From an uncultured virus (IMG/VR IMGVR_UViG_3300024359_000004) (taxonomy: Duplodnaviria > Heunggongvirae > Uroviricota > Caudoviricetes): a DNA stretch of 64,000 bases. Numbering within the stretch: the first letter of the stretch is position 1; every line of letters begins with the position of its first letter. Location of the stretch: IMG/VR virus record IMGVR_UViG_3300024359_000004. One strand, written 5' to 3'. Positions 1 to 64,000 of the stretch are shown here, one piece after another. Position numbers and translations under genes: made by a program. The notes beneath the pieces are model-generated. The model was not told the DNA's origin. It worked only from the letters and a program-made list of their open reading frames with translations, and ran no database searches.

Positions 1-28
1 TTTTCATAATTTTATTTTTCTATATTGA

Positions 29-244
29 CTACTCATCTTTGTTTTGGTTTGTGAATATTTGACCTAGTGCAAACATATTGTGTAATGCCCTAATTCTTTC
101 TTCTTTATCTTCACTTGTTAAATTGTCTAACTTTTCTGATAAGTTACGTATAAGTTCCTCTTCTATAAGTGGACTTTTGAATCCTTCTAAACTATTGATA
201 TCTTTTATCAATTCTTTGGATAAGTCTTTTAGGTTATTTTTCAT
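29..244 (-). CDS. small hypothetical protein ending in NQNKDE (cassette-type ORF)
   Basis: ORF track; both ends bounded by the AAACCAAAACAAAGATGA junction repeat. Confidence 0.7.
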   Translation of the reverse strand: MKNNLKDLSKELIKDINSLEGFKSPLIEEELIRNLSEKLDNLTSEDKEERIRALHNMFALGQIFTNQNKDE

Positions 245-390
245 CTTTGTTTTGGTTTATACATGAGTATTTGGTAGATAACAGATTCGAACTGTTTCGG
301 GTTCAGGCTTTTTTCCACCTTGAGTCGCACCACCCCTTTCTCCAATGTCTGTCAAGTCAAACTCTACCATTTACTCATCTTTGTTTTTTT

Positions 391-438
391 TTACTACTTC
401 TATTAAACTCTGTTTTACTACTTCTATTAAACTCTGTT
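391..438. repeat. perfect 24-bp tandem duplication
   Basis: ttactacttctattaaactctgtt at 391-414 and 415-438. Confidence 0.9.
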
Positions 439-490
439 ATATTACCATTAAAAGGTCGGTCACTATATCAAATATTTTATCTTCCATAAC

Positions 491-694
491 TTATTTATAA
501 TTTGTAAGAAACTCTTTGGGTATGTCCTTACTTAATCCTTTCATAATATTCTCTTTGATATATTTAATGTCTTCCTCGTCTTTAATATCCTTAATTATTT
601 CTCTAAACTTAATTAAGAAATCAACATTCTCACTTTCACCATAGACATTAACTATTCTATCATGTAACCATTGTAAGTGTTCTGAATTTGTCAT
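491..694 (-). CDS. hypothetical phage protein
   Basis: ORF track, packed in minus-strand operon. Confidence 0.65.
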   Translation of the reverse strand: MTNSEHLQWLHDRIVNVYGESENVDFLIKFREIIKDIKDEEDIKYIKENIMKGLSKDIPKEFLTNYK

Positions 695-706
695 ATCTTT
701 TTTATT

Positions 707-1192
707 TTAACTAAATTCTGTACTTGTTGATACTCTTAAGCCATCTATTTCTCTATCTGCATATGATGAAGGGTCTGGCATCCAAGAATGGTTCTTCATC
801 ATATATTCTTCATCGGCAACCATACCATCATCTTTATTCCATTCCAATGCCATCTGAATAAATTCATCTGGTTGTAATTCTTCACCATATTCATCAACAA
901 CTCTTCTACTTCTAATGAATTCTAATAACTCCTCCTTATTTGAATAGTATTTGTTATCATTAAAGTTCCAACAAAATTTCCAACCTCCTGAACGTTTACC
1001 TAAATGAATTGAGTTACCATTAGTAAATTCATCCCAAGGCGATAATCTGTCCCAACCATCTTCATGAATTCTCCAGTCGTCTTCACAAAGTCCAGCATTT
1101 GATATATCCATTGATTGAATCTCTTCAATTAATTTTTGTCTTTTCTTTTCTAAGTCTTCTACTTTCGGTATTGAATAGTAATTTGTTCCCAT
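707..1192 (-). CDS. conserved phage hypothetical protein
   Basis: MGTNYY start and HLGKRSGGWKF motif typical of a widespread phage protein family. Confidence 0.7.
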   Translation of the reverse strand: MGTNYYSIPKVEDLEKKRQKLIEEIQSMDISNAGLCEDDWRIHEDGWDRLSPWDEFTNGNSIHLGKRSGGWKFCWNFNDNKYYSNKEELLEFIRSRRVVDEYGEELQPDEFIQMALEWNKDDGMVADEEYMMKNHSWMPDPSSYADREIDGLRVSTSTEFS

Positions 1193-1193
1193 A

Positions 1194-1550
1194 TTATATG
1201 TCTTTAAATTGATTTAAATCTACATCTGGATTCTCATCCAGGTATTCCTGGAATTGATATAGTTTATTTAATTCTCTGTAGTTATCTTCCATCCATTCGA
1301 ATGTTTCTCTTGTTTTTCTAAGAACTTCGTCAATCGGATTTTGTGGATAACCTGATTCATCCTTTTCTGCAATAACATCTCTTGGTGTTGATACCGCAAG
1401 GGCAATTAATTCTCCTTTGGCAGATTGAATATAATCTTCTAGTTCTTTAACTTTTTCATCTAATTCCCATCGACTTTCAAAAATTTGTCTATTTAAGTAG
1501 ATGTCTGTTGTAAATGTTGTTCCGTATCCCATAGTATTACCCTTTTTCAA
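1194..1550 (-). CDS. hypothetical protein (likely start MGYG near 1532)
   Basis: ORF track; TATATTTG box at 1560-1567 upstream. Confidence 0.65.
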   Translation of the reverse strand: MKKGNTMGYGTTFTTDIYLNRQIFESRWELDEKVKELEDYIQSAKGELIALAVSTPRDVIAEKDESGYPQNPIDEVLRKTRETFEWMEDNYRELNKLYQFQEYLDENPDVDLNQFKDI

Positions 1551-1609
1551 TTATTAATACAAATATAATAACTTTTAATGTAATTTACAATAGGTGGAGT
1601 ACTTTTTTT

Positions 1610-1771
1610 TTAGTTAGTGAAATCTCTTCTGATTTGTTTTCTGGTTAATTCACCTTTACCTGTAGGCATAACACCTGGTTTGTAGTGTTTGTAGAATCTA
1701 GCTTTACAAGCTGATAAACCAAGTAAAATTACTGAGATAAAGATTACTTTACCAATATGTTTTTTGTTCAT
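1610..1771 (-). CDS. small putative lipoprotein (53 aa, not in ORF track)
   Basis: Manual translation MNKKHIGKVIFISVILLGLSACK...; basic N-region, hydrophobic stretch, LSAC lipobox. Confidence 0.55.
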   Translation of the reverse strand: MNKKHIGKVIFISVILLGLSACKARFYKHYKPGVMPTGKGELTRKQIRRDFTN

Positions 1772-1805
1772 TTAAGTTAGTGTTTAACATTGTTATTTTA
1801 AATTA

Positions 1806-2009
1806 TTATTTATTAATTTTTAAATTTTTAATTAACCTATATATTTCCCTCATACCTTTGAACGTACCTAATTCATACATGTCCTCAGCATCTGGTAAAA
1901 CAGCTATTTTCTTTTTTTGTTCCATTAGTTTTTGCTCAACTAATTTTAATATATCATCTAGTTCCATTTTCATGATACGAATTTTTAGTGACCCAACACC
2001 TATAAGCAA
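1806..2009 (-). CDS. hypothetical protein
   Basis: ORF track; true start probably further downstream. Confidence 0.5.
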   Translation of the reverse strand: MLIGVGSLKIRIMKMELDDILKLVEQKLMEQKKKIAVLPDAEDMYELGTFKGMREIYRLIKNLKINK

Positions 2010-2127
2010 TTAATAATTTTTGCCAAGTTTTTAAATTATATACATTAACCCTTCTCTTAGCTAAACTAGGTAATATTAGTTTATTTATTTTTGCTAAGAT
2101 TTTAAAAAAAGTTATCTTAACCATAAT

Positions 2128-2565
2128 TTATTTAAATTGTATTAATTTTACACCACAATCCTTATATGATTTTTCTGGTGACTTAAACTTACCATCTTTC
2201 TGATGCTTCCTTAGACTACTATTTTCAGTTTTGGTAACCCAGTTCCAAACACCATATGTATTATAGTATATTTCTTTTAACTCATCAACACTTTTTGGTG
2301 GGTTAATAAATAATTCCTTAGATGACATTTTCCTAGGGTACTGATGTTCTTTAACTCTTAGTCCTTTGTCAACCTCACTAGCGTTCTCAGATATCATTCC
2401 AGAGAAGCTGTCCTTATTCGTTGGTAGGTAGAATATAGTGGCACCCAATATTGTCTCAATAAATGCCTTCTCATACTCATTTGACTCTAGCCAAGTCGGT
2501 CTTAGTTTTTTTATTAACTCAAACGCTACTTTAAACTTTGATTCTATTTTATCAGCTCTACCCAT
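2128..2565 (-). CDS. hypothetical protein
   Basis: ORF track; EHQYPR...EN spacing weakly recalls His-Me nucleases. Confidence 0.6.
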   Translation of the reverse strand: MGRADKIESKFKVAFELIKKLRPTWLESNEYEKAFIETILGATIFYLPTNKDSFSGMISENASEVDKGLRVKEHQYPRKMSSKELFINPPKSVDELKEIYYNTYGVWNWVTKTENSSLRKHQKDGKFKSPEKSYKDCGVKLIQFK

Positions 2566-2571
2566 TTAAAA

Positions 2572-2970
2572 TTAATCATGATTATTATAATATTCATAGG
2601 ATGAAATTATCCCATCCCTACCATCAATAAATTCTTTTTCCTTTTCTCTTTGTTTTGATAATTTTATTGAGGTTTTATTTACCTCTCTATTATAGATAAA
2701 TTTGTCTTCAGTTTCTTCTAATGTATTGTAATAATATGTTTCATAACCTGGAGGTGTTTCCATGTACATTGTAACATAAGCCATATATCCAACAGAACCA
2801 TCATCCTGACTACCAGAATATTCTTGTATATTTACAGGTGTAGTCATTTTATAACCTAACCTTTCTGCGTTATTAATATATTTTTCTAATATTATTAAAG
2901 CTCTTTCTGGGTCACCACTTTTACCCCAGTCGTCATCCTTAAAATCAAAACTCTTAATCATTTTAAACAT
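2572..2970 (-). CDS. hypothetical protein
   Basis: ORF track; TATATTTG box at 3000-3007. Confidence 0.6.
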   Translation of the reverse strand: MFKMIKSFDFKDDDWGKSGDPERALIILEKYINNAERLGYKMTTPVNIQEYSGSQDDGSVGYMAYVTMYMETPPGYETYYYNTLEETEDKFIYNREVNKTSIKLSKQREKEKEFIDGRDGIISSYEYYNNHD

Positions 2971-3032
2971 AATACTTAATTTTAATCATTTGTAATAACC
3001 AAATATAAGTAAAATAAATAATAAAAACAAAT

Positions 3033-3842
3033 TTATTTCAAATTAGTACTCTCAAATATCTTATTTGCTGATGCAGCGACAAAACCACCAAAGAGTTCTC
3101 CATTATCTAATGGGAATCTATAAGCAAACTCATAGAAACAAGATGGTACTGAATATTCTCCTTCAATAAAGGTATAAATCTTTTTATCTGCCATTGTTGA
3201 TGATTGCTCTAAATAAACATCTGGACCACCCTTGATTAAACCACCAGATGTATTAAGTCTATAATTTGCTTCTAATAAAGAAGTATTTACCTCTTCTAAC
3301 GAATTATATCCTTTTAACTTGTTTACATCAACAGTGAAGTGATTAGCAACATACCCATACAAATAAAACCAAGCAGCATACTCACTTTCTTCTACTAATT
3401 TATTATAGGTTTCATAAGATGGTGTGTCCCATAACCTACCACCAGTTAAGAAACTCAATTCATCTAATTCATCAAAGATAATATCATCGATGATTGATTT
3501 CATAGTTTGTTGTAATTCCTCACTAAACTCTTCTACTAGTAACTGACTAATAAAAACTTTTGGATGATTTTCCGTTGGGTGGTAAAAATGCTTTGCATAT
3601 AACTTCTTTTCTGTGAAGTGATACTCTCCTCCTTCTACGTATCCTAATTCTAATAATGATTGGGAAATTTTTTCAATGTTTACCCTTTCGTTATTTAAGG
3701 TTCTAAAAGCAACATGGTCGTTTACCACTTCTTCACCTTTTTCATTAAATAATTGTTTGATTTTTTCTGCTGAGGGGGTAATTGAAGAATATTTACCCCA
3801 CATATTAGTGAATAATTCACCAATCTTAAAACTTTGTGTCAT
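3033..3842 (-). CDS. DUF1338 family protein (2-oxoadipate dioxygenase/decarboxylase-like)
   Basis: NDHVAFRT, SEYAAW, NHFT, LEQSST, FYEFA and F.GF...SANKIFEST motifs. Confidence 0.85.
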   Translation of the reverse strand: MTQSFKIGELFTNMWGKYSSITPSAEKIKQLFNEKGEEVVNDHVAFRTLNNERVNIEKISQSLLELGYVEGGEYHFTEKKLYAKHFYHPTENHPKVFISQLLVEEFSEELQQTMKSIIDDIIFDELDELSFLTGGRLWDTPSYETYNKLVEESEYAAWFYLYGYVANHFTVDVNKLKGYNSLEEVNTSLLEANYRLNTSGGLIKGGPDVYLEQSSTMADKKIYTFIEGEYSVPSCFYEFAYRFPLDNGELFGGFVAASANKIFESTNLK

Positions 3843-3847
3843 CTAAA

Positions 3848-4429
3848 TTAATTCTTGTTGTCTAATTTATCTTTTATTTTTTGTAAACTATCTAGGCCAC
3901 CTAAAGCAAATGTTGCTCTACCACCATAGTTTTCTTTTTTAGGTTTTGGAGTTTCTTTTTTTGTATCCATTTTTCTTTTTTTATTCGGTTTATTCTTTTT
4001 GAAATCTTTTAGCAACCAACCAATATGTTTGTCACCACTACTTAATTTACTTGTAAGCCAAGACTCAAAAATTTTATATGCACTAGCACACATAAAGGTG
4101 TTTGTTTTTTCACCCTGTATAGCTATTACTTTACTACCAATCAACTCTTTAAGTTTCTCGTTTATTTCAATATCATCATTTAACATGTTATGAATATAAC
4201 CAAAAAACTCATCTTTCATAGATGAATCTTCAAAACCATCTAATACCTGGTTTACTGAAGATAAGTCATCATTACACAAAACACATTTAAACTCACCTTT
4301 TGGTTTGACAAATACTGGTTCAACTTTTTCATTTGGGAAATATGCCCTAACTAAATGGTTAAAGAAATTTCTAGCTTTTTTGTTATTATATAAATCCTCT
4401 ATTGTTTTTAAAATTCCGTCTTTAGTCAT
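3848..4429 (-). CDS. hypothetical protein with CxxC
   Basis: ORF track, CVLC. Confidence 0.65.
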   Translation of the reverse strand: MTKDGILKTIEDLYNNKKARNFFNHLVRAYFPNEKVEPVFVKPKGEFKCVLCNDDLSSVNQVLDGFEDSSMKDEFFGYIHNMLNDDIEINEKLKELIGSKVIAIQGEKTNTFMCASAYKIFESWLTSKLSSGDKHIGWLLKDFKKNKPNKKRKMDTKKETPKPKKENYGGRATFALGGLDSLQKIKDKLDNKN

Positions 4430-4440
4430 AATATTTTTTT

Positions 4441-4836
4441 TTAACCCAATAATTCTTTAGTTATTTTAGCTGCTAACTTACCGTCATACTGACCGTCAAA
4501 CTCGCTTTTAAGGAAACTCATAACTTTACCCATTTCTTTTGGTGATGATATGTTATTTTTTTCAATAACACCTTTTATTATTGTTGAAAGCTTTTCTTCA
4601 TTTAATTGTATTGGTAAATATTCGTTGATAATGTTTAACTCATATTCAGTTAAAGAATTAGTTGCTTCAGCATTCTTTATCATAGATTTTAATTTACCAA
4701 TAACGTAAGAGTCTTCAGGTGTTTTACTTTCTTTGGACACTTCTGATTTTATAACACCCAAAAAGTTTTTTCTTTTCATATCTTTGACTTTGTATGCAGC
4801 CATAAAGTCACCACTTATTTTTTCTATTAAACTCAT
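4441..4836 (-). CDS. yqeY: GatB/YqeY domain protein
   Basis: EYLP.QL.E and KEMGKVM...GQYDGK motifs. Confidence 0.85.
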   Translation of the reverse strand: MSLIEKISGDFMAAYKVKDMKRKNFLGVIKSEVSKESKTPEDSYVIGKLKSMIKNAEATNSLTEYELNIINEYLPIQLNEEKLSTIIKGVIEKNNISSPKEMGKVMSFLKSEFDGQYDGKLAAKITKELLG

Positions 4837-4837
4837 A

Positions 4838-5143
4838 CTATTTTAGTTTTAAATAATAATGGTAACCAACGTTACCATCAATACCATAAAAAGACCACTT
4901 AATTTCACCCCTTTGGATTCTTTCACCCATTTCTTTAAATTTACTTGCTTGCGAATTTTCACTAATTCTAACATAGTCTGGACTCTTACTTTTAGGAGTT
5001 CTTTTTGTTGTCTTTTTATTTGTTGTAGTTTTTTTCTTTGTAGTTGTTTTAGCTTTTGGTTTACTAGTTTTCTTGGTTGGTGCTTTTTTTACCCCACCAC
5101 TACTCTTAGTTCTACCACCAGTTTTATTATTTTTATTAGCCAT
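4838..5143 (-). CDS. Lys/Thr-rich basic protein, possibly DNA-binding
   Basis: K/T-rich N half; TATTTAT motif at 5166-5172 upstream. Confidence 0.6.
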   Translation of the reverse strand: MANKNNKTGGRTKSSGGVKKAPTKKTSKPKAKTTTKKKTTTNKKTTKRTPKSKSPDYVRISENSQASKFKEMGERIQRGEIKWSFYGIDGNVGYHYYLKLK

Positions 5144-5199
5144 AACAACCTAAAAACCTTTTTATATAAATATGTTAATACATTAGATAATTCAAACCA

Positions 5200-5400
5200 T
5201 TACATATTTGAATCCAAATATACCGAATTTTTATGCTCAAGTAAAGCATTATTTAGTTCTGTATAACCCAAAAAGTCTTCAAATTTTTCAAAGTATCTAT
5301 TAATATACATCGTTGTTGACTTACAGTGTTCTTTAGTAGTGCAGCTTTGGATTATTTTAAACCCTTTATTCTTGGCTTCAATTTGTTTTAGTATACCCAT
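5200..5400 (-). CDS. hypothetical protein
   Basis: ORF track, overlaps DHFR end. Confidence 0.55.
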   Translation of the reverse strand: MGILKQIEAKNKGFKIIQSCTTKEHCKSTTMYINRYFEKFEDFLGYTELNNALLEHKNSVYLDSNM

Positions 5401-5920
5401 CTTTCTCTTTTAGTGTCGTAAACGTTATTAAATAATTATCATCTTCATCATAATCATATGAATCAATAATTTCAAATCTATCTTTGTCTATTTCTGGGAA
5501 AAATGTGTCACCATCAATAATACTTTTTCCGTTTCTAGGTGTAACCCAAGTCATGTATAGCTTATCGATTGGTAGTTCCATACATTGTTTATAAACACTT
5601 GCACCACCAATAACAAAGACATCCTTTTCTTTAAACGTTGTTGCTGATTCTAGTGCTGAAGTTAAGTCGTTATAAACAAATAACCCAAAATCTCTTTTAA
5701 TTGATTTAGAACCATTTCTAGTCACAACAAAATTAGCCCTTCTAGGTAATGGTTTACCTATGGATTCATAAGTATTTCTACCCATAACAACTATCTGGTT
5801 TGTTGTCCTAGCCTTAAAGTATTTTAAGTCTATTGGTATGTGCCATGGCATAACACCGTCTTTACCTATAACTCTATTATCAGTACCACAAGCAACTATT
5901 AAATTTATTTTCCTAATCAT
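5378..5920 (-). CDS. folA: dihydrofolate reductase
   Basis: VIGKDG.MPWHIP.DLKYF, VVMGRNTYESIG.PLP.R, VIGGASVY, GDTFFP. Confidence 0.95.
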   Translation of the reverse strand: MIRKINLIVACGTDNRVIGKDGVMPWHIPIDLKYFKARTTNQIVVMGRNTYESIGKPLPRRANFVVTRNGSKSIKRDFGLFVYNDLTSALESATTFKEKDVFVIGGASVYKQCMELPIDKLYMTWVTPRNGKSIIDGDTFFPEIDKDRFEIIDSYDYDEDDNYLITFTTLKEKDGYTKTN

Positions 5921-5929
5921 TTTAATTTT

Positions 5930-6223
5930 TTAAAGTTTAATGATATCTAAAATGTCTTTCGATTTACTACACATCTCGTAATCTTCTAGATATTCAAAAT
6001 GTTGTATAGCGTCAACTAATGTGTCAACCCACATGTGGTCATGTAGGTTTAAATATAATTCATCACCACTATCAACTAATCTAAATAGTGTTATATTATG
6101 CATGTTGTTATTATAACCAACCTCAATCATCTCAACAGCTCTTCTAAAAAATACGTCATTTGTTTCCAAAGAATATTTATCTAAGTCATCCAAACTAAAT
6201 GGGTATATTGGGATGTCTGACAT
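5930..6223 (-). CDS. hypothetical protein with UVR-like C-terminal helix pair
   Basis: AIQHFEYLEDYEMC...D pattern. Confidence 0.55.
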   Translation of the reverse strand: MSDIPIYPFSLDDLDKYSLETNDVFFRRAVEMIEVGYNNNMHNITLFRLVDSGDELYLNLHDHMWVDTLVDAIQHFEYLEDYEMCSKSKDILDIIKL

Positions 6224-6224
6224 G

Positions 6225-7829
6225 TTACCTTAAATTAAATTCTCTACTTACTTCACCGTTATTCCATAATATTAAAATAGGTCCACTATAATACTCGTTA
6301 ATATCTTGACCTATTAAATTAGTTTTCCTAACTATATACTCTCTCCTACCAATCATTTTAATAATTACACTTATAGGGTTAAATATTTCAAATTGTCTAT
6401 CGTAATCAACTTGAGTTAGTCTGTAATAATTATAACCATTTATTGGTTTTGTATGTGTGGTGTTGTATGTAATCAAATCTGATGTTGTACCAGCACCAAG
6501 AATATTATCAATTTCTTCCCAAACATAACCATCAATACTATGTTCAACTACAAAGTAATCGTTGTTTAATTGAGATGCTACCACCCATTCTAACTCAACA
6601 TGTGATTCATCATTTAAATCTCCTTCAAATGAAGTTAATGTTATCGGCAAAGCACCACCAGAAGAACTACCAATACTGAATTTAACATTAGGTCTAGTGC
6701 TGGACCTTGAACCTGTAGTTGTTGGATAGCTACCATCTTGATACTCATATGCAGACCTTCTAGTTGAAGATGTATAATCAAATTCTGGATATGAGAATGA
6801 ATAGCTACCATCTCTGTTTTCAACCTTAATTAGTAAATTGTCTGTATTGTTATAAGAAAAAGCCGTTGATAGGGTTATTTCTTCCCAACCTGGTGACCAA
6901 TCAATACTTCCATCATAAACTAAAGTCCAATCACTCGTTGCGTAGTTACTATTAAAATCCTCTTGCACTGATGAACTAGGAAATTGACTATAGGTTGTAT
7001 GAGCCATATAAATTTTTTGGTTAGTCATAACATATGATGAAGGACTACTAGCATCAACATAAAAACTAATAGATTCTATGTCACCACTATTTGCAATTTC
7101 ACTTTGTAGATAAATCATTCCAGACCAACTATATTCAAATAAACCATATGAGGGAACTAAACCACTTTCAGATGTTCCTGTACCAATAGTTATTTCGGTG
7201 CTACCACCTCCTCCACCTCCACCAGAGGATTCGGTAACCAATATATTATCAAAACTAGCACCATAATCGTATTTACCATAATAGTGAAATCTAAGTGTGT
7301 AGTTATCTGAAGTAGAGTTACTACCTGTTAAATCAACACTCCCACTAAAGCTACCATCCGTATCTAAAGTTACATAAACTAAATCATTACCTACTTGACT
7401 ACCATCAGTATCATTATATAAATAAACCTCAAAATAATCTTCTGAGTAGTGGTCAAACAAATAATCAAATGAAATTGATATTGTGGTTTCACTAGGTGAA
7501 AATTGTTTGGTTATAAAAACATTATCTTGTGTACAACTGCTACCATACCACTCAATAGCCGCAAAGTTACCAGCACATGAACTGCACTCTTCATTATGTG
7601 AAGTTGTTATTTCCCAAGTTTCAGAAATACAGTTATTTACAATTTGATAATTTGAAGAGGTGCTGCTTGTCTGAGTTACATATCCTGTACTCATAGATGA
7701 AAAGTCCTCATTCAATAGGGTTGTTTGTGAAATAACATTGGTTGTTAAGAATAACATACACAATGTTACTATGAAATTTTTTACGTTATTTATATTTCTC
7801 ATAAAACTATTTTTTATGGTTAGATACAA
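6225..7829 (-). CDS. secreted Bacteroidota-type surface protein (signal peptide, beta-rich domains, LPITL..F module)
   Basis: Hydrophobic N-term, poly-Gly linker, ALPITLTSFEG...WVVASQLNNDYF...YYRL.QVD.D module typical of Bacteroidota T9SS cargo. Confidence 0.7.
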   Translation of the reverse strand: MYLTIKNSFMRNINNVKNFIVTLCMLFLTTNVISQTTLLNEDFSSMSTGYVTQTSSTSSNYQIVNNCISETWEITTSHNEECSSCAGNFAAIEWYGSSCTQDNVFITKQFSPSETTISISFDYLFDHYSEDYFEVYLYNDTDGSQVGNDLVYVTLDTDGSFSGSVDLTGSNSTSDNYTLRFHYYGKYDYGASFDNILVTESSGGGGGGGSTEITIGTGTSESGLVPSYGLFEYSWSGMIYLQSEIANSGDIESISFYVDASSPSSYVMTNQKIYMAHTTYSQFPSSSVQEDFNSNYATSDWTLVYDGSIDWSPGWEEITLSTAFSYNNTDNLLIKVENRDGSYSFSYPEFDYTSSTRRSAYEYQDGSYPTTTGSRSSTRPNVKFSIGSSSGGALPITLTSFEGDLNDESHVELEWVVASQLNNDYFVVEHSIDGYVWEEIDNILGAGTTSDLITYNTTHTKPINGYNYYRLTQVDYDRQFEIFNPISVIIKMIGRREYIVRKTNLIGQDINEYYSGPILILWNNGEVSREFNLR

Positions 7830-7877
7830 ACAAATATACTAAATATTTTTTAAAAAAACAAATTTACTTTTTAATGT

Positions 7878-8690
7878 TTAAGTTCTAACAGAAGTCTTGC
7901 CTCTTTCTTTTGAATTGATTTCCTTTTGTTTTATATCTAATCTAAATAAATTTCTAAAACACCACATGGCACCGATAACACATATAATTAATAACATATA
8001 TATTGTTGTTAGTGAACCACTATTATTTAAGGTAATGTGTAAATCATATATTCCGTGTAATATTGTTGCGCTAATTAGCCCAACAAACATAAATACTTTC
8101 CTCTTTAATTTACTATTCTTGTATAATAGTAAATCGACTATTGACCTATTCTTAAGTCTTGTTTTAAGTCTACCAAAACTAACCCAATAACCCATAAACA
8201 ACCCAAACACTAAATGACCTACCAAAGCTGTAACTGAACGTAATGCTATCACATATCCAGGGTCTGAAGAACTCGTAACATATTTGATATTTTCAAGTAT
8301 TGCAAAACCTAAAGAAACCATAGATACATAGAACATTGTTGCTAATGGATTTGGTTTTTCTTTATCGGTTGTTTTATTATTCTTTTCTAATATTAGAAAA
8401 GCTATTAATTTAGAAGCTTCTTCTAATAAACCAACAACTATAAAAAACTTATAGTGTAGATTGGATAACGGATTTATGAGTGGGTTGAATAATTCATTAT
8501 GTGAATTACCTATCCACGGAAATACTTGGTTTATAACTATAAAAACACCAACAGATAAAAAACCACCTATTAAGTAGTATAAAGCTTTTATTGGGTCAAT
8601 TATTTTATAAGGTAAACTTACATATATCAAACCAGAATAAAGTATTGCTGGTAAAAAAGATAAGATTGTTATTGTTAAAAAATTCATCAT
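7878..8690 (-). CDS. prsW: PrsW-family intramembrane glutamic protease
   Basis: GLLEE.SK, GFA.LEN, R...H, LHG.YD motifs; multiple TM helices. Confidence 0.85.
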   Translation of the reverse strand: MMNFLTITILSFLPAILYSGLIYVSLPYKIIDPIKALYYLIGGFLSVGVFIVINQVFPWIGNSHNELFNPLINPLSNLHYKFFIVVGLLEEASKLIAFLILEKNNKTTDKEKPNPLATMFYVSMVSLGFAILENIKYVTSSSDPGYVIALRSVTALVGHLVFGLFMGYWVSFGRLKTRLKNRSIVDLLLYKNSKLKRKVFMFVGLISATILHGIYDLHITLNNSGSLTTIYMLLIICVIGAMWCFRNLFRLDIKQKEINSKERGKTSVRT

Positions 8691-8698
8691 TTATCATT

Positions 8699-8965
8699 TC
8701 AATCACTGTTATTTATAAAATTATCTAGTAAATATTTCACACACATTTTTGCAGTCTCTTCACTAGAAAAATAATTATTATCTTCACCTAACTTTATTAA
8801 TGTACCCAAACCATTACATATCGTAACCATATCATCCATTACCATTTTTTTTATTCCTTCAACAGATGATGATATTTCTTCAATATTAAAATCTTCTGGT
8901 TTGCTTATCATAACTGGATTACCTTCTCTCTCAGTATCCACATCAATTATTAATTTATTTTTCAT
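8699..8965 (-). CDS. hypothetical protein
   Basis: ORF track. Confidence 0.6.
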   Translation of the reverse strand: MKNKLIIDVDTEREGNPVMISKPEDFNIEEISSSVEGIKKMVMDDMVTICNGLGTLIKLGEDNNYFSSEETAKMCVKYLLDNFINNSD

Positions 8966-9078
8966 ATGTACAATATAACATTTTAATTACTAAAATCAAG
9001 TCATTTACAATTTATTTAATTGGTCCATCTTTTTAACTTGATTCTTTTTTCTTTAAAGTTTTAATTTTATAGCAACAT

Positions 9079-9306
9079 TTAACTTTTAACGTAAAGACAT
9101 TTAAACACACCATCAGATAATCTAATATCTTTTAGTATTTGAAAGTCATTTAACACATAACCGTCAATTATAGTTTTAAGTGTTGTTACATCAGTAATAA
9201 CATTCTCAATTACCACAATATATGATTTAACATTATTCTCACCACAAATAACTACACTACCGTAATTATTTAATTCATTTTCTAGAGTTTGGTTATCTAT
9301 TCCCAT
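9079..9306 (-). CDS. hypothetical protein
   Basis: ORF track, coupled to upstream gene. Confidence 0.6.
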   Translation of the reverse strand: MGIDNQTLENELNNYGSVVICGENNVKSYIVVIENVITDVTTLKTIIDGYVLNDFQILKDIRLSDGVFKCLYVKS

Positions 9307-9308
9307 AA

Positions 9309-10517
9309 TTAATATTTTAATTTAAAGTTAGGTCTATATGATTGGTCTTTAGTACCATATCCAGTTGGGTATGAATTGTCTTGATATTTAAACCAAGAAT
9401 CATAATAAGTGTTATCAAAATGACATTCAGCCCATCCAAATCCTGAACCCCAATCACTATCTCTATTTTCCCAAATGATTAATAGACTATCATTTCCGTT
9501 ATATTCGAAATTAGTGTCAAAATCTATTGTTTGATATCCTGAATTATTTATTGTCCAATTAAAACCAGTCTTAACTGAAGTTAAATTAGCCACCCCATTA
9601 ATATTTGTTAAATCTACTTTAACATTATCACCAAACTCTAAATCACTTATATGAGCTAATTTTATTGTTTGATTATTGTATGTATACCCATTAGTATACC
9701 CACCAACTTCTATTTCTAAACCATGTAGTAATTTAGAACCAGAACCTAACTCTGAAGCTCTTATTATAAACATAGAGTGTGAATAATCATAATAACCATA
9801 CGCTGGATATCTTTCTTGGTTGCTATCACCTTCTGGTGAAGTCCAAACTAAATTCTGTATTGTAGGTGTTGATGGTGTTGTACCTGAAGTAGTACCCGTA
9901 GATGTTGTACCTGAAGTAGTACCGCTACTAGGGTTATTACTTATTGATGAACCTATCTCAATAACCTCATAATTACCAGAACCACCTTTTAGTGTAAATA
10001 ACTTACCATCAGCAATATTCAACATCAACTCACCAGGTAATAAATCACTTACTGAAGGAGTTACACCAGTTTGTTCTGATGATTTAACTAGGAACTTCAT
10101 ATATCTATTACTACCACTGTAAGCTGTTTCTCCATTTAATGTACCACCATTTATAATATCTTTTTCTTTAATTACTCTAACACCATCCATTGATGTTGTT
10201 GATGTGTTTTGTAATACAATATCATTTAATTCAGTAACAAAACCTAAATTCGTATATCCACTACCGTTGGTGTATTCACTTATATTTAAATTACTATCAG
10301 TTAACGTGTTAAGGGAACCTATTCTGAATGTAACATCATTACCTAAAGCATCACCATCTTGTATAGTTAATCCACCACCAATACCCTTATTGGATGTGTT
10401 ACCACTAAGTTGGTAATTTAATACTACATTATTATCTTCAATATTTAACTCACCTAACCTATTAAGGTAATAAGGCATCTTGTCAATATCTTGAATTTGT
10501 GAAAGAAATAATTTCAT
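9309..10517 (-). CDS. putative virion fibre/adhesin-like structural protein
   Basis: P...L.PGELMLNIADGKLF fibre-type motif, S/T/G linker, beta-rich C domain, TATTTAT upstream. Confidence 0.55.
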   Translation of the reverse strand: MKLFLSQIQDIDKMPYYLNRLGELNIEDNNVVLNYQLSGNTSNKGIGGGLTIQDGDALGNDVTFRIGSLNTLTDSNLNISEYTNGSGYTNLGFVTELNDIVLQNTSTTSMDGVRVIKEKDIINGGTLNGETAYSGSNRYMKFLVKSSEQTGVTPSVSDLLPGELMLNIADGKLFTLKGGSGNYEVIEIGSSISNNPSSGTTSGTTSTGTTSGTTPSTPTIQNLVWTSPEGDSNQERYPAYGYYDYSHSMFIIRASELGSGSKLLHGLEIEVGGYTNGYTYNNQTIKLAHISDLEFGDNVKVDLTNINGVANLTSVKTGFNWTINNSGYQTIDFDTNFEYNGNDSLLIIWENRDSDWGSGFGWAECHFDNTYYDSWFKYQDNSYPTGYGTKDQSYRPNFKLKY

Positions 10518-10557
10518 AATATATTTTATTATATAAATATTATAAAAATAGAATAAG

Positions 10558-10977
10558 TTAGTTACTTTTCCATAACATTTGTATTGCTAGAATACAAACA
10601 CAAAGAAGTATACATATTGTGGTTTTTAATGTTATCGGCTCATCATTGAAATATGATGTTAAAAAAGCAAAAGATATTATACCTAAACAGAAACCTATGA
10701 TTCGTGATGGCCACATAACTCCACCAGTACCTAAGACAACATAATCAACACCCTTAATAAACATAAAGGAGATTGGGATGGCCATTATATATGGAAACCA
10801 ACTCGCTCTATCCTTAAACCATTCTATCTTAACTGGTGCATATATTTGAAACCAAACTAATAATTGTGATATAAATAAAAATGCAGAACCAATACCTATT
10901 TTAATAAAATCCATAATATTTTTTTTACAAATATACCATAAATGTATCTTAAAAACATAATAAAAAACCCCAAGCAT
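10558..10977 (-). CDS. small multi-pass membrane protein (DMT/SMR-like; likely start MDFIK)
   Basis: About four hydrophobic segments, F.DEPITLKT motif. Confidence 0.6.
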   Translation of the reverse strand: MLGVFYYVFKIHLWYICKKNIMDFIKIGIGSAFLFISQLLVWFQIYAPVKIEWFKDRASWFPYIMAIPISFMFIKGVDYVVLGTGGVMWPSRIIGFCLGIISFAFLTSYFNDEPITLKTTICILLCVCILAIQMLWKSN

Positions 10978-11017
10978 AAAAACATGCGTTTGGGGTTTTT
11001 ATTTATTTAATTATTTG

Positions 11018-11263
11018 TCATTTTCCAAACATATTTTTCAACTTAATTAACTTTAAGTTTTTAAAAAATGCAGAAACTTCATACCATTCTTGACTAGCCA
11101 TAGTTTTGATTATACTATCGAGTAAGTCAATTTCAGTTTCTGGTGAAAAACCATTTTCATAGACCTGGTACTCAAACCAAATCAATAAAGCCCTTATCTT
11201 TTTGTTAATCATTTCATCTTCGTGAAATGTATTACCATTATATTTGTTAATATCAAACCCCAT
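11018..11263 (-). CDS. hypothetical protein
   Basis: ORF track. Confidence 0.55.
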   Translation of the reverse strand: MGFDINKYNGNTFHEDEMINKKIRALLIWFEYQVYENGFSPETEIDLLDSIIKTMASQEWYEVSAFFKNLKLIKLKNMFGK

Positions 11264-11297
11264 ATAATATAAATATCTGTGGGAATGGATTAGTTGG

Positions 11298-11798
11298 CTA
11301 TTCTTCTAAATCTAAATTGTCTTTTTCTTCTAAATCTTTAATTTTATCCCTAAGAATAACAGCGTCTTCGTATCTTTCTTCATTTACAGCCATATCAAGC
11401 TTTTGTTGTAAATATAATTTATCCTCAACTTCATATATGTTTTCAACATCAAAAGGTGTTGTAATCATATTAACTTTTATAACTGTACCACCATTTACAT
11501 ACCAAACCATTTTTTCAAAAACATAACCATCCTCCTCGTATCTTTCAGTTTCATCTGGTTCACCTAAATCTTTTTCGTAAATACTATTTTGTGTATCTTC
11601 CGTTACAACGTGAAAACTATTTAATTTGTCAATTAAATCGTCTATAGGTTGCATGTCTTGCTCTTCATCAAAAGATTCCAACCTTTTTTTCTTACCAAAA
11701 AACTTATTAAATAACGAATCAAAATCTTCTCTCATATTAAACTTTCTTTTAATTGATTTTATTATGTTATTTAATATTTCAAAAATTTTACCAAACAC
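11298..11798 (-). CDS. UVR (UvrB/UvrC motif) domain protein
   Basis: LQQKLDMAVNEERYEDAVILRDKIK at C-terminus. Confidence 0.8.
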   Translation of the reverse strand: MFGKIFEILNNIIKSIKRKFNMREDFDSLFNKFFGKKKRLESFDEEQDMQPIDDLIDKLNSFHVVTEDTQNSIYEKDLGEPDETERYEEDGYVFEKMVWYVNGGTVIKVNMITTPFDVENIYEVEDKLYLQQKLDMAVNEERYEDAVILRDKIKDLEEKDNLDLEE

Positions 11799-12008
11799 CT
11801 CTTACAGACAATTTTACAGGTTTCGTTATTGTTAACATGACAAACTTATCATATTACTTATAAATATATGACAAAAACATATTAAGTCAAATAAGTAATA
11901 ATAAAATAATGGTTTATAATAAGATAATCTTAACCATTCAAGCATAAACCTTAGCAACAAATAACGTGTAAATTTATTTATAAGTTGTTTTTAATTTAAT
12001 ACCTAAGA

Positions 12009-12605
12009 TTATTCATATACATAAACATCAAAAGACTTACCATCAGTAGACATGTTTTCATTATATATCTCTTCACCATCGTATTTGAAATCAGTAACTA
12101 TTGTATACTCACCATCGTCTTCTACTTCTACACCAGTTAAATTGAATGTAAATAGTTTTTCATCAAAGTCACCATCGATTTCTATCTCTGTTTGGAATGT
12201 TAATCCTTTATCTTCAGTTCTACCTAAGAGTATGGCGTCTTCTTCAACTTCGTGATATTCTTCAACATATTCCGCTTCATCATAATTAACTAACTCCCCA
12301 AAGGGTTTACTAAATACTTCCTCACCAGTCTCTAAATCAGTAAGAACTATCTTGCTATCTAGTGGTATTGGTCCGTAGCTGTGGAATATGTTATCATATT
12401 CATACCAATCAGTAAGTGTGTCAGAAACATCGTACTCCCAAACATCATAAAACAACTCAGATGTGTCATCTAACTCATTTTCTTCAATAGCATTGTTTAT
12501 TGCATCTAGAGTTTCACTGTCTATGGTCCCAACCACTATTTCTGAACCCCAACCAAAAATTTCAATTTTATATTTTTTCATATACTTTAATTTTATTATA
12601 AACAA
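12009..12605 (-). CDS. acidic hypothetical protein
   Basis: ORF track; likely start MKKYK. Confidence 0.65.
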   Translation of the reverse strand: MFIIKLKYMKKYKIEIFGWGSEIVVGTIDSETLDAINNAIEENELDDTSELFYDVWEYDVSDTLTDWYEYDNIFHSYGPIPLDSKIVLTDLETGEEVFSKPFGELVNYDEAEYVEEYHEVEEDAILLGRTEDKGLTFQTEIEIDGDFDEKLFTFNLTGVEVEDDGEYTIVTDFKYDGEEIYNENMSTDGKSFDVYVYE

Positions 12606-12640
12606 ATATAATTTTTTTTTCTTATAAAAACAATTTATAA

Positions 12641-12673
12641 CAAAAAAAAATGGGTAGTTTTTTAACTACCCAT
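12641..12673 (-). terminator. intrinsic terminator
   Basis: ATGGGTAGTT/AACTACCCAT hairpin followed by U-run on minus strand. Confidence 0.7.
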
Positions 12674-12695
12674 ATATTTTATCATATTTTAAAAA

Positions 12696-13655
12696 TTAAA
12701 CATCTAGTTTTTTCTGATTAACTAAATTTATTTGATAATTTGCTGGTAACTTAATAGTTTTAGCTTTTTCATTATTAATAAATTTAGCCCAAGCATATGT
12801 TAAATTTTTTAATAACTCTTCGTTAGTTAATTTATATGTCTTGTCAACCTTAGACTTAATAATTTTATTTCTAAGCGCTGTTACTGGTGAATCTGAACTT
12901 AAATTAATACCTTGACACAACATCTTTAAAAATTCTTCAGCTTTTTCTGGATTAATTTCAGTTAATAAGAAATGAAAGCCGCTAACAAGTGTTGGTGTTA
13001 TAATGTTAGAGTTGTTTTTTCTAACAGTGTTATAAAACTGGTAAGACTTATAAACTTTATCCTCACCTAATTCATAATAATAATCAATTAATTCACTATT
13101 ACTAAGTGTTCTGTGATGATGTCTATTAGCACTATATTTACCATGTTTAAATGCAAATATAAATTTAATCACAGCTGAAATATGTGTAGAATTAGCAACA
13201 CCTTCAATACTTAATACGTCAGAACCAGACCTAAGTGCTCCAGTGTCAATAGTTTTAAATGCTTCTAAACTTAGATTTGTAATCGTAAGGATTTGTAATG
13301 GAATACCAGTCTTAACAATTGCTGCTAACCTGTGTTGCCCATTATTAGTGTTACCATTAATATCAAAACCAATTGTCTCACCATTCATAATCCAATTTTC
13401 ATTCTCAATTTCTTTAGTTAAAAAATTGATATTATTTTTGTTTTGCTTTCTATTTCTATCATTATGGTCTTCTAGAATTTTGGCTGCTAATGATGGTGTG
13501 TAATTAACTAACATAATTTTAGTTAATGTACCCCCATAAGGCATGATAGTTGTTGGTGTTCCTTCCGCCTTGAATGATTCTAAATACGTTTCTAACGTGT
13601 CTAATTTTCTACTCACGTTTCTCTTTTTCTCTACTTGTGCTTTTGTTGTAAACAT
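12696..13655 (-). CDS. ParB/Srx-like N-terminal domain protein
   Basis: N.RNR, W..NGETI.FD..G...NGQHRL.AI, F.TIDTG..RS motifs. Confidence 0.7.
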   Translation of the reverse strand: MFTTKAQVEKKRNVSRKLDTLETYLESFKAEGTPTTIMPYGGTLTKIMLVNYTPSLAAKILEDHNDRNRKQNKNNINFLTKEIENENWIMNGETIGFDINGNTNNGQHRLAAIVKTGIPLQILTITNLSLEAFKTIDTGALRSGSDVLSIEGVANSTHISAVIKFIFAFKHGKYSANRHHHRTLSNSELIDYYYELGEDKVYKSYQFYNTVRKNNSNIITPTLVSGFHFLLTEINPEKAEEFLKMLCQGINLSSDSPVTALRNKIIKSKVDKTYKLTNEELLKNLTYAWAKFINNEKAKTIKLPANYQINLVNQKKLDV

Positions 13656-13809
13656 TTTCTTAAAATTTTAAATTAATAATTAAGACAAATATAAGAAGCT
13701 TTTTTAAATTATACAAGTAAAAAATAAAGTTTTTAGTTATAAAAATTTTTATTTTAGTGTAACCTAGTGTTAATCAGTTAGTTATGCTTAAAATTAATTG
13801 TAACTCGGA

Positions 13810-13841
13810 CAAAAAAAATGGGTAGTTAAAAAACCACCCAT
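13810..13841 (-). terminator. intrinsic terminator after the tRNA-Ala locus
   Basis: atgggtagtt...aaccacccat hairpin plus U-run; near copy of 12641-12673. Confidence 0.65.
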
Positions 13842-13847
13842 CTTTTG

Positions 13848-13887
13848 TGGAGAATATCGGAGTCGAACCGATGACCTTCTGCGTGCA
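13848..13887 (-). pseudogene. 3-prime half of disrupted tRNA-Ala(UGC)
   Basis: TGCACGCAGAAGGTCATCGGTTCGACTCCGATATTCTCCA: anticodon, T-arm and acceptor strand complementary to GGGGAAT at 14530-14536. Confidence 0.9.
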
Positions 13888-13888
13888 C

Positions 13889-14377
13889 CTAAATATCTAA
13901 TAACCCAGCATGATGTGCAGCATGACAATTCTTACATAATAATATACACCCCTCAATTTCTTTATCTATCCTTTCTAATGACCAACCTCTCAATGATGAG
14001 AAATTAGAATCTTTTTTATTTGGGTCTAGATGATGGATATCTAATGAAGGGTTGTATTTATTGTATCCACAAGATTTACATTCACCCCCAAGTTGTTTAA
14101 TGGCGTATTCCCTCTTCTCTTTACCAAGCTTAATCACTCTTTTATTGTGACATTTAGCACAAACTTGTTTATCGTTCCCATAAAAATTTTCTGGATTGTC
14201 TTCACCACATTGGTAGCAGTAATGGGTTTTATCTCTGGGTTTCTTTAGGTATCTGGTTGATAGTCCATATTTTTTTAACCAGTGTCTTACCGTTGTTTGT
14301 GATTTTCCAACCTTCTCAGCAATTTCTCTCTGAGAAAGTTTATTTTCTATCATTTCTATTAATACTTCTTTATCCAT
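13889..14377 (-). CDS. HNH (His-Me finger) endonuclease with N-terminal HTH and Zn-binding Cys pairs
   Basis: LSQREIAEKVGKSQTTVRHWLKK HTH; CYQC, CAKC, CKSC; LDIHHLDP...CILLCKNCH...H. Confidence 0.9.
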   Translation of the reverse strand: MDKEVLIEMIENKLSQREIAEKVGKSQTTVRHWLKKYGLSTRYLKKPRDKTHYCYQCGEDNPENFYGNDKQVCAKCHNKRVIKLGKEKREYAIKQLGGECKSCGYNKYNPSLDIHHLDPNKKDSNFSSLRGWSLERIDKEIEGCILLCKNCHAAHHAGLLDI

Positions 14378-14431
14378 ATTAATAAATATGACTCAGTTCT
14401 CTAAATAACAATTGTTTAGAGAAAAAAGTTG

Positions 14432-14504
14432 TGGAGCTACCCAGATTCGAACTGGGGACTGTTGCGTGCAAGGCAACTGTGTTAACCAACTATACCATAG
14501 CCCC
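14432..14504 (-). tRNA. tRNA-Ala(UGC), intact and divergent
   Basis: GGGGCTA/TAGCTCC acceptor with G3:U70, GTTGC-CTTGCAC-GCAAC anticodon arm, CCCAG-TTCGAAT-CTGGG T-arm; CCA not encoded. Confidence 0.92.
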
Positions 14505-14512
14505 ATAAAGAG

Positions 14513-14536
14513 TCTAGCCAACTGAGCTAATTCCCC
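14513..14536 (-). pseudogene. 5-prime fragment of disrupted tRNA-Ala
   Basis: GGGGAATTAGCTCAGTTGGCTAGA = acceptor strand plus D-arm start. Confidence 0.88.
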
Positions 14537-14549
14537 TTAATTAAGAATA

Positions 14550-14735
14550 TTATTTATCTGAAGATTCAGATTTTTTATTCTTATCTACTATTGACCATAT
14601 ACCACCAATAACAGCGATTAAACTACCAGACAATTCTGCCCATTCTGTAGCGTCAACAGTTCCTTTCATAATTAACATACCACCAATGAAGGTTAAACTA
14701 TGTCTTACGATTCCTAATACTTGTTCTAATGTCAT
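14550..14735 (-). CDS. putative holin (two TM helices)
   Basis: GIVRHSLTFIGG...IGGIWS, basic C-terminus; near lysozyme gene. Confidence 0.65.
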   Translation of the reverse strand: MTLEQVLGIVRHSLTFIGGMLIMKGTVDATEWAELSGSLIAVIGGIWSIVDKNKKSESSDK

Positions 14736-14777
14736 AATAATTTGTTTTTATATAAATACTGTTATAAAACTTAAAGT

Positions 14778-15014
14778 TTAATTTTTAGTACCATACATAC
14801 CTGGTTTTGGTCCACCTCTTTTAATATCGTTTAATAAATTCTGTTGCCTAGGTGTTAAATAAATTTTTTCACCACCGATAGAAATCCATTGATTTAATAT
14901 CTTTTTAGCAGTTTTGTTTGTTGTATTATTAAGCAATTGTTTAAGATAATTAATAGAAACCATCTTATTTTCACCAGTATTTTCCCTTAACAATTTTTTT
15001 ATTAAGTCTTTCAT
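14778..15014 (-). CDS. hypothetical protein with MKDLIKKLLRE leader
   Basis: ORF track; shared leader. Confidence 0.65.
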   Translation of the reverse strand: MKDLIKKLLRENTGENKMVSINYLKQLLNNTTNKTAKKILNQWISIGGEKIYLTPRQQNLLNDIKRGGPKPGMYGTKN

Positions 15015-15925
15015 CCTTGTATTTTATTTAATTTATTTAATCCACTACCAAATAAATTAGCTTCCTTTTCTCTTCTATCTTTCAATCCAGGAAATTTCCT
15101 AAAAGACCTTTTACTAGTCTTCTTTATTTCATCTTTAGCTTCTTTATATTTACCTTTCTTAACTAATTGTATAAAATCAGAATTTCTGAAACCGCTCCTA
15201 CCCATGTTAAACGCCATTGAGACCATAGCATCGTACATATCTTGGTTAATATTATATTCAACACCCTTATTGTCCCAGGTTGACAGTACATCGTTAATCG
15301 CATCCTCAGCTCTTTTTATGTCAGATTTGAGTAATTGTTCAGCTTCTTGTCTCGTTATTATTTGTCCTGGTTTATATTTTGATTTTCTAGTTCTTTCAGC
15401 GTGACCCCAACCAACTGTTACCATTCTGTCACCAAGTTTATAAGCTTTAAGTGCTGGTTCACCCTTGTTCTTTAGGCTACCCTCTTCGTATTTTATAAAA
15501 TTTATTAAACTGTCTGACACCGAGCTTGGTGTTTTTATTTCTACCTCTTTAGTGGTTGGTTGTTTATTATTCTTTACTGATATTAATATTTCATCTTTTA
15601 TTTCTGGTGCATTTGCACTCAACATATTTGATACGGAAGATATAGATAATAAACCTATAAGCCCCGTAACTATATATCTAACCATTTTAATTCGTATGTA
15701 TTTAGGTAAGTTTGTTATTTTTTGTAACAGAGTATTTAAGAATAACTCCGCTTGTCTAGGTGTTTTAACATCACTTTTAGCTCTGTCAAACCTTTCTTTA
15801 GCTATATCCCATTCAAATGTTATAGGACCTTCATCTTCAAACAAAACCAATAACTCATTTAATTCATTTTCATATGATTTAATTAATAGAGCTTCGTTAA
15901 GTAATATTTTTATTGATTGACTCAT
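15011..15925 (-). CDS. GH24 lysozyme with N-terminal extension
   Basis: IKYEEG...AY....TVGWGH, IT..EAEQLL..D, YDAMVS.AFNMG, GL..RR.KE. Confidence 0.88.
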   Translation of the reverse strand: MSQSIKILLNEALLIKSYENELNELLVLFEDEGPITFEWDIAKERFDRAKSDVKTPRQAELFLNTLLQKITNLPKYIRIKMVRYIVTGLIGLLSISSVSNMLSANAPEIKDEILISVKNNKQPTTKEVEIKTPSSVSDSLINFIKYEEGSLKNKGEPALKAYKLGDRMVTVGWGHAERTRKSKYKPGQIITRQEAEQLLKSDIKRAEDAINDVLSTWDNKGVEYNINQDMYDAMVSMAFNMGRSGFRNSDFIQLVKKGKYKEAKDEIKKTSKRSFRKFPGLKDRREKEANLFGSGLNKLNKIQG

Positions 15926-16668
15926 TACTTTTTATCAGTCGTGGGGTTGTATCGCATTCTTATTATTCTAGATAGTATTTTAAAAAGGTCTTCCTTACTC
16001 CTTTTTTCTCTTCTAGTTATGTAACTGTTTATTAATTGGGCAATTTTCAAATCCTTAGTCCTACCCATCTGGAATTTATAATTTATAACATCATACATAT
16101 TCATGAAATAATGGTCATTGTATTTGGTTGCCCTATTTAATATGTTTCTGGTATCATCAACTTTTGTGTTAGCATATTCACCACCAGCTCTTTGTGGTGC
16201 CCATTCGTCAAAAGCCTCAATATCCATTTTAGTTAACCCTAACTCATTAGGTCTAAATATTTTTTTACTGAAGTTACTTTCAAAAACATCCATATCAACT
16301 TTACCCGATACGTTCTTTTTTAAATTGTCCCAGTCATCTTTACCAGGTATTACAATATCTAAATCACCAGGCTCGGTAGGTGTTTTAGGGGCTTTAGGCC
16401 CATATTCTTTATCCATTTTTTCTGTAAGGTCATTGACAAAATCAACCAATCCTGGATAAAGATATAATCTTGCTGAACCAGCAATAAAGTATTTTTTTTC
16501 ACTCGAATCAATACCAAAATTACTGAATACAACTCTTTCTGCTTCTTGTATTAACGCGTCTAATTTTGCATTACCCTCTTCAAGTAATACTGTTTCATTA
16601 AGGGCTTCTTCTAACTTATCCCAAGCATCCTTAATAAACATTTCTTCATATATTTCAGATAACTTCAT
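15925..16668 (-). CDS. putative nucleotidyltransferase-fold protein
   Basis: IAGSA.L, GDLDI, DIE, R.KD motifs. Confidence 0.6.
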   Translation of the reverse strand: MKLSEIYEEMFIKDAWDKLEEALNETVLLEEGNAKLDALIQEAERVVFSNFGIDSSEKKYFIAGSARLYLYPGLVDFVNDLTEKMDKEYGPKAPKTPTEPGDLDIVIPGKDDWDNLKKNVSGKVDMDVFESNFSKKIFRPNELGLTKMDIEAFDEWAPQRAGGEYANTKVDDTRNILNRATKYNDHYFMNMYDVINYKFQMGRTKDLKIAQLINSYITRREKRSKEDLFKILSRIIRMRYNPTTDKK

Positions 16669-16975
16669 ATTTTTTAAGTTTCTTAATCGAGTTTTCGTTA
16701 TACTGAGATTCTATTGTTAGTCTTTTAAAACCGAAAATCATCTCTAGTGGGCTAGGACCTTTCATAAATAGAAAGTTATATGCTGACCACTCACATTTTA
16801 AGTAATAATGTTCATCTTCTAGAACATCAATTACTGGATAACCATGGTCATCAATGTATTTCCAGTCGTAATCATTACAAATTTTACTCACTCTCTTTAT
16901 AAATATCAAGTATTCTACAATTCTAGTTATTAATACTATTAAAATAAAAACTACTATAAAACCAAATGTTGTCAT
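16655..16975 (-). CDS. hypothetical membrane-anchored protein
   Basis: N-terminal TM helix. Confidence 0.6.
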   Translation of the reverse strand: MTTFGFIVVFILIVLITRIVEYLIFIKRVSKICNDYDWKYIDDHGYPVIDVLEDEHYYLKCEWSAYNFLFMKGPSPLEMIFGFKRLTIESQYNENSIKKLKKYEVI

Positions 16976-17077
16976 AACTATAAATATTAATTAATTACTA
17001 TAAAACAAATATAAGGATAATATTAATAAAAACAAAAATTTTCATTTACTAATTTATAATATAGTGTATAATTAAGT

Positions 17078-17407
17078 ATGAAAAAAGGTTTTGTATATTT
17101 AATAACTGATTGGTCTTCTAACCCAGAAAAATTTAAAGTGGGGGTAACAAAAAATAACCCAGAAGATAGGTTACGTTCATTGCAAACTGGTTCTTCTGGA
17201 GAGTTGGTTTTACTAAAGACTTATGAATCTGAAAATTATAGGAAAATTGAAGCAACTTTACATCGTGGTTATAAACCATATTCTACAGATGGAGGTAAAG
17301 AGTGGTTTGAGTTACCACCTATCGTTGCTTTAGATTTTTTTAATGAATGTAAACAGATAGATGATAACATTAAATACTTACAAGAAAGTGGTAACCCGTT
17401 TATTTAA
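17078..17407 (+). CDS. GIY-YIG (T5orf172-like) nuclease domain protein
   Basis: GFVYLI, KVGVT, RL..LQTG, E..LH, EWF. Confidence 0.85.
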   Translation: MKKGFVYLITDWSSNPEKFKVGVTKNNPEDRLRSLQTGSSGELVLLKTYESENYRKIEATLHRGYKPYSTDGGKEWFELPPIVALDFFNECKQIDDNIKYLQESGNPFI

Positions 17408-17415
17408 TTTACATA

Positions 17416-17841
17416 TTAACAAACATCAGCTTCAAAACCACAATAACCATTTTTCTCAATACATTCTTTAATCTCATATCCTAATTTTAAATCAGCATAA
17501 TCTTGTAAGATATTCTTTACAACATATTCATCAACTTCAACACCTTCATTGATGAAGTATTTCACTAAAATTTCGTAATTATATGAATCTCTTTCATCAA
17601 AAAATTTATCTAACATAGTTTTTTCATCACCCATAAATTTTTCAATCTCCCCAATCTTTTCAATAACTTTTGGTAAATGTTCTTCTTTAAAAGAATAACA
17701 TAAAGGTGCACATTCCTCACCAAGCTCTTTTGATAATTCTTTGTCAACCTGACCTTTAACACCAAATCTATCTGCGGCATCACTTGATTGTACTCCAAAC
17801 CAAAGTTCACCGCTTATGTCACCGTCATAATACCTTCCCAT
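17416..17841 (-). CDS. conserved phage hypothetical protein
   Basis: MGRYY.GDI.G..WFGVQSS..A.RFG motif. Confidence 0.7.
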   Translation of the reverse strand: MGRYYDGDISGELWFGVQSSDAADRFGVKGQVDKELSKELGEECAPLCYSFKEEHLPKVIEKIGEIEKFMGDEKTMLDKFFDERDSYNYEILVKYFINEGVEVDEYVVKNILQDYADLKLGYEIKECIEKNGYCGFEADVC

Positions 17842-17868
17842 AACTTTTTTTTTATTTAAAATTTATAA

Positions 17869-18576
17869 TTAATTAGCCAATTTAAAATCTTTTAGGAAAT
17901 CACGCAAAAACACATTCTTTTCTCCACCAACCTTCAAAACCCATTGTTGGTAGTTTTTGTTGTTTTCTTCTTCCCACTTATCCATCTCTTCCTCTTTTGG
18001 TTTGTATTTTCTACCTTTATCTTTCCATGGATAAGGTATTTTAACATAGTCTGGGTATAACTCTTTATTAAACACCCTTTCATCAACTAAAAAAACAACA
18101 GCTGTAAGTGTGTTATTTAAATCTGGTTCTTTAAATTCGCTAAATAAAATAGCATTGTCTCTTAAGTCATCTCTATGTTGTTGTAAAGTGCCATAGTATT
18201 TAGATTCACTATCTTCATTTGTTGTACCTCCATTAAGTATAATAAATGTTTTGTCTTTTCTAGCCCATTTGTTATATAGTTCTTCTATGTCTCCAGAACC
18301 TATAACATTTTGACTATATTCAACAACAGCATGACCATACTGTATTCCAGATTGTATAGGAGATATATTGTATGGTACTAAACCATACATTCTATACTCC
18401 AAATACTTATCTGTTTTTCTGGGTGTGGAATTTGATTTAACTTCTTTCATACCTAACCATTCCAAAAAAAAGTCTTTATCAACTCCTTTTTCATAATACC
18501 ATTCCTCTTCAAAATGTTTTAAATCTAATATTCTTATATTAGCTTCTAAACACCAATCGTACCCAGTTTTTAACAT
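17869..18576 (-). CDS. PTH2-like (peptidyl-tRNA hydrolase fold) protein
   Basis: S.IQ.GIQ.GHAV, T.IIL, F.EPDLN..LTAV motifs. Confidence 0.65.
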   Translation of the reverse strand: MLKTGYDWCLEANIRILDLKHFEEEWYYEKGVDKDFFLEWLGMKEVKSNSTPRKTDKYLEYRMYGLVPYNISPIQSGIQYGHAVVEYSQNVIGSGDIEELYNKWARKDKTFIILNGGTTNEDSESKYYGTLQQHRDDLRDNAILFSEFKEPDLNNTLTAVVFLVDERVFNKELYPDYVKIPYPWKDKGRKYKPKEEEMDKWEEENNKNYQQWVLKVGGEKNVFLRDFLKDFKLAN

Positions 18577-18586
18577 ATTTTAAATT

Positions 18587-18817
18587 TTAAAAATGTCTTG
18601 TATCTTCTACAAAAAGATTTTTATTTTTTAATATCCAATCAATAAAAGGTTTTTGCATCCCAGCTGGCAATGGAAATCCTCCCATATAAACAACATCTGC
18701 AACAATATGAAACTCTTGACCATTTTTAAAGTCAAGAGTTTCATTTATCCCTGATATTTTAGTTTTTTTACCATTTTTTAAACGGTAAACTCTGTTTTCT
18801 ATATTTACTCTACTCAT
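18587..18817 (-). CDS. hypothetical protein
   Basis: ORF track. Confidence 0.6.
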   Translation of the reverse strand: MSRVNIENRVYRLKNGKKTKISGINETLDFKNGQEFHIVADVVYMGGFPLPAGMQKPFIDWILKNKNLFVEDTRHF

Positions 18818-18826
18818 ATCTTATAA

Positions 18827-19153
18827 TTAAAATGGGATGTCATCATCATTTGAATGGTCTGGTATGACAACCTTAATATTTTTAACCTTACCGTTAACCT
18901 TAATAGCATTACCAGTTAAATTAACATAATACTTATCGTTATATTCGTTACCCCTTATATTAAAACTAATAGTTGCTTCATCACCAATCTTAATATCTTC
19001 TAATAACTCAACTGAATCTTTAAGAAATTCAAACTTAACATCTTGTGGGTATTGGTCATCCGTTGTTATTACAATTTCTCTTTTCTTAAACCCCGAATCC
19101 CATGTTTGAGTTTCGTTGATAACCTTCACAGTTCCTTCCATTGTGTACATCAT
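18827..19153 (-). CDS. DUF3127 family SSB-like protein
   Basis: SGFKKRE.V.TT..QYPQ, FNIRG.E, acidic DDDIPF tail. Confidence 0.85.
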   Translation of the reverse strand: MMYTMEGTVKVINETQTWDSGFKKREIVITTDDQYPQDVKFEFLKDSVELLEDIKIGDEATISFNIRGNEYNDKYYVNLTGNAIKVNGKVKNIKVVIPDHSNDDDIPF

Positions 19154-19204
19154 AATACTTTAATTTTTTTACAAATATAATTAATAAAACTTTAATAATC
19201 AACA

Positions 19205-19495
19205 TTATTCATTATTTTTTACTTTTTCTTTTTTAATCCCTAGGTAAGTCCCTATACTTCCACCGATTAAAAACGCAGATATAGGTAATAATTCCCCATT
19301 TAATATTGAACTTATACCGACAGACATTGATATGAGCCATGAAAGACCAATACCGTTTCCACTTAGTATTGCTGGTATTAACTTTCTCTCTGAGATATAA
19401 ATAACATTCACAGTTTTTAAATATATGAAAATTAATTGTGCTATTAAGACAATTAAAGAAGATAAATAAGGGTTGCTTAATATTATTTTAATCAT
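19205..19495 (-). CDS. small membrane protein (DUF5698-like)
   Basis: Three TM helices, GG.IGTY.G. Confidence 0.6.
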   Translation of the reverse strand: MIKIILSNPYLSSLIVLIAQLIFIYLKTVNVIYISERKLIPAILSGNGIGLSWLISMSVGISSILNGELLPISAFLIGGSIGTYLGIKKEKVKNNE

Positions 19496-19794
19496 TATAA
19501 AAAAGAATTATTTAATTTTTTATCATCTAAAGGAATACCTATAGATTCTGAAACCATATATAAATTTATTGAACTTAGATATGTAGACTTTTCTAAATTT
19601 TTAACACTTACTAGACTTGCTGAATCGTTGTATAATTTAAATTTATATTCATGACCCTTATCTAGCAAACAATCATTGAACGTGTGGTTATTATTTAAAA
19701 TAGACCAAAATGACTCATCGTTGATACTGTTTTCTTTATTCGATTTACTCGCAAACCAACAACTATTAATATTATTCCAATAAACTCTAATCAT
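19495..19794 (-). CDS. hypothetical protein
   Basis: ORF track. Confidence 0.55.
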   Translation of the reverse strand: MIRVYWNNINSCWFASKSNKENSINDESFWSILNNNHTFNDCLLDKGHEYKFKLYNDSASLVSVKNLEKSTYLSSINLYMVSESIGIPLDDKKLNNSFL

Positions 19795-19796
19795 AA

Positions 19797-20165
19797 TTAT
19801 AAATCTTCATCGTCCTCATCTTCAGTATCATTCAAGTCAAACCCCAAATCATTTTCAGTTGGGTTAGTCATGTCTTCCTTCATTTTCTCATACATTTTAA
19901 TAATCTCATCCTCATCCATATCTCTTAAATCATTAAAAACTTGAGAATCTTTTGCTTCCATAACTTTTTTAGCTGAAAACATAGCACACAATTCACTAAA
20001 TAAATTTATATCTTTCTCATCATAAATTAAACCACTAATTAATATCATAAAATTACCAACACTGGTAATCACATAATCATTCTTATTGATACCTTCTTTG
20101 GATAAAGCGTGACCCATTTTAAATATTTTTTGACTTAAATCATCGTGTCTTTCATCAATCTTCAT
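19797..20165 (-). CDS. hypothetical protein with acidic tail
   Basis: ORF track. Confidence 0.6.
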   Translation of the reverse strand: MKIDERHDDLSQKIFKMGHALSKEGINKNDYVITSVGNFMILISGLIYDEKDINLFSELCAMFSAKKVMEAKDSQVFNDLRDMDEDEIIKMYEKMKEDMTNPTENDLGFDLNDTEDEDDEDL

Positions 20166-20180
20166 AATAATATTGTTTAT

Positions 20181-20636
20181 TTAATTAAATATTTTTTCTA
20201 CTACCTTACCAGAAAGGTTTAAATCACCTCCATAACCAAACCAGTTAGTTATATTGTTTGACATTACTGGTTTACCACCTTCAGCTTCATTAACAGCTAT
20301 TGTTATGTGTGGTATTTCATTTTTTGATGGGTATCCTTCTACTTTAACAGCCATAGCTTTATCGGATAAACCAATACCAATTACTTTAATGTCGGCTGTT
20401 ACATTATTTTTTATGTCTTGGGTAACTTTATCAATAAGTTCTGGAACTTCATTTTTAATAATAGATTCTTTACCATAATATATAGTCATGTGGTGACCTA
20501 TAACTTTCCATCCTTCTGGAATAAATTTGGTAATTGATTTTAATAATTCTTTTCTAGAATTATCGTCTAGTACTACACTAGTATATAGAGTTGGTTCTTT
20601 ACCTTCCCTAAGGATTTCTTTGATTGTCTCTTTCAT
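20181..20636 (-). CDS. 2H phosphoesterase (cyclic phosphodiesterase-like)
   Basis: Two HxT motifs, HHMTI and PHITI; MKETIKEILRE leader. Confidence 0.8.
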   Translation of the reverse strand: MKETIKEILREGKEPTLYTSVVLDDNSRKELLKSITKFIPEGWKVIGHHMTIYYGKESIIKNEVPELIDKVTQDIKNNVTADIKVIGIGLSDKAMAVKVEGYPSKNEIPHITIAVNEAEGGKPVMSNNITNWFGYGGDLNLSGKVVEKIFN

Positions 20637-20905
20637 GAAACAAATATAATATGAATAATCCGAATTATCAAATTTATTCTGATATTTTTTACACGATATA
20701 AAATAAATAATTTGAGTTAGTACTCTAACTCAACGTAGAATATAATTTTACCATGTTCTTTTAAAACCTTTATATCACCATTATAACCTTGCTCTTCAGC
20801 TTTGCTTTTATACATGTCATAATAGTGGTCAAAGTCTTTATCTACGTTAACTTTCTTTTCTATACCTAATTTTCTAACGTTATTAGCCATAACATATAAT
20901 AATAG

Positions 20906-22135
20906 TTATACATTTAATAATCTTAAACTTTCTTTTGGGTTTAACATAAGGATTTTTAAGTATGGGTTTTCTGGTATATCACTATCAAGACCTCTAACGA
21001 AGTTTAATACTTCTTCTTTATTATTTATTAAATAATTAAAGAACTCTTCTGCCTCTACCTCTTTACTAGCAATTCTAGTAACTATTAAGTTGGCCATTAA
21101 CTTAAAATCATCAGGACCTTCTGATATGTCACTAACATTTTCATTAACGTTACCTGGACCCATGTATTCGAACTCAGGTTTTGGGTTTATCCATTCATTT
21201 CCACCACCTTTTATTTTAGATATCCTGTTAATCATAAGGGGTCTAAATTTAGATTTACCATCTGATGGTCTAGGTGGTTTTGTATATTTTTTAACTTCTT
21301 CTTTTTCTATTGGTTCTTGGTTTCCGTTATCATCAACATATGTGAAACTATATTCAGAACCTGTTGGTAGTATTGGTAAATAATACCCACTTTTACCTTC
21401 TTCTAGTACATCATATCCCTTAACCTTATCATATTGTCCGCTTCTAGCACCTAATTCAACATCACCACCAGTTCTTCTTTCTTCAGCTCTTTTATAAGTG
21501 TCTGCCCAACCAAACATGAATACTGTGTGTTTAAGTATCCTACCATAATATGGGTTAAGTGTTTTATTACCTTCCTCGTCTTTTATATACTTATTCATAT
21601 ATGAACTACCAAGAGGTGCTGTATAGTAAACATTACCTTGAGACATTTTTTGAGGGTCTTTAGCGTCTAAGAATTTAAATAGGTCGTTAAACCTTTCTTC
21701 AAATAACATGTCTTTATCACCTTCATATAAAGCTCTACTTTGTTTGTCTGCTTCACCTTTTTTATACGCATCAGTATAATTCATATTACCAATGATTTTA
21801 CCTGGCCAAGCATCTTCTGGTATCTTAACACCCCATAAACTATTTTTAGATTTATTATCTAAATTAGCTACGGTAGCAATACGATGATGTTTTGTACCGC
21901 TAATATAATCAAAAGCAAAATCTTGGTATGGGTCAAAATATCTATTTTTCTTTTTAAAATCTTCAACCCACTTAATAATGTCTTTTTTTTCTTCATCAGT
22001 TAATGGTCTCATAGGTATGTTACCATCATATGGTGCTGTTTCATCTTCGTTTATTAAACCCTTCGATTCAAGGTATCTTTGTTCAGCTAGTAAGTTAGCC
22101 TTTTCAATATTATGTTTCTTATCAAATCTTCTCAT
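20906..22135 (-). CDS. hypothetical virion-associated protein
   Basis: MRRFDK..NI.KANLLAE leader, repeated xxE boundaries, TATTTAT upstream. Confidence 0.6.
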   Translation of the reverse strand: MRRFDKKHNIEKANLLAEQRYLESKGLINEDETAPYDGNIPMRPLTDEEKKDIIKWVEDFKKKNRYFDPYQDFAFDYISGTKHHRIATVANLDNKSKNSLWGVKIPEDAWPGKIIGNMNYTDAYKKGEADKQSRALYEGDKDMLFEERFNDLFKFLDAKDPQKMSQGNVYYTAPLGSSYMNKYIKDEEGNKTLNPYYGRILKHTVFMFGWADTYKRAEERRTGGDVELGARSGQYDKVKGYDVLEEGKSGYYLPILPTGSEYSFTYVDDNGNQEPIEKEEVKKYTKPPRPSDGKSKFRPLMINRISKIKGGGNEWINPKPEFEYMGPGNVNENVSDISEGPDDFKLMANLIVTRIASKEVEAEEFFNYLINNKEEVLNFVRGLDSDIPENPYLKILMLNPKESLRLLNV

Positions 22136-22176
22136 AACAGTTTTTATTTATAAATATTACAATAACTTCTTAAAGT

Positions 22177-24246
22177 TTATAATCTATATTCTATATAATT
22201 TTTAAATTCCCTCCAATCAAGACCACTAATACCATGATAACCCTTACCCTTAAACAAGTCATTTAATTCTTCATAGGTCATATGTTTATGTTGATTTACA
22301 AAGTCATCCATTTCATCCCTGGAAATCTCGCTCTTAACCACCACTGGCATTTGTTCACAACCAAGACTCATTAAGGCTAACGCTCTATGTCTCCCTTCTT
22401 GACCAGAGCCATCTTCCGTGTAATAACCTACTGGGAACTTGTCACCATTCTTCATAGCTTCAGCGTACTTTATTACGTTTTCTTTGCTAACTGCACCAGA
22501 ATCAACAACGTCAACATAACTTAAACCACCAAAACCATGTGCAATCTTATATATGTATTGTTTAGGGTTGATATACATCAATTTCTCAATTTTACCCTTA
22601 GATAGTATAGAATAGATTGGGTGTTCCATCCCAGTAAACATGCTAACGCTATCCATGTCAAAATATTTACAACAATCGCATGGTTCGTTTTCGGTAGCTT
22701 CAGTGAATAAGACCTTACCTTTTAAACTTTCCTTAAGTAATTTCTTTATTGTTTTTTTATTTTCTGTCATAATATTCGATTTTGATTCTATAAGACCCTC
22801 TTCTTGGAATTCATCTAAATCATCGTCTAATACCCATGCTTCACCATAGTCTTTTATATCAACCTTAGTCGCTTCTTCTGGATGACCATAATTATATTCA
22901 CCATAGTGTGGTTCGTAAAGTCTTATAGCATCAGCTTTTAATATCGTCTTATCAGTATATGTTTCTACAGTATCATCAGTAAGAGCATGTGGTATTTCGT
23001 AAATATCATCATCTAAACGTATATAATCATCCTCAGTTGTTATATATTGACCTTCACCATAATAATTATGTTCTAGTTCTACGGTGTCATCTAATTTGGC
23101 ATACTCCCCTTCATACCTACCAGCAGTTAATTCTATTGGAAATGAATAATCATCATATTTATAAACCCATTCATCATCATACGTTTTAATACAGTCATCC
23201 ATTAAATAAACTTCACTATCTATAATAGTTATATCGTCTTGATGTGCGTACCCTTCTCTATACCCATCTGGTGTCCTGTATGATATATAATAGGCTTCGT
23301 CTTCATCTACAGTTTCACCTTCATGGTCACCGTATTCAATATAAACCCCAGCTTCTGAATGACCACCACTAGTATCTTGTAATCGAATCGAACCTTCTAC
23401 TTCACTACCATCAGCGGCTAGACTACCACTTTCTGGGTGATAGTATTGGAATGTATCCATGTATGGGTATGTATCATATTCACCACCATTTTCAAGTGTT
23501 ACTGTTGAATTAGCACTCTTGCTAATACCGTTTTCTTCAGCATAGTTATTGAAGTATGTGTTATATTCTTTATTTGTCGTATAAACCCTATCCATGAAGT
23601 ATTTGTCATTATCCATATGCCAAATTAGTGCTCTACCTCTAACCTTGTTAGTCTCTGGGTTTAATAACACAAGACATTTAACTTCATTAGGGTTGTCAGT
23701 ATAAATTTTAAGATATTCTTGAGCGTAATCATATCTCATACAAGAACCCATTGTTTCACCGTCTTCATAATTCTCACAATGATATGCTTTAAGGATATCA
23801 TCACCCTCAACCATTTTTAATTGTGATGTATCAGCTTTTTTAAGGTGACTAATAAGGTCTTCTATTTCATAATCCTTAATATCATTAATATCACTACCTA
23901 AATATTTAATAAGTTTATTTATTTTAAAAAGTCTTTCCTTAACCTTACCGTTCATATCTCTATAACCTAGAGTGATTAACTTTTCATTCTTTTTATCATA
24001 ATCAACGTAATCAACATTAGCATCATTTTTAATCTTATCACTATTAAAGAACGCTAATAATTTTTTAGCAAGAGGTGTGTTGATATTACTTAATTTTTTG
24101 GTTAACTTATCACCAACTTTTATTTCTTTTTCTAAAATTAATAAAAGTCTATTAGCCTTTACCCTATTCTCTCTCTCAGTTAACAGTTTAAAACCCTTAG
24201 TTTCCCTTATTGATTCATTAAGTAATTTTTTAATCAATTTTTTCAT
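22177..24246 (-). CDS. multidomain protein (GSCMR domain, acidic repeats, C-terminal ParB-like domain)
   Basis: MGSCMR...GRALIW...MDRVY, YPYMDTF; GQEGRHRALA; leader motif at start and internally (TIKKLLKE). Confidence 0.65.
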   Translation of the reverse strand: MKKLIKKLLNESIRETKGFKLLTERENRVKANRLLLILEKEIKVGDKLTKKLSNINTPLAKKLLAFFNSDKIKNDANVDYVDYDKKNEKLITLGYRDMNGKVKERLFKINKLIKYLGSDINDIKDYEIEDLISHLKKADTSQLKMVEGDDILKAYHCENYEDGETMGSCMRYDYAQEYLKIYTDNPNEVKCLVLLNPETNKVRGRALIWHMDNDKYFMDRVYTTNKEYNTYFNNYAEENGISKSANSTVTLENGGEYDTYPYMDTFQYYHPESGSLAADGSEVEGSIRLQDTSGGHSEAGVYIEYGDHEGETVDEDEAYYISYRTPDGYREGYAHQDDITIIDSEVYLMDDCIKTYDDEWVYKYDDYSFPIELTAGRYEGEYAKLDDTVELEHNYYGEGQYITTEDDYIRLDDDIYEIPHALTDDTVETYTDKTILKADAIRLYEPHYGEYNYGHPEEATKVDIKDYGEAWVLDDDLDEFQEEGLIESKSNIMTENKKTIKKLLKESLKGKVLFTEATENEPCDCCKYFDMDSVSMFTGMEHPIYSILSKGKIEKLMYINPKQYIYKIAHGFGGLSYVDVVDSGAVSKENVIKYAEAMKNGDKFPVGYYTEDGSGQEGRHRALALMSLGCEQMPVVVKSEISRDEMDDFVNQHKHMTYEELNDLFKGKGYHGISGLDWREFKNYIEYRL

Positions 24247-24247
24247 C

Positions 24248-26416
24248 TTATAACAAATCTTTAAATCTATTTATCACTTCAAATAACTTATAATTTGAAA
24301 ACTGTGTTGGTAATGTTTCTATCTTAACCATACCACTCATAGTCTTACCACTTTTCTTATCCGTTAATTCAATGAATATCTCTTCTTTCTCAAAGTTAAA
24401 CTTAGAATAATCAATTCTTAATTTAACCATTTCGTTTTCGAAACTATCCTTACTCATATCCAACTTCATGTCTGTCATAATCTTACTTAACTTATCCCAG
24501 AATGGTCCACTCTTAGTTCCGTAAGTAATATACTTTGGTAGTTGGTCTATTCTAACATAACCACTAAAGTCCTTATGTGTCATATTATCTTGGAAATGAA
24601 TGTATACAGTCTTTTTCGGTATGTTTATCTTTCTATCATAAATCTGTAGTGTTCTGTAAGCATCTGACATGTACATACTATAACTATCAGTGTATTTATG
24701 AACCATATTATGTAGTAACTCTCTAGCGTTAGATAAATCTGAATGATATTCATCACCAGATACGTTTTTAAACCAATCTTTAGTTTCTTCGTCATCACCA
24801 GTTTCATGATGGAACTCAATAATCTCATCTTCAAACTGCTCTATAAAGTGTTCAACAATATCATCTTCAATATCATCATATACATCTACTATCTGATTAA
24901 TATCTACATTAAGAATTTGATTTTCTAATTCTCTAACCTCTTCATAAATCTCATAATCTTCGACTGGGATTTGGAAGGTGCTTGATAGGAAATCTTTAAA
25001 TTCATCCATATCATACTCATCATATCTAATCAAGAAAAGCATAAATATTGATTTCTCAATCTCATTACGACTTATACTAAATAAACCGTCAGATTTATTG
25101 GCTACTTGTTGATTAGCTTCTCTATTAGCTTCATAAGTCGCATCATAGATAATCTCATTTATTTTTTCTAAAACCTTACCCTTCTTGTCTGAATTAATTA
25201 TTAAGTTATTTAAAAAGTCTTTATCATAAACACCATCACTATAATCAACACCAGCTTTCTGGTCTTCAAGGTATTCTAAGAATTCTTTTATATCTAACCC
25301 TTCAATGTTAAATTTAATTTCTAGGTCATCTTTCTTTTGGTTGAATATTTCTTCAATTGAGTTATCATAATAGTAGCCTGGTTCTTCATCGTCAATATAA
25401 ACATCTGGGTCATTATAATAACCACCAAGACTATCATATATCGATAAGTCTGGGTCATCTAGATTTTTAAATTCAATGTCATCTCTAACCATATCACTTA
25501 TTTGAAGGTCTGATGATAATTGCTTATTAATTTCATCATAATCATCTTCTTCTTCAGACTTTAATAATAAATTAACTATTGGTTTTGTAGCATTACGTTT
25601 AACCAATTCATCGATAACCCAAGTTCTGGCGTTATTGGTGATTAATTTTCTATTAATCATAGAATCCAAATCATCATCACTAATGTTACTCATATCACCC
25701 TTTAATTCTGGGTTAAAGAAATATAATAACTCTTCGTTATTATCTAAGAAGTTAGACACATTGATTTGTCTATCATTCTTATCCATATATTGAGCACTCT
25801 CAACATGAAATTGATACTTGTCAGTATTATCTTTTTTATTAATGATAGTATAAATCGTACCGCTCTTACCATATTGGTTAAACATATTATTCCTACCCTT
25901 ATATTTTGGGTTTGTTGAATGTTTACCCCATGCTGTACACCATTCAGTTGCCGAACCTAGAGTACAAGCACCCTTTTCAGTCTTAGGTTTAAATACAAGC
26001 CACTTCTCACCATTATGTAATAATTCATAATCTTCTTCTTCTAAAGAATCAACTAACTTTGTCACATTTGTTTCACCAGCTTGTACAACATAGTCTTTAA
26101 TGACATCATACATGTCTGGTAATGTCTTAATCATATTAGCCTTAAGTGGTAATTGTTTCTTATAAACAATTGATAAGTATTCATTTGCTTTTGGTAAATC
26201 TTCTAGTTTAAGATTGTCCTTCTTAAACATATCAAGAAGTATTTTAGCGTATTTACCAATCTTCTTAACTTCATCACCTTTAACTTTTGTCTTTGGGTCA
26301 GCTGAAACAATTTTATTAAATTCTTTTTCATCTATATCAGAGTAGTATTTTTCTCTGATTTCAGATGCTGTTAATTCCATTATTAACTCTTCAAATATAA
26401 GACTAAGTTTTTTCAT
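24248..26416 (-). CDS. large acidic phage protein with T.WCTA domain
   Basis: LGSATEWCTA...F..Y...KYQFH...MDKND motif. Confidence 0.65.
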   Translation of the reverse strand: MKKLSLIFEELIMELTASEIREKYYSDIDEKEFNKIVSADPKTKVKGDEVKKIGKYAKILLDMFKKDNLKLEDLPKANEYLSIVYKKQLPLKANMIKTLPDMYDVIKDYVVQAGETNVTKLVDSLEEEDYELLHNGEKWLVFKPKTEKGACTLGSATEWCTAWGKHSTNPKYKGRNNMFNQYGKSGTIYTIINKKDNTDKYQFHVESAQYMDKNDRQINVSNFLDNNEELLYFFNPELKGDMSNISDDDLDSMINRKLITNNARTWVIDELVKRNATKPIVNLLLKSEEEDDYDEINKQLSSDLQISDMVRDDIEFKNLDDPDLSIYDSLGGYYNDPDVYIDDEEPGYYYDNSIEEIFNQKKDDLEIKFNIEGLDIKEFLEYLEDQKAGVDYSDGVYDKDFLNNLIINSDKKGKVLEKINEIIYDATYEANREANQQVANKSDGLFSISRNEIEKSIFMLFLIRYDEYDMDEFKDFLSSTFQIPVEDYEIYEEVRELENQILNVDINQIVDVYDDIEDDIVEHFIEQFEDEIIEFHHETGDDEETKDWFKNVSGDEYHSDLSNARELLHNMVHKYTDSYSMYMSDAYRTLQIYDRKINIPKKTVYIHFQDNMTHKDFSGYVRIDQLPKYITYGTKSGPFWDKLSKIMTDMKLDMSKDSFENEMVKLRIDYSKFNFEKEEIFIELTDKKSGKTMSGMVKIETLPTQFSNYKLFEVINRFKDLL

Positions 26417-26418
26417 TT

Positions 26419-26616
26419 TTATTTTTCTTTTTTATCCCATTTAACCAATTCACCATCACATACATCATTAGCGAATTCTTCAGCGGTTGTGAATGACCAT
26501 TTATCATCACCCTCTGTTCTCTTATAAAATACTGGACCATCAATATATCTAATTTGATATTGCATCTTACCTTTCTTGGTAGATTCTCTAAGTAATATTT
26601 TTATTCTTTCTTTCAT
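26419..26616 (-). CDS. small protein with MKERIKILLRE leader
   Basis: ORF track. Confidence 0.6.
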   Translation of the reverse strand: MKERIKILLRESTKKGKMQYQIRYIDGPVFYKRTEGDDKWSFTTAEEFANDVCDGELVKWDKKEK

Positions 26617-27401
26617 AACAGTTCCTCGTCTATTGTATATTCATCATCATAAGCATTTGTTGATAAGTTACCAAGCTTTTCCATTATATCATTTCTTCTT
26701 AGTAATTTAAAGACAATATTCTCAACACTATATTCACCACCAGTCTCAAGACCAGCTTTCCTCATCTTTTTAATCTTATCTTTTAGTTTATCTATTCTAT
26801 CAATAACACTTTGGTTGTTCTTATCTTTTTCTATATCGTTTACTTTTTTAACAAACTCTTTGTATTTCTTTCTAATTGTTTCTTTGTCTAGTGAAATATC
26901 TTCTTTTTTTGGTTCTAAAACCCAATCACTATTAGTTAGTGAATAAACACCTGTTGAATGGTGTGGTTGGTCTTCTGGTTGTAAATATAATTCAACTTCA
27001 AACCCCTTAATGGTAATATCATGGTCTGAGTTCCATTTTCTTGTTTTCACATCCAATAAATCCTTAACCATTTCTTTGTTATCACCAAGTTTGTTAATAT
27101 CAAATATAATATGTAAATCAACATCAGAATATTTAGACCAATTATAGTTTGCTAAAGAACCAGTAAGTGTGATATCTTCGTAGTCAAAACCTAAATCTAA
27201 AGATTTCCAATAATCATCAGCAATCTTAATTAAATTAGTTCTAATATCCTCTTTTATATTTCCTTCAGAATCCCAGATATCTGGTTGTAGGTCATCATTC
27301 ATTTTAAATGATGAGAAATCCAATTCATCATTAAGTTCTGTTAATAATGACTCTATATGAAGACTCTCCTTTAATAATTTTTTTACAACATTATTTCCCA
27401 T
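26613..27401 (-). CDS. Pol-beta superfamily nucleotidyltransferase
   Basis: LTGSLANYNWSKYSDVDLH, VELY, GEYSVEN.VFK.LR. Confidence 0.82.
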   Translation of the reverse strand: MGNNVVKKLLKESLHIESLLTELNDELDFSSFKMNDDLQPDIWDSEGNIKEDIRTNLIKIADDYWKSLDLGFDYEDITLTGSLANYNWSKYSDVDLHIIFDINKLGDNKEMVKDLLDVKTRKWNSDHDITIKGFEVELYLQPEDQPHHSTGVYSLTNSDWVLEPKKEDISLDKETIRKKYKEFVKKVNDIEKDKNNQSVIDRIDKLKDKIKKMRKAGLETGGEYSVENIVFKLLRRNDIMEKLGNLSTNAYDDEYTIDEELL

Positions 27402-27478
27402 ACTAATAAATATTGAATAATAAATAAAAAAACCCCATACAATTAGATATGGGGTTTGATTATCTGATTAACCTTCAA

Positions 27479-27670
27479 TTAAAATACAGTTGGTACTACG
27501 ATAGTAAACAATACTAATAAAAAGGCACCAAAGTTTAGTGTTGATAACATTAAGTTAATTGCGTATGATTTTATAGTATCTGATTTACAATAATCAACTA
27601 AACACTTAACACCTACACTTAGGTTAAGCCCCATTATAATGATGAAAAAATAAAATTCTAAAATCCCCAT
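27479..27670 (-). CDS. small membrane protein
   Basis: Two hydrophobic segments. Confidence 0.5.
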   Translation of the reverse strand: MGILEFYFFIIIMGLNLSVGVKCLVDYCKSDTIKSYAINLMLSTLNFGAFLLVLFTIVVPTVF

Positions 27671-27693
27671 AATTAATTTTTTAAAAAAAAATG

Positions 27694-28758
27694 TTATTTA
27701 ATGTATCTAAAATCTTGTCCATCTTCAATAGACAATAATGTATGATAAATAAGCTTGATGACTTCTTTAACGTCACTCTCATGTACCGTTTCAACGGTTG
27801 TGTGCATATACTTTAAAGGTAGTGATATCAACTGACAAGCAACACCACCATTTGCCTTATAAAATGCTCCAGTATCTGTTCCAGAGTTTCCGTTATAACT
27901 TCCTCTTTGGAATTTGATTTTCTTTTTCTTTGCTACATCCACAACTTGCTTATGTAGATTAAGTTGAATATCTGCACCTCTAAATAACACTGGACCTTCA
28001 CCACATTTTGTATCACCAGCCTCAACAGGGTTCATAAGTGGTGTTGATGTATCGTGACATACATCTGTAATAATTGCCACATCTGGTTTAATAGAATTTG
28101 CAATCATATGTGCACCTACCAAACCAATTTCTTCTTGAACTGCGTTAACAATATATAAAGAGTATGGTAACTCAATATTCTTATCTTTTAGTTTCTTTGC
28201 AACTTGTGCAATCATATACCCACCAATTCTATTATCTAAGGCTCTTGAAATAAATCTACCATTTCTTTCTTTGAATTGTGTATCGTATACAATTGGTGTC
28301 CCAACGTAGATACCTATTTCTTCAACCTCTTCCTTTGACGTTGCTTCGATATCAATGAATAGTTTATCAACCTCTGGTGTTAACTTAGCTTTACCACCTT
28401 TTCTTTCGTGTATTGCTAACCACCCAAAGTGTCCCTTAACAACACCTTTCTCACCCAATATCTGTACAGGTGTTCCTGGTGCGATATGATGGTCTGAACC
28501 ACCATTCCTTACCACTCTAATAAAACCCTTACTATCTATGTGAGATACAGTCCAACCAATCTCATCAGCGTGTGCTTCAATAACAACCTTATATTTCTTA
28601 CCAGGATTTATAACACCTACGGCAGTACCATAAATATCTGTGTATGTTTCATCAACATATGGTTTAATATAATCTAACCATATTTTCTGTCCCGCAGTTT
28701 CCATCCCTGTTGGTGATGTTGCGTTTAAATAATTCTCTAAAAACTCTTTTTTCTTCAT
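27694..28758 (-). CDS. M42 family metallo-aminopeptidase
   Basis: AHADEIG, RALDNRIG, VQEEIGL.GA, DV, GTD, YMHT..E. Confidence 0.92.
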   Translation of the reverse strand: MKKKEFLENYLNATSPTGMETAGQKIWLDYIKPYVDETYTDIYGTAVGVINPGKKYKVVIEAHADEIGWTVSHIDSKGFIRVVRNGGSDHHIAPGTPVQILGEKGVVKGHFGWLAIHERKGGKAKLTPEVDKLFIDIEATSKEEVEEIGIYVGTPIVYDTQFKERNGRFISRALDNRIGGYMIAQVAKKLKDKNIELPYSLYIVNAVQEEIGLVGAHMIANSIKPDVAIITDVCHDTSTPLMNPVEAGDTKCGEGPVLFRGADIQLNLHKQVVDVAKKKKIKFQRGSYNGNSGTDTGAFYKANGGVACQLISLPLKYMHTTVETVHESDVKEVIKLIYHTLLSIEDGQDFRYIK

Positions 28759-28762
28759 ATTA

Positions 28763-29005
28763 TTATTTTTGTTTTAATTGTTTAATAAAGTCTTGTTTTA
28801 ATTTTTCACCAAACATTTCTAATATATTATCTTCACCAAATACTTGAATTTCAGCTTGTGAAATTTCAATACACCAATCAAATGTAACTTTTTTAATTGG
28901 TATGAAATTTTCGGTAATAATGGTTGGTGATAATTCAAATTTGAAATCTCCTTCTGTTTGTAATTTACCATTTTCAATTTTAATTTTTGGTACTTGTGTT
29001 TTCAT
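28763..29005 (-). CDS. hypothetical protein
   Basis: ORF track. Confidence 0.55.
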   Translation of the reverse strand: MKTQVPKIKIENGKLQTEGDFKFELSPTIITENFIPIKKVTFDWCIEISQAEIQVFGEDNILEMFGEKLKQDFIKQLKQK

Positions 29006-29220
29006 ATTAACTTTTTATTTAATTCATCTCTTGTCATTTGACTAATTAACCCAACACCTTCTTTATCTGAGAATAATTCGGTGATTCTTGTTGAGTATGT
29101 TGTACCTTCTTTAACTATTGTATCTGATAAAATCAAATCATCATTAAAGTTTTTAAGGAAATCTTTTAACTCACCGATGGTAATCCCATCCTCATTTATT
29201 AAAACATAATTATTATCCAT
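29002..29220 (-). CDS. hypothetical protein
   Basis: ORF track. Confidence 0.55.
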   Translation of the reverse strand: MDNNYVLINEDGITIGELKDFLKNFNDDLILSDTIVKEGTTYSTRITELFSDKEGVGLISQMTRDELNKKLI

Positions 29221-29222
29221 AT

Positions 29223-29447
29223 TTACTTTTTATTTAATTCATCTCTTACTTTTTTTCGGTAATTTTTTACCCATTCTTCAGCTAAACCTCTTATATCTTC
29301 AGGTAGTATTAAGATAAAACCACCCACCTCTTCATCATTAATCCCACCAACTATTTCACACAGGTATTTATCATATCCATTAGACAAAACCTTATCCAAA
29401 ATTCTTACAACTCTACCACCATCTAATTTAACATATTTATTCAACAT
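29223..29447 (-). CDS. hypothetical protein
   Basis: ORF track. Confidence 0.55.
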   Translation of the reverse strand: MLNKYVKLDGGRVVRILDKVLSNGYDKYLCEIVGGINDEEVGGFILILPEDIRGLAEEWVKNYRKKVRDELNKK

Positions 29448-29451
29448 ATTT

Positions 29452-29667
29452 TTATTTAATTCTTTTATTTATTAATTCATCACCACTCTCATCCAACTCA
29501 ATAGACTTTTGAACAATATGATTAAACCATTCTGTAAAATATTGTCTGGTATTACTATCACTTAGATTAGACACTAACATAGCATTTTTAAAATCATCGA
29601 GCCTACCTCTTTGTTCTTCCAATAATGTTTTATAATCTTTTTTACTCATCTTTATATTCTTTAACAC
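29452..29667 (-). CDS. hypothetical protein (likely start MSKKD at 29649)
   Basis: ORF track; AAGATGAGTAA junction. Confidence 0.55.
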   Translation of the reverse strand: MLKNIKMSKKDYKTLLEEQRGRLDDFKNAMLVSNLSDSNTRQYFTEWFNHIVQKSIELDESGDELINKRIK

Positions 29668-29824
29668 TAATAATATCCCAGTGGTTATCTATTGGTAATC
29701 TTGCTAGACTTTCAATACTAATATAGAAAGTATCTTCATAACCCTTTTGGTGATACGCTGGTACGTCTTTATTTAATCTTAATCTAAACTCTAATAATGT
29801 TTCTTTACTCATATTTTTTATATT

Positions 29825-30055
29825 TTAATATCCGTAATTCACTTTAATTGCCTTTGCCTGATGTTTTCCTTCCTCATCAAAATGTTCCATCACCTCAATA
29901 GCAATATCTGTATCCAATTGACATATTACTGCCGAAAAGTAACTTAACATAGATGATTTATCATCAGTTAATGTCATACCAAATTCAAACATAAATTCTT
30001 CTATCTCTGAAATAATAGTATTTACTTTTCCTTGTCTTTCTCTATCTAATTTCAT
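29825..30055 (-). CDS. hypothetical protein
   Basis: ORF track. Confidence 0.6.
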   Translation of the reverse strand: MKLDRERQGKVNTIISEIEEFMFEFGMTLTDDKSSMLSYFSAVICQLDTDIAIEVMEHFDEEGKHQAKAIKVNYGY

Positions 30056-30422
30056 CTTTATTTTGTTTTAAGTATTTTTCAACATACATTCCAGTTAATT
30101 CAGCCTCAATATCAATAGAAAAATCATATCCTTTTTGAAACTCAATAACTTCATCTTTTTTATCGTTAATAAAATCAACACAATCATTATATAAATGTGG
30201 TATATCATTAATTTTACCACCAGAATTTGTAATCCTATACATTATTGGGAATATGATAGTCTCAATAGTATATTGACCAAAATTCTTATCAATCAGTTTT
30301 AAACCAACTATGTAACTAATCATTTCTTCATATAGTGGTGCTAACACAAGTTTTTTTTCAACAGATAACTCACTCAATAACCCAAAAGTATTCCACTTAC
30401 TTACTAAATCTTCTTTACTCAT
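30042..30422 (-). CDS. cassette-type hypothetical protein (MSKE...QNKDEIR)
   Basis: ORF track; junction repeat at start. Confidence 0.65.
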   Translation of the reverse strand: MSKEDLVSKWNTFGLLSELSVEKKLVLAPLYEEMISYIVGLKLIDKNFGQYTIETIIFPIMYRITNSGGKINDIPHLYNDCVDFINDKKDEVIEFQKGYDFSIDIEAELTGMYVEKYLKQNKDEIR

Positions 30423-30434
30423 CTTTGTTTTGGT

Positions 30435-30713
30435 TTATATTTGGTATTTTTTTAAATCTTTAAACGCCTCAATATCAAAAAACTCAGATTCTATTTTACC
30501 CATAACATCTTTTAAGAATCTACCTTGAGTTTCGTAATCCATATTGGTTATGGCAGATTTAATAGACATAGATAATGATGCGGTTAATAAACCAACCAGT
30601 TCTAAATCAGACATTCTATTATCTTCTTGGAAGTATTTAAAGTTAAGGTATATCCTACCATCATCTTTAACATTACCTTCTAAAACTATTCTTTTTAATA
30701 CTTCTTTACTCAT
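30435..30713 (-). CDS. cassette-type hypothetical protein
   Basis: Starts MSKE within the repeat. Confidence 0.65.
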   Translation of the reverse strand: MSKEVLKRIVLEGNVKDDGRIYLNFKYFQEDNRMSDLELVGLLTASLSMSIKSAITNMDYETQGRFLKDVMGKIESEFFDIEAFKDLKKYQI

Positions 30714-30891
30714 CTTTGTTTTGGTTTAAAAATAAAAAGGTTTTATCATTATCAGTTAATTCACTTCTTAATCTAGGAATACCAGCTTTATCGTGTTGTT
30801 CTTCTGGTGTCCATTTATTCATTCTATAATCATAGTTCCTACTATGGAATATAATAGACCTTTCTCTTTCAGTTAATTCTTCTTTAGTCAT
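30706..30891 (-). CDS. cassette-type hypothetical protein (MTKEE...NQNKDE)
   Basis: Start moved to ATG at 30891, overlapping the upstream stop. Confidence 0.6.
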   Translation of the reverse strand: MTKEELTERERSIIFHSRNYDYRMNKWTPEEQHDKAGIPRLRSELTDNDKTFLFLNQNKDE

Positions 30892-31024
30892 CTTGTTTAA
30901 TTTTTTTAAGTAAACCATCAAAATGTTCATTAAACATATCTAAGTCAATAGTACCAAAATTTGGTTTTTTGTTATAAAGTTCTACCAATCTTTCAATTTC
31001 TACTATTATATCTTCTTTACTCAT
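30884..31024 (-). CDS. cassette-type small protein (46 aa, not in ORF track)
   Basis: Manual translation MSKEDIIVEIERLVELYNKK...IKQDD*. Confidence 0.55.
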   Translation of the reverse strand: MSKEDIIVEIERLVELYNKKPNFGTIDLDMFNEHFDGLLKKIKQDD

Positions 31025-31202
31025 CTTTGTTTTGGTTTAATAAATTAGCAACTCTATTATGGACTTTTAAATCTCCTTCTCTTGATAGGGTAGCAAAGAA
31101 TGTCTTATCAAGTTTTTCATCACTTGGTACTCTTCTAACCCATTGAGGCATCAACGTCCATAGATAGTCTTTATCTTCTTGTGTCATTTCTTCTTTACTC
31201 AT
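31017..31202 (-). CDS. cassette-type small protein (MSKEE...NQNKDE)
   Basis: ORF track; repeat at both ends. Confidence 0.65.
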   Translation of the reverse strand: MSKEEMTQEDKDYLWTLMPQWVRRVPSDEKLDKTFFATLSREGDLKVHNRVANLLNQNKDE

Positions 31203-31374
31203 CTTTGTTTTGGTTTATATAGTCATTGTAAATATCTTCCATTATCTCTCTTCTCCATTTCTTAAAGTCTTCTAATTCAGTTTTACCCTGTCTATCTCTT
31301 TCTTTTAAATCATACGCCCAACCACCCCACTTTGATGCAGAAATTAAAGCTTCTATAATAGTTTCTTTACTCAT
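31195..31374 (-). CDS. cassette-type small protein (59 aa, not in ORF track)
   Basis: Manual translation MSKETIIEALISASKWGGWAYDL...YINQNKDE*. Confidence 0.6.
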   Translation of the reverse strand: MSKETIIEALISASKWGGWAYDLKERDRQGKTELEDFKKWRREIMEDIYNDYINQNKDE

Positions 31375-31386
31375 CTTTGTTTTATT

Positions 31387-31788
31387 TTAAATCCAACCTT
31401 TTTTTCTAACCTGTTGTAAAATATTAGTTAAGTTTATAAATTTAGACTCACCTATTTCTTTTCTCAGATTTGTTACTTCAATATTTTCATTATCTTCTAA
31501 CACATCAATTAAGAAATCTTTATTATCCCAGTAATCACTATTGTTTTTATTAGTATGACCTTCTGGGTAATAGGTTACACTTTGAGTACCTTCCCATATT
31601 TCATCATCATCATCATCATTTAGTAAAACACTAAACTCAAAATAACCACAATCACTAACACAAGAGTAATAAAATGTTACTGAATTTTTATTTACTTTAG
31701 TCTCTTCTACTGGTACTAAATTGTACTCTACTCCTTCTAATATTATTGTCTTATTATTCATATTACTTATTAAAAATTGTGTTACCAA
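31387..31788 (-). CDS. hypothetical protein
   Basis: ORF track. Confidence 0.6.
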   Translation of the reverse strand: MVTQFLISNMNNKTIILEGVEYNLVPVEETKVNKNSVTFYYSCVSDCGYFEFSVLLNDDDDDEIWEGTQSVTYYPEGHTNKNNSDYWDNKDFLIDVLEDNENIEVTNLRKEIGESKFINLTNILQQVRKKGWI

Positions 31789-32314
31789 ATCTTAAAACTT
31801 TTTCATAAAACTCCTCATATGTCCCATTGTTTTCAATGATGATATCAGCACAACTCTTATCTATATTAAATGATGTTGCTGGTTCTTCTGGTAATCTATC
31901 AGACGCATCAACCCATACAATTAAATCGAATAACTCTTGTTTGATACATTCTTTGATTTCATCTCTGTCTCTCATACCAACATAACACCCAGTCCTTTCT
32001 AATATACCCTTAGCTAACCTAGCTTTATCATCTTTGTTGTATTCACATATGGCTTCATACCACTCTTGTCTATGATTCATCCTATCCTCATAACATTCTT
32101 CGGGTGTGTTGTACCCATATTTATCTTTTAATAAATCATATAGGAATATATCTGCTGCGGATTGTGATGATGATTCGAATGTCATCCCAAAGTCATCTCT
32201 AAGGATTTCAGCCATGCTGTCCTTACCATGTCTTGCTGAACCAATAATACATAGTTTTAGTTGGTTATTTTTCAATTCGCTTTGGGTTGTTTTTGTTGTC
32301 TCTTCTGCTACCAT
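31763..32314 (-). CDS. P-loop deoxynucleotide monophosphate kinase-like protein
   Basis: IIGSARHGKD Walker A; GMR...E; ADIIIENNGT. Confidence 0.75.
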   Translation of the reverse strand: MVAEETTKTTQSELKNNQLKLCIIGSARHGKDSMAEILRDDFGMTFESSSQSAADIFLYDLLKDKYGYNTPEECYEDRMNHRQEWYEAICEYNKDDKARLAKGILERTGCYVGMRDRDEIKECIKQELFDLIVWVDASDRLPEEPATSFNIDKSCADIIIENNGTYEEFYEKVLRFGNTIFNK

Positions 32315-32423
32315 ATTTTATTTTAAAACAAATATAATTAATTAACCCTTATAATGCAACTAATAACAAAAAAAAATCCCCACCATTCGGCAAGGATTTC
32401 TTTATAATAACAACGATTAAAAA

Positions 32424-32658
32424 TCAGAACCGAATATTAAAACTTTACGGTTCTTAAAACACTATGAAAAAAATGTAGAATCAGATACAAGAATCAACTA
32501 AACTTGACTCCGAAACTATATTATTTACTTTTTTATCAGAAAGGCATAAACTAAAACCTACATATTAAAACAATTTGCTGAAACCTTTCTTTAAACGTCA
32601 GATTAGTATTAATTAAACTAAATTTTAATAGAGCTATAAATTGCTGTAACTAATCTTT
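32424..32658 (-). ncRNA. tandem structured RNA motifs (candidate Y-RNA-like)
   Basis: Units 32598-32658, 32536-32592 and short 32424-32455, each closed by an AAGA-stem...stem-TCTGA helix; TATATTTG box at 32683; no ORF. Confidence 0.6.
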
Positions 32659-32682
32659 ATAATTTTCTCAAATATTATACAA

Positions 32683-32690
32683 CAAATATA
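32683..32690 (-). promoter_or_regulatory. Bacteroidota sigma-A -7 box TATATTTG (representative copy)
   Basis: Same box upstream of genes at about 1560, 3000, 7831, 12603, 13686, 19172, 20641, 32328, 35059, 37487, 42245, 42803, 57085, 59356, 63024. Confidence 0.75.
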
Positions 32691-32709
32691 ATATGAAAAA
32701 ACAAATAAG

Positions 32710-32964
32710 TCAACTATTATTCCTTATTTTTTTAATAATTTCAATTATTGGGTTTATAACCCAAGCAAATAAAATGTAAGTGACTGCTATTAGGCTTAAT
32801 AAAGCAGTTGAAGCAAGCATACTATAATAAGCGATATCCGAATACGATGATAGTATCGCAGAAACTACCATTATACTACCCAATACTATGATTTGGGTTA
32901 ATGTATTTTTTATTAATAACTCAACTAATCTTTTTAGTTTTAACTTCTTAAATAAATTTTTCAT
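32710..32964 (-). CDS. small membrane protein
   Basis: Two TM helices. Confidence 0.55.
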   Translation of the reverse strand: MKNLFKKLKLKRLVELLIKNTLTQIIVLGSIMVVSAILSSYSDIAYYSMLASTALLSLIAVTYILFAWVINPIIEIIKKIRNNS

Positions 32965-32967
32965 AAC

Positions 32968-33207
32968 TTAACTTTTAATTATTTCTTTATCATCTTTTAA
33001 ACCATAGTCATCAGTATATTCTTCAATAACCACGGTAATATTTTGTTTATCATTTATATTGTGTATAACATTAACAACTCTATAGTATTTTTCAATATCA
33101 CTCAAATACATTAATTCATGAATCCTAGGTATCACCTTTAATTTAAAATTTGTCTTTAAGGTGTTCCATTGTTCATCAATAATATTGACTCTAATTCTAT
33201 TAAACAT
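32968..33207 (-). CDS. hypothetical protein
   Basis: ORF track. Confidence 0.55.
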   Translation of the reverse strand: MFNRIRVNIIDEQWNTLKTNFKLKVIPRIHELMYLSDIEKYYRVVNVIHNINDKQNITVVIEEYTDDYGLKDDKEIIKS

Positions 33208-33312
33208 ACTTAAAAATAACGATTTATATTATAAAAATAAAGTGTATCTATTTATTTTTTTTTTATAAACCATATATTTATCTATATAACAGTACTTTAA
33301 AATTTATATGAT

Positions 33313-33402
33313 ATGGCTTGCGGATGTAAAAAAAATAAGGGTAATAAACCAAAACCAACAAATAGTAATAACACTAATAATTCTAGTAAAAATAATAAGT
33401 AA
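33313..33402 (+). CDS. 29-aa MACGCKK peptide (not in ORF track)
   Basis: Manual translation; TATTTAT at 33275-33281 upstream and GAGGGG/CCCCTC hairpin downstream. Confidence 0.6.
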   Translation: MACGCKKNKGNKPKPTNSNNTNNSSKNNK

Positions 33403-33432
33403 ATATGAGGGGCTACAACCCCTCGCATTTTT

Positions 33433-33672
33433 TTATTTAGTATTCCCGCCTTTACCGAAAGTTTTCACTATTGAGGCACCAAGCATGGTTCCAGAAAATA
33501 TGAGTATTGAGTCGAACATAGTTTCACTAATATCATAGAAATGAAAACCATCAACAATAAAAGCACTAAAACCAAGTAGTGCTGCAATAATACCCATAGT
33601 TTTTTTTGATGAGTATTTATCATCTGTTTTATCTTCAGTGAAGATATCTTTAATAAATTTTTTCATAGTCAA
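33433..33672 (-). CDS. putative holin-like two-TM protein
   Basis: YSSKK..G motif, two TM helices, TATTTAT upstream. Confidence 0.55.
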   Translation of the reverse strand: MTMKKFIKDIFTEDKTDDKYSSKKTMGIIAALLGFSAFIVDGFHFYDISETMFDSILIFSGTMLGASIVKTFGKGGNTK

Positions 33673-33750
33673 AGTTTAATGATAAATATTAACACAAATA
33701 AAAAAAGCCCACAAAATGTGAGCTTAATTTGTTAATTTCTGTTTAGATTT

Positions 33751-34200
33751 TTAGTCTTCGATAGATACTACCTCTAAATCAAAAACTAAATCTTTACCAG
33801 CTAATGGGTGGTTAGCATTTAATACCACTGTATTTTCTTTAACTTCCTTAACAGTAACAACCATTGTTCCTTCAGGTCCGTTAGCTTGTAGTATTTCACC
33901 TTCTGTAACTGTTGGTGGTACTTGAGACTTTTCTACTTCTTGGAATCTATCATCTAAGATTTCACCATAGGCATCTTTAGCTCCAATAGTTACTGTTTTA
34001 GTGTCACCCTCTTTCATGCCTTGTAAAGCGGATTCAAAACCAGGGATTAATAATTGTTTTCCTAATTCAACCTCTATTGGGTCTTTATCTGTAAACTTAT
34101 CATCACCCTCAACCGCTTTTGATGAGTCAAAAACAACGCCATCCGTGAATTTACCTGTGTAATGAACTTTTACTTTACTCTTTTCTGTAATAACTGACAT
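33751..34200 (-). CDS. slyD: FKBP-type peptidyl-prolyl isomerase (SlyD/SlpA-like)
   Basis: VKVHYTG...DG.VFDSS, LIPGFE.AL.GM, AYG, ANHPLAGKDL.F. Confidence 0.9.
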   Translation of the reverse strand: MSVITEKSKVKVHYTGKFTDGVVFDSSKAVEGDDKFTDKDPIEVELGKQLLIPGFESALQGMKEGDTKTVTIGAKDAYGEILDDRFQEVEKSQVPPTVTEGEILQANGPEGTMVVTVKEVKENTVVLNANHPLAGKDLVFDLEVVSIED

Positions 34201-34387
34201 AATAAATCTTTTTTTAATTTTTTTTTATTTATTCTTAAATATACTTAATATATTTTTTTAGTAAACCCCTAAACAACAAAAAACCCACAAAAAGTGGGTT
34301 TTTATTAAAGTTTCCAATTTAGCGAAAATAAATTAGAACCCTTTCAGGGATTTTGTTTGTACTCAAAAAGTACAAAAAAGTTAATTG

Positions 34388-34461
34388 CGGTTCGGACGGG
34401 ATTCGAACCCGCGACCCCATGCGTGACAGGCATGTATTCTAACCAGCTGAACTACCGAACC
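34388..34461 (-). tRNA. tRNA-Asp(GUC)
   Basis: GGTTCGG...CATGC-CTGTCAC-GCATG...GGTTCGAATCC...CCGAACCG. Confidence 0.95.
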
Positions 34462-34489
34462 AATCTTTTAAAAGTACAGAGTTTTTTTG

Positions 34490-34562
34490 TTGTCCCTGGA
34501 GGGCTCGAACCTCCACTCTTCTGAACCAAAATCAGACGTGTTGCCAGTTACACCAAGGGACA
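34490..34562 (-). tRNA. tRNA-Gln(UUG)
   Basis: TGTCCCT...TCTGA-TTTTGGT-TCAGA...GGTTCGAGCC...AGGGACAA. Confidence 0.93.
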
Positions 34563-34575
34563 AAAAACGACCTAG

Positions 34576-34647
34576 CAGCCCATAACAGAATCGAACTGTT
34601 GTTTCTAGGATGAAAACCTAGCGTCCTAACCACTAGACGAATGGGCC
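34576..34647 (-). tRNA. tRNA-Glu(UUC)
   Basis: GGCCCAT...CTAGG-TTTTCAT-CCTAG...AACAG-TTCGATT-CTGTT-ATGGGCTG. Confidence 0.92.
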
Positions 34648-34649
34648 AA

Positions 34650-35023
34650 TGGTGGAGCAATAGAGAGTCGAACTCTAGTCTTACTTACTCATAAAGAGCT
34701 TTCTACATGCTTATCTGGTTTCTAATCCCAGCAAAGTTTAACAGTTCCCTTATTTTAGTAGTTTGTTTTACTGATAACTAATCTTCTACCCTTATTTTAG
34801 CACCTTTGGTTGGTCGTTCCTGTGGGTTTCCCCAGTGCATTACTCTATTAGGCGAATGCTACCTCTCCAGCAACTACTTCTACAGAAGCAGTGTCAAGGA
34901 AGTTTTCATCGATGTCAAATTCGTTTCCATCTAAAAAAAAATGATAGGTAATTAAAGTGTTTCCAATCTAACACTGCATGCTTACTAATCACGACTATAA
35001 GTAATCAATAGCCATTTTGCCCC
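34650..35023 (-). ncRNA. ssrA: tmRNA
   Basis: GGGGCAA/TTGCTCCACCA acceptor with G3:U, T-arm TAGAG-TTCGACT-CTCTA, 374 nt, internal tag frame 34928-34851 ending AFA**. Confidence 0.9.
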
Positions 35024-35133
35024 GTATGTTAAAGAACGTGTCTTTTGTTAAATATGTTCAAATATAGTAAACTAAAACAATAAAGTCAAGTAGTTTATAA
35101 AAAAAATGAGGAAATCTTTCGAAATCCTCATTT

Positions 35134-35632
35134 TAAAATCGGGTTGTTATTTTATTAATTATTAGTCGGTGAGTATAGTATCACCTAATTTTTTCTTAAC
35201 TTCATTGAATTCTAACTCTTTTTTTAAATGGTTAATACCATTAACAAACTTAGAATCTAATTTGTCAAGTCTTGAATCGATTAGTCTCCTAATTTCTTCA
35301 CTTTCGTTATTTGTTTGTTGATAGATTTCTTTAAATTGGTTTTCTAACCTTCTGTCAACACTGTTAAATCTATCGTTTAATTCTCTATGTATTGATTCAG
35401 ATTCGTTATCTAACCTAACTTGTAAAGCGTAGGTCTTTTGTTCAATCTCATTATAAATAGTTTTTACTTCATCTTCGAAACTATTAACATCAACCTTATT
35501 TCTCAACTTAAAAGCCATAACCACAATTGCTGTAAGCATTGCAACTACACCTAGTGTTGCTAAGACTGTTACTAAAATTACTATTTCCATATTTGTCTCC
35601 TTTTTTATTTTATTAGTAACAACCCGATTTTA
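35134..35632. repeat. 16-bp perfect inverted repeat flanking one ORF
   Basis: taaaatcgggttgtta (35134-35149) / taacaacccgatttta (35617-35632). Confidence 0.85.
35162..35590 (-). CDS. membrane-anchored coiled-coil protein
   Basis: N-terminal TM helix, heptad-rich remainder. Confidence 0.65.
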   Translation of the reverse strand: MEIVILVTVLATLGVVAMLTAIVVMAFKLRNKVDVNSFEDEVKTIYNEIEQKTYALQVRLDNESESIHRELNDRFNSVDRRLENQFKEIYQQTNNESEEIRRLIDSRLDKLDSKFVNGINHLKKELEFNEVKKKLGDTILTD

Positions 35633-35634
35633 CT

Positions 35635-36333
35635 TTATTTATTTTCTACAATACCATCAATAATACCATAATCTAAAGCTTCTTCAGATGTAAGCCAATT
35701 ATCTCTATTACAATCAGCTAATACTTTCTTTTTAGTCTTACCACAGAAATCAGCTAACATACCAAATAACTTGTCGTTGTACTTTTCTGCTTCAGCAATA
35801 CTAATCTTCATGTCTTCAACGTGACCTTGAGCCCCAGCACTTACTTGGTGTAACATTACTTTTGAGTTTGGTAAAGAGAATCTTTTACCCTTAGTACCGT
35901 TACCTAATAGGATTGAACCCATAGATGCTGCCATACCAGTATTAATTGTTGAAATATCTGACTTAACGTAGTTCATAACATCAACCATACTTAAACCAGA
36001 CTTAACTGAGCCACCTGGTGAGTCAACGTGCATTATAATATCTCTTTCTTCTAGATTGTCTAGAAACATTAACTGAGCCTGTAATACAGTACTCATTTGG
36101 TCATTAACTGGACCAGCAACCCAAAGTATTCTATCCATCATTAATCTAGAGAAGATATCCATCTGAGTTACTCTCATTTCTCTCTCCTCAAGAATATATG
36201 GTGTAAGACTACCTGAAATACTCACATTAGAGTAAAGTGTGTTTTGTAATTGCTCCCAGTAGTGAAACTGTATTCCACTAACCCCCATATGCTTTGTAGC
36301 ATAATCTTTAAATTCACTATAAAAATCTAACAT
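35635..36333 (-). CDS. clpP: ATP-dependent Clp protease proteolytic subunit
   Basis: MDIFSRLMMDRI, SPGGSV, GMAASMGS, MLHQ, RDNWL..EEA..YG.ID. Confidence 0.95.
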   Translation of the reverse strand: MLDFYSEFKDYATKHMGVSGIQFHYWEQLQNTLYSNVSISGSLTPYILEEREMRVTQMDIFSRLMMDRILWVAGPVNDQMSTVLQAQLMFLDNLEERDIIMHVDSPGGSVKSGLSMVDVMNYVKSDISTINTGMAASMGSILLGNGTKGKRFSLPNSKVMLHQVSAGAQGHVEDMKISIAEAEKYNDKLFGMLADFCGKTKKKVLADCNRDNWLTSEEALDYGIIDGIVENK

Positions 36334-36336
36334 ATC

Positions 36337-36558
36337 TTAATCTTTAAATAAAGTTTCTTTATACTTTTCTAGAGTCTCTAACTTATCGTCAGCATCAACT
36401 AACTTCTGTAGAGCCTCTTCAGCGTTTTGATAAAAGTCGCCAGTTGAATGGTCGCCAATACCAGCTGGGTGTTCACTTAATAATTTAAGTGTTGTTAGGG
36501 CTTCTTCCCTTTCAGAAATAGCCTTACTACTTAATAATTTGTATAATTGTTCTTTCAT
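36337..36558 (-). CDS. conserved phage small protein
   Basis: PAGIGDHS motif. Confidence 0.65.
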   Translation of the reverse strand: MKEQLYKLLSSKAISEREEALTTLKLLSEHPAGIGDHSTGDFYQNAEEALQKLVDADDKLETLEKYKETLFKD

Positions 36559-36560
36559 AA

Positions 36561-36815
36561 CTAATCTTCATTTTTATAAATAAAAACAGGTGTATATTCA
36601 CCTACCCAAGCACCAATAATATTGTAAGAGAAAAACTCATAAGCTTCCTCATAAGTCATTTCATCTCTTTCCATTAGTATTTCTATTATTTTTTCAACAC
36701 TATATGCAGCTACTGGTCCTAGATTTATTCTTTCAGCGACACCTATGATGGCTTCATCTAAGCCATCACAAAATAGTGCCTCTTCATTATATTCTGCTAC
36801 GTCTTCTCTAGTCAT
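36561..36815 (-). CDS. conserved phage small protein
   Basis: DGLDEAIIG...EEAYEFF.YN..GAWVGE.TP.F motif. Confidence 0.7.
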   Translation of the reverse strand: MTREDVAEYNEEALFCDGLDEAIIGVAERINLGPVAAYSVEKIIEILMERDEMTYEEAYEFFSYNIIGAWVGEYTPVFIYKNED

Positions 36816-37234
36816 TACACTTCAGCAGTTTCTTTTTCAACATTATAAAGTGTCTTGATAGACTCTTCAACGATTTCGTATCTTTCGTAACCATACTTTC
36901 TCAACAACCCAGAGAATGTTGATACATCACCAGTCTTAATTTCCAACTTATCCTTTTCTGGGTCAAAAACAATTCCAGCAACAGCTTCTTCAGCAACAAC
37001 AATTTTTTGCCATGTCTCAAGCTGTTCAAAAATCAACTCATTAATGAAGATGTAAACATCATTATTAGTTTCGAACTTAAGAAGGTTTGATGCTTTATGT
37101 GGTTTAGCAACCTTTTTCTTTTGTTTGTTATCAACTAATAATTTGATAGAGACGTATCTATCCAAATCTGAGTTTCTGATTACTTCCTCAAAAATCTCTT
37201 GTGTGTCCTTAAACGGTTCTTCGTACTTTGCCAT
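36815..37234 (-). CDS. hypothetical protein (degenerate phage metallopeptidase-like fold)
   Basis: ORF track; DV..F...LRKYG motif without HExxH. Confidence 0.5.
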   Translation of the reverse strand: MAKYEEPFKDTQEIFEEVIRNSDLDRYVSIKLLVDNKQKKKVAKPHKASNLLKFETNNDVYIFINELIFEQLETWQKIVVAEEAVAGIVFDPEKDKLEIKTGDVSTFSGLLRKYGYERYEIVEESIKTLYNVEKETAEV

Positions 37235-37245
37235 AAATTTAATTT

Positions 37246-37470
37246 TTATTTGTTATTAATATTTTTAAAAAACAATAGGATTAATGAAATTAAAGTAGCC
37301 ACAACACCAAGACCAATTAAGAATGATATTGGTATCCATAATGGGGCTGTTACCCAAAACCAAGACCATTCAGTAACTTGACCAATCTCACCTAGTTTCA
37401 TGACCAATAAAATCAAGAACACGATAGTTCCTAATCCGATGCTACTACTACTCACCTTTTCTTTACTCAT
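37246..37470 (-). CDS. small membrane protein
   Basis: LKL.....WSWFWV.APLW motif. Confidence 0.7.
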   Translation of the reverse strand: MSKEKVSSSSIGLGTIVFLILLVMKLGEIGQVTEWSWFWVTAPLWIPISFLIGLGVVATLISLILLFFKNINNK

Positions 37471-37494
37471 ATCGTTTAATTTTTAGCAAATATA

Positions 37495-38553
37495 TTATTG
37501 ATTTTTGTTCTGCGCAACAGTTTCATTAATTATTTTTAATTTTTCTATTAATTCTTTCTGTTCATCCGTTAATTCTTCTGGTATTTTGATGTCCAATGTT
37601 ATTAACATATCACCAACAGAACCATTAACAGAATTAAGACCCTTATTAACAATCCTTAGGTTGTCACCAACATTACTATGTGGTGGAATGGTTACTCTTA
37701 TCTTGCCACCACTTATTACTGGTATTTCAACCTTATCACCTAAAACCATTTGTGGGTAAGTTAGTTTTAAGTTATACCTTAAGTCATTACCATTTCTAAC
37801 AAAGTGGTCATGTTTTTTTGTCATCACTTTAACTATTAATCTACCTGGATTACCACCCTTCACAGAATGACCCATACCAATGAATGTTAGAGCTTCATTA
37901 TCTCTAATACCCTTTGGTATATTAACTTCTACGGTTTCTTCAGCATTATTTATACCACTACCACCACAAGAGCTACAAACGTTTTGATGAATTTCACCTG
38001 TCCTTTCACATCTGTTACAATCAACCATTTGTCTCATAACTCCCATTGGGGTTTGTTGTTGATATATTTTATATCCGTTACCACCGCAATCAGGACAGGT
38101 TGTTTTATTTGTGCCGCCTTCACCATTACATGGTTGGCAACTTGCATTTCTTCTATACTTAAATTTCTTTGTTACACCATTGTGAACATCTTCAAGTGTT
38201 ATATTCACATTTAAAACTAAATCATGACCTCTTCTTTCTTGTCTTCTGGCGAATGGGTTTGCACCACCACCAAAACCAAACTCTCTCATGATGTCTTCCA
38301 TACTTGCTCCACCACCAAATGGGTTTTGCTGTCCGTTTGTATTTCCAAATCTATCGTAATTTGTTCTTTTTGTCTTATCTGAGAGGGTTTCATAAGCTGT
38401 CGCTATGTCTTTAAACTTATCTTCAGCTTCAGTGTCTCCAGGGTTTAAATCTGGGTGGTATTTTTTAGATAATTTTCTATATGCTTTCTTTATTGTTGTT
38501 TCATTAGCATTTTTGTCAACACCTAAAATTTTATAATAATCTTTTGTAACCAT
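37495..38553 (-). CDS. dnaJ: molecular chaperone DnaJ
   Basis: J-domain with HPD, G/F region, four CxxCxGxG-type repeats, C-terminal domain. Confidence 0.95.
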   Translation of the reverse strand: MVTKDYYKILGVDKNANETTIKKAYRKLSKKYHPDLNPGDTEAEDKFKDIATAYETLSDKTKRTNYDRFGNTNGQQNPFGGGASMEDIMREFGFGGGANPFARRQERRGHDLVLNVNITLEDVHNGVTKKFKYRRNASCQPCNGEGGTNKTTCPDCGGNGYKIYQQQTPMGVMRQMVDCNRCERTGEIHQNVCSSCGGSGINNAEETVEVNIPKGIRDNEALTFIGMGHSVKGGNPGRLIVKVMTKKHDHFVRNGNDLRYNLKLTYPQMVLGDKVEIPVISGGKIRVTIPPHSNVGDNLRIVNKGLNSVNGSVGDMLITLDIKIPEELTDEQKELIEKLKIINETVAQNKNQ

Positions 38554-38592
38554 CTATTTATTTTTGTATTAATATAAGTAAATTTAAGAGAT

Positions 38593-39252
38593 ATGTACAG
38601 AGTAATACTCACAAAAAATGGGGTCTATAAAATGACCCTTCATCGATGTAAGACAGTTGAAACTTCATTTATTAATTACCATAGAATAATTGATGAAAAT
38701 AAGTCTGTCTTATTCCCTAAAAAACATATCAATTATAACGGTATAAAACCTGTTAAATATAAGATATATGTTGTTAAGGATACTGAAGAAGGTGATGATT
38801 TTAGAACTAGAAGAGATTCTATGGGTAGAACATATAGAGAGAAACCTCTTTTTGGTATATGGACAGTTTTAGATGACCATGAATATGATTTAGAAGAGAC
38901 GTTCTGGATGTATGGTAGAGACCCTAAACATGATAGGGTGACTATTCATGATGTTACTAAGTACTTAATGAAAAATATACAAGAACATAAACATTCTAAA
39001 CAAATTATAGTTGTATATAATAAATTGGTTATATATAATGAAAAGCAATTTGATATGGTGATTTGTAAATGTAAAAAAGATGCTCAAAGGCTTCACCACG
39101 AATTAGATAAGGCAGTTAAAAAGAGCAAAATAAAAGGTTTAGTATTTATGGGTACTGCTAGTAAGGTTATGATTGGTAGAATGTATGATATTATACAAGA
39201 AAACACAGGTTGGGATATTCTTAAGATTAGAAGAACTTCAACTAGACCTTAA
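38593..39252 (+). CDS. hypothetical protein
   Basis: 219-aa ORF with no competing minus-strand gene. Confidence 0.65.
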   Translation: MYRVILTKNGVYKMTLHRCKTVETSFINYHRIIDENKSVLFPKKHINYNGIKPVKYKIYVVKDTEEGDDFRTRRDSMGRTYREKPLFGIWTVLDDHEYDLEETFWMYGRDPKHDRVTIHDVTKYLMKNIQEHKHSKQIIVVYNKLVIYNEKQFDMVICKCKKDAQRLHHELDKAVKKSKIKGLVFMGTASKVMIGRMYDIIQENTGWDILKIRRTSTRP

Positions 39253-39675
39253 AAATTCAATTTTTTGGTGTTTAGGTTGTTGTTTGACTTTATATTCTAA
39301 CTTAAGGGCTTCTGATTTACTGTCTACGAACTTGTATTCTTCTAAGATGACTGGTAATCTACCTCTAGTATATTTTGCTCCATTACCAGCATTATGTGCG
39401 TCTAAACGCTTTATTATATTATTTGTTATACCAGTGTATAAAGAACCGTCATTACATTCTAAGATATAAACGCACCATTTATCTAAATTATCATAATCAT
39501 TTATAAATCTAGCAGCATGCGATTCAATCAATCTAGCAAACCTATAACCATTTGTACCACGTTCTAAGGGACCTTCAATACCTCCTAGTAATTTATCCCA
39601 TTTTTTATTTAGTTCTTCCATTTGTGGGTGTTTTGGTTTATCACCATATTTATTAGTATTTAATAATTTACTCAT
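39238..39675 (-). CDS. GIY-YIG nuclease domain protein
   Basis: WCVYILEC.DGSLYTGITN...RL..HN.G.GAKYTRGR.PV. Confidence 0.88.
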   Translation of the reverse strand: MSKLLNTNKYGDKPKHPQMEELNKKWDKLLGGIEGPLERGTNGYRFARLIESHAARFINDYDNLDKWCVYILECNDGSLYTGITNNIIKRLDAHNAGNGAKYTRGRLPVILEEYKFVDSKSEALKLEYKVKQQPKHQKIEFLRSS

Positions 39676-39853
39676 ATCAACCCATCTCTTTGGTCTACTA
39701 GGTAGTTCTCTAGATTTTTTATAATTCTGATTAACTCTTTATAGTCCTGACTATCTTTACCACCATCTCTAAGTTCAATTAAAAGCTCTTCCACTCTATA
39801 TAGAAGAGCTAATAATTGGCATTCTCTCGAATTGTTGTTTTCGTTGCTCATGA

Positions 39854-40165
39854 TTATTTCTTTACTTCAACCTCGTTTACTTCATCAGCTTTACCATTAT
39901 CGGCTCCCTGACCAACATCAAAATTCTTTGTAAGGTCTTCAATAATTTTATTTATTTCTTTCATGTCAGCTTCAGCAACTTGTACTGGGTTGACACATTC
40001 AATTCTTTCCTCACCATCTGTGGGCATGAAGAACGCCATTGCGTTTGCTTTTCTTTGTGCTAACGCATCATTTACTGAATCAGCAAATGGTTTTACTATA
40101 TCTGGATTCATCATCATTTCTCTGTCCAGATAAAATACAATTAATAAAGGGTATCCTTTTTCCAT
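39854..40165 (-). CDS. hypothetical protein
   Basis: ORF track. Confidence 0.6.
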   Translation of the reverse strand: MEKGYPLLIVFYLDREMMMNPDIVKPFADSVNDALAQRKANAMAFFMPTDGEERIECVNPVQVAEADMKEINKIIEDLTKNFDVGQGADNGKADEVNEVEVKK

Positions 40166-40273
40166 AACTCTTAATTTATTTTTTTTATTAAAAGAATAAT
40201 AAGTAATATTAACAAATAAGTAAACTTTTATTATAATTTAATCATTCCACAACGTGTTGTGTTATAAAATCCA

Positions 40274-40576
40274 TTACTGATTAATATATTCTTCGTAGCT
40301 CATTTCTGTTACATTTGAGCGTAAATCTTCTTTATTATTAACCCAGTCATCTGGTGTAAAATACTCAGATAACAATTCGTTTACTAAGACATTTTTTTCT
40401 TTTTCATTTACAATGTCAGCTCTTAATGGATTACCATTATGGTCAACCAAATAAACTATTGATTGCGAATTATCTTCTTTAATTTGTTTTACTAAAATTT
40501 TCATTACTCTAATTTTAAAACTTTCTTTATTTATATATATTTTAAATCTAAGTATTTTTTTGCAAAGTGTAAACAA
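40274..40576 (-). CDS. hypothetical protein (likely start MKILV)
   Basis: ORF track. Confidence 0.55.
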   Translation of the reverse strand: MFTLCKKILRFKIYINKESFKIRVMKILVKQIKEDNSQSIVYLVDHNGNPLRADIVNEKEKNVLVNELLSEYFTPDDWVNNKEDLRSNVTEMSYEEYINQ

Positions 40577-40623
40577 TAAAAAAAGGGATTTATGAAAAAA
40601 AAATCATAAATCCCCTTAATAAA

Positions 40624-40765
40624 TCAGAATGCTGAGGCTTTTTACTTCTAACCTTGTAGTGAAGTTGTTGTTTTTTTATTATTGGGTTTAACTACCAATT
40701 TCTAGGTACCAACCAAACCTCTCTTCTCTGTTTGTATAGTTAAGAGTTTGCTGAATGCATTCTTT
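40624..40765 (-). ncRNA. structured RNA motif directly after the TROVE/vWA-like gene
   Basis: AAAGAATGCATTCAGCAA...GCATTCTGA closing helix with internal hairpins; same design as 32536-32658. Confidence 0.6.
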
Positions 40766-40769
40766 AATA

Positions 40770-42221
40770 TTACATACTTACCTTATCATATCTTTCACTA
40801 TCAATAACATCCATCATAATACTATATGGTGTAAATTCATTACCAGATAACAATGCAGTTAATATAGCTGGGCTAAACCCACTAACAAGTGCCGTACCTT
40901 GCTTGTCAAAACTAACTGGTGAGTTATCTTGTCTTGATTGAATATTCCAATATACAATTTTCGGCATATTAAAACCAGCATCTTTGTACATTGTTTCAAT
41001 CATTTTCTGTGCTGTTGGGTTCCAAACTGAGTTGTTACCCCAACCTTTAGCTGTAGCTGAATTGAACTCCATATCAGAAAGTATTAAGATAGTTGTTGGC
41101 ATATCTTCTTCAGATAAATTACCCTCAACAGCCTTTTGTAATAACACCTTGAATGTTTCTTCAAGGTTTGTTGAACCACCCCAATCTGCTGAAGATAGTT
41201 GGTTATATCTATCAACTAAATCACCTTTTAAGTATTCTAACTTTGGTGAACTTGAGAATGTAAAGAACGCATCTTTAAATGGTCCTTCATTCCTTTCTGA
41301 GATATACAACCCTAGAGATATTGCAACATCCATACATGTTAAGTTTGGATTATTCCCAGCTGGCACTCCCATAGAACCAGAAACATCAACTACAGGTAAT
41401 ATTCTTTCTTTAGAACCTTCCATATAGTTTGGTAATGATTTCCATTGCTCTGTAGCACCTTCACTGTTACCATGTTCTAAGTTCTTTGTGATATCATAAG
41501 GATATACAGCACCAGTATTAATCTTAGCCTCACCTTTCTTTAATGATTCTAGATAAGTGTTGAACCCTTTAGAGTCATTTCTATTAAAAGCTGTCATATA
41601 ATCAGACATAGCTTTTGATGGTACATGTGAATAGTTAATATTCTCAAATCTCTTAGAACACATTAACTGTTCAACAGTGTTTGATAATTCAGCTAATAAC
41701 TTTCTATACGCTTTTGGTTCTAAACCTAAATACTTTCTAATAACTGATGCCCATCTCTTCTTTTCTCTATTCTTAGTATTACCTCTTGGTAACCATTTAG
41801 CACAAAGACCATCTTTACCTTCTAATGCACAAGCTATCTCACCTAAGACATCTTTCTCTAATCTAGTACCGATTAAAAGTAACATGTCATCCCATCTACC
41901 GTACTCTGGAATAAGACCAATGTTTTTCTTTAGAGTGTCTGGTTTAGTTTTAGCTAAATAAGTTAATATTTCTCTAAATGTCTTTCTTTCACCAGCACCA
42001 CCTCTGATGTCTCTACACCAAAAAAGAATTTTCATAGCTGTTAATGGGTCTTCTCCAAATGCTTTTGAGAAAACACTAATCTTTCTTTTCTTATCTTCAC
42101 CTCTTAGGGCTCCGATTTTGAAGAATAAGTCAACACATATATTAAGTGATGTTGAGTTGCTTGCCATTCCGTTCTCAGTTTGAGAATCATTAGTCAATAA
42201 AGTGTCGATTAATTTACCCAT
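40770..42221 (-). CDS. DUF2828-like helical plus vWA protein (Ro60/TROVE-like architecture)
   Basis: TENG...ST...DLFF, RDIRGG.GER, YGRWDD, AKWLPR, MIDAS DVSGSM, LSDMEF, SGFSP. Confidence 0.85.
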   Translation of the reverse strand: MGKLIDTLLTNDSQTENGMASNSTSLNICVDLFFKIGALRGEDKKRKISVFSKAFGEDPLTAMKILFWCRDIRGGAGERKTFREILTYLAKTKPDTLKKNIGLIPEYGRWDDMLLLIGTRLEKDVLGEIACALEGKDGLCAKWLPRGNTKNREKKRWASVIRKYLGLEPKAYRKLLAELSNTVEQLMCSKRFENINYSHVPSKAMSDYMTAFNRNDSKGFNTYLESLKKGEAKINTGAVYPYDITKNLEHGNSEGATEQWKSLPNYMEGSKERILPVVDVSGSMGVPAGNNPNLTCMDVAISLGLYISERNEGPFKDAFFTFSSSPKLEYLKGDLVDRYNQLSSADWGGSTNLEETFKVLLQKAVEGNLSEEDMPTTILILSDMEFNSATAKGWGNNSVWNPTAQKMIETMYKDAGFNMPKIVYWNIQSRQDNSPVSFDKQGTALVSGFSPAILTALLSGNEFTPYSIMMDVIDSERYDKVSM

Positions 42222-42292
42222 AAGTTTTAGTTTTAAATTATGTACAAATATATTATAAACTTTTTATAATGTCAAGTATTTGTTTATTTTTT

Positions 42293-42778
42293 TTATAATT
42301 TTATAAACCAAGCTCTAATTTTTGATGTTGTGTTCTGTATATTGGTGAACTCAACATTGTTTATTTCACCATCGTCAACAAAGTAATAACCCACGTTAGC
42401 TGAATAACTACTACCACCAAACGGAAAGAAGTAACTAAGTGTTAACTCATAGTTTGTCGATGATGGTATACTACTAAGTGTGTATGGTCTATCACCACCG
42501 TTATTAACACTATAAGTATTGTTATCAATAAAATGTATTGTATCGTTTGGGTATTCTGTTGCAAATGATGAAACATATTTTGTTAATACCCAAGTGGTAC
42601 CACTCAATGTTGTATTACTTTGACCACCACCTGTAAGTGTCCCACCATTATTATATTGGGCTTGCCAATGTGTTGTGTCTTGATTCGCTTCTTCAATCTC
42701 TACGTATGGTGAGTATTCTTCCTTCTCACATGAGATAAATAATAGAGATGTTAAAACTAAAAATAAAAACTTTTTCAT
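42293..42778 (-). CDS. lipoprotein
   Basis: MKKFLFLVLTSLLFISC lipobox. Confidence 0.75.
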   Translation of the reverse strand: MKKFLFLVLTSLLFISCEKEEYSPYVEIEEANQDTTHWQAQYNNGGTLTGGGQSNTTLSGTTWVLTKYVSSFATEYPNDTIHFIDNNTYSVNNGGDRPYTLSSIPSSTNYELTLSYFFPFGGSSYSANVGYYFVDDGEINNVEFTNIQNTTSKIRAWFIKL

Positions 42779-42821
42779 TTGATTTTCTTATTTGATTTAA
42801 TACAAATATAAAAAACCTTTT

Positions 42822-43052
42822 TTAATTATCCAAATCTTTTTTAATAAATCTTACAACAACCCCACCTATTTCGACTTCAATTATCTCTCTATGTTCGAAT
42901 ATACCGTCTGGATTGGATTTATAAAATAAGTGTTCATCCATATTTACATGGTTTTTTTCATCTAACTCATACAATAATACCAAACCGTCTTTGTGGATGT
43001 TTTCGTTGTTAACAACTTCTGATATAGTTTCTATTAACTCTTCGTAATTCAT
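42822..43052 (-). CDS. hypothetical protein
   Basis: ORF track. Confidence 0.6.
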   Translation of the reverse strand: MNYEELIETISEVVNNENIHKDGLVLLYELDEKNHVNMDEHLFYKSNPDGIFEHREIIEVEIGGVVVRFIKKDLDN

Positions 43053-43053
43053 A

Positions 43054-43371
43054 TTAAAACTTAATGAAAATGTTTTTAATGGCTGTAATTAATTTCTGGT
43101 GCCATTTCTTTTTGATTATTTTTACCTTGTTTGGGTTGTCCTTTACTTTTTGACCTAAACCACTTTTTAATTCATTTATGAATTGCTCTTTCTTTAGTTT
43201 CGTATTTTGTTTTGTAGCTTTGATTTCATTACTTATTGAATCTATCGTTTCAATTCTATCTTCAAGTGTTTCTTGTTTTTCTAAATCATTAATAAACCCT
43301 TTATTATGTTCATTAAATTTAGATAACACTTCTTCCAATGATATCTTACCCTTTAATCTTTCGTTACTCAT
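43054..43371 (-). CDS. hypothetical coiled-coil protein
   Basis: ORF track. Confidence 0.55.
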   Translation of the reverse strand: MSNERLKGKISLEEVLSKFNEHNKGFINDLEKQETLEDRIETIDSISNEIKATKQNTKLKKEQFINELKSGLGQKVKDNPNKVKIIKKKWHQKLITAIKNIFIKF

Positions 43372-43819
43372 ATATTTTGTTAATCTTATCTATTAGACCA
43401 GGATATAATGGTGATGGTAAATTATCCTTATCACACCACTTATAATCGTGATTCTCATGGTCTAATTTAGGTAAAAATTCTCTATTAGTAAATCCTTGGT
43501 AGTAATAAAATTCTGAATTTTTATCAGTATTAACAATTTTTTTAATGAATTTAAAGTCTATTTTTGTTTCGGGGTTGTCAGCATCTATCTGTGTTTCTTC
43601 TCGTATTTCTCTCTTGAGTCCAGTTAAAACATCTTCACCTTCATCTATACCACCACTAATCATAGCCCATTTATTTGAGTGTTCTCCCTCAGCCCTCAAT
43701 AACAATAAGACTCTACTTGTCTCACTACACTTTACAAGAACCCCAGTAGCTCTATTTGTATCACCTTCTTCATTGGTTGATATACCTTCTAATAACCTTT
43801 TTTTAATAAACTCCTTCAT
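43364..43819 (-). CDS. NUDIX hydrolase
   Basis: GGIDEGE....GLKREIREET Nudix box; MKEFIKKRLLE leader. Confidence 0.88.
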   Translation of the reverse strand: MKEFIKKRLLEGISTNEEGDTNRATGVLVKCSETSRVLLLLRAEGEHSNKWAMISGGIDEGEDVLTGLKREIREETQIDADNPETKIDFKFIKKIVNTDKNSEFYYYQGFTNREFLPKLDHENHDYKWCDKDNLPSPLYPGLIDKINKIYE

Positions 43820-43878
43820 ATTATATAAATATTGACAATATCATCATTATATACTATTTTTGTAAAAAAAACAAAGTT

Positions 43879-44202
43879 ATGATTAAATTATTTATTTTTA
43901 TTTTAACATGTTACGGGGTTAGTAACATTTTAGTTTATGGTTCTATATTTGAACCATTTAGAAACTTCTTATCTAAGTTTGGTACTGGTGATAAGAGTCT
44001 GTACAAATTATTTACTTGTATGATGTGTTTACCCACTTGGGTTGGTTTTGGTTTATCATACCTATTACAATCACAAGGTATGGATACACCACTTACAATG
44101 TATGGTGTTGAAAACTTGTACTTAGCGATATTCTTAGATGGTGTATTAGCTAGTGGAGGTGTTTACGCATTCAATGTATTGGTTGAACACTTTGAGGGGT
44201 AG
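43879..44202 (+). CDS. DUF1360-like membrane protein
   Basis: IFEPFR, LFTCMMCL..WVG. Confidence 0.7.
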   Translation: MIKLFIFILTCYGVSNILVYGSIFEPFRNFLSKFGTGDKSLYKLFTCMMCLPTWVGFGLSYLLQSQGMDTPLTMYGVENLYLAIFLDGVLASGGVYAFNVLVEHFEG

Positions 44203-44238
44203 AAATAAAAAAGCCTCCAAATCGGAGGCTTTATTTTT

Positions 44239-44910
44239 TTAATAGGTTTTTTCCATTTTTTCTTCTTCGCAGACTGGACAGACTTCACCTGGACCACACT
44301 TACAAACAATCTTAGGTACTTCGTATTCTTCAACCACTATCTTTTCATTCTTTGGTGGTAGTTCTACTTTCTGACCCTTAACATTTGCAATATTAGTTTT
44401 GGTGTCGTTTTTTTCATCTTTTTCAGTAGTTTCTTCAGTTGTTTCATTTTTTACAACATCTTCTGTAACCACTTCAATTTTGATTTCAGTTTCAATTGGT
44501 TCTTCTTCTTCCAAATCAAACTCATCCATTTCACCCAATGATGGCATAACCGTTGGTTCGTTAAATGAAAACTTTAATGTTTCTAATTTTGTTAATGAAT
44601 TTTCCTTAAACAATTTTTTTAATTCATTCACTTTTAGTTTAAGTAATTCATATTTCTTTTCTCTTTCAATATTAACACCGATTATACCTTCAACATATTC
44701 TAAAAGGTCATCAATAGTTACACCCTCTTTCTCAGTATAAAACATGTAATAGTTTTGAGCCTCATCAACAAACTCTTTTTTAATAGTATCTGATGTAGGT
44801 ACAGACCAACCTTCTTTAAATACAGCATCCACTATTTGCATACCATGTAAGTATCTAATACCGACAACATATGGTTGTAATGAATCTAGTTTTTCTTGTA
44901 TCTTTGACAT
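44239..44910 (-). CDS. hypothetical protein with Cys-rich C-terminus
   Basis: CKC....VCPVC. Confidence 0.65.
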   Translation of the reverse strand: MSKIQEKLDSLQPYVVGIRYLHGMQIVDAVFKEGWSVPTSDTIKKEFVDEAQNYYMFYTEKEGVTIDDLLEYVEGIIGVNIEREKKYELLKLKVNELKKLFKENSLTKLETLKFSFNEPTVMPSLGEMDEFDLEEEEPIETEIKIEVVTEDVVKNETTEETTEKDEKNDTKTNIANVKGQKVELPPKNEKIVVEEYEVPKIVCKCGPGEVCPVCEEEKMEKTY

Positions 44911-44920
44911 GTAAGTATTT

Positions 44921-45133
44921 TTATAATGTTATACCATTAATAATGGTACATAGTATATACGCTAAGGATACACTTAATACCCATAATGAACTACCACTTA
45001 AAATATATTTTTGTGGTGATTCGCCACTGGATTTAACCCAAGCTTGTATAAAATAATACGCATGTCTAGTTACATTTAGTACCGACATAAAGAAAACTAT
45101 GGTTAAAATTTTATTAAGTATATCCAAAAACAT
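44921..45133 (-). CDS. small membrane protein
   Basis: Two TM helices. Confidence 0.55.
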   Translation of the reverse strand: MFLDILNKILTIVFFMSVLNVTRHAYYFIQAWVKSSGESPQKYILSGSSLWVLSVSLAYILCTIINGITL

Positions 45134-45147
45134 ATATAACTCTTTAT

Positions 45148-45339
45148 TTAAGCTTTAGCTTCAGCCTTAGCTTTTTTAATTTCAGAAATATCCAATCTAA
45201 TTTCTTGAGCAACTTTTTTTACTTGTTGTAGTCCTTGTCTAACTCTCGTAGCTGCCGCATTGTTCCCTTTTGTATGGAATTTATCCATATCCTCTGTTAA
45301 ACTTTCAATTAAAGCTTTTAAATTTTCAAACTTTTCCAT
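45148..45339 (-). CDS. histone H1-like (Hc1-type) small protein
   Basis: D..KF..KGN.AAATRVR..LQ..K..AQ..R motif. Confidence 0.75.
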   Translation of the reverse strand: MEKFENLKALIESLTEDMDKFHTKGNNAAATRVRQGLQQVKKVAQEIRLDISEIKKAKAEAKA

Positions 45340-45350
45340 TTTAAATTAAT

Positions 45351-45575
45351 TTAATTATTATTATTATTCTCAATATCACCATTAGTTGTAGATGTATATG
45401 ATTTCCATTTTTCAATCATAATCTGCAAATTGGTAATTTCTTTAAGTGTTGACTTGATTTCTTTAACATTTGTCTCAACGTCAACATCATTATTATTTAT
45501 AAGTCTCTGTAATTTTTCTTCGTTCTTTAAAACATCAGAACTCAATTCACTTAAAACTATTTCTACTATTCTCAT
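45351..45575 (-). CDS. hypothetical protein
   Basis: ORF track. Confidence 0.55.
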   Translation of the reverse strand: MRIVEIVLSELSSDVLKNEEKLQRLINNNDVDVETNVKEIKSTLKEITNLQIMIEKWKSYTSTTNGDIENNNNN

Positions 45576-45626
45576 GTGTTAATTATACTAAATTAAAAAT
45601 AATAATCAACCCTAAAACACTTTTTT

Positions 45627-46103
45627 TTACCCTTTTTTGATGGATTTTTCCAAAATCTTATATATCTCAATGAAGTTATCCATATCTGAACTGGTCTTCA
45701 TTCCATTATAAGAAAATATGGTTTCCCATAAACTAGTTATAATTCCTTTTATCTTTTTTGAATTCTTACTTTCAATATTATAAAACACTTCAGTCATAAA
45801 TTCTTTAAAGTAATCAAATGATTCACCCTCCCTTGAGAAGTTAATACCTTCCAGTTTAAAATTATCAATATTCTTTTGCCAACACCATTCAAAGTGTTTT
45901 AATCTATCATGTTCTTCAGTGATTTCATCACCAAGATAAGTGTCAAATATAACACATAACAATGATTGTACGTAATCACTAAATAATTCGCATCTATCAA
46001 AACTGATATTGTTTGCACTATATATTACCGCAATACTGTTTTTACTTAATGGGGAACCTATGTAACTCAAAAATTCTATATTTTTATCAGCATTTTCTAT
46101 CAT
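45627..46103 (-). CDS. hypothetical protein
   Basis: ORF track; DTYLG motif. Confidence 0.6.
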   Translation of the reverse strand: MIENADKNIEFLSYIGSPLSKNSIAVIYSANNISFDRCELFSDYVQSLLCVIFDTYLGDEITEEHDRLKHFEWCWQKNIDNFKLEGINFSREGESFDYFKEFMTEVFYNIESKNSKKIKGIITSLWETIFSYNGMKTSSDMDNFIEIYKILEKSIKKG

Positions 46104-46139
46104 AAATTAAATATACAAACTATAATAGAAAAATAAATG

Positions 46140-47021
46140 TTATAATGATACTAACATATCTAACAACTCTTGTTGTGGGAACATATCAAATTTATCTTTA
46201 CGAAGATTTGTGTGAGTCAATAGACCCTTAACCTTACCGTAATAAGCATCAGAACTAAATTCAAATGCATTGGCACCCTTATCTTTAATCCACTTTGGTA
46301 GACCTTCTCTTACATCTATATTATCTCTATCAGCAATATGTAATATCAATTGTCTAAGAGCTTCTATTTGTTTGTCAGAGTATCTGTGCCAGTCCTTATA
46401 ACCTCTGAACTCCTTATCTAGAGTTACTATTTGTGATTTGTCTGCTGTTGTACCAGCATACGTTTTTCCATTCGTTAAATAACCAAAGTTACAAACTTCT
46501 ATACCCACTGAGTGTGTGTGCATTCTTTGTGAACCGTTCTTACCTAAATGCCAAGCATAAGAACCCTCTGGGAACGCTTGTAAGACAACGCCATCATGTT
46601 TATCATCATTTCCTTTGATTGATTGGCCACCAACAACAAATTCAGTACCTATGGCACCTCTACTGTCTCTACCCCAATGGTCTATACATCTGTATGGGTT
46701 GTTCCATCCAGCAGTATGGTGTAAGAACAGATATTCTTTATCTGTTGGTCCTTGTTTATATTCGTCTCTTGGTAAGAAGTGTTTATGTATCATCAATGAT
46801 AGGTTTGTTTGGATTAGTGTTTCTGATAAATCAGTACTTAATAATCCTATAGCGTTCATAGTTTTTGGTCCTACTTCACCATCACCAATAAGTCCGTTAG
46901 CATTTTGCCAAACAATTACGGCTGATTCAGTCATTGGTCCGAAATCACCATCTACTGTTATACCTAGGAATTCTTGTATTAATTTTACTTCTTCCCCCTT
47001 AGAGCCTAACTTTAGTATCAT
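46140..47021 (-). CDS. N-acetylmuramoyl-L-alanine amidase with peptidoglycan-binding domain (endolysin)
   Basis: LKLGSKG..V..IQ...VDGDFGP.TE.AV..WQ...GL..DG.VGP.T; LHHTAG, AWH, GIEVCN, H...RKDK.D. Confidence 0.9.
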   Translation of the reverse strand: MILKLGSKGEEVKLIQEFLGITVDGDFGPMTESAVIVWQNANGLIGDGEVGPKTMNAIGLLSTDLSETLIQTNLSLMIHKHFLPRDEYKQGPTDKEYLFLHHTAGWNNPYRCIDHWGRDSRGAIGTEFVVGGQSIKGNDDKHDGVVLQAFPEGSYAWHLGKNGSQRMHTHSVGIEVCNFGYLTNGKTYAGTTADKSQIVTLDKEFRGYKDWHRYSDKQIEALRQLILHIADRDNIDVREGLPKWIKDKGANAFEFSSDAYYGKVKGLLTHTNLRKDKFDMFPQQELLDMLVSL

Positions 47022-47031
47022 AATTTTATTT

Positions 47032-47565
47032 TTATAATGTGTAAACTGGGATTGTTATTCCGCTAACGATTAATTCACCTTTTTCGTTATTAGCTAATGT
47101 AATTTCTATTTCATCACCAACAGTAATAACTCCACTACCACTCTCTTCTTCTTTATTAACATCTTCCCAATTCAATGGCATTGTTACCGTTATTTGTTCT
47201 GGGTCGTCACTACCGTTTGGGTAATAAGACACCTCTAACTCAACTTCCGATGGTCCTTCTATAGCATATAAGCTAATACCTTTAATCCCCCACTCTCTAG
47301 CTTCTATATCTATAAGGTATGATAATTTTATAGAGGTTGCTTCAACCCAATCAATTTCATTACCATTAATAGTTGCTCGGTATGCATTAACGTTTAGCTT
47401 TACTTCGTTTGAGTAATTATCGCTAACACCTTCCTGTAACGACATTTCTGATTCTTCGTAATAACCTTCTTTCAATTCTTTTGGTGACATCTTTTCACCA
47501 CCCATGTATTTCATTAGGTTCTTCATTTTGTGAACCTCATTTAGTATTTTAATATCTTTACTCAT
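47032..47565 (-). CDS. hypothetical virion-associated protein
   Basis: LNEVHKMKNLM leader; TATTTAT upstream. Confidence 0.6.
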   Translation of the reverse strand: MSKDIKILNEVHKMKNLMKYMGGEKMSPKELKEGYYEESEMSLQEGVSDNYSNEVKLNVNAYRATINGNEIDWVEATSIKLSYLIDIEAREWGIKGISLYAIEGPSEVELEVSYYPNGSDDPEQITVTMPLNWEDVNKEEESGSGVITVGDEIEITLANNEKGELIVSGITIPVYTL

Positions 47566-47652
47566 AACTGTAATGTTTATTAATAAATATCAATACAAAA
47601 TAAAAAAGGCCTCTCATTTGAGAAGCCTTTTAAGTTTATTTAATAAATGATA

Positions 47653-48987
47653 TTATTTATCACCTTCGATTGCTTTTGATATAGTATCTCTTCTGTTTTT
47701 TAAATAATCATCAGTCTTGTCAACCTTGCCATCATTGTTGATATCTTCGTCTTCTTGACCTACTGGGTCTAACTCTTCTTTATACATGTCTTCAAAGATT
47801 TCATCAAATCTATCACCTTCTTCACGAATACCAATATTATCTAATCCAGACTTAGTACCTTCAAATCCTGGTATATCACTGTTCGCTTCATCTGATTCTC
47901 TATTAGATATTTCTCTTTTTAATGCATCAATATCAAACCTAAGTTGTTTAACCATTTCTTCATCATTTTTATCTAAATAATAATTTAATACATCTGAAAG
48001 CATTTTTATTTGTATGCGTAATTCAATATCTGTACCATCAACGTTAACACTATCATCATATTCATTAACACCTAATTTAAGTCTGTTACCAACTTTTGTT
48101 AATTCACTATCAATATTAATACCTTTCATAATGCCAGCAACATAACTATCTTTAGTTTCTTGACTTAAATCGCTTAAGCTAAATCCATATTTTTTGGATT
48201 TATCAGATAATACATTTAAAGCTGTCTTATAATCCATACCTTCAGTTAATACACCTTCAGCATCACCACCTTTACCATCTTTTTTAGCACTACCATTGTA
48301 TTCATTAATACTTTCATTCATGTTTCCATTAGTGGCCTGTTGTGCTAAATCAGGTGATACGTTTTGTTCTTCACCTTTATCATTCATAAGAATTCTAGCT
48401 ACTTTTTTCTGTAATACATCATCATCACCTATAATAGCTTTAACATAAGCAACTGCTGCTTCTATTTTTTCTGGTCTGGTGTTGATTTTAGATGCTAGTG
48501 TTTGAATCTTATTCATATCACTCATAGTGTCGAATAACTTTTCAACATCTTTATTTTCAAACTCATCTAACTTTTCTTCACCATCTTCTTCTTTTTCCAT
48601 TTCTTCCATTGGTTCATTCTCTTCTAGATTCCCTTCGTTAGTGAATCCCATACCGAATGCTTGACCAGCTTCAGAAATGTCTTTTGTTTTATTCCAAACA
48701 TCAGTGAAAGATTTGTTTTCGTTAAGTCTTTCTTCACCCTTTAAGTTACCAAGAGTATCTTGGGACTTGAATCCCATAAGATGTTTAATCTTATTCATAT
48801 CTTCGTTGATAAAATTTTTATTCTCAGCTCTTAATACTGTAGCCTCGTTAATATCCCATCTTATATTATATGTTTCGGTTCCATCTGTAATTTGAAACTC
48901 TTTTCCATCAACCTTATAAGATTCTGGAATTAATTTTAAAGCGCTGTCCATTCCGTTGAATGGTTTTTTAAATGTTAACCTTTTCAT
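47653..48987 (-). CDS. acidic head-associated protein
   Basis: Domain shared with 49013-49912; [26 protein letters not shown] Ca-binding-like motif. Confidence 0.6.
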
Positions 48988-49012
48988 TTTATTCTTATGT
49001 TTTTTTACTAGA

Positions 49013-49912
49013 TTATTTTAATAAATCTTTTGTTTTATTCCAAATGTTATTAAATGACTCGTCTTCATTAATTCTTTCAGAGCCCTTTAAGTTACCAAGT
49101 GTTTCTTGAGATTTGAAACCCATAAGGTGTTTCATCTTTTGCATATCCTCATTAACTAAATTCTTATCTGATGCAGATAAAACAATTGCTCTACCTTCAT
49201 TGATATCACCTTCCCATCTGATTTCGTATTTCTCGTTACCATCAGTCATTTGGAAAGTCTTATTGTCTATCTTATATGATTCTGGAATTAATTTAAGCGC
49301 ATTTTCAACACCCTTAAATTCATTTTTAAATACAAGTCTTTTCATTTTACTTTCATTTTTAGGTCCGCTCTTTTTAATTTCTTCATCATCAAAGTCAGCA
49401 CCAGAAATACCCACTGATTTTCTAACATTACCAGCCTCAACTTCTTCTCTTTTCTTTTTGAATTCTTGAGAATTATCATATACTTTTTCATTACCTTCTG
49501 GTCCTTGGAATCCAGCTTGGTCCCCAGGTACAACGTTTGCAACATCATCACCCTTGTTTGCATTACCCATAGTAGAATCACCCTTAATAGCTTTTTCTTG
49601 TCTTTCGTCCCACTCTTCAGTGTCACCATTAACTTCTAAAGCAGCCATACTACCTTTCTGTAATTCACCTACATCATGTAATTCAGCTTCTTCATCACTA
49701 TAGTTATATTTTTTAACGACTTCTTCGTTTTCTTTTTCACCAGTAATACCGTCTAGATATTCTTCCATCTTTTTTTCAACGTCTTTCATAGCTTCTTTAT
49801 TAATATCTTCATCATCCTTTTGGATTGCTTCAGTAGATTTAAGACCAGGAGCTTTAGTTTCCTCAACTAGGAAAGTAGCGTTTAGGTATTCTTTAATTAA
49901 ATCTTTAGTCAT
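49013..49912 (-). CDS. acidic head-associated protein (paralogous domain)
   Basis: KRL.FK..F.G...[10 protein letters not shown] domain shared with neighbour. Confidence 0.6.
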
Positions 49913-49930
49913 AATACAATTCTTTTTATA

Positions 49931-49937
49931 ATAAATA
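49931..49937 (-). promoter_or_regulatory. putative late promoter TATTTAT (representative copy)
   Basis: Same motif shortly upstream of starts at about 5166, 10533, 14382, 14752, 16980, 22150, 27406, 33682, 43825, 47583, 51726, 55567, 60406. Confidence 0.6.
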
Positions 49938-49955
49938 TCAAGTTTTTACTTAAAA

Positions 49956-51455
49956 TTATTTATTTTTATTATTTATAATCTTTTTAACATCCTCAATAGT
50001 TCTGTTAGTTTTTTTAGCAATTTCTTCGTATAAACTTTCGTTAATGCTTATTGCATCTGGCCCTTGGTCACAATAAGGGAACTCATTACATTTATCTTTA
50101 ATGGTAACAAATTTATAATCTGGTCTCATAGTTTTTTTATGTGTAACACCCTTATTAACTGGTGCCTTACCTTTTTTACCTTTAGTACCCATAAATTCGC
50201 TAGAAGCAAATCCTGGAGTATCATAAGCGCCAACTGAACCAATACCTTGTTCATCTATTTCTTCTGGAACATTTGATTTGAATCTTGGGTCAGAACCTAA
50301 TGGTGCGACAAAAGCACCAGCTGAACCAGCCATTGTGGCTTCATTAGTGTTCTTTAATACACCTTCTAAATCACTATAAACTGATAGTAAGTCATTTTTT
50401 AACTCATCATCAATTAAAGTTAAGTCAGCACCAGATTCAAAATCACCTAGTCCTTGACCAACACTCATGCTACCTATATTGTCATTAACGTAGCTTGAGA
50501 TAACATCTCCATCTATATCGAACTCATCAGCATAATCATAATCTGGCATTCCATCTTCATCCTTACCAACATATTCTCTTTCAATATCAGCATATGGTTC
50601 AAACTCTGAATTATCCATATCGTAATAATAGAATGTAAATAGATTACCTTTTTTATTTTTAAGTATTGCTACCTCTCCATTATAACCTATAACTTCATAA
50701 TCACCTTCAACTCTTTCCCCTCCTCTATAATCTGGGTCTTTTTGATTCCAAGGTGCTGATGGGTCGTATTCAGCTCCAGCTGGGTAATCACCAGCCTCTT
50801 CTAATTTATCTTCGTTTTCCCTGTTAGCCAAAGCTTTAAGGGCTTCTTCTCTTTCTTTTTCTTTTTGCGCTGTTATAGCTTTTGATTCTTCTCTTTTTTT
50901 CTTTATGGCTGCTATAAGCTCTTCTCTAGATTTACCAGTTCTCTTTGGTTCTTGTGATAATTGACTCTTAAGTGAGTTAATTATATCTTCTCTATTGTTA
51001 ATTGCTTCTTCAATAGCTTCCATTGCTTTATAAGCACTACCACCACAAGCCATCTCATAAAGACCAGCATTGATAACTTGTTTTACTCTTTCCTTATCAC
51101 CGTTAAATTTTTCCTTAACTAATTTACCGTTAGCAATTAGTCCAGCACCTTCCATTAGTTTGTGTAGTTTTTCATAAACCTTTTCAGTTGATTCAGAAAC
51201 ACCATAAAGCTCATTAATGAACTTTTCATACATCTCTGGTAAGTTCTTTTTTAAATCCCTAGTCATTTGAGGTCTATCGATTGGGTTTGCTTGTTTAACC
51301 ATTGTTTTGCCCATCGATGATAGGTTTTTTTCAGAAATAGAGTTTTCCATTTCAAGAATCTTATTGTATTGCTCTTGAGTTACTTTTAATACTTTGGTTT
51401 TACCCATTTCTTTAAGCATATTAGCTTGTTCTTCACTTATCTTTATTCTAGCCAT
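49956..51455 (-). CDS. hypothetical virion-associated protein
   Basis: YPAGAE.DPSAPWNQ and C..FPYC.QG motifs; many xxE sites. Confidence 0.6.
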   Translation of the reverse strand: MARIKISEEQANMLKEMGKTKVLKVTQEQYNKILEMENSISEKNLSSMGKTMVKQANPIDRPQMTRDLKKNLPEMYEKFINELYGVSESTEKVYEKLHKLMEGAGLIANGKLVKEKFNGDKERVKQVINAGLYEMACGGSAYKAMEAIEEAINNREDIINSLKSQLSQEPKRTGKSREELIAAIKKKREESKAITAQKEKEREEALKALANRENEDKLEEAGDYPAGAEYDPSAPWNQKDPDYRGGERVEGDYEVIGYNGEVAILKNKKGNLFTFYYYDMDNSEFEPYADIEREYVGKDEDGMPDYDYADEFDIDGDVISSYVNDNIGSMSVGQGLGDFESGADLTLIDDELKNDLLSVYSDLEGVLKNTNEATMAGSAGAFVAPLGSDPRFKSNVPEEIDEQGIGSVGAYDTPGFASSEFMGTKGKKGKAPVNKGVTHKKTMRPDYKFVTIKDKCNEFPYCDQGPDAISINESLYEEIAKKTNRTIEDVKKIINNKNK

Positions 51456-51457
51456 CC

Positions 51458-51712
51458 TTAAACACTTTTATTAGATAGTCCGTTTCTCCAGAAAGCTCTC
51501 TTAACCCATAACTGTTTGTATAACTGAGTTAAAACGTTTCTAGTGATATCAACCACTTTATCTTCCAATTCTTTTTCGTTCTTAATTCTATCCTTAACAA
51601 TCTTTTCGATTTTGGATTTGAACTCAGAAGAATCGATATATTTTTTTATTTCTGATTTAACGTCAGACTTCTTCATCTCTTCGTTTAATTTTTGTCTTAT
51701 TAAATCTTTCAT
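51458..51712 (-). CDS. small protein with MKDLIRQKLNE leader
   Basis: ORF track; TATTTAT upstream. Confidence 0.6.
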   Translation of the reverse strand: MKDLIRQKLNEEMKKSDVKSEIKKYIDSSEFKSKIEKIVKDRIKNEKELEDKVVDITRNVLTQLYKQLWVKRAFWRNGLSNKSV

Positions 51713-51776
51713 CTTTTCTTTTATTATAAATATGATTTAATAAGAAAAAAACCTTATATTCGGGGTTGAAATTCAT

Positions 51777-52151
51777 TTAGTATAGTAATGTTGGGTTATC
51801 TTTCCATAATTCCCAACCAAAATCTAATTTTTTCCTTAAAAGTGGTATAGAGTAATTTAAAATATTTAAATAGGTTTCTATTTCACCTAATTTCGGTTTA
51901 TCTATTTCGTAATAAACATAATTACCATCAAAAACTATATTCTTACTCGTTAAATCACTTGTGGTTGTTATGATTTTATCCTTAACATCAGACATGTCAG
52001 ATAAAATCATTTCTGAATGTAATAAAAATGGTGAAAACTTATTAACATAAAAAGCTTCATCCAGTTTTTTCAAATAAGCCAAGAATAACCACTTCTTATG
52101 CTCAAAATCAACTGGGTCATTTAACCACCAATTGATTTCTAATAAATTCAT
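51777..52151 (-). CDS. hypothetical protein
   Basis: PVDFEHK.W..LAYL motif. Confidence 0.6.
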   Translation of the reverse strand: MNLLEINWWLNDPVDFEHKKWLFLAYLKKLDEAFYVNKFSPFLLHSEMILSDMSDVKDKIITTTSDLTSKNIVFDGNYVYYEIDKPKLGEIETYLNILNYSIPLLRKKLDFGWELWKDNPTLLY

Positions 52152-52372
52152 AACTTACTTTTTAATTCTGTTATAATTTTTTCTAATTCAGATAATTTAT
52201 CTTTTATCTTTGGGTCGTTCTCTGATAGTTTTACTGCTATTTCGTTAAAAATATCTAACCTATCTTTCTTGTCTTGAATCTCTAGCGGATTTTTTTCACC
52301 AGTTAGTTCTTCATAGTAGGGATTTAATTCTCCTGTTTGTGGGTCGTGTGTTGGAATGTTATTTTTCATCAT
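52148..52372 (-). CDS. hypothetical protein
   Basis: DPQTGELNPYYEELTG motif. Confidence 0.6.
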   Translation of the reverse strand: MMKNNIPTHDPQTGELNPYYEELTGEKNPLEIQDKKDRLDIFNEIAVKLSENDPKIKDKLSELEKIITELKSKL

Positions 52373-52845
52373 AATAATAATATTAATACTAGTACTGGGA
52401 ATATCACAGAACCGCTAAAACCTATCTTCTTAAGAATCTTTTGTTTCTTAATCTCTTTGTCTTGTTGGTCAATGATGTCATCCTTTAATTCACTCTCGTT
52501 ATCTTTATTCTTTATAACTTCTTCTAAATTCTTTATGATTTCTTTCTGGTTTGTGGTTAATTCATTTAATTTAAAGATAATATTTTCTTGTTTAACATTC
52601 CTTTCAAAGTTTAGACTATCCTTTTCCTTATAAGTTTGTAATAAACTATCTGTATATTCATAATGTAAGACATCTTCTAAAAGAATCTTAGCATCATCCA
52701 TACTCATACTAACCATTGTGTCACCAAACTCATTAACATACGTAAAAACCCTATTTGGATTTTCTTGTAAGGTATCTTGAGAGTTCCCTTGAAACACCAT
52801 CAGCATTAAGCTTGTTAACAAAACCACTAACTTTACCCTTTTCAT
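52369..52845 (-). CDS. exported coiled-coil protein with C-terminal TM (spanin-like candidate)
   Basis: Signal peptide, coiled coil, C-terminal TM; overlaps upstream gene. Confidence 0.5.
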   Translation of the reverse strand: MKRVKLVVLLTSLMLMVFQGNSQDTLQENPNRVFTYVNEFGDTMVSMSMDDAKILLEDVLHYEYTDSLLQTYKEKDSLNFERNVKQENIIFKLNELTTNQKEIIKNLEEVIKNKDNESELKDDIIDQQDKEIKKQKILKKIGFSGSVIFPVLVLILLL

Positions 52846-53128
52846 ATTCTAAACTATCTATTTCTCTTTCTTTAATTCTAATTTCAGCAATTGTGCTGTC
52901 AATAGAATAGTATAAACTATCAATCTCTTTAACTAGTTTTGAATTTATATCAATCAAACTATCGTTAAATACTTTTAATTTGTCATTTTCATTCTTGAGT
53001 TGTTCTATCTCTTTTTCATATTTGTTTATGACACTACCATCATTAAACATGAATTGAAATATTAACAATCCTGATAATACTATAATAAAAATAACCTTTA
53101 AATCAATATTAATATTAATGTTACCCAT
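52751..53128 (-). CDS. N-anchored coiled-coil protein (i-spanin-like candidate)
   Basis: N-terminal TM plus coiled coil; near amidase-like gene. Confidence 0.5.
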   Translation of the reverse strand: MGNININIDLKVIFIIVLSGLLIFQFMFNDGSVINKYEKEIEQLKNENDKLKVFNDSLIDINSKLVKEIDSLYYSIDSTIAEIRIKEREIDSLEYEKGKVSGFVNKLNADGVSRELSRYLTRKSK

Positions 53129-53132
53129 TTAA

Positions 53133-53591
53133 TTATTTTTTTAACATGGAATCCTCATTGAATCTTCTAAACCATTCATTTTTCCAAAGGTCATAGTAAT
53201 TTACAAGAGTGTTAAGTATTTTTAAATCATCCTTTGTAAAATTAACATATCTAGCACCAGTAGGTGTCCCTAACTGAACACCATCATCTTTAGTATAAGA
53301 CCATTCCATAGTATTTGCAAGTGTTCCACCCATAACAACGTTTTCCGTTTCCTTGTCAACAGAATAATTAGTTATTTTTGCTCCTGGGTCAACCTTTTCA
53401 ATAAAAGAGGATTTATCTTTTTCAAGGTAATCATTTTCAACATCACTTAATTCAGTTTCATAATCATTACCAATCGCTGGATTAGGTGATTCTTCATCCT
53501 CTTTAATTAATCTTTTACCACCAACTGATTTAGCTCTCATAGCATCAATCATTTGTTTCGTCATGTCATGTTCATTAATATTCATAATCAA
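53133..53591 (-). CDS. hypothetical protein
   Basis: ORF track. Confidence 0.6.
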   Translation of the reverse strand: MIMNINEHDMTKQMIDAMRAKSVGGKRLIKEDEESPNPAIGNDYETELSDVENDYLEKDKSSFIEKVDPGAKITNYSVDKETENVVMGGTLANTMEWSYTKDDGVQLGTPTGARYVNFTKDDLKILNTLVNYYDLWKNEWFRRFNEDSMLKK

Positions 53592-54210
53592 TATTTTCTA
53601 ATTTATTTTTTATTTCTTCACAATACCAATTAGGGTTTACATCTGTATGGTATCTATCAAAATTACTTCTATATAATAGACCATTATAATTATTGGCGTT
53701 ATCAAAGTTTGTGTTATGACTAATAGCTTTAGTAGGTATATCAAAATCAATACACAATGCTCTTACCAATTTATGAGTTGATTCTAACTGTTCTTTGGTG
53801 TATGGTGCCCAATGTGTTTTACCTCTCCACCTCTTCTCAAAAACTGAATCCTCTCTTTTATAAATATGACCAACAGTGTTAATATACTCTTTTTTATCTT
53901 CGTCAATTAGTTCTAACCAACCTTCATTCTCTAAAAGAATGCTGATTGATGTTTCATCTATTTTATTATCCCCTATAAAACTTGAGAAATAGTTTGGTTT
54001 GAAATGTTGTATTATTTCACCGTTTAACCTTATAGTAAACATCGCTGTCTTTTTATACTTACCACCAAGCCTTAACCCCCAACCAATATAGTGGTTCATT
54101 CCCACGCTGTTGGTGTTACCAATAATAATTCTATTCTTACTGGTAGCTTGATTATAAAAATTATCCTCACTTACTTTATAATCATCTTTATTTATTTTAA
54201 GATTTGTCAT
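53575..54210 (-). CDS. Amidase_2-fold protein, probably catalytically degenerate
   Basis: F.I..NG.I.QHF, SI.I.LEN.G, YT.EQL.S, D.NP; Zn-binding His residues not evident. Confidence 0.6.
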   Translation of the reverse strand: MTNLKINKDDYKVSEDNFYNQATSKNRIIIGNTNSVGMNHYIGWGLRLGGKYKKTAMFTIRLNGEIIQHFKPNYFSSFIGDNKIDETSISILLENEGWLELIDEDKKEYINTVGHIYKREDSVFEKRWRGKTHWAPYTKEQLESTHKLVRALCIDFDIPTKAISHNTNFDNANNYNGLLYRSNFDRYHTDVNPNWYCEEIKNKLENIDYEY

Positions 54211-55558
54211 CTTTACGTTTCTTAAAATATATTTTATCTGTATTACCGTCTCTAACTTCTTTGTTTGAGCCGATTCTATTTATTTTCTCTTCTTTAATTT
54301 CTTTAATATCTTCCCTGTTTATAGGTTTCTTAATTTCTTCGTCTTCTACTGGTTCTTCATCATGTAATGAAACACCATTCTCTATAGACTTAACGTAATT
54401 TTTACCTTCAGGTTTAGGTTTTATAACTTCATCTTCGTGTTCAATCTCAACATCAGTGTCGTAATCTAATTGTTCTTCACCTTCAGATTCTAGGGTGTCT
54501 TCAAGTTCTTTAGTCAATTCATCTTCATCCAAATCTTCAACCATACTGTTTAAGACTATGTCCAACGCATGTGATTCATCCCGTTCATCTGTATCGTCTT
54601 CTTTTTCTTGAGGCTCGTTTGATTCGTCCTCAAAGTTTTCAACGATTTCTTTAGCTATCTCTTCTCTTGATTTAATTTCTTCAGCAACGATTACTTCTTT
54701 CATTTCTGGAGTAATACCTTCGTTTGGGTCAACTAGTTCATTTTTTGCAACAGTTGGTTTGTCGTCATCTTTACGTTTAACAACCTTACTAAATACGATA
54801 ACCATAACAACGGCCATAGGGTCGCCAATAATGATTAATAATATTATGAAGTATTTCATAACTTCATCCATTGTCATTCCTGTTACATCAGCTAAATACC
54901 TAAGTGGTCCTAATTCAGCAGCAACATCATCACCAACCTTAACCTCTGTGATTTCATTATCTAATTCAAAAACCTTATCTGTTAGTTCGTCTGATTTTGT
55001 ATTAAGTGTTTCTTGTCTTTTTATTGCTCTATCTAATTGGTTCTGTAGCACTCTTCTGGTTGAAGAAGATGTGGTAGTTATTATTTCACCACTCTCCTTA
55101 TCTTTGTATTGTATTACGTTATTTGATAATCCTTTAGACAATTCAGTTATTGTTTGTGTTACAGATTGTTTTTCACCGTTAACAATATCTAGTTGATTTT
55201 GATAACCATCCCTTTTCTTATCTAATAGTTCTATAGTGGCTTCTAGATTTTCAAACTTAGCGAAAGTTTCTTTATAACTAGAAGATAAGAACCCATAAAT
55301 ACCCATGGATGTTATTACCATAGCAATTATAATAAATAGTGAGAGTATTGAGTTGTAAAACCAACCAATCTTTTTACCATAAGTGTGTATTGCTGATGTA
55401 GCAACTATTTTTGCCGCTTCTATTACACTAAATAGTATTAAACCAACAAAACCAGCTCCAGCAAATACTTTTAATAACCCACTGACTGACACATAGGCAA
55501 CTGTTGCGGCCATACCTATAGCCATTACTAATAATAAGTATGATAATATTTTCTTCAT
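54197..55558 (-). CDS. membrane protein with coiled coil and acidic tail
   Basis: TSMGIYGFLS, ELGPLRYLA, GDPMAV motifs. Confidence 0.7.
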   Translation of the reverse strand: MKKILSYLLLVMAIGMAATVAYVSVSGLLKVFAGAGFVGLILFSVIEAAKIVATSAIHTYGKKIGWFYNSILSLFIIIAMVITSMGIYGFLSSSYKETFAKFENLEATIELLDKKRDGYQNQLDIVNGEKQSVTQTITELSKGLSNNVIQYKDKESGEIITTTSSSTRRVLQNQLDRAIKRQETLNTKSDELTDKVFELDNEITEVKVGDDVAAELGPLRYLADVTGMTMDEVMKYFIILLIIIGDPMAVVMVIVFSKVVKRKDDDKPTVAKNELVDPNEGITPEMKEVIVAEEIKSREEIAKEIVENFEDESNEPQEKEDDTDERDESHALDIVLNSMVEDLDEDELTKELEDTLESEGEEQLDYDTDVEIEHEDEVIKPKPEGKNYVKSIENGVSLHDEEPVEDEEIKKPINREDIKEIKEEKINRIGSNKEVRDGNTDKIYFKKRKDDKS

Positions 55559-55578
55559 AATATTAAATAAATATTCAA

Positions 55579-56412
55579 TTATTCATTTAAAGCATCAAAA
55601 ATACCGTGAGCGTTGTGTCTTATTTTTCTTATGGCTTTCTCCTTTAATTGTCTAACCCTTTCTTTGGTAATACCGAACTTATCACCAATAGCTTCAAGTG
55701 TCATACATTCTAACCCCTTATTTAGACCAAAATAAGATATTACGATGTCTTTTTCCCTGTCAGACAGTTTTGAAAGTGCTTTATCTATTTCACTCTTCAA
55801 TCTTTCATCAACATCATAAAATGATTCTTCTTTTTTATTTGATTTGTCTTCTATAACTTCATATAACTCGTTACCATCGTCATTTATGATTTCATTTATT
55901 GAACCACAAGATGGTATCTTGGATATATCAACAAAATTTTCAGAGTTTTCCATTTCTTCGAATGTTATGTCTCTATCTTCCATGAGTTGCGTTTTTTCTA
56001 TCTCTTTTTTCATGTTAGAAATCTTAGCAATTACATTAGATGGTAACCTTATCATTCTAGAATTGTCGTTAAGACTTTGTATGATTGATTGTTTTATCCA
56101 CCAAACAGCATATGATATGAATCTAAACCCTCTGGTATAATCATATCTTGTTGCGGCTTTAATTAAACCCAAATTACCTTCACTTATTAAATCGCTTAAG
56201 GATAAACCTTGTCCTTGATATTCTTTAGCAATAGAGATTACAAACTTTAAATTAGAATTTACTAGTTCGTCTATTGCTTTTTCGTCACCATTCTGAATTC
56301 TTTTTGCTAATTCAACTTCTTGTTCTGGTGTTAATAATTCACTTTTTCTGATATCTTTAAAATACTTTGATATGCTATCGTCTCCATTAAAATTTACGTA
56401 TGCCTTACTCAT
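55579..56412 (-). CDS. rpoD: RNA polymerase sigma-70 factor (short RpoD/SigA type)
   Basis: NLKFVISIAKEY, DLISEGNLGLIKAA.RYD..RGFRFISYAVWWI, TLEAIG..FGITKERVRQ. Confidence 0.92.
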   Translation of the reverse strand: MSKAYVNFNGDDSISKYFKDIRKSELLTPEQEVELAKRIQNGDEKAIDELVNSNLKFVISIAKEYQGQGLSLSDLISEGNLGLIKAATRYDYTRGFRFISYAVWWIKQSIIQSLNDNSRMIRLPSNVIAKISNMKKEIEKTQLMEDRDITFEEMENSENFVDISKIPSCGSINEIINDDGNELYEVIEDKSNKKEESFYDVDERLKSEIDKALSKLSDREKDIVISYFGLNKGLECMTLEAIGDKFGITKERVRQLKEKAIRKIRHNAHGIFDALNE

Positions 56413-56503
56413 TAATTTTTAATTAAAAAAATCGTTATATCATGTCATTACCCTAGTGGGTGACATATAATTATACGTAAGAATCTTGAAAAGTAAAGTT
56501 TTT

Positions 56504-57055
56504 TTATATGGTTTTTGAGACTTTTTTTAATATCTTAATATCATACTCATTTAAATTGTCATAACCCTTATCCAATATATCATTAATAATTTCTTCTTTT
56601 TGTTTTTTAGATAAAGATTCCAAATCAATCTTTTTCTTTCGGGTTTTGGGTATTATTATTTCAGAAAATAACGGTTCACCCATATCGTATGGTTTACTAT
56701 CACCAGTGAAAGAACTCTTATTAAGAGTCTCGTTAATTTCATCAATTAATTCGTTAGACATTTCTTCTAGGGTTTTATTCGTATGTTTATCGACTATCTT
56801 AAATAATTCATCATGTTTAGTCTTGTCTAGTAAATTAACTCTAGAATAATCTTCGTTTAAATCGAACAATAAAAAGTTTCTATTAAGTGATTTAAAATAA
56901 TCTGAAAGTTCTGCTGGTTCAGCAACACTTATAAATGTTGATATGGTCATACCTTTTTCCCCTAAGAATTTTCCTTCTTCAGCTATTTTAAGAACTTCAG
57001 GTCTAACACCGTTAACATCCCCAATAAAAACTATACAATAATTTCTAAATTTCAT
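56504..57055 (-). CDS. hypothetical protein (DUF6576-like tail)
   Basis: IN.ILDKG...L...D...L C-terminus. Confidence 0.55.
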   Translation of the reverse strand: MKFRNYCIVFIGDVNGVRPEVLKIAEEGKFLGEKGMTISTFISVAEPAELSDYFKSLNRNFLLFDLNEDYSRVNLLDKTKHDELFKIVDKHTNKTLEEMSNELIDEINETLNKSSFTGDSKPYDMGEPLFSEIIIPKTRKKKIDLESLSKKQKEEIINDILDKGYDNLNEYDIKILKKVSKTI

Positions 57056-57116
57056 TTTATTATTTTTTTTGTTTTTTGTATACTCAAATATATGATAATT
57101 ATTTTACATTTCCAAA

Positions 57117-59351
57117 TTATTTCAGTCTAGATATGTTGTTTTCTTTAATTACCGTTATAATCTTTTCAGCCCAATCCTTAACAGTATCATTCTGAGTTAT
57201 AAAGAAAACCGTATCATACATATCAGATATTCTATCAAACAATGGTTTCATTTTAGATAAGTTTTCAGCTGCAACTCTACCCATAACTTCATCAAATACT
57301 ATAAAGTTAGGTGTTGGTAGTGATGACATCTTACCTAAAACACATCTTAAAGCTATACTAGAAGTTGTTAACTCATAACCACTACCAGACTTAAGAGGTT
57401 TTTCAATACCATCCTTTACTAATAAATACTTCACTTCATTCTTATCATCAATATAAACTTCAATTTCAAAGTCAGTTATGTCTTCTAATAACCTTTGTAG
57501 TTCGCCATTTATAATAGGTAATACAGACCTAAGTATTAATTTAGATATACCCTTTTTACCAATCATCTCAATATAAACCTTAAAGATTTTTTCAATATCT
57601 TTTTCTTTACCTATAGTAATAATAACTTTTTCTTTAGATTCTATATCTGTAGTATTTGTATTGACCTTAATAGCTATATCTCTTAATTCATCATTTATTA
57701 AGTCTTTTTGTCTATCGGATACAACTATCTTAGTATCAATAGCGCTAATGTCAGCATCAATGGATTTATTTTTATCAATAGCTTCTATATTAGAATTATA
57801 CTTTTCAAGGTCTGTCATTTTCTCTTTTAACTTAACTCTAAGAGAGTCAATCTCAACCTCTAATCTATCTTTCTTTAACTCTATTTTATTTTTATCATCA
57901 ATTAACTTCTTACTATCAGCCATCGCATTTAAAGAAACGTTAATTTCTTCTAATTTTCTATTTGCAGTATCTAATTCTCTTTTATTGTTTTCAATAGTTG
58001 TATTGTGTTCTGCAATATGTTTAGTGTTGTCAACATCATCTAGTGGTCTATTACACGCTTTACATATACCACTTTGGATTAGGTCTTCTATTGTTGATTC
58101 TAATCTAGTTATATCAGCTTCTTTAACAGCAATATTGTTACTTAGTTTAGTTTGTTCACTAGTTAACTGGAAGTGTCTATCTTCATCAAACTGTATTATA
58201 CCAATCTCAGCTATTTTATTATTAAATTCTTTGATAGCATCTTTATGTGATTTACCCACAGCTGTTATATTCTTTATCTCTTCTTCAAGATTACTAGGGT
58301 TAAGTGCTAAAACTTCTTCATCAATCTTTATCTTAGATGTTGCTAACGCTAACTTCTCGTCTTGTAGTTTTTTATTTACTTTTTTCTCAACATCAAGTTC
58401 ATTTTCTTTAGAAGTTTTTACTTTTGATAAATCCTCTAGATTAGTCTTATGTTGTTCTATTTCTTCTTTAAGTGTTTCTGTGTCATATAAATTAGATTTC
58501 ATTGTCTTTGTGAAATCATTATACATTTTTCTTACAGCAATTTCTTTTTCAGATAATACTTCAAGACCAATAAATCTAGTAAGTAATTTACCACTCTCAC
58601 CAGCAGTTGAGTCAATTAAGTCATCTAAGTTTTTAGATGTCGCTAAAACTACTAAATCAAAATCATTTTCGGTACCAACAGTTTCTTTAATTACTTCTGT
58701 TGTTTTTTTAGCATCTTCATCATTTAATTCTTCCTCTTCACCATCTGGTAATATTCTATAATAACTAAGTTTATTGGTTACATTCCAACCGCCTTTTCTT
58801 TTTGGTTTTCTTTCTAACCTTCTTTCAATTATTAAATCATCTTCACCTTCAATGTTTATCATACCTCTAACAATAAGTTCTTTTTCCTCATTGAATTGGT
58901 TAAATACTTCTTCATTCTTATCAGTCTTGGTTGTCTTACCAAAGAAAAGGAATTTAATTGCATCAACTGTAAGTGTTGTGTTATGCGATACTATACCATT
59001 AGAATAATACTGATGAACTTTATCAACTTGGATATCATATAATGTATCTTTATCATTTAATAACTCAACACTCTTAACTTTAGAAACACCATTAATTGTT
59101 TGTACTGGTTCACCAATTTCAATATCTTTAAGAACAATAAACTCACCATCCTCATTTTTTAATCTATGATAGTCAGCACCCTCAACATATTTACCATCTT
59201 CAAGTTCACACCTATACACATCAGCATTCTCTTCTGTAATACCGCACCATGTAATATCATGATACCCATAAGGTGTGTCAACTTGAAAACCTAAATCCCC
59301 ATATTTTTCGTAAATTTCATTTAATTTACCAATTTCAATCTCTTTCTCCAT
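57117..59351 (-). CDS. sbcC: SbcC/Rad50 ATPase C-terminal part fused to split intein C fragment
   Basis: Residues 1-124 intein (LYDIQV...YYSNGIVSHN), then TTLTVDAI.F..FG, coiled coil, CKAC hook, SGSGYE signature, FIVFDE Walker B. Confidence 0.92.
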   Translation of the reverse strand: MEKEIEIGKLNEIYEKYGDLGFQVDTPYGYHDITWCGITEENADVYRCELEDGKYVEGADYHRLKNEDGEFIVLKDIEIGEPVQTINGVSKVKSVELLNDKDTLYDIQVDKVHQYYSNGIVSHNTTLTVDAIKFLFFGKTTKTDKNEEVFNQFNEEKELIVRGMINIEGEDDLIIERRLERKPKRKGGWNVTNKLSYYRILPDGEEEELNDEDAKKTTEVIKETVGTENDFDLVVLATSKNLDDLIDSTAGESGKLLTRFIGLEVLSEKEIAVRKMYNDFTKTMKSNLYDTETLKEEIEQHKTNLEDLSKVKTSKENELDVEKKVNKKLQDEKLALATSKIKIDEEVLALNPSNLEEEIKNITAVGKSHKDAIKEFNNKIAEIGIIQFDEDRHFQLTSEQTKLSNNIAVKEADITRLESTIEDLIQSGICKACNRPLDDVDNTKHIAEHNTTIENNKRELDTANRKLEEINVSLNAMADSKKLIDDKNKIELKKDRLEVEIDSLRVKLKEKMTDLEKYNSNIEAIDKNKSIDADISAIDTKIVVSDRQKDLINDELRDIAIKVNTNTTDIESKEKVIITIGKEKDIEKIFKVYIEMIGKKGISKLILRSVLPIINGELQRLLEDITDFEIEVYIDDKNEVKYLLVKDGIEKPLKSGSGYELTTSSIALRCVLGKMSSLPTPNFIVFDEVMGRVAAENLSKMKPLFDRISDMYDTVFFITQNDTVKDWAEKIITVIKENNISRLK
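58980..59351 (-). mobile_element. split intein C fragment (124 aa)
   Basis: Block B-like GADYH, block F YDIQV, block G SHN followed by Thr. Confidence 0.9.
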
Positions 59352-59363
59352 ATAACAAATATA

Positions 59364-60374
59364 TTATTTTTTACCTAAAAATTCCAAACATTTATTTAAA
59401 ATGTTAATTTTATCTTTTTTATATTCTGAGTCCCAAATAGTTAACACTTCAAAACCATTTTCATTGGCTAATGTTATCTTATTTTTGTCTTTAACCCAAA
59501 TTTCTTTAGCTGTGAGTTCTTTTCTAAAAGGGTTAGGTCTGTCTTCAGCTAAATATTTTTTAGGGTTACCATGATAATCATCACCATTATATTCAATAAT
59601 TTTATTAGTATTTAAATCAGTAAAGTCGAACCTAAAAAATGATTTATTGTTGTATAATGTGTATTCACCATTATGTAATGCAAAATTTATTTTACGATTC
59701 TCCAATGGTGTGTATTCTTTTAAGATTTTAAAAAATAATTCTTGGGATATTTTAGAATATCCAGATTTAAGATTACCATTTCTATATAATGATTTTTGCC
59801 ATTTATTTTGTCTTTCGGTGAAAATCCTTAAACCTTCTTCTTCACCATGTTCCTTAATACATATTTCTTTTGAAAATGTTTGTTGTCTCTCGCTACGTTT
59901 AATTTTAGCTTCTTCTAAAGTATAACCCTTATTCATCCAGTATTCTAAACCAGCACTACCTTTCTTACCAACTGCACTTCTCTTCCCCTCTCTTTCATCC
60001 CAAACTTTAGTGCCCTCTTCTTCACCAAATCTAGCTATACATCCTCTCAATGATACTAATTTTTGACCTTCAATTTGAAGTATTGCTTCTTCCTTAGAAT
60101 AACCTAACTTAACCCAATATTCAATATTAACTGGTCTTAGAGTTTTAATATGTTCTTCTATTAACTCCTCTCCCATACCTCTTTCTAACCAATATTCCTT
60201 AGAGTAGGCTGAACCTTTAGCCAAATTTACACCCACTTTCTTTAACCTACTAATTATAACGCTAGGGTCAACATTGAAGACCCTAGCTATATTGTTGGTT
60301 GATTCAAAATCATTAGTATACATCTTTACCATTTTATTAATTTCTTCTTCACTAAATTTATAAACTTTACCCAT
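59364..60374 (-). CDS. free-standing Vsr-like/DUF559 putative homing endonuclease
   Basis: N-terminal HTH, YW...G...EEA and CI...GEEEG repeats, IIEYNGDDYH...KD..K...A...GF.VL.IWDSE. Confidence 0.8.
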   Translation of the reverse strand: MGKVYKFSEEEINKMVKMYTNDFESTNNIARVFNVDPSVIISRLKKVGVNLAKGSAYSKEYWLERGMGEELIEEHIKTLRPVNIEYWVKLGYSKEEAILQIEGQKLVSLRGCIARFGEEEGTKVWDEREGKRSAVGKKGSAGLEYWMNKGYTLEEAKIKRSERQQTFSKEICIKEHGEEEGLRIFTERQNKWQKSLYRNGNLKSGYSKISQELFFKILKEYTPLENRKINFALHNGEYTLYNNKSFFRFDFTDLNTNKIIEYNGDDYHGNPKKYLAEDRPNPFRKELTAKEIWVKDKNKITLANENGFEVLTIWDSEYKKDKINILNKCLEFLGKK

Positions 60375-60448
60375 GATTAATTATATTTACAATTTATTAT
60401 CAATAATAAATATAACCTTTTAACCAAAAAGGTAAACTATTAGTAAGA

Positions 60449-61045
60449 TTATTTTAATTCATCTGGTAAAAACCCTAATTTTTTAACTATTTCATCAACA
60501 TTATACTTAACTTTAATCTTAGTGTCATACCTAACGCACTTACCACCTTGATTACTTGGCTCTGAATTAACCACTGTAAACCCATTATAATTCTCAACAG
60601 GGAAATAGTTGTTAGGACCAAAAGATAAAAAGTTATTAACTAATAACCAAGATAATTTATATTTCTTATGTAACTTCTCTTCTAAATCAATTGTTAATTC
60701 ACCATTAACCTTATCATCTAAAGCTATGATTCTATTAAAATCTACATTCTTACCTTCTCTATCTAACCATTCTTTAAATAAACCTCTTTGGTAAGGTACG
60801 CTCATGATGTTGTTTATGTTAGCACCATCAATCTCTACAGCCTCACCCTTACTATTTGTTCTTACTGGTCTATAAACCACATTAACATTTTGTGGTGGAA
60901 TACCATATTTCTTAGAAAAATACTTCTTAACTCTAGACCTTGATTCTCTTGAGTAATTCTCAGGTTTATCATCCCAATAAACTTTAATCTTAGCATATGG
61001 TGGTACCTTAACCACATCATTTAATATCATTTCTTTTTGTTCCAT
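60449..61045 (-). CDS. sbcC: SbcC/Rad50 N-terminal part fused to split intein N fragment
   Basis: NNFLSFG, Walker A start SNQGGK, then CVRYDTKI (intein block A) and a stop 29 aa later. Confidence 0.88.
   Translation of the reverse strand: MEQKEMILNDVVKVPPYAKIKVYWDDKPENYSRESRSRVKKYFSKKYGIPPQNVNVVYRPVRTNSKGEAVEIDGANINNIMSVPYQRGLFKEWLDREGKNVDFNRIIALDDKVNGELTIDLEEKLHKKYKLSWLLVNNFLSFGPNNYFPVENYNGFTVVNSEPSNQGGKCVRYDTKIKVKYNVDEIVKKLGFLPDELK
60452..60538 (-). mobile_element. split intein N fragment (29 aa)
   Basis: CVRYDTKIKVKYNVDEIVKKLGFLPDELK directly after the Walker A Lys. Confidence 0.85.
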
Positions 61046-62181
61046 ATATCACTTGTGTTTGAGCCGAATAATCCTTTTTTATTATCACCGTAGATGTCGT
61101 CATCCTCATCTTCTTTGTTTGTTGTATTATCTTGAGATTCTAACTCATCTATCTTATCATTTAATTCTTTAATTGTTTTACCTCTCTCTTTAGATTCATC
61201 TTTGAATAACTTCAAATTATCTTTTAATTCAGTAATCTCTTCCTTTAAATCATTTATTTCTTCAGTCTTACTTTTCAAAGATTTTTTATGTTTCTTTTCA
61301 TTATTATATAGAGAATTAATCTCTTCTTCTTTGAACTTTAATTCTGATTCTAAATTTTTAATTTTATTATCTTTTGTTGTATCATTAACATTATTTGATA
61401 ATTCTTCCTCTAGTTCTTTAATCCTATCATCTTTAGTGGTGTTATTCTTTAAATGTGAAATATTCTTATTTAAATCGGTTATTTTCCGATTAAGTGTTTT
61501 AATTTCAACATTCTTTTCATCTTCTAATTCAGACAACATATCTTTGTACAAGATTACTTCATCTTCCAAGTCTTTAATCTTAGTTTCATTAGAATCACTA
61601 TCAGCATTCATAGACTCTATGATTTCTTGATGATTTTCTTTTGTGGATTCTAACTCCTTTTGTAGGTTATTAATTGTTTCATCGTCTGTCACATAAATTT
61701 CTTTCTCAACAATCTTTTCAACCTCCTTGATAGTTTCAATAGGTACTTCCTTTTCTACCACAATCTCTTTGATGATTTCCACAGGAACTTCCTTTTCTAC
61801 CACAATCTCCTTAATTACTTCGATTGGAACTTCCTTTTCAATAATCTTTTCAACTGGAACTTCTTTAATCACTTCCTTCTCAATAATTTTTTCTACTGGA
61901 ACTTCGATTTTCTTGATAACTTCGATTGGTACTTCTACCCTCTTCTCTACTATCCTTTCAACTTCCTTAATAACTTCAACAGGAACCTCTTTAATGACTT
62001 CCTTTTCTACTATCTTTTCAACTTCTTTAATCTGTGCTGGTTTTTCCCATGGTACCGAACCAAACTTTTCAGATGTAAATCCTCTAGTAACCATACTAGT
62101 TATAAACTCATCAACATTTGTTATGTTGTTAGCTTTACAGTATTCCCAGATTTCATTTTTTATTTCTTTAGGTAGTTCCAT
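61027..62181 (-). CDS. repeat-rich coiled-coil protein
   Basis: Multiple (I/V)EKEVP(V/I)E repeats followed by coiled coil. Confidence 0.75.
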   Translation of the reverse strand: MELPKEIKNEIWEYCKANNITNVDEFITSMVTRGFTSEKFGSVPWEKPAQIKEVEKIVEKEVIKEVPVEVIKEVERIVEKRVEVPIEVIKKIEVPVEKIIEKEVIKEVPVEKIIEKEVPIEVIKEIVVEKEVPVEIIKEIVVEKEVPIETIKEVEKIVEKEIYVTDDETINNLQKELESTKENHQEIIESMNADSDSNETKIKDLEDEVILYKDMLSELEDEKNVEIKTLNRKITDLNKNISHLKNNTTKDDRIKELEEELSNNVNDTTKDNKIKNLESELKFKEEEINSLYNNEKKHKKSLKSKTEEINDLKEEITELKDNLKLFKDESKERGKTIKELNDKIDELESQDNTTNKEDEDDDIYGDNKKGLFGSNTSDIWNKKK

Positions 62182-63011
62182 TATCCGTTTGTTAATTTCT
62201 CTTCACCTAACTCTAATTGTTCTAGTGAATTAATCTTAAATTGATAGAACCCATAATCAGTTTCGATATCATGTTCTGTAAATGACTTAGATTCAATATC
62301 CCAAAATAAGAATCCATGTTTACCTACAGATTCTCCAAAGTTCTGTTGAACAAGTGAGCTAGGCATTGCTATCGGTGTGCCTTTGTAGTCTAAAATTTGA
62401 CGCTTATGTATATCTCCACACATTACAATGTTGCAACCCTCAAAGTGTTCTAAGGATGTTGCTTCTGTAAATTCATAACCAATATCTGTTGTAGCACCAA
62501 TAATAGGTGCATGATATAACCCTATATAAGTCTTATCATCACCATACTCAGCCCTGGCAGATTCAATGTCTGGTCTAGAGTTTTCATCAAAAATAGAATA
62601 CACGCACCAAACAATATTATCATCTAAGATACATTCAGACTTTTTATAATATCTTATATCTAAGTCTGGTAATAATTGTACCATTGGTGTGATTGAATCC
62701 ATTCTGTCTTTGTTGTTCTCTAATAAATCATGATTACCAGCAATAATAACCACTGGTGCAATCTTTTCTAACTTCCTTAAGAACCAGGTACCTAGTATTA
62801 ATAATTCATTGGATATTGTAATTTTCTGATGCACATAGTCACCAGCAATAACAATCCTAACTTCTTCTCTATCGTACCCAGATACTAATTCTCTAATCTT
62901 TTTTAGTGTTGTCTTAAACGCTTCACCGTACTCATCATGCATTCGATAAGTTCTGATGTGTATATCAGCTAAATGCACAACGAATCTTACTTTTTTATTA
63001 CTCATAATCAT
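62181..63011 (-). CDS. sbcD: SbcD/Mre11 metallophosphoesterase nuclease
   Basis: HLADIH, AGD, AGNHD, H, GDIH, QQNFGE. Confidence 0.9.
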   Translation of the reverse strand: MIMSNKKVRFVVHLADIHIRTYRMHDEYGEAFKTTLKKIRELVSGYDREEVRIVIAGDYVHQKITISNELLILGTWFLRKLEKIAPVVIIAGNHDLLENNKDRMDSITPMVQLLPDLDIRYYKKSECILDDNIVWCVYSIFDENSRPDIESARAEYGDDKTYIGLYHAPIIGATTDIGYEFTEATSLEHFEGCNIVMCGDIHKRQILDYKGTPIAMPSSLVQQNFGESVGKHGFLFWDIESKSFTEHDIETDYGFYQFKINSLEQLELGEEKLTNG

Positions 63012-63042
63012 ATAATTTTACACAAATATATTATTTTATAAT

Positions 63043-63309
63043 TTATAAGGTGAGTCTTAATACATCACCATCTTCTAAAGAAAGTGGTTTAAGTGTATAA
63101 GCTGATATTATCTCACCATTCTTAATTTCTATCAAGGTTTGGTTTGAAATGTGGAAACCATCTTCCCAATCACCATGTAGTTTCCAAGAAACTGGGTTTA
63201 ATACTGGCGTATTTTTGGGTAGATTAAATGGTGACCAAGCCACCCCTCTAGTATCAATTATTTTTGATAGTTTTATTTCACCTTTTACTATGTTACTATA
63301 TGGTATCAT
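63043..63309 (-). CDS. hypothetical protein
   Basis: ORF track. Confidence 0.5.
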   Translation of the reverse strand: MIPYSNIVKGEIKLSKIIDTRGVAWSPFNLPKNTPVLNPVSWKLHGDWEDGFHISNQTLIEIKNGEIISAYTLKPLSLEDGDVLRLTL

Positions 63310-63326
63310 TTTATTTTATTTTTTTT

Positions 63327-63569
63327 TTAATCTTTATCATAAGTTGTATTTCCTTTTCTTAAATGTCTCAATTCTTCCAATTTACCATTATCTCGGTTTA
63401 TATCATATGTAAAATCACCTATCTCTAAAACGAACCTTTCCTTTTTCATTGGTTCATGGAAAATACCATTTATTAATTCTCTTTTTACTGGTTCTACGAA
63501 AGTTAATTCTATTATTTCTTCCTTTTCAATATCACCAACTGGATTAACTTGCATTACTTTAATTTCCAT
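63327..63569 (-). CDS. hypothetical protein
   Basis: ORF track. Confidence 0.55.
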   Translation of the reverse strand: MEIKVMQVNPVGDIEKEEIIELTFVEPVKRELINGIFHEPMKKERFVLEIGDFTYDINRDNGKLEELRHLRKGNTTYDKD

Positions 63570-64000
63570 TATTTATCTTTTTTAATTCTTCTTTTAGTAA
63601 TTGTTCTCTTTTCTTATTACGCTTAATTTGTAAGTACTTATAATCAAATACTTCTTGTATTCTAGGTAATGGGTCCATAGTTAAAACTCTGTTAATAAAA
63701 TCATCTTCAACAAGATACTCTTTATATTTACCATCAGAAGTTAAATGAACTATAATACAACCATCAAGTTTAATGTTTTCAAATTTAGTTCCTTTAAGCA
63801 TATCTAGTATCAGTCTACCGTAAAGTGGTAATTGTATCATATAATGACTTAGTGCTGTATCCATGTAGTCTTCAAATGGTTCTAACATTGGTTCTGTATA
63901 TGCGTGTACTTCAAAATTCTTGGGCTTATTCGTTTTCCAGTCACTTATTAGGAACCCTAATACACCATCAATAAATCTAACCCATACTTTATCTGGTTGT
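63559..64000 (-). CDS. PD-(D/E)xK exonuclease-like protein, C-terminal part (runs off the window)
   Basis: Frame is open to window end: QPDK...ISDWKTNK, then Y.IQL.LY. Confidence 0.7.
   Translation of the reverse strand, partial: QPDKVWVRFIDGVLGFLISDWKTNKPKNFEVHAYTEPMLEPFEDYMDTALSHYMIQLPLYGRLILDMLKGTKFENIKLDGCIIVHLTSDGKYKEYLVEDDFINRVLTMDPLPRIQEVFDYKYLQIKRNKKREQLLKEELKKINNGN

What the first reader, a model, noticed from the sequence alone, without database searches (positions are those of the whole stretch)
13848..14536. HNH cassette that destroys a tRNA-Ala gene and supplies its own divergent replacement
Seen on the minus strand, in order: tRNA-Ala 5-prime piece (GGGGAATTAGCTCAGTTGGCTAGA), 8 nt, a complete but different tRNA-Ala(UGC), a hairpin, the HNH gene, then one base after its stop the old 3-prime half starting exactly at the anticodon TGC. 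The two fragments pair in the acceptor stem (GGGGAAT/ATTCTCC). About 10 nt of the old D/anticodon arm are lost or eroded. The new tRNA keeps the anticodon loop and G3:U70 but differs in every stem. Inference: an intronless homing element that cuts tRNA-Ala near the anticodon and stays harmless by carrying a cleavage-resistant isoacceptor. This differs from integrase elements, which duplicate only a tRNA 3-prime end, and from self-splicing introns.
Basis: partly seen in the sequence, partly recalled or inferred. Interest (0 to 1): 0.9.

Follow-up and report, generated by a model that had tools for sequence, protein, structure and literature searches.

The report
Nuclease-plus-tRNA cassette splits phage tRNA-Ala
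A selfish DNA-cutting-enzyme gene that travels with its own working alanine tRNA gene has been copied into the middle of a marine phage's original alanine tRNA gene, and sibling phages still show the untouched gene.

Summary
On the minus strand the order is: a 24-nt 5' piece of a tRNA-Ala(UGC) gene, 8 nt, a complete but divergent tRNA-Ala(UGC), a hairpin, a 162-aa HTH/zinc-finger/HNH ORF, 1 nt, then the 40-nt 3' piece and its terminator.

Sibling marine phages give the empty site. L061 has the same flanking genes, and L063 matches both pieces exactly. In the window, 625 bp replace exactly 10 nt (tRNA positions 24-33). Independent assemblies bridge both junctions, so this is not a misassembly.

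The old allele is the host-type (Bacteroidota) tRNA-Ala. The carried allele also occurs alone, without HNH, at the same locus in other siblings. That locus also shows chimeras, a 13-nt deletion at the same spot, and an unrelated HNH insertion.

The HNH family is strongly tied to tRNA genes: 59 of 78 viral loci have a tRNA within 100 nt. It splits tRNA-Pro in E. coli Vequintavirus phages, where filled and empty alleles are both found. It splits tRNA-Arg in another viral contig, again with a same-anticodon tRNA inside.

The best reading is a free-standing homing endonuclease linked to an allele of its own target. Cleavage and resistance are inferred, not shown. SegB of T4 is the closest known system, so this is a new variant of a known kind. 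This scan has noted the same theme before on other DNA.

The parts
14550..14735 (-). Holin gene, the upstream neighbour; it marks the locus in sibling phages
   Evidence: Pfam PF23987 Phage_holin_10, 54.3 bits. Used to fetch 19 related metagenome loci.
14513..14536 (-). 5' piece (positions 1-23) of the resident, host-type tRNA-Ala(UGC) gene
   Evidence: Identical to the first 24 nt of the intact tRNA-Ala in L063. The homology to L061 ends at 14513.
13888..14512 (-). The 625-bp insert that replaces 10 nt of the old gene
   Evidence: BLAST of the window against L061 gives 92.2% over 1990 nt up to 14513 and 96.3% over 1200 nt from 13887. L061 has 10 nt between these points.
14505..14512 (-). 8-nt junction filler CTCTTTAT of unknown origin
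   Evidence: Sequence. It matches neither the old tRNA nor the holin-tRNA spacer of the siblings.
14431..14504 (-). Carried, complete tRNA-Ala(UGC) (the N allele)
   Evidence: ARAGORN. Rfam 61.3 bits. Cloverleaf with a weak D arm. About 88% identical to the N alleles that stand alone in L057 and L062.
14391..14429 (-). Hairpin between the carried tRNA and the HNH gene
   Evidence: -9.9 kcal/mol, z -2.47. The closest HNH relatives have the same tRNA-hairpin-HNH order.
13889..14377 (-). HTH / zinc-finger / HNH endonuclease ORF, 162 aa
   Evidence: phrog_2255 HNH endonuclease, E 9.4e-28. HTH families match at the N terminus; Pfam HNH scores 18.3 bits, below its 21.4 cut-off. C100, C103, H115, H116, C148, N150, C151, H152 and H156 are invariant in 13 relatives.
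13848..13887 (-). 3' piece (positions 34-73) of the resident tRNA-Ala gene, starting at the anticodon TGC
   Evidence: Identical to L063. A partial hit of the Rfam tmRNA model (its tRNA-like end) overlaps it.
13810..13849 (-). Native terminator of the old tRNA gene
   Evidence: -19.3 kcal/mol, z -5.4. The same hairpin follows the intact tRNA in L061.
12696..13655 (-). Downstream neighbour, a 319-aa ORF of unknown function
   Evidence: phrog_5931. 95% identical protein downstream of the empty site in L061.

Best explanation
This is a free-standing HNH homing-endonuclease gene physically linked to a divergent allele of its own target. The cassette is tRNA-Ala(UGC) allele N, a hairpin, and an HTH/zinc-finger/HNH ORF. 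It was copied into the phage's resident, host-like tRNA-Ala(UGC) gene (allele O). It replaced positions 24-33, which are the 3' strand of the D stem, the 5' strand of the anticodon stem and the start of the loop.

Shown: the insertion itself, the empty site, and the intactness of the carried tRNA and of the ORF.

Inferred: (a) the nuclease, made from a co-infecting donor, cut allele O in the anticodon-stem region; (b) the break lost about 10 nt and was repaired by copying the nuclease gene with its linked tRNA, by joining at or near the break rather than by crossing over in the flanks, which left both halves of O in place; (c) allele N differs at the cut or recognition site and is not cut, so the carrier is immune and still encodes a tRNA-Ala; (d) the O halves now serve as short homology arms, so the cassette can home into any O-type gene.
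For: Insertion and empty site: L061 has the same holin, lysozyme and downstream ORF at 93-95% protein identity, with an intact tRNA-Ala. L063 equals both fragments exactly. 625 bp stand in place of 10 nt.

Not an artefact: two IMG/VR contigs and L055 carry the identical cassette. A 714-nt contig of run X11 covers 13858-14571 with 0 differences, and X13 tiles the cassette with two overlapping contigs.

The nuclease looks intact: phrog_2255, E 9.4e-28, with the HH..N..H and Cys motifs invariant.

Same family, same site, other tRNAs:
- In Vequintavirus phage 241Ecol014PP, an HNH 58% identical over 112 aa sits in tRNA-Pro. 353 bp replace 7 nt (positions 25-31) relative to phage A51.2. 14 phage records carry the filled form.
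- In L043, an HNH (39% identical over 88 aa, E 2e-18) and a complete tRNA-Arg(UCU) lie between two halves of another tRNA-Arg(UCU). The acceptor strands of those halves pair 7 of 7.
- My split-tRNA scan gave 6 candidates in 27 sequences against 0-1 in each of 20 shuffles.

tRNA linkage: 59 of 78 non-self viral loci have a tRNA within 100 nt of the HNH, 24 of them within 10 nt (loci not de-replicated). By comparison, about 2% of the window lies that close to a tRNA.

The closest relatives (53-59% identical) show the same tRNA-hairpin-HNH order.

Family members also lie next to tRNA genes that carry a group I intron in the anticodon loop: L098 and L104 at 74-76 bits, L125 at 71.5 bits. This is the region where the split-gene 3' junctions lie.

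The locus in siblings looks like a record of nuclease activity:
- N alone, with O-type flanks (L057, L062).
- N/O chimeras that no longer score as tRNA (L056, L060).
- A 13-nt deletion with the same left junction as the window (L058).
Against: - No cleavage data exist.
- Pfam HNH is below its gathering score (18.3 against 21.4).
- No donor arrangement (N plus HNH without O halves) was found. The N tRNA of the window occurs only in this phage's own contigs.
- The Vequintavirus insert and the unrelated HNH insert in L059 carry no replacement tRNA. A carried tRNA is therefore not needed for the insertion to persist.
- N alleles exist without HNH, so N could have arisen for other reasons.
- A family-wide test was negative. 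HNH-adjacent tRNAs are not poorer in the canonical D-arm motifs than other tRNAs of the same loci (14 of 51 against 46 of 209, p 0.46; 7 of 51 against 25 of 209, p 0.81).
- L058 rests on one contig.
Confidence: 0.78

Rival explanations
1. The tRNA is linked to the HNH gene mainly for expression, not for immunity or compensation. The nuclease gene would ride on a tRNA promoter and tRNA processing, and the same-anticodon tRNA inside the split is a by-product of co-conversion.
For: The SegB paper proposes control of nuclease expression through processing of the tRNA transcript, and says T5 HNH genes lie in the tRNA cluster too (PMC2330249, passages read). HNH genes of this family abut tRNAs of at least 18 anticodons. 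No convincing separate promoter was found: 6 promoter-like sites against 5.9 expected.
Against: In both cassettes that carry a tRNA (the window and L043), that tRNA has the same anticodon as the gene it splits. A pure expression module would not predict this. In L043 and L034/L035 the HNH is antisense to the tRNA, so it cannot be co-transcribed with it.
Confidence: 0.12
2. The insertion came from nuclease-independent illegitimate recombination. tRNA genes would be general recombination hot spots in phage genomes, and the HNH gene is a passenger.
For: tRNA arrays near these genes are full of debris and duplicates: L037 has orphan T arms and L121 has odd acceptor pairings. An unrelated HNH family (phrog_1271) is also inserted in the same tRNA-Ala in L059, at other positions (18/51).
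Against: Three independent inserts of one HNH family sit in three different tRNAs in unrelated phages. All replace the same small stretch: positions 24-33, 25-31 and about 22-32. The passenger in L059 is again a nuclease gene.
Confidence: 0.07
3. The layout is an assembly chimera of two tRNA-Ala-bearing genomes.
For: The community holds many other tRNA-Ala genes that share k-mers with the fragments. Contigs join 13877 to 14513 with 20-21 other letters between.
Against: Contigs from separate runs and samples cover both junctions without a difference. Three further assemblies are identical. The flanks are collinear with L061.
Confidence: 0.01

Closest known systems
Phage T4 SegB (GIY-YIG free-standing homing endonuclease in the tRNA gene cluster; PMC2330249, abstract and passages read; PMC13096335, abstract and section 10 read)
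   Same: A free-standing nuclease gene living among phage tRNA genes. It cuts inside tRNA genes of phages that lack it and is inherited together with neighbouring tRNA genes. SegB homologues are statistically associated with tRNAs.
   Different: SegB has a different fold (GIY-YIG, not HNH). It recognises the T-arm motif, not the D/anticodon-stem region inferred here. It lies between genes and replaces the rival's region by homologous recombination. It has not been described, in what I read, as lying inside a split tRNA gene with a same-anticodon copy.
[quoted passage not shown]
   Same: HNH-type nuclease ORFs located in a phage tRNA cluster.
   Different: I did not see the primary paper. No split target with a carried allele is mentioned in the passage I read. 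Relatedness to this family was not tested.
Collaborative or trans homing: a free-standing nuclease next to an intron-bearing gene (F-CphI with psbA; MobE with I-TevIII). The papers appeared in the search listing and were not read; the content is recalled.
   Same: The nuclease is protected because the linked allele of the target is interrupted or altered at the cut site. Members of this HNH family do lie next to tRNA genes with a group I intron in the anticodon loop.
   Different: In the window no ribozyme is present: no Rfam intron hit at E up to 10. The target is destroyed, not spliced, and function is supplied by a second gene copy.
Integrase-borne islands at tRNA genes
   Same: A tRNA gene is the landing site, and a piece of tRNA is left beside the insert.
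   Different: Those duplicate only the tRNA 3' end and keep the gene intact. Here both halves remain, 10 nt are lost, and no integrase lies in the 625-bp insert.
Synthetic 'cleave and rescue' gene drives (recalled from my own knowledge, no call)
   Same: A nuclease aimed at a gene, plus a recoded, uncuttable copy of that gene, in one cassette.
   Different: That design is engineered and targets essential genes. Here the target is an accessory phage tRNA, and resistance of the carried copy is untested.

Membership tests
HNH (His-Me finger) endonuclease | beta-beta-alpha-metal motif with catalytic His, Asn and His, and zinc-binding Cys pairs | tested here: met
   phrog_2255 HNH endonuclease, E 9.4e-28. 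H115, H116, N150, H152, H156 and four Cys are invariant in 13 relatives. The Pfam HNH model alone scores below its cut-off, 18.3 against 21.4 bits.
Homing endonuclease gene | Presence/absence polymorphism at the same locus in close relatives, with a precise empty site | tested here: met
   L061 and L063 are empty; the window and L055 are filled. The same holds for the 58%-identical gene in Vequintavirus phages.
Homing endonuclease gene | Site-specific cleavage of the empty allele, with the filled or linked allele uncut | not testable with these tools
   There is only indirect support: three inserts at the same tRNA positions and a deletion at that spot in L058.
Homing endonuclease gene | Co-conversion of flanking markers | tested here: inconclusive
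   N/O chimeric alleles occur in L056 and L060, and N stands alone with O-type flanks in L057 and L062. These fit conversion tracts, but the direction and cause are not shown.
Free-standing (intronless) homing as in T4 Seg/Mob | Nuclease gene lies between genes; the rival allele is replaced by homologous recombination in the flanks | tested here: not met
   The gene lies inside its target, and both halves of the target remain. The closest relatives L026-L030 do have the intergenic layout.
Group I intron in a tRNA gene | Ribozyme core; exons that rejoin to a full tRNA | tested here: not met
   No Intron_gpI hit in 13500-14900 at E up to 10. 10 nt of the tRNA are absent. Real intron-bearing tRNAs next to relatives were detected by the same tool.
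Integrase-mediated island at a tRNA gene | Integrase gene and a direct repeat of the tRNA 3' end, with the tRNA kept intact | tested here: not met
   The only ORF of any length in the insert is the HNH. A 5' piece is also left, and the old gene is broken.

The most novel reading that the evidence does not exclude
The cassette is a natural 'cut-and-rescue' drive for tRNA genes. The nuclease would cut the host-type tRNA-Ala(UGC) gene wherever it occurs, in rival phages and possibly in the copies of the Flavobacteriia host. The recoded tRNA-Ala travelling with it would both immunise the carrier and replace the destroyed function. The same HNH family would do this in modular fashion for many tRNA identities, using a divergent allele, a group I intron or nothing at all as the shield.
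Probability: 0.3. Interest if true: 0.85.

Novelty: new variant of a known kind. Interest (0 to 1): 0.65.

Why it matters
Homing endonuclease genes normally avoid harm in one of two ways. They sit between genes, or they hide in self-splicing introns or inteins. Here a third way is visible: sit inside the target gene and bring a spare, altered copy of it.

The marine phage population around this window preserves most stages side by side. These are the intact target, the filled target, the altered allele alone, chimeras, a deletion scar and a second nuclease in the same gene. That makes the life cycle of such an element directly testable.

The target equals the common tRNA-Ala(UGC) of Bacteroidota apart from 3 nt. 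This raises the question of whether the nuclease also acts on host DNA.

The finding would also help explain why phage tRNA arrays are so variable and so full of duplicates and pseudo-tRNAs. It would also add an HNH family that may read a conserved part of tRNA genes.

Tried and rejected
- Search for the donor form. The N tRNA pattern was found only in this phage's own two IMG/VR contigs. No N+HNH without O halves was seen among the 19 metagenome loci.
- Neighbours as bait in viral contigs. The 319-aa ORF gave only distant, non-syntenic relatives. The holin gave one 62% relative (L054) with no tRNA and another HNH-type ORF. The metagenome scan was needed to find the empty sites.
- Self-BLAST of tRNAs against their loci did not find fragments, because the old and new alleles are too different. 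Rfam at E up to 1 also did not flag halves. A structure-based scan written for the purpose did find them.
- The idea that the nuclease reads the canonical D arm, and that linked tRNAs have lost it, is not supported family-wide.
- An intact form of the old tRNA-Arg of L043 was not found in viral contigs with my pattern.
- The promoter scan was uninformative: 6 sites against 5.9 expected. The terminator scan found none, although folding shows a strong hairpin followed by a U run.
- RNA-library contigs cover the HNH and the carried tRNA (X15 13851-14513; X16 13848-14368). Contigs cannot show transcription.
- One X15 contig joins 14533 to 14500 and lacks the old 5' piece. It begins with adapter-like letters, so I relied instead on L057 and L062 for the 'N alone' form.
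- The window's own assembly is not held. The nearest record, G001, is an identical 18.9-kb fragment. Whether the phage has another tRNA-Ala outside the window is therefore unknown.
- HNH profile in 401 Flavobacteriales genomes: 5 have a match. Two (L275, L276) show the HNH abutting tRNA-Arg(UCU). The scan found no split tRNA there.
- Structure prediction and complex prediction were not used.

Full report
**What is there.** Read on the minus strand, the region holds the following parts in order:
- the end of a holin gene (Pfam Phage_holin_10);
- 24 nt equal to positions 1-23 of a tRNA-Ala (14536..14513);
- 8 nt, CTCTTTAT;
- a complete tRNA-Ala(UGC) at 14504..14431 (ARAGORN; Rfam 61.3 bits);
- a hairpin;
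- a 162-aa ORF at 14377..13889;
- one G;
- 40 nt equal to positions 34-73 of a tRNA-Ala (13887..13848);
- a strong terminator hairpin.

The ORF has an N-terminal helix-turn-helix and a C-terminal zinc-finger/HNH domain. Pfam HTH families match at E about 1e-5 to 1e-6, and Pfam HNH scores 18.3 bits, below its cut-off. The ORF matches phrog_2255 'HNH endonuclease' at E 9.4e-28. The HH..N..H and Cys residues are invariant in 13 relatives. No group I intron or other Rfam family explains the insert.

**The two pieces are halves of a real gene, and the empty site exists.** A pattern made of both pieces found 8 viral contigs with an intact tRNA-Ala.

Using the holin as bait in metagenome contigs gave 19 related loci. 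L061 has the same lysozyme, 78-aa ORF and downstream 319-aa ORF at 90-95% protein identity. It carries an intact tRNA-Ala followed by the same terminator.

BLAST shows homology to L061 running up to window 14513 and resuming at 13887. L061 has 10 nt where the window has 625. L063 holds an intact gene identical to both pieces, with GCGTCTGCCT between them. So the insert replaced positions 24-33.

**Not an artefact.**
- Two IMG/VR contigs from different samples, and L055, carry the identical cassette.
- 14 DNA runs of seawater hold 94-98% of the sampled words.
- A 714-nt contig of run X11 spans 13858-14571 without a difference, and X13 tiles the cassette with two overlapping contigs.
- The other contigs that 'skip' the insert have 20-21 different letters in between. 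They are intact tRNA-Ala genes of other organisms.

**What the old and new alleles are.** The old allele (O) is the ordinary tRNA-Ala(UGC) of Bacteroidota. By record title, most are Flavobacteriales and other Bacteroidota. 110 of the 120 have one variant that differs from the phage's O allele at 3 positions, and none of the 120 equals it exactly. This suggests a Flavobacteriia-type host and a host-derived phage tRNA.

The carried allele (N) differs from O in all four stems and keeps the anticodon loop and G3:U70. N is not exotic. In the siblings L057 and L062, an allele about 88% identical to it stands alone, exactly where O stands in L058 and L063. It has the same spacer and the same terminator, and no HNH. 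By my reading of the two sequences printed, most differences between the two N forms keep base pairs. Rfam scores are 68.6-71.3 bits for O alleles and 52.4-61.3 bits for N alleles.

**The locus is a battlefield.** Besides O intact (L061, L063, L069), N alone (L057, L062) and the filled form (the window, L055), three other states occur:
- L056 and L060 carry a chimera: N-like up to the T loop, O-like after it. It no longer scores as a tRNA.
- L058 has O with 13 nt (positions 24-36) deleted. Its left junction is the same as the window's. This rests on one contig.
- L059 has O interrupted between positions 18 and about 51 by a different nuclease gene of 254 aa (phrog_1271 HNH endonuclease, E 1.5e-11), with no replacement tRNA.

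The remaining loci have no tRNA after the holin (L066, L067, L068, L072, L071), have it further away (L064, L065), have another gene there (L070), or end too early (L073).

**The HNH family.** DNA-level matches to the ORF occur in Yersinia jumbo phages, in E. coli Vequintavirus phages, and in records labelled Campylobacter phage (29 records). All three annotated contexts I opened lie against tRNA genes. Among 23 non-self IMG/VR loci found with the protein, most lie in tRNA arrays.

With a profile of 13 relatives, 516 viral stretches encode a relative. Of the best 80, 78 are not this phage. Their distance to the nearest tRNA is as follows (not de-replicated):

| Distance from HNH to nearest tRNA | Loci (of 78) |
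|---|---|
| within 10 nt | 24 |
| 11-100 nt | 35 |
| 101-300 nt | 7 |
| further than 300 nt | 2 |
| no tRNA within the 1.5-kb flanks | 10 |

In the window itself only about 2% of positions lie that close to a tRNA. The neighbours have at least 18 different anticodons. Arg(UCU) is the commonest with 18 loci and Asn(GUU) follows with 12. The closest relatives (53-59% identity; L026-L030, L076) have the order tRNA-Thr, hairpin, HNH, then tRNA-Arg, with no split gene.

**Other split genes.**

1. Phage 241Ecol014PP has an HNH 58% identical over 112 aa (E 5e-53). It lacks the HTH part. It lies inside tRNA-Pro(UGG). Against phage A51.2, where the gene is annotated intact, 353 bp replace 7 nt, positions 25-31. 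The ORF's stop lies one base before the junction, as in the window. 14 phage records have the filled form, and many have the empty one. No tRNA-Pro is carried.

2. In L043 the order on the tRNA strand is:
   - a 21-nt 5' piece;
   - 3-4 nt;
   - a complete tRNA-Arg(UCU);
   - an HNH gene in antisense, whose stop abuts the tRNA's 3' end;
   - a 40-nt 3' piece that starts in the anticodon loop.

   The acceptor strands of the two pieces pair 7 of 7. This HNH is 39% identical over 88 aa. I found no intact copy of that old gene.

My scan for such splits gave 6 candidates in 27 sequences, against 0 or 1 per set in 20 shuffles. Three of the six enclose an HNH. Among the 80 profile loci, only the window's own contigs showed a split enclosing the HNH. 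The layout is therefore uncommon.

**Introns at the same place.** The scan also picked up tRNA genes with about 200-nt inserts beside family members. Rfam calls these group I introns: L098 and L104 at 74-76 bits, and L125 at 71.5 bits. By sequence they sit in the anticodon loop of a tRNA-Arg(UCU), tail to tail with the HNH. This matches the published idea of a free-standing nuclease protected by an intron in the linked target. The relevant papers appeared only in a search listing, and their content is recalled.

**How it most likely works.** The insertion is shown. The rest is inferred as follows.
- The nuclease cuts tRNA genes in the stretch between the D stem and the anticodon loop.
- Its own genome is safe because the linked allele is altered there (N), interrupted (intron) or already destroyed (split gene).
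- In a mixed infection the cut O allele was repaired from the donor.
- Because both halves of O remain and 10 nt are gone, the joints were made at the processed break, not in the flanks.
- From then on the halves can act as homology arms for ordinary homing into other O alleles.

Whether the carried tRNA is selected as compensation, or merely hitch-hikes as the marker nearest to the nuclease gene, is open. In its favour, the tRNA has the same anticodon as the target in both tRNA-carrying cassettes. Against it, two inserts persist without one.

A test of one specific idea failed: linked tRNAs have not, as a class, lost the canonical D-arm sequence.

**Comparison with what is known.** T4 SegB is the nearest system. 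It is a free-standing GIY-YIG nuclease in the tRNA cluster that cuts within tRNA genes at the T-arm motif. It drives inheritance of itself and of neighbouring tRNA genes (PMC2330249, abstract and passages read). SegB homologues are enriched near tRNAs and can amplify tRNA genes (PMC13096335, abstract and section 10 read). T5 HNH genes also lie in the tRNA cluster, as cited in PMC2330249.

Three things differ here: the HNH family, the site in the tRNA, and above all the position inside the target together with a same-anticodon copy.

Five full-text searches found no paper describing a phage tRNA gene split by a nuclease gene that carries a replacement. Subscription-only papers are not covered by that library.

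Earlier notes of this scan describe the same theme on other DNA: tRNA-Arg in coliphages, tRNA-Asp in a large phage, tRNA-Pro and tRNA-Arg in bacteria, and an HNH beside an intron-split tRNA-Asn. I saw these after my own analysis and did not re-examine their DNA.

**Verdict.** The interpretation passed all of its computational tests, but its biochemical core is untested. It is a new variant of a known kind and of good interest.

Noticed in passing
window 34387-35023 (-): The phage carries a tmRNA gene (tag peptide GNEFDIDENFLDTASVEVVAGEVAFA) directly upstream of a tRNA-Glu, tRNA-Gln, tRNA-Asp cluster.
   Followed up: no
window about 270-390 (-): A tRNA-like element of about 105 nt has a perfect T arm (AACAG-TTCGAAT-CTGTT) and acceptor strands pairing 6 of 7. 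ARAGORN does not call it. It may be an odd long-arm tRNA or another relic.
   Followed up: partly
L059 965-1912 (metagenome sibling of this locus): A different nuclease gene (254 aa, phrog_1271 HNH endonuclease) sits in the same tRNA-Ala between positions 18 and about 51. It carries no replacement tRNA.
   Followed up: partly
L098 2030-2312 (-), L104 2030-2311 (-), L115 2058-2336 (-), L125 1031-1306 (-): These are phage tRNA genes interrupted by group I introns of about 200 nt (Rfam 71-76 bits for three of the four). They lie next to HNH genes of this family. L115 is similar in sequence but was not reported by Rfam.
   Followed up: partly
L041 537-653 and 940-1056 (also in L040): Two 117-nt tRNA-like genes carry an insert of about 44 nt after the D arm or anticodon stem. 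One scores 42.9 bits as a tRNA. The nature of the insert is unknown.
   Followed up: no
L037 2250-2700: A stretch downstream of an HNH gene is full of tRNA debris. It holds a 91-nt tRNA-Asn with an insert, two orphan T arm plus acceptor pieces, a free 5' half, and a weak Y-RNA-like (YrlA) hit.
   Followed up: partly
L033 1-188: A manA RNA motif (87.7 bits) lies just upstream of an HNH relative.
   Followed up: no
L022 82-924 (-) (Escherichia phage 241Ecol014PP): A near-threshold group I intron hit (48.6 bits against a cut-off of 50) spans the annotated 'recombination endonuclease VII' gene near the DNA packaging gene.
   Followed up: no
window 40770-42221 (-): A 483-aa protein matches phrog_850 'RNA-binding protein' at E 9e-153. 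Most other large ORFs of the window have no PHROG match.
   Followed up: no
L275 and L276 (two Flavobacteriales genomes), 1360-1940: An HNH relative lies between tRNA-Pro and an antisense tRNA-Arg(UCU) that abuts its 3' end. This is the same unit as in viral loci L034 and L043, but here it is in bacterial assemblies. In L275 the frame has two stops.
   Followed up: partly
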